Source: Catajapyx aquilonaris (Eukaryota). Taken from it: a stretch of 34,719 nucleotides of DNA. The DNA lies in assembly GCA_000934665.2 (NCBI GenBank), contig KZ539061.1:1-34719 (forward strand), read 5' to 3'. The notes under the pieces were generated by a model. The model was not told the origin of the DNA, made no database searches, and was given only the letters and a program-made list of their open reading frames with translations. Shown here piece after piece: positions 1 to 34,719 of the stretch. Numbering within the stretch: the stretch's first letter is position 1; every line of letters begins with the position of its first letter. The translations under genes and the position numbers were made by a program.

Positions 1-126
1 TTCGATGTGGGTTTCACATATATATTTTTCAAAAAAATCGATGACTATGACCTGACACCTTTTTTCACTCACTGGCTGATCTGAAATGGAACCACCCCAC
101 AGAGGCAAAAGTATTCATGGAAACAA

Positions 127-132
127 TTTATT
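127..132 (-). promoter_or_regulatory. Candidate poly(A) signal of Sans
   Basis: AATAAA on the minus strand about 1.29 kb after the stop, followed by U/GU-rich sequence (TACTTTTGCCTCTGTGGGGTGGTT). A second AATAAA lies at 1046-1051. Confidence 0.4.
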
Positions 133-699
133 TTCTTCCCACTACAATATCTACATACATATGAATGTGGTAAACGACTTTGTGCACTATTTCTTATACA
201 CTGCATTGATTGGACTGGTGTAGAGATTGTTAACTTCTAACGTTTCATATGGCATGCTACATCTTAATGCATTTGTCAGTAGCAACTCGTGACCACATCA
301 TGGCCAAGTGCTGCTTCACTTTGGAAACTCACTGTTTCACTGACTAGGGGAAGCAGGCTGCTTTATATTATGTACTTGTTTAACGAAACACGATTTGTGT
401 GGTCATCACTGGTTTTACAAGATTTTCTTTTTGCTGGTTGCTGTTGTCACAGATTTGTACGTGCCTGAGAAGCATAATGTTTTAATATTTGAAAGAAGAA
501 TGTAGGCTCACATAATTGCGATAAAAATAGTACAAGGTTTTACGCTAATGAAAGTGAGAGAGTCACGCATATGAGGACATATAGTAATGAATCAGTCTAG
601 GAACAAGTATTCAACAAAATCTCAAGAAGTTGCATCTACCCATGAACCAAGCTTGATTGAGATCAAAGTAGCCAGAGAACCAGAAGACATTTCAAAATT

Positions 700-1134
700 G
701 ACCCCTATCCCAAGCATTTTCAGGCCCAACCACTATAAGAGCTGGTGTGACACATAGGGACATGTTTAGGGATATGGGATAGAGAAGGAAGGCGAAAGCA
801 AAAATGAGGCGAAGATGCCTTCGAGTGCATGGTTTGTTGAAGTGTACTCCCACTGCTGAATCAAACATGATTGCACCTGTGACATATTGTTGCAGTAACC
901 AACAGAGAAATATTTTGACAGAACACTCAGATGCATACTTATTATGCGTTGGATGTTTGGGCCAGCAGTCGGACAGGCCTCTGAGTGGTCTTAATAGGGT
1001 GTACACTCTAATGAACCTTGCTCTCAAAGTCATTATTGCCTTTCTTTTATTTTCCTTGCCTCCCTCCTTTATCCCTTATCCCTGTGTGTCACCAGGCCTT
1101 ATGGCTGTCTGGCTAGATAAGGCAAGATAAGGTC
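700..1134. repeat. Long degenerate inverted repeat (foldback/MITE-like) downstream of the Sans stop codon
   Basis: 807-851 aligns ungapped with the reverse complement of 997-1041 at 33/45. Similarity continues outward (CTGGTGTGACACATAGGGA vs revcomp CTGGTGACACACAGGGA; ends GACCCCTATC vs GACCTTATC) and inward (852-868 vs 953-969). Confidence 0.75.
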
Positions 1135-1418
1135 TGGGAGGGAGAGAAATTTCTTTAGGCTCTTCTGTAACTTGGACAACCAAAGATCCATGGGTAGATG
1201 AATGGGATTTTTATCATATTTGTTTCCGGATTAATTATTTGTAACCTTGTGTGCCTACAGTTCACTGCATCACTCTCATTTAAATGAACCCTGCATCAAG
1301 AAAGATTAAATGCAGCTAGCTGATATGTCAAGCATGTGTGTTGATATAGTTGTAATTAGCAACACATACTGCACATTCTGCAATTCAGGTTTCGTACTGG
1401 TCTGTGACTGCCTCTAAG

Positions 1419-19584
<18,166 letters not shown>

Positions 19585-20479
19585 GATTGTGAAGAACCCA
19601 GTGTACACTGGATACCGCAATATTTAAAAAAAAAAATTACGAGGTCAAAGCTGGTTCCATGGCTCAGGAGCACAACAAAGAGCCTACGCACGCCTCACAG
19701 GTAACCAAGCCTCTGCACAGGTGTTGCTGGCAGGTGAGATTGCTGACGTAGCCAGACAGAGACGGCCCCTTTCCTGTCCTCGCCAGCCAACCAGGCACAG
19801 TTTCCAATTCAAACTTGTAGGAGCCCCGGAAAGTGATGCAACTTTTTTTTTGCCTTCGTTTTAGGTGCCGTAGGAAGTAGTTTCTTTTATTGACAGAAAA
19901 GGCGGTTCACATTCTTGCGGTTTTGCCACTGAATAATATTATTTAAATGGGAAAGTGCTTGGGCGTCGATCAAGACTTTCGCATTGATTGTCAACACTGA
20001 AAGGCAGAAATATTGGCTTTAAATCTGTATATGTACACAATAGAAGGCACTGAAAATACCACATAATGCAGAACACAAGGTGTCAAAATGGTCTTATATG
20101 AACTCTCTCGTTTTAGGCGTAATAATGAACACTTCAGATATCAAGTTGAAAACCAGTTTTTATTTGCACAAAATGCACCGATGTTTTTGTGGTAAATTTT
20201 TTTTAATGCAATTTAATACATCATTCTGAGTAGTTGGACCAATGATAATTTTTGGAACGCTCAAAAATGGTCTAAATGCCATATTCAAATGTGCGACTCG
20301 AATGATCCGTAAAGCGAGCGGGCTATTTGCAGTTTTGTGTACAACTGACTAGCAAGTGAGAAAAATGAATGAGGTTAGAGAGACGAGGAATTATTGCAAA
20401 ATGATGCCAGAAAGATTACAGCATAAAGTAAATAGACAAGAAAAAACGATAAAGATGAGGAAAGTGTATGAAGATGAAA

Positions 20480-21700
20480 GTATTTCAAGAGGAATAATGT
20501 TGCTGGTACACAATTAGGATCAAACGGAAGGAAAGCAGTTGCACAAAGTGTTGAGTCATAGTAAATAGTGAAAGGTGAAAGAACAGTGAAGAGACGATAT
20601 TGTGTGAAGGAAGATGTGGCGTTTTGGTTGGACTAGGAAAATAATATGTTATGTATGAATATGTCTTCATGCCATAAGAGAAAATCCAAAGAAATGACAA
20701 AAAAGAAGATTATGTCAACAGTATTGTATTATTACATCCATACGATGACGTGAAAGTAACGTTCATATTTTGATCAAGTTGAACATGTTTTGAAAGGACG
20801 TTCATGTTCGTAATGAGAGAGATAGAGACAGCAGAAAAGTTAGATGAAATGTAAGCAACGAGATATCGAGCCTATAGGCCGTAATTTTCCAATAATTATA
20901 AATGTAATCATGCGAATGCGACAGGAGTAGAGAGAAAATCCAGATTTTCAAAACATAAGGCATGAAATTTAGTATGCTATAAAAGGTGAGCACTGGGATA
21001 AGAGTGATAAAAGTTCCAAATCAGGCATGAAACCATGGTGACACTGATTGTAGCAAACCAGAGCCCACAGCAAACAGATATGAGAATTACGGACATGCTA
21101 CCTAAAAGGTGTACAATCTAACTGCACACTAAATGCAGACTACATACGTGGATGTGTTAGGAACGAGGAAAAGATCCATAAAAGATACAAGTAATCAGAG
21201 GAAAGTAAACTTGCCGATAAGAACAGTAATAGAGCATAAGTGGAGTAGTTTGCATGTACAGAGATAGAACAGTAATGAGAATTCATGCTGTAATAGATTC
21301 GGAGAGAAATATAGAGAAAGCTTATATATTTACCAAGTGAATAAAAATAGCTAAACCATTGCAAGAAATTGTGACAAAATTCTTGTAAACAGCCAAATGA
21401 TGCGCATGACTAATAATACAATGTAAGGTACTGAGAAATAATATGGAATATTTGGAATTATGTGTGGTTAAAATAATAGAGTTTCTTCGTGGGGAAACAT
21501 GCCAGAATACCCGACTATGCTAATGATTATCAAATGTATGCAGTGAATGTGCGAACTACAGTTGACCATAAACGAACTGAAGTTTTTAAATTGTGCATAA
21601 GAATCAAGTAAGTGAATAAAATAGGCTGAAACCACATGCTCCCTTGAAACATGTCAAAATGCAGAATTATAGGATAAGTAATATGTAAGAAAATTTCTAT
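20480..21700 (-). mobile_element. Highly decayed LINE (CR1/L2/Jockey-like) ORF2 relic
   Basis: Collinear degenerate motifs across frameshifts on the minus strand: QGSMWFQPILFTYLI...SVRL (cf. QGSxLGPLLFLIYI...RLFADD), SHAHHLAV (cf. KHLGV), LQWFSY (cf. LSWxxHI), LSLYMQTTPLMLYYCS (cf. LYKxxVRPxLEYCS), FPSV...NCVPATLF (cf. SFFPxxxxLWNxLP). May extend to about 22200. Confidence 0.55.
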
Positions 21701-23751
21701 TTCGCCAATAAATATTAGCCACCGAATGTGCATTCCAAGGCAAAAAGAGAGAAACGAAATTGGTGTAATATGTTCTAGAATAATTGGGAAGTTTACACAA
21801 AACCGATCAGTAGTTTGATTGAATATACAATGCCTGTTACTCTCGCATAATGAGCATGTAGGGCGATTCCTTGACCTATTGCCAGACCAAAATGCGCTAC
21901 AATGGGAAGCATTATACAGAAGACTGCGTCACGGCGCCATGCGGCTGCAATTAAATATGGGTGACGTCACCCTTGTGATTTAGAAATAATATCCTGCTGG
22001 TTAGATCAGCCGGATACCATTGACAATCGGAGGGTGGCCTGACCAGCAGGATATCATAGGTCGCCATCAAAACTTGATTTACTCTGCACGTCGTAATGAT
22101 GCAAGCCAACGAATTATGCGAAGTATTTTGGTCTTGGTCAAGGTAATAGTCCAATCTGTCCCTTACACAGGAGTAACAGCAGCACGTATAGGCATGCAAA
22201 TGTAGAAAAGTATCAGATTCAAGACAGACTGACAACAAAGGCAGTTAGTTAAATTCCTAGAAGCGTGTGTTTCATACCGGTACAAAAATCTCAAAAGTAA
22301 CGCTAATCGGTTGCTGACAAGATGTTACCATGCGAGATACAAAGGGTCATTATAACGCAGTTGAGAACATCAGCCGAAGATTGAAAAAAGAAGAGGAAAA
22401 TTCAACACCCGTGCAATACAATATACAATATCAAATATGAGTGAGGAAACATGTTAAACATTTCACACGGTTAGTGCGTGATCATTAGACGAAGGGACAC
22501 TTCATGGAGAAGAAAAGAATGAAGTAGACTAGTAGAGTTTAAGGCTTCCTGAAGTCCATTAAAATGTACTCATGCACGGCTGACAGAAGGAATGCAGTGT
22601 GTCTCACAAATAAATGCTAGTGCCATTAGTCTACTGTGCGCGCTACTTTTACATTGCTTTAAAAACAACAGAAAAGTTAAAACCATTATTTTGAAATGTC
22701 ACAATTAAATCATATAAGAAAATATTAGCTTTGTCATAGCTTTGTCATACCATAATTGCGGCCTACTGAACTATAAATGGATTACATATTTTCAAACCTT
22801 TTTGGAATATTATGCAAAAGCACATTTAAAATTCCTAATCAATACTCATAGTAAAATAGATAAAGAAGAACAGTGGAATATAGAAAAGTGCATGCTGGTT
22901 TTTACAATCCATGTGTAGAGCCCAGGTGAAAACAGCCAAAGAAATCATTAGCTTTGTCATAATGTAGTTGATAGTTGAATGTAAAATACAGGCAAAAATA
23001 GATCAGGTGAAATTGTTTAAAAACCTTTACACTGTAGATTGGGCTAAACGTAAGCCTTGTAAGAGGTAGAAAGATGGCAAGTACATCAGAATGTCAAGTT
23101 AGGCATGCGAACTATCAGAATTTTTTTGCAATACGAAAATTAGTACTGTAATGAGAATGTAAAGTGTGCCAGAGTGATTTTCAGTTTGATATAATTAAGT
23201 ACACATGCATTGTTATAGACTTAGTTTTTTCATACGGTACGTCATATAGTTTAGGAACATTAGCATAGTTTTATACAGGTTGAACTAAAGCCATATATCA
23301 AATAGCCCTTACGGACTATGTATACTCATGTACTACATGTTTAAAGAGTTTAGCCAGATGTATCCTGGCGCAATGCTATAGTATCATGATTCGACCAAGA
23401 TAAAGTACTGTACGCGGGGGAAAAAACCCTCAAAAGTGCTGATGGTTGCAAAGCTTCAGGATACGTATGGCCAAAACTTTTGGTGACAAACAGTACAATT
23501 AAGACTAACAAGTAAGTTCTGCAGTAGGCACAAGTGGCACTAAATATTAATTGTTATACTGTACATAGATGTTGCTACTTTGAGAGCATAGCACTTGAAA
23601 GGAAACATTTGCAGCTAATGAAAATCACATCGTGAGTATTAACATTTTAACATTGCACATAAACTGAACACAGCCATTTAAGGGGGGTGGAAGAATGCAA
23701 GGCACATGCTTGCCTGCGAAAAGGGTGGAAAGTTAAGAAACATAGTTAACC

Positions 23752-23881
23752 TACAGTAGGCCCAACCTAAATCTGCATGGCTTTATTTTTTTTTCAGTCT
23801 TCCTGGTCATACCATCCTGGCCATCATACAAGGACTGGAAAAACCCATAAAGCTGTGCAGATTTAGTTTGGGTCGACTATA
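23752..23881. mobile_element. pogo/Tigger-type MITE (about 126 bp plus TA duplication)
   Basis: Arms of about 48 bp: TACAGTAGGCCCAACCTAAATCTGCATGGCTTTAT... vs revcomp TATAGTCGACCCAAACTAAATCTGCACAGCTTTAT.... CAGT-type terminus with TA at both ends. Confidence 0.8.
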
Positions 23882-25503
23882 CTGCATTCTAGTCATAAGA
23901 AGATGTAGAGGTAATAAGTTTGGCAGATTTTTACATTACTGGTACTGATTCAATAAATCCAGAAGATATGTTTTATAAGGAAACATTCATATGCTAAATA
24001 CCCATTTGTTAATCATTTCTGTAGTGTGAAGTGAAGTATCCAGCAGGCGAAAATGGTAACTTACTCCATAGGAAGAAGCGATGAAAGACAATTTGGAGAT
24101 TAGATGATGATGGAAAGGCCCATCTGTTCGGAAGAGTATGAGACAGTGGCATAGTGTAAGAACATGTCGTGACATGAGGTATTTCTAATATATTTGTACA
24201 GCTTCCTCAAACCAATCGTATGTAACAAAAATACTGTAAATCTTCCGCAGTGAGAAAGAAATTTGAACATGCTATTAGTCCGGCGTAAAAGTTGAGGAAC
24301 AGAGATCAAGAAAAGTCATGAAAGACGGTGTTAATGACTAGTTGTAGCATTTTTTGTTACATCCTTAAACGACGCATAAGTCACTGAAGCCACTATGATG
24401 TGAAAAATGAGTTTTTTTTTACAATAATGTAAGTGAACATATTCAAATGAATAAGAAATCATGCGGGAGATCATGTAAGAAAAGAACAAGGTAAAAGAAT
24501 TTTAAAGAATATAGAGAAACTGAGCTTAGGTACAAAAAACCTGCAACGTTTTGAAGAACACTGGATGGGTTTCGTAATTTTGACCACCAGAATAATGAGT
24601 AAACTGTCAGTTATTGGTTTGGATCTAATTGCACCATGTGATAGCGCTTATTTCCCAAAGAAACTATATAATTTTCAATTTGTGTATCTTATATGAACAG
24701 TTGAACACCCTGGCAGGCTGTTGGTGCAGCCGGATCCTAATTTCTGAGGGCAGAATATTAATGTTTTTGGTCATTAAAAATTCTGGGTGTGGTTGTAAAC
24801 TATAGGCACAAAATAATTGTCATTGATATTTGCACTCTCTGTAAAAACAGTACCAAAATTAATGCCGTCGATAAAAGTGAAGTGAATTATCGTATTATTA
24901 ATATTTTGCCCTTTTACGTACTGTATATTCGCACATTAGTTATCCAGTTCAGTTCTGTTTCAATAGGCGTTACATGTCAAAACAAATTCTGAGAAACAGG
25001 AAAACATCCCACAACAACAAAAAATTGCTTGGGGGTGTATAGACAACAGAGACTTGTGAAGTAGTAACAGAAATTTCCTAAATATACTGTAGATAAGGAT
25101 ATTTGGCCATAGAAAATGTGAAGCTGCAGCAGCGGGTTGAGTGAAGTAATGCGTCGTTATCCGAAAAATAGACGAGATAGCTGCCAGAGTTGCTTCTTCA
25201 TAGTCTGAGGCAATGGTGACGGGTCAATATTGGGCTGAAAAGTAAAATTAACGCATTAATATTAGCCAAAAGTAGGTGTGGTGAGAAGTATTTTTGTGTT
25301 TTACCTTATATGTAATATTAAAGGAACTTTAGATAGGCATCACTTCTTCCATGAGCAAAGATTTTGCTTATGCTCCTTACGCTGGAAACAAAAGTAATTG
25401 CAGAATGTAATCCATGTGTAAAATATAAGTCATAATATGAAATACAGAGTAATGTATAGACAATTCTGCACCTGTATGCCTGACATACGACAACAAACCC
25501 GTG

Positions 25504-25576
25504 TGCTTCCGCTGGGAATCGAACCCAGGTCCACATTCAATGTGATATGTGTGCTCTGCCACTAAGCTACGGAAGT
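25504..25576 (-). ncRNA. Second tRNA-like cloverleaf, related to 2031-2100
   Basis: ACTTCCG TA GCTT AGTGGCA GAGC A CACAT ATCACATTGA ATGTG GAC CTGGG TTCGATT CCCAG CGGAAGC A. A and B boxes intact, stems paired except the first acceptor pair (A-C), anticodon loop 10 nt. Confidence 0.75.
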
Positions 25577-28470
25577 TATGGTGGGTCTGGTGACGATAGG
25601 CACACTATTTCAAATGTGTATGATTGTTATGATTCATCCTCAGCTGTGTTGAGTACATAAGAGTACTGACCCAGCAATGGCCAGTGACTAAGACTAGTGT
25701 CCAACCACTGTTGATCTGAACTTCCCAAGGCCATTTTCTCGGCTAATTTCTGCATATTTCCTGCATCAAAGGTTACAATCTAGACTGACCTCACTCTTTT
25801 TCTTTGCCATCGAGTTCAGTCTATTGTAAAGTCCAAACGGGCCATTTCACAATAGACACCTTGAATCGGGGCCGCTATTCTCGACGACCTTCTCTTTGTA
25901 ACGGAGTAATTTCGAGGTGAACAAGAGAAGGGAGATATACGGTATGGTGTTGTACTAGGAGTCAGGGAAAAGGGAGGTGTGGTTTAGGGGTAAATGCATG
26001 CTTGGCCGCCCTTCACGTCGACCACACCCTGGTAACTAGATTACTCGAACAAATGTTTGCCACTACTTGTAATTTTAGACACGATTTCTTATATAGAGGA
26101 CTGAAAAATGATTTTATCTCATAAGAAGCCCCCCTCATATTTTTTGAAGAGTGATTTATCAGACACTATGTGCATTTACGTAACATAGTATATTACGTGC
26201 TCAAAGTTTTTTAACCTTTCGCATGCACCCTGAGGCGGTATTTTCAAATATTCGCCACATTTCCGGTATTCAGATCATTTTTATGACTATACGCATTGTA
26301 TGATAATACTTGCTTTTGGTCGGTTGAACCTAGCGAAAAATGAGACTTTTTACAGCCTTTGTGCAATTAAGCTACCGCAACGAAAAAAAAAAACTGTTTT
26401 CTTAAACGCCCAGCCCTTAAAATCGTCGAACTTTCACTCACATACGTACAGTACCGCTTCCGTATCGAGAGTGCCTTTGAAAAGTAGCGTACACTGCAGG
26501 AAATGCCTTGCACTAGGCAACCAGTTGTGGAAACCGAAGTTCCTTAATTTAAATATATTCTATGAGTCAGAATTGACTGTACTGTGCGATGCAGGTTCCA
26601 CTGACACATATAAATACCCGCAGCCTGTGGCACGAGAAACAGCAAATTGTTCACCTGCAGAACCGCTATCTGACGGGAGACACGTTGTAAAATTACGTCC
26701 ATGTTTTCAAGTAAAACAATCATGATATCAATAAGTTAGATTACCGCATCATGCCATATTTAAGGGCTTTATTTCTAAGATGAATTATATTCGAAATATT
26801 GTGTATGTCCCTGTGTAAATTGCACTTTTCACGGCCTATTTGTAATAAAATTATTAATAGTTATTTTTAAGTGCGATTTTCCGCAAGGAGTTTATCGTAT
26901 AGATCACCTGGTATAGAGGAATTGTACCAGTCGGTGTGGCGGTTTATTGCCTATTAATGATGATTTGGGTTAGTTATGCAACTCCGTGTTCACTGATAGA
27001 CATACACTCCATGGTACGTGCTGTCACAACGAGAGAAAGGAAGTCTACTTTCCTTACAAGGGCAGTTCGAAACGAGAGCAAAATGTAACTACTTTTTCGC
27101 CTACACAATGCTATCAGAAAGGGGTGTGAACAGCCATGTCGTCGTAAAATATAGAGCATTTCCGTAAGTACTGCCAAGGGAAAGCATTGGCTATTTTGAA
27201 CAGAGCACAAAATGTACTGTACAGTCAAGGAACCGAGGTTACCGATAATACCTAAAATCACACGTTCACCTGATGCGATTGAAATAATAATGAGATGCCC
27301 ACATCATTCTGGGTATCACTAACCTAGTGATGCTATTATTACATTCAAAAACATCAGTAAATAAGGCATATCATGCCGACATTTAACCTTTCAGAAGGAT
27401 AAGACAATAAAATAAGTTAAGGAATAAGTAACCTCTACTACAGGTGCTGTGAGAGATTTTAAGCATTCACTGGGGTTCAACAGTGTACGACGAGATTTTG
27501 CTACTCCTAAATATTATTGCTATGGTGTGTACAGTAGGCCTACACGAAGCTGTGTGAAATGCTACGTATTTTTAGTTCAGAAAAAATGACATTGTCGACT
27601 AGCAGCACATCCTCTGTTTCACTTTTATTGAAATTATTACAAAAACAGCAAACAAACAAAAACCATAACGTGGCTTAAAATATGTAGTCAGCGATGAAGG
27701 GGGCACAAATTATGGTTTAAAATAACCCACACAAACATGCGACTTTCAATGACATAGGTCGCGTATTGTAGCACATTAGGCCTATAGCCCTAATCAAAAC
27801 AAACTTTGTAGGTATTGAATAATCTTAACCTTGAAATATAACTAACATCTCGTTAACCGCAAGCAAGCAACCACAATCTAAAAATAACACTAACCTTTAC
27901 ATATGGAAATAGTCAATCTGGTGTTCCGGAGCTAAAATTAGTCACAGTAATCTTTTTGTGTATCTGTGGTAATTTGCATAATTTGTACATGCAGCTGCTG
28001 GAGTTGCTAAACTTGTGCACGCCTAATGATGTTTTTATAGCACCAGGCATAACTAATACCATACACTATATGACAACAACTATTCCCATTAATGACTTCC
28101 AATAGCTACAACCATTATACTTGTAATGAAAACAATTTAAAGCCATATTTTTTTAATACTTATTATACAATATCCACTGGTCGAATTTTCCGGGTAGCAA
28201 ATAAAGAATTTGTCCTCAGACTTATATATATTTTTTTGAAAAAAATAATTCATTGCACCCAATGCAGTCGTGCAATTAACGTCCAGTATTTTTCATGCCC
28301 ACCAGCAGTGTTATGTTTGTGGCACATCCTAAATTCCGGTATATACCTCATGAATCAGGGGGAAAAAAACACATCTCACACATTCATACAACCTTCAAGA
28401 AAAGTCAAAACATATTTGTTTTCAACTAACTTGCAACAAGGTGGCTTATTTGAAAACAAAAATATGCAAC

Positions 28471-28493
28471 GACCGGTTTCGACCTCTGTAGGT
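28471..28493 (-). mobile_element. Truncated Penelope-type minimal hammerhead motif (relic)
   Basis: Minus strand ACCT-ACAG-AGGT-C-GAAAC-CG-GTC gives stem II, GAAA, a minimal stem III and a GUC site. The CUGANGA half of the core is absent. Confidence 0.45.
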
Positions 28494-31292
28494 GCCAAAA
28501 TATCAAGAGTCCATAGGCTTTTTTTTTTCTTCTTACAGAATACCTTCCGCTTGTGTCTAGCCACGAAGGCCATGTGAGAGAGGCCAGGAAGAAGAATAGA
28601 TAATGACTTGTCACACTCAAGGTGGTTCCAGACAAGACAGTAAGTTGCACTTGCCAAGCAGGTTGCGTAAAACATCTCTCATCAAGTGTTACAATTAGCT
28701 GATTTTTTTTTTTTTTGTAATGATCGGAGCTGAAGGAGAAGGTTGGGGTTGGGGTAATGAAAAGTAGGTTAGTGTCGTAAGCAGCTGTATGACTGGAGCT
28801 TTTGAGAGAAGGACCAATTTTACACTGGAGGAGTGTCAACTTTCGTAATCGAGCAATTTGAAGGGGATCATTGCCTCCCGTGCTCTACTTTCTTTACGAC
28901 TGACATCTTAATGATGTTTGCACAGATGCGCAGCTTCATTACTGCGGCCCCCTGATATGCCTTTGTGGCTAATAAAACCTGAAATATTAGCAAAAAAAAA
29001 AAAAAGTCGCCAAAATGGACTCATTAGTTGAGCAACTTTGACGATAGCCTGTCCAGAGGGGCGTGTTTTTTCTTTGTTGCGGAGTCAGTGAAGTAAATTA
29101 AGATGTTAGGTAATGGATCATTTCTAATCCTTTGTCTGACATAATATAGATGGGGCTATTCTGAAGCTAATTAAAGGGGATGATATGAGCGCTTTTGCAT
29201 GTCGGTTTTAATGAAGTCAGTATAACGTGCAAAAGTTGATGTCCTATATTCGTGTGTCATTAACAAGAGTGTGAAAGTTCTTGTCGCGTAATTATTGCAT
29301 TAGGGACCTACCCAGCCAGTTCTCTATTTCTCTCTCGCATGGATGCTCTGAATTAATCTTGGGGGATGACTACGTCACCTTCTGAACATGACTTGGTCGG
29401 CATACTTTTATAGAAGGCAGTAATTTGGCTAATGCAATGATTAAGAGCTGGTTGTAGCAGGTTGTAGGCATGCTAATTCTTCGTTTATGCATAGACATTC
29501 ACAATTCATAATCTGGCATGATCGCAAATTATTTACTCCTTAATTTGCGTTTAACTGGTCCTAAGTAGCCTACTGAGAATGTAGTGTTATGTCACTTACG
29601 CAACCTTGTGTGTTTGCAAAACATGTTATTCTTGCAGGGAGTCAATGTAGTCTTTACCATCAACAAGGCGCAGAGAAAGGCTCAATAAACGCCTTCAAAT
29701 CATGATTGTATAACAATATAAACAATAATTAATGCCAATAATCATAGGCAGAACTTTCGGAAGAAAACCCCTACAAGAATACAGTATTTTATGATAAAGA
29801 AGATATTATGACAAAGCAACGCTGTAATTCATGTTACACAGGATGACTCAGAACTCCAGGTTAATTCCCCGCCAGAGTACATGTTGGCCCAATGCAAGTC
29901 TAAAATGTAGCTGTGTGAAATGTCTAAAATCCAACCGTATGACTGGACGTAAATGACCACGAGCGTTTGGTGTCCCCTTATTATAGACAAAGGCGGCCAC
30001 CAGTCTCGCACTTTATCCTAGAACATATGCACGTATGTAGCCCGGGTCCTGCGTTTCGGTCATCACATTTCTGTCGAACTAGACCCCCAGGTGCTGATAA
30101 AACGTACACTGTACATGCATTATTGGTAACCGTCTGAATTCCCGAAAAGTGTTGGGTGAAAAAGTTACATCCTTCCAAATTCATGGTCTCTGGGCATTTC
30201 AATGGGTATCTGAATGTATCACCACTATTTTGGTTCTTAGTTTTATTGAGTGCCTTGATTTTACAATGATCCAGGTTCATAAATATACCTGGAAGTAATA
30301 CCCGACCTGCACGAGAGACATGGGCTTGAGACACTTGGTCTGCAGGAAGGTTAAAAAAGCTTACCTTCAAATTTACTTTCAATTTTTATATCCTAGTGTA
30401 CAATAATATTTTATGGTGGATAAGTAGCTACCCTACAAACCCTACCATTCGCGTGATTTCTGTATGCCTTATACATTATTACAAGTGTGAATGCAAACAT
30501 GAAAATTGAAACAGTTCATTTGCAAAATAATATAAATGGTTATCTGGGCAGATAAATGTAGGTTGCCGGCAATTACTGCCTCATCATTCATGCCTTTCCG
30601 GCAAAAAGCTATAATCTGCAGTTCTACACTAATACATCGCGAAGACAGGTTGTGGACTCTTTGGGAGATCATCCTGACTTAGGAAATGCCATGGTCTGTC
30701 AATGACCTTTAGTCGATATGTTTTACTCGAACATTAGCGCTTTCTCTCTAACTAACCTTACATATTTAATTATCCCACATGGAAATTAGGGTGGAATGAA
30801 GCTACACGAGAAGTGGCCAGTTCAGCCGTCATATAGTGTTAGATGACTTAGCCTATCAGTATGGAAAGATGTTTATTTCCATTCTTCGCCAGCCTGAATG
30901 CTGAGTGATGATCCTGAATGACGTGTCCCACTAGGGTCATTCAAGTGGAACAAAAGTTTCGCGATTGGACCACATTCCGACCTCATTTTTTATTGATGGT
31001 GAATTGTTGTGTCAACAATATATTAATACAACGAAAAAACACGACCAGAACATGATCCAATCACGAAACCTTTTGTCATATGTGAATGGCCCTACTGTCG
31101 TACTTGATTACAAATTTCAAATAGCTATTTTAACCTTCTATCCCACCACCCCCCTCACTGATGACGAAGGCCACTCTTCTTACCAAATGAACAGCGACAG
31201 CATAGTCACTGTCGCTACAAGGTGAATCAGCTCCTGAACAAAGTTGCCAATACAACGAAAAGCATGGTAGGAAACACTTCAAAAAGATTCCG

Positions 31293-31726
31293 TGTCACGT
31301 GCCATAATGTTTACGGGATGCCTATCCATACCTGTGGTCCTGTGGTCAGGGCACCAACGGACAGCCCCTCCCCCCCGGGCCAAGGGGCAGCCCTGCTGGA
31401 GCTTGACTCAGGTACCTTCTCACTCTGTCGGCTTCTTGAAGAAAGTACTCGACTCTCTCCCATTCCGAGCTTTTATAGGTCCTTCAAAGAGCAAGAGCGC
31501 GACTGGCCATGCATGCCTCGCCACTCTTTACTCTCAAGATCCGAAAAGGTCGACAGGTTCTGGACCCCCTGTGGGCACCACGAATACAACAGACCTCAGC
31601 TGCAGAAGTGGTGATTGTCATCGGCCCATACGGGTTGGGATAAGTAAATAGAGGGCAATTACAAATTGGAATTGGGAAGGGATTAACCGAGCTGTCCATA
31701 TTGAGATATGGGATAAAAGTCTCACA
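31293..31726 (-). mobile_element. Possible solo LTR
   Basis: GC-richer block bounded by TGTCAC...CTCACA, with minus-strand CCTATAAAAGCTCGG (TATA-like, 31470-31476) followed by a purine run. No target-site duplication found and the right boundary is uncertain. Confidence 0.3.
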
Positions 31727-31899
31727 GGTTGGATGAATCTCCTAAAAAGCCAAAGGCCTAAAACGAGGTAACCAGTTATCACTATCTATACTTATCATTT
31801 ATTCTAAAAATGCAATATGTCATGACCCATTGCTCACAGACAGCTTACGACACAATTTCCTGAGGAATGGCCTGATGCTTCATCTATGATCGTAATGAT

Positions 31900-32390
31900 A
31901 TTGCAGTTCAAATTAAAATTGCACGGTAAGACATGTAGGTAAAAGGCATTATCTCATGGAGGGACGCATACCTGGTATGATATTTTATACGTTGTGTTTG
32001 AAGCCTAGACTGTTTTCAATATGCTGAACGATGTTCCACTTGATCTGTTTCAGAATGACACAGAACAATGTTTGACTGCACAACGGCAATTCATACGCCA
32101 GCATTTCTCAAAATCTGGAACAGCTTAAGTGGGGTATCTATGAACATCCAGAGCATGATCCAGACCTTGTACGTTGTACCAAATGACCATCACTTGTTTT
32201 GCCAACTACTTTGGCAGCCGAGGGACTATTAATGGAGTAACCAAGAGATAAAAAAATAGGCTTGGCGGCGAGAGTGGTCGATCTGACAGCCGAAAATATG
32301 CGCTATCATGTGACTATGTTGAATTTTATGTAACTTACGTACATTATTTAAAGAAAATTTTACGGCAAGACGCTACTTTTGAAATGAGAC
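31900..32390 (+). mobile_element. mariner transposase relic (C-terminal catalytic region)
   Basis: From 32061: QNNV*LH...LEQLKWGIYEHPEHDPDLV, then after a frameshift PNDHHLF (cf. mariner DNARPH...LGWEVLPHPPYSPDLAPSDYHLF). CDYVE near 32310 resembles the terminal GDYVE, and KGII lies upstream. Left boundary approximate. Confidence 0.78.
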
Positions 32391-34284
32391 AATAGATTTA
32401 GTGTGTGAACTATAAGTACTCTTCAGTCTTATCTATAAAAGCCTCCAATTATTGTTTCTGTATTATTGTTAAGACAACAAGTATCGACCCGGAGTATGTT
32501 GGGTGTGTTACAGGACTTTTCACAGCCCGAGGTGAAAATGTTGATGTCAGCCAAGGCTCAAGGTAACGGGAAAAGGGTGGGGAGGTTAACAGGCCGTACT
32601 TTTTTTATATTTTCTATCATTCCACTCGGGATACCCCGCGACACAATATCTGGAGCTATTCCATATATGTTATCTCTTACGAACAAACTCTTGTTGTATC
32701 GCGGCAGATAAGTTAAAGAAAGTGAGACGAAGAGTCGGCAGAAGAAAGCTGCTGTAGGTGACAACCTTCAGTCAGGAAAGCAGCACGTGGCGAGATATAT
32801 ACCAGATATATCTTGAGTTAAATAAAATGTGCCATTAGTTGAGTCAGTCTATTGGATACCTAGTAATAGAAATGTTGTGGCATATCAGGAGTACCTTCAT
32901 TAATATTTAGACTTAAGCATCTCATTCTGGAAGGGTTTTGAGAACAAGCTGTCACCCTGAGGAATAAAGAAAGAGGCATGAAGCGAAACATGTAGTCCGA
33001 GTGCAGGTGATAGAAAATTGCCTTTTCGTCCTCGTTGACCAGAAGGAACGAAACGCAACGAATCAGAAAGTGAACGTCACAACCTGCTCACTCCGTTCAC
33101 TTACTCGGTTGCGATCACTCGGATTACAGCAGTTTATGCGAAACAAGAAAGGGAAAATGATGTACAGTACAAGTGGGTCACTTGTGGCAGTAGTTCGCTG
33201 GGTGCATGGGCAGACACTTGTATAGGAGAAAGGTATTTCCTTGCTCCTTCCCAGCAATGTCATTTTGGGCAAAACCTGAATACTGCAGTAGAAGTCAAGT
33301 CAAGTTTCACATACAGTACATTACATCAACGTGCATGCGGGTGCAGTGTATAGTCATGGATTTGCCATCTGTATAGGATGTCATTAACGAAGCCAATATT
33401 TTTGTACTGGCACAGGTCTGGGGGAAAGCGAGAAATATCATTGAGAAATTACTTTTGAGGAGTCTATAAGCATTGGGCAGCTGCCCATTATGTGAAAAAC
33501 TGTCAGATTTTCTGCTTGCATGTTACATAGCAAGCATGGTTGTGAGAAGGTGAACAAAGACATGTTCCTTACCCAGAGAAATGTTCATAAATATTTCTAT
33601 TTATTAACTTACTCTCTTCATCTGCAATGGTACTGTACAGTACATTCAAGTCAAGACATTTCCAGGAATATATATGGACTGCAGTAAAGTTCATTGTATG
33701 CAGTGTATCTTTTTGCATAAGCACCCCGAGTCAGACTGCATATATGCCCAGGGTAGTCAACGTGGAAATGATAGTACTGATATTAATATTGCTGGTAGGC
33801 TATACGTATATCCACGAGTTTTTCACTCGTGGGTCGGATTAAATTGTTCACTTGTCTACACCAATTCCAATTGATTGAAGTACGTAGATCCCGGCTCTTC
33901 TTATTGAAAAAAAACGTATTATGTATTTTCTTTGGAATCTGTTCTATAGTTTAATGACAAATTTAAACATTGTTTTCACCAATTTTTTATGCAGATGTTC
34001 AGTCCCAGTTTCCAGTATGATGAAATCCTGCTATATGTTAAATCGTCAGGATTAAAATTCATGTATTAAGAAATTCTGGAGCTTCTCTATCTCTGTGGTG
34101 TGCCTGGTTGCCCATATCGGCAGCGAGTACGTCGTCGCTGTCAATAAAAACAATGTTTCCCTTTATATCTAGGCAGCTGTTACTTACAGTACATAGCGAT
34201 GTTTGTGTCAATAAAATCCTTTTCCGGGATCCATAAAATGCATTAAAACCTTTTCTAAGGGCCAGTTTCACCGAGCTCGATATA

Positions 34285-34360
34285 TGATAAAACCAGGTTT
34301 CTTTAGGAAAATCCATACAAATATATATAGGGATTTTCCTAAAGAACCCTGGTTTTATCA
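34285..34360. repeat. Near-perfect 30-bp inverted repeat (hairpin), probably the core of a MITE
   Basis: TGATAAAACCAGGTTTCTTTAGGAAAATCC (34285-34314) vs GGATTTTCCTAAAGAACCCTGGTTTTATCA (34331-34360) match at 29/30 with a 16-nt spacer. Confidence 0.9.
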
Positions 34361-34719
34361 TTAGTCCAGTGCAAATAGCATATTACCTGGACATTTAGAG
34401 TTACTAAACGAAATTTGGGATACATATTCAATTGGCCCTCCTGAACAATATCTGAAAGTTCCCAAGTGATCCCTCATGGGATTACCCTGCAATCCTGCAA
34501 AAACTGTAACATACCTGCAGTTTTTCTTGAACCCGCATAGAAAGTGAACGCATGGACTTGGACACTCATTTCTTTTTACAAATTACTTGTTTTGACGTGT
34601 GTTGTCATTTAGAAAAAAGTGCCAACGATTTTGATATAAACTTAATTATGTTAACCTGCAAAACCTATTCATTACCTCGAATTTTTCTGGAACGCACGCA
34701 GGAATGGGACGGGTTGCCT

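What the first reader, a model, noticed from the sequence alone, without database searches (positions are those of the whole stretch)
25504..25576. Two dispersed tRNA-like RNAs with eight compensatory base-pair swaps but no canonical anticodon loop
Seen: this element and 2031-2100 share near-identical loops (TA, A[A/G]TGGCA, 3-nt GAC variable region, TTCGATT), while their stems differ by 8 double substitutions that each preserve pairing (3 in the acceptor stem, 1 in D, 3 in the anticodon stem, 1 in T). One further pair goes U-G to U-A and only one pair is broken. The anticodon loops are 8 and 10 nt and the flanks show no shared SINE body. Known: neutrally decaying tRNA pseudogenes and SINE heads mostly accumulate pair-breaking changes, and decoding tRNAs normally have 7-nt anticodon loops. 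Inference: a family of non-decoding, structure-selected tRNA mimics (Pol III ncRNA, processing signal or mobile-element module). Caveat: all swaps are transitions, so CpG decay on both arms, or two SINE families with separately selected masters, could explain part of the pattern.
Basis: partly seen in the sequence, partly recalled or inferred. Interest (0 to 1): 0.75.

Follow-up and report, generated by a model that had tools for sequence, protein, structure and literature searches.

The report
Two tRNA-shaped genes with misfit anticodon arms
Two related tRNA-shaped genes in an arthropod genome keep a perfect cloverleaf through matched base-pair swaps but have anticodon arms of the wrong size, so they are probably tRNA offshoots that no longer read codons, though whether they still do anything is not shown.

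Summary
Both elements lie on the minus strand (A 2030-2100, B 25504-25576) and pass Rfam's tRNA threshold (50.1 and 44.5 bits, cut-off 29). Of 21 stem pairs, 11 are identical, 8 differ by double compensatory changes, 1 by a single change that keeps pairing, and 1 is broken.

Eight double swaps is ordinary for two tRNAs: 1643 of 1817 canonical pairs reach it. What is unusual is that all eight are transitions (0 of 1817 pairs) and that 16 of the 18 stem differences fall as pairs (P about 2e-4). CpG context explains 1 of 8. So A and B are kin that diverged under selection for pairing.

Both share a 3-nt variable region and have anticodon loops of 8 and 10 nt. They are not SINE heads: flanks are unique, there is no body, tail, duplication or encoded CCA, and only about 32 other contigs per run share B's T-arm half. 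A sits in a short intron of USH1G/Sans on the gene's strand. B reads as Val-CAC with 3 extra bases.

Best reading (0.42): members of a small, lineage-specific family of tRNA-derived, non-decoding RNA polymerase III (Pol III) genes. Dead tRNA copies remain a serious rival. No expression data and no full family census were available.

The parts
25504..25576 (-). Element B: a 73-nt tRNA-shaped gene. It has a 7-bp acceptor stem (pair 1:72 is an A.C mismatch), a 4-bp D stem, a 5-bp anticodon stem with a 10-nt loop, a 3-nt variable region, a 5-bp T stem and discriminator A.
   Evidence: Rfam RF00005 scores 44.5 bits. ARAGORN calls it. The minimum-energy fold is a cloverleaf, z-score -1.84. Parse.
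2030..2100 (-). Element A: a 71-nt tRNA-shaped gene. All 21 stem pairs are intact (two are G.U). It has an 8-nt anticodon loop, a 3-nt variable region and discriminator U. Its total length is canonical, but the 3' strand of the anticodon stem is slid by one base.
   Evidence: Rfam RF00005 scores 50.1 bits with a one-column deletion in the variable region. The minimum-energy fold has z-score -2.75. ARAGORN calls it. Parse. Length comparison with canonical tRNAs.
25531..25550 (-). B's anticodon arm: 5 bp plus a 10-nt loop. It reads as A-U-CAC-A, then three extra bases (UUG), then A. That is a Val-CAC loop with 3 bases inserted at position 37/38.
   Evidence: ARAGORN with introns allowed returns tRNA-Val(cac), intron length 3. 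Fold.
2057..2074 (-). A's anticodon arm: 5 bp plus an 8-nt loop (UUGCUUAA). It can also fold as 7 bp plus a GCUU tetraloop. No intron model fits.
   Evidence: ARAGORN: '?(Ser|Lys)(gctt)'.
25528..25530 (-). B's 3-nt variable region, GAC.
   Evidence: ViennaRNA and ARAGORN agree on this register. Rfam's alignment of B instead skips most of the arm.
2054..2056 (-). A's 3-nt variable region, GAC.
   Evidence: Searches agree.
25559..25569 (-). B's A-box-like stretch (tRNA positions 8-18). It fits the Pol III A-box consensus, which I recall from memory.
   Evidence: Sequence printed. The consensus comes from no call.
25515..25525 (-). B's B box, GGTTCGATTCC.
   Evidence: Regular-expression match.
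2083..2093 (-). A's A-box-like stretch. It has two departures from the recalled consensus.
   Evidence: Sequence printed. The consensus comes from no call.
2041..2051 (-). A's B box, GGTTCGATTCC.
2007..2010 (-). A run of four T 20 nt downstream of A. This is a possible Pol III terminator.
   Evidence: sequence.
25420..25423 (-). The first run of four T downstream of B, at +81. No closer terminator exists.
   Evidence: sequence.
1935..2151 (-). The host intron of the USH1G/Sans homologue that contains A on the same strand. The donor is CAG|GTATAA at 2151. The best acceptor puts the next exon at 1934, with alternatives at 1958 and 1979.
   Evidence: tblastn of six arthropod USH1G proteins. Splice-model scan: in the three best models A is wholly intronic and the intron is 172-217 nt.

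Best explanation
A and B are two diverged members of a small, lineage-specific family of tRNA-derived genes in an arthropod genome. The family's common ancestor had already lost the canonical geometry of the anticodon arm, so the members most likely no longer decode. Selection has still kept the rest of the cloverleaf.

Proposed working (inferred, not shown):
- Each unit is transcribed by RNA polymerase III from its internal A and B boxes. A could also be released from the USH1G intron.
- The intact acceptor/T-arm helix lets RNase P and RNase Z trim it to a tRNA-shaped RNA of about 71-73 nt.
- That RNA cannot present a normal anticodon. It therefore acts, if at all, through its shape, for example by binding tRNA-handling proteins or yielding fragments, as mascRNA does in vertebrates.

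Shown: the cloverleaf, the kinship, the structure-preserving divergence, the shared non-canonical geometry, the low copy number and the unique flanks.

Inferred: transcription, processing, lack of decoding and any function.
For: 1. Both pass the Rfam tRNA model and fold as cloverleaves. The core nucleotides U8, A14, G18, G19 and the T loop are present.

2. Kinship plus structural selection.
- All 18 stem differences are transitions, and 16 of them form 8 compensated pairs.
- 0 of 1817 pairs of canonical tRNAs of different isotype show 8 transition doubles.
- Random placement of the 18 differences gives P about 2e-4. Independent-site drift predicts about 3.9 doubles and 10.3 singles, against 8 and 2 observed.
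- Only 1 of 8 swaps lies in a CpG on both arms.

3. Stems differ at 18 of 42 nt. The non-anticodon loops differ at 2 of 21 (Fisher p 0.009).

4. Shared non-canonical geometry.
- The variable region is 3 nt in both.
- Class I tRNAs have 4 or 5 nt (PMC9976931 and PMC7609411, passages read). 0 of 67 canonical tRNAs in my null set had 3.
- The loops are 8 and 10 nt and are unrelated in sequence.
- A shared odd trait followed by 8 compensated swaps means that pairing was selected after the geometry became non-canonical.

5. The family is small.
- 33, 32 and 32 contigs were laid in runs X1-X3, one of them the locus itself. Each lies at about single-copy depth and matches only the T-arm/3'-acceptor half.
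- Summed depth there is about 39-47 times the flank depth. Few copies stay alike into the anticodon arm.

6. There is no retroposition mark and no shared flank.

7. Both B boxes are perfect, and A has a T4 run at +20.
Against: - No RNA evidence at all. No RNA run is listed as holding the stretch.
- Only two full members were seen. The other copies are known only from contig pieces and noisy 30-nt loose ends, so their anticodon arms could not be parsed. Canonical relatives with 7-nt loops may exist.
- Many B-like contigs stop at the element, as assemblies do at multi-copy identical genes such as real tRNA families. That would make B a diverged orphan of an ordinary family.
- B has a broken 1:72 pair and no T4 run within 80 nt.
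- A departs from the recalled A-box consensus at two places and has a non-standard 15:48 pair.
- Insertion-bearing tRNA-like loci without an assignable anticodon are by default read as pseudogenes (PMC9858662 and PMC4090602, passages read).
- The null set for the transition test is prokaryotic, ascertained with A/B motifs and internally related.
Confidence: 0.42

Rival explanations
1. Dead copies of ordinary decoding tRNA genes. A and B each descend from a different functional tRNA gene of the host. The compensated differences arose while the parents were working tRNAs. Each copy was then disabled by small indels in the anticodon arm and is now drifting.
For: Pairs of working tRNAs of different isotype routinely differ by 8 or more compensated pairs and share D and T loops. 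The same loop motifs occur in canonical Thr, Met and Asn tRNAs. B reads as Val-CAC plus 3 inserted bases. B has a broken 1:72 pair and no nearby terminator. Reviews treat short insertions in single copies, and loci without an assignable anticodon, as pseudogenes, and note that pseudogenes run longer (PMC4090602 and PMC9858662, passages read). B-like contigs that break at the element hint at identical multi-copy relatives.
Against: Both copies would need the same rare loss of one variable-region base, plus an insertion in the loop, independently. Otherwise the parents would themselves be non-canonical. 20 of 21 stem pairs are intact in B and 21 of 21 in A, despite 32% divergence between them. 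The all-transition skeleton (0 of 1817 in the null) points to a closer common origin than two unrelated isotypes. Both tRNA-like genes in the window have the defect in the same arm and nowhere else.
Confidence: 0.28
2. Inert copies from a low-copy mobile or otherwise dispersing tRNA-derived family, SINE-like but without a recognisable body. Only the source genes are under selection for RNA structure. A and B come from two source lineages.
For: Tens of dispersed copies share the T-arm half. The internal Pol III boxes are the best-kept parts. Several B-like copies seem to share 6-10 nt beyond the 3' end (alignment starts at 25494-25498).
Against: There is no body, tail, target-site duplication or encoded CCA. 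Flank similarity is at chance level. B's flanks are single-copy. About 32 further contigs per run is far below typical SINE numbers. A and B lie 23.5 kb apart on the same strand, which fits local gene duplication as well.
Confidence: 0.13
3. Working decoders with unusual processing or geometry. B would be a tRNA-Val(CAC) gene with a 3-nt intron at 37/38. A would be a tRNA with an 8-nt anticodon loop that reads codons unconventionally.
For: ARAGORN's intron model gives B a regular loop (U33, CAC, A37, A38) and discriminator A. In the fold, two anticodon bases pair with the extra bases, as in pre-tRNA anticodon-intron helices. Excised 3-nt tRNA introns exist in a cryptophyte nucleomorph (PMC4090602, passage read). 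An 8-nt-loop tRNA decodes in yeast mitochondria (PMC3113583 abstract; PMC7609411 passage).
Against: Canonical eukaryotic tRNA introns are 6-133 nt (PMC4090602, passage read). From general knowledge, the eukaryotic endonuclease needs a bulged 3' splice site that 3 nt cannot form. A fits no intron model. Even after removal of UUG the variable region is 3 nt, outside class I (PMC9976931). Position 1:72 is mismatched in B.
Confidence: 0.09
4. DNA-level elements. The units are kept as TFIIIC/Pol III binding sites, as chromatin boundaries or regulators of the host gene, and not for their RNA.
For: The A- and B-box regions are the most conserved parts. A lies inside a gene.
Against: Selection on protein binding to DNA does not predict compensated changes on the two arms of four helices.
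Confidence: 0.05

Closest known systems
tRNA pseudogenes or 'undetermined-anticodon' tRNA-like loci of eukaryotic genomes
   Same: They are tRNA-model hits without an assignable anticodon, longer than the canonical arm allows, and dispersed as single units (definition in PMC9858662, passage read).
   Different: Here 41 of 42 stem pairs across the two copies are intact. The two copies differ by compensated changes only, and they share a non-canonical variable region. This is not the pattern of free decay.
mascRNA / MEN-beta tRNA-like small RNAs (vertebrate MALAT1 and NEAT1 3' ends)
   Same: [quoted passage not shown] A likewise lies within a Pol II transcription unit on the sense strand.
   Different: No Rfam family other than tRNA matches either element on the tRNA-sense strand, even at E up to 5. 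That Rfam holds a mascRNA model is my recollection. A and B have full D arms and intact Pol III boxes. They are multi-copy, and there is no upstream triple-helix or A-rich context. Processing is untested.
tRNA-derived SINEs
   Same: A tRNA-related unit with internal A and B boxes, present in several dispersed copies.
   Different: There is no tRNA-unrelated body, no tail and no target-site duplication. The flanks are single-copy, and there are tens of copies, not thousands.
tRNA-Pyl and mammalian mt-tRNA-Ser(UCN) architecture
   Same: A three-nucleotide variable region together with a lengthened anticodon helix (PMC7609411, passages read). A can form 6-7 bp.
   Different: [quoted passage not shown] A's arm is 18 nt and B's is 20 nt, and both have the usual two bases (UA) at positions 8-9.
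Decoding tRNAs with 8-nt anticodon loops (yeast mt-tRNA-Thr(UAG), frameshift suppressors)
   Same: A has an 8-nt loop in an otherwise regular cloverleaf (PMC3113583 abstract; PMC7609411 passage).
   Different: Those are organellar or bacterial, with normal variable regions. B's loop is 10 nt. There is no evidence of decoding here.
Very short tRNA introns of cryptophyte nucleomorphs
   Same: B's extra 3 nt could be read as a 3-nt intron. Excision of 3-nt introns has been shown there (PMC4090602, passage read).
   Different: The nucleomorph cases described in that passage lie at non-canonical positions, in a very different genome. In eukaryotic nuclear genomes the same review gives 6-133 nt for introns at the canonical position.

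Membership tests
tRNA (Rfam RF00005; canonical decoding class I tRNA) | Cloverleaf with 7/4/5/5-bp stems that scores above the family threshold | tested here: met
   50.1 and 44.5 bits against a cut-off of 29. 21 of 21 pairs are intact in A and 20 of 21 in B.
tRNA (Rfam RF00005; canonical decoding class I tRNA) | Conserved core nucleotides (U8, A14, G18-G19, T-loop UUCGAUU type) | tested here: met
   Read from the parse. A has A15 opposite C48, which is non-standard.
tRNA (Rfam RF00005; canonical decoding class I tRNA) | 7-nt anticodon loop | tested here: not met
   The loops are 8 nt in A and 10 nt in B. The 7-nt norm is stated in PMC7609411 (passage read).
tRNA (Rfam RF00005; canonical decoding class I tRNA) | Variable region of 4 or 5 nt | tested here: not met
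   It is 3 nt (GAC) in both (also for A). The norm is from PMC9976931 and PMC7609411. 0 of 67 control tRNAs had 3 nt.
tRNA (Rfam RF00005; canonical decoding class I tRNA) | Aminoacylation and decoding | not testable with these tools
   This needs charged-tRNA sequencing or biochemistry.
tRNA-derived SINE | tRNA-related head followed by a shared body and a tail | tested here: not met
   The downstream flanks do not align. Flank similarity is at chance. There are no A-runs. Other copies diverge within 6-10 nt of B's 3' end.
tRNA-derived SINE | Target-site duplications | tested here: not met
   The longest shared flank word is 5-6 nt, reached by 459 and 192 of 500 shuffles.
tRNA-derived SINE | High copy number | tested here: not met
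   33, 32 and 32 contigs were laid per run, the locus itself included, each at about single-copy depth. Contig depth is only a rough guide.
Intron-containing eukaryotic tRNA gene | Insert at the canonical 37/38 position that leaves a regular 7-nt loop | tested here: inconclusive
   Met for B (Val-CAC). Not met for A, where no intron model fits.
Intron-containing eukaryotic tRNA gene | Intron length in the known nuclear range (6-133 nt), with a bulged 3' splice site | tested here: not met
   The insert is 3 nt. The range is from PMC4090602 (passage read).
Intron-containing eukaryotic tRNA gene | Removal of the insert in mature RNA | not testable with these tools
   No RNA run holds the locus.
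mascRNA-type tRNA-like RNA | Match to the curated family model | tested here: not met
   On the tRNA-sense strand only RF00005 matches at these loci, at the gathering threshold and at E up to 5. That Rfam holds a mascRNA model is recalled.
mascRNA-type tRNA-like RNA | Cloverleaf without a conserved anticodon loop, cut out of a longer Pol II transcript by RNase P and RNase Z | tested here: inconclusive
   The shape criterion is met. A lies in a sense-strand intron. B has no known host transcript. Processing was not tested.
[quoted passage not shown] | [quoted passage not shown] | tested here: not met
   The variable region is 3 nt, which is met. The arm is 18 nt in A and 20 nt in B instead of 19, and two bases lie at positions 8-9. 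Features are from PMC7609411.
Processed tRNA retro-pseudogene | Encoded CCA end and flanking duplications | tested here: not met
   The three bases after the discriminator are TGG in A and CAC in B, and there are no duplications.

The most novel reading that the evidence does not exclude
An arthropod lineage maintains a family of tens of Pol III-transcribed, tRNA-shaped RNAs that have given up decoding. They have a 3-nt variable region and an anticodon arm free to vary in length and sequence, while the acceptor, D and T arms are held by selection. This would be a multi-copy invertebrate counterpart of mascRNA-like tRNA mimics. The hypervariable arm might serve as a specificity module, and one member is nested in a conserved gene's intron.
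Probability: 0.25. Interest if true: 0.65.

Novelty: new variant of a known kind. Interest (0 to 1): 0.4.

Why it matters
If the family is alive, it would be a rare case of tRNA genes recruited as a gene family for a non-decoding role in an animal. The case would rest on sequence evolution (compensated stems, a freed anticodon arm) and not only on expression. It would also give a concrete set of loci for testing what tRNA-shaped RNAs do outside translation.

If the copies are dead, the case still has practical value. It shows that two 'pseudogene-like' tRNA hits can carry a strong compensatory signal inherited from their source genes. Pairwise covariation between dispersed tRNA-like loci should therefore not be read as proof of present function.

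Either way, annotators should not list these two loci as decoding tRNAs.

Tried and rejected
- No whole genome is held for this window, so no family census, R-scape-type covariation test or orthologue check was possible.
- Sequencing runs: no RNA holder is listed. The four holders are DNA contig sets from one sample that may be the source of the assembly. Nothing can be said about expression.
- Run X5 (kind unknown) gave two high-depth contigs with a B-like T-arm half. Whether that reflects expression or repeat copy number cannot be told.
- Metagenome scan for the shared backbone: 34 loci, all carrying canonical-anticodon tRNA genes, most of them tRNA arrays. The matched gene is tRNA-Thr-GGU in 30 of 34, and Met, Pyl-CTA, Asn and Asn in the other 4. 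None is a relative of the odd architecture. I used them only as a control set.
- Scans for the A/B-specific 3' half: 0 hits in viral contigs. There was 1 hit in prokaryote genomes, an unrelated Dehalococcoidia locus.
- Apparent shared upstream motif from the MAFFT alignment: rejected as chance. For A it is simply the 5' end of the host intron.
- 'Extended hairpin with a 3-4-nt loop' in the minimum-energy folds: not used as evidence. Loops that begin with U and end with A pair this way in energy models for ordinary tRNAs too (my reasoning, not tested).
- Permissive Rfam scan of the whole window: no further tRNA-like copy. A sub-threshold 'Plastid-ycf2' hit lies on the opposite strand of B (31.2 bits against a cut-off of 65.7). 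I read it as a generic antisense-tRNA resemblance.
- Literature:
  - The exact backbone strings occur in 0 papers of the searchable library.
  - Searches for arthropod tRNA-like families and for enlarged anticodon loops gave only mitochondrial or bacterial 8-nt-loop tRNAs, reviews and tool papers.
  - Helenus LTR elements with tRNA-like parts (PMC10886601, passages read) need LTR context, which is absent here.
- Earlier notes of this scan: nothing on this genome or these sequences.
- Resemblance of B's acceptor stem to animal tRNA-Val, and of the backbone to tRNA-Gly/Thr types: recalled only. I did not test it because no eukaryotic tRNA set is on hand, and I do not use it as evidence.
- The closest canonical tRNAs in my control set are Thr-GGU (79% to A, 73% to B). 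This is an ascertainment effect of the search pattern.

Full report
WHAT IS THERE

Both elements lie on the minus strand: A at 2030-2100 (71 nt) and B at 25504-25576 (73 nt).
- Rfam's tRNA model scores them at 50.1 and 44.5 bits against a gathering score of 29. They are the only two matches above threshold in the 34.7-kb window.
- A permissive scan (E up to 5) adds no further tRNA-like copy.
- ARAGORN calls both 'tRNA-???' with four-base anticodons.
- Each folds on its own into a cloverleaf, with z-scores of -2.75 and -1.84 against shuffles.

Of 21 stem pairs:
- 11 are identical.
- 8 differ on both sides and stay paired: 3 in the acceptor stem, 1 in D, 3 in the anticodon stem, 1 in T.
- 1 goes from U-G to U-A.
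- 1 is broken (A1.C72 in B).

Positions 8-9, the D loop, position 26, the 3-nt variable region and the T loop differ at 2 of 21 positions. The anticodon loops are 8 and 10 nt and are unrelated in sequence.

IS IT MORE THAN CHANCE?

I built a null from 67 canonical class I tRNAs taken from tRNA arrays fetched and parsed.
- Among 1817 pairs of different isotype the mean number of double compensated differences is 10.1, and 1643 pairs have 8 or more.
- The same loop motifs stand in ordinary tRNA-Thr, Met and Asn genes.

Two features do stand out.
- All eight double swaps are transition/transition, so the purine/pyrimidine skeleton of all four stems is the same in A and B. In the null only 30% of double swaps are of this kind, and no pair reaches eight (0 of 1817, maximum 7).
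- Sixteen of the 18 stem differences fall as both-sided pairs. Random placement of 18 changes among 42 stem sites gives that with P about 2e-4. Independent-site drift predicts about 3.9 doubles and 10.3 singles, against 8 and 2 observed.

Caveat on the null: these are prokaryote-type tRNAs. They were found with A/B's own motifs, and many are close relatives of each other.

Conclusion: A and B are true kin, and the lineage joining them evolved under selection for pairing. The transition route through G.U intermediates is the classical path for this.

GEOMETRY

ViennaRNA and ARAGORN place the anticodon helix directly before GAC in both elements, which leaves a 3-nt variable region. Rfam's alignment shows the same deletion for A, but for B it skips most of the arm.
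- Class I tRNAs have 4 or 5 nt there (PMC9976931 and PMC7609411, passages read). None of my 67 control tRNAs had 3.
- A has exactly the canonical overall length. Its 3' stem strand is slid by one base, giving an 8-nt loop and a 3-nt variable region instead of 7 and 4.
- With introns allowed, ARAGORN reads B as tRNA-Val(CAC) with a 3-nt insert at the canonical 37/38 site. A fits no intron model.
- A 3-nt variable region with a lengthened anticodon stem is known in tRNA-Pyl and in mammalian mt-tRNA-Ser(UCN) (PMC7609411). Those keep a 7-nt loop and a 19-nt arm, whereas A has 18 nt and B has 20 nt.

The odd variable region is shared, and the eight compensated swaps came on top of it. The simplest history is therefore an ancestor that was already non-canonical and was nevertheless kept paired. 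The alternative is two independent losses of the same base.

SURROUNDINGS

- The host is an arthropod. The 275-aa ORF at 4069-4896 (minus strand) is an exon of a USH1G/Sans homologue. Its best matches are cockroach, horseshoe crab and stick insect, at 54% identity or less.
- tblastn maps five coding blocks on the minus strand between 7497 and 1422.
- A splice-model scan puts a CAG|GTATAA donor at 2151 and the next exon at 1934, with alternatives at 1958 and 1979. A therefore lies wholly inside an intron of 172-217 nt, on the gene's own strand.
- B lies in DNA with no Pfam-recognisable coding sequence. 58 ORFs of 75 aa or more between 5.2 and 34.4 kb gave 0 families.
- Both B boxes are perfect. 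B's A-box region fits the consensus as I recall it, and A's departs at two places.
- A has a T4 run 20 nt downstream. B's first T4 run is at +81.
- There are no target-site duplications, no A-tails and no encoded CCA. There is no flank similarity beyond chance at 60-200 nt.

COPY NUMBER

No genome is held. Four DNA contig sets from one sample, possibly the assembly's own source, hold the locus, and no RNA run is listed. I laid three of them, plus one run of another sample, on 25280-25800 at 80% likeness.
- The flanks sit at single-copy depth (25-35).
- The T arm and 3' acceptor half (about 25494-25539) collects 33, 32 and 32 contigs per run, the locus itself among them. Each is at roughly single-copy depth.
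- Together they sum to about 39-47 times the flank depth. In X1, besides the locus itself, 6 contigs are 95-99% alike, 11 are 90-95% and 15 are under 90%.
- About a dozen copy-equivalents stay alike into the 3' strand of the anticodon stem, and about one stays alike beyond it.
- The loose ends show a D arm of the A/B type. Downstream they often show T runs.
- The loose ends are noisy 30-nt consensuses (agreement 0.57-0.88), and I could not parse the other copies' anticodon arms with confidence.
- Many contigs stop at the element, as assemblies do at repeated genes.

So this is a family of tens of copies, not thousands, with unique flanks. It is not a SINE.

Run X5 (kind unknown) has two contigs, at depth 2298 and 160, with a B-like T-arm half. 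This is unexplained.

INTERPRETATION

The robust part: A and B belong to a small tRNA-derived family with a shared non-canonical anticodon-arm and variable-region geometry, and pairing in all four stems was under selection along the lineage that joins them.

The open part is whether A and B themselves are alive.
- Non-decoding but structure-selected family, made by Pol III and trimmed by RNase P and RNase Z: 0.42.
- Dead copies of ordinary tRNAs: 0.28. This is the default reading of insertion-bearing tRNA-like loci (PMC4090602 and PMC9858662, passages read).
- Inert copies from a low-copy dispersing family with selected source genes: 0.13.
- Unusual decoders (3-nt intron, 8-nt loop): 0.09. Precedents are nucleomorph 3-nt introns and yeast mt-tRNA-Thr (PMC4090602, PMC7609411, PMC3113583). 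The nuclear intron range of 6-133 nt and the 3-nt variable region argue against it.
- DNA-level TFIIIC sites: 0.05. This does not explain the compensated changes.

COMPARISON WITH KNOWN SYSTEMS

The nearest functional analogue is mascRNA. It is a cloverleaf without a conserved anticodon loop, is processed by tRNA enzymes and is not charged (PMC9976931, passage read). These elements do not match any Rfam family other than tRNA on their own strand. They keep full D arms and Pol III boxes, and they are multi-copy.

They fail two defining features of decoding class I tRNAs (loop size, variable-region size). They fail all tested features of SINEs and of retro-pseudogenes.

VERDICT

Novelty: a new variant of a known kind (tRNA-derived, tRNA-shaped genes). 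Interest is moderate (0.4). It would rise if a genome-wide census shows a covarying family with a free anticodon arm, or if tRNA-seq shows products.

Noticed in passing
window 1422-7497 (minus strand): A USH1G/Sans (Usher 1G) homologue. Five coding blocks were mapped by tblastn: 7497-7348, 4875-4072, 2333-2152, about 1934-1745 and 1658-1422. The N-terminal block is up to 86% identical to insect and horseshoe-crab proteins, and the central block about 50%.
   Followed up: partly
window 34284-34361: A 39-nt inverted repeat with no spacer and 90% complementarity. It draws sub-threshold hits to two miRNA precursor models: mir-754 at 31.7 bits against a cut-off of 84, and MIR4208 at 29.7 against 140. 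It could be a hairpin RNA or a small palindromic repeat.
   Followed up: no
window 10899-11036: A compound (ATG)n(ATT)n microsatellite. It gives a His/Asn-run ORF on the minus strand.
   Followed up: no
window 20001-26000: A marked strand asymmetry. GC skew is +0.21 and AT skew +0.19 at 20-22 kb, still positive to 26 kb, while the rest of the window is near zero. B lies at its edge. The cause is unknown.
   Followed up: no
Read laying on window 25280-25800, run X5: In a run of another sample with the same species label (kind unknown), two contigs carry a B-like T-arm half with an A/B-type D arm: one of 1172 nt at depth 2298 and one of 2322 nt at depth 160. This is either strong expression of family members inside longer RNAs or a high-copy repeat.
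   Followed up: no
L035 182-230 (Dehalococcoidia MAG contig): Just upstream of a tRNA-Trp gene lies a 7-bp acceptor-like helix joined by about 16 nt to a regular T arm, with no D or anticodon arm. Neither ARAGORN nor Rfam calls it. It may be a tRNA-like minihelix or part of a larger RNA.
   Followed up: partly
L001-L034 (metagenome contigs): 29 of the 34 loci carry dense arrays of 4-9 tRNA genes within 471-845 nt. The recurring order is Gly-Gly-Thr-Thr-Thr-Ile-Met-Ala-Phe.
   Followed up: no
window, whole: CpG observed/expected is 0.70 for the window (GC 0.40) but 0.26 in A and 0.64 in B. This suggests some germline methylation in this arthropod.
   Followed up: no
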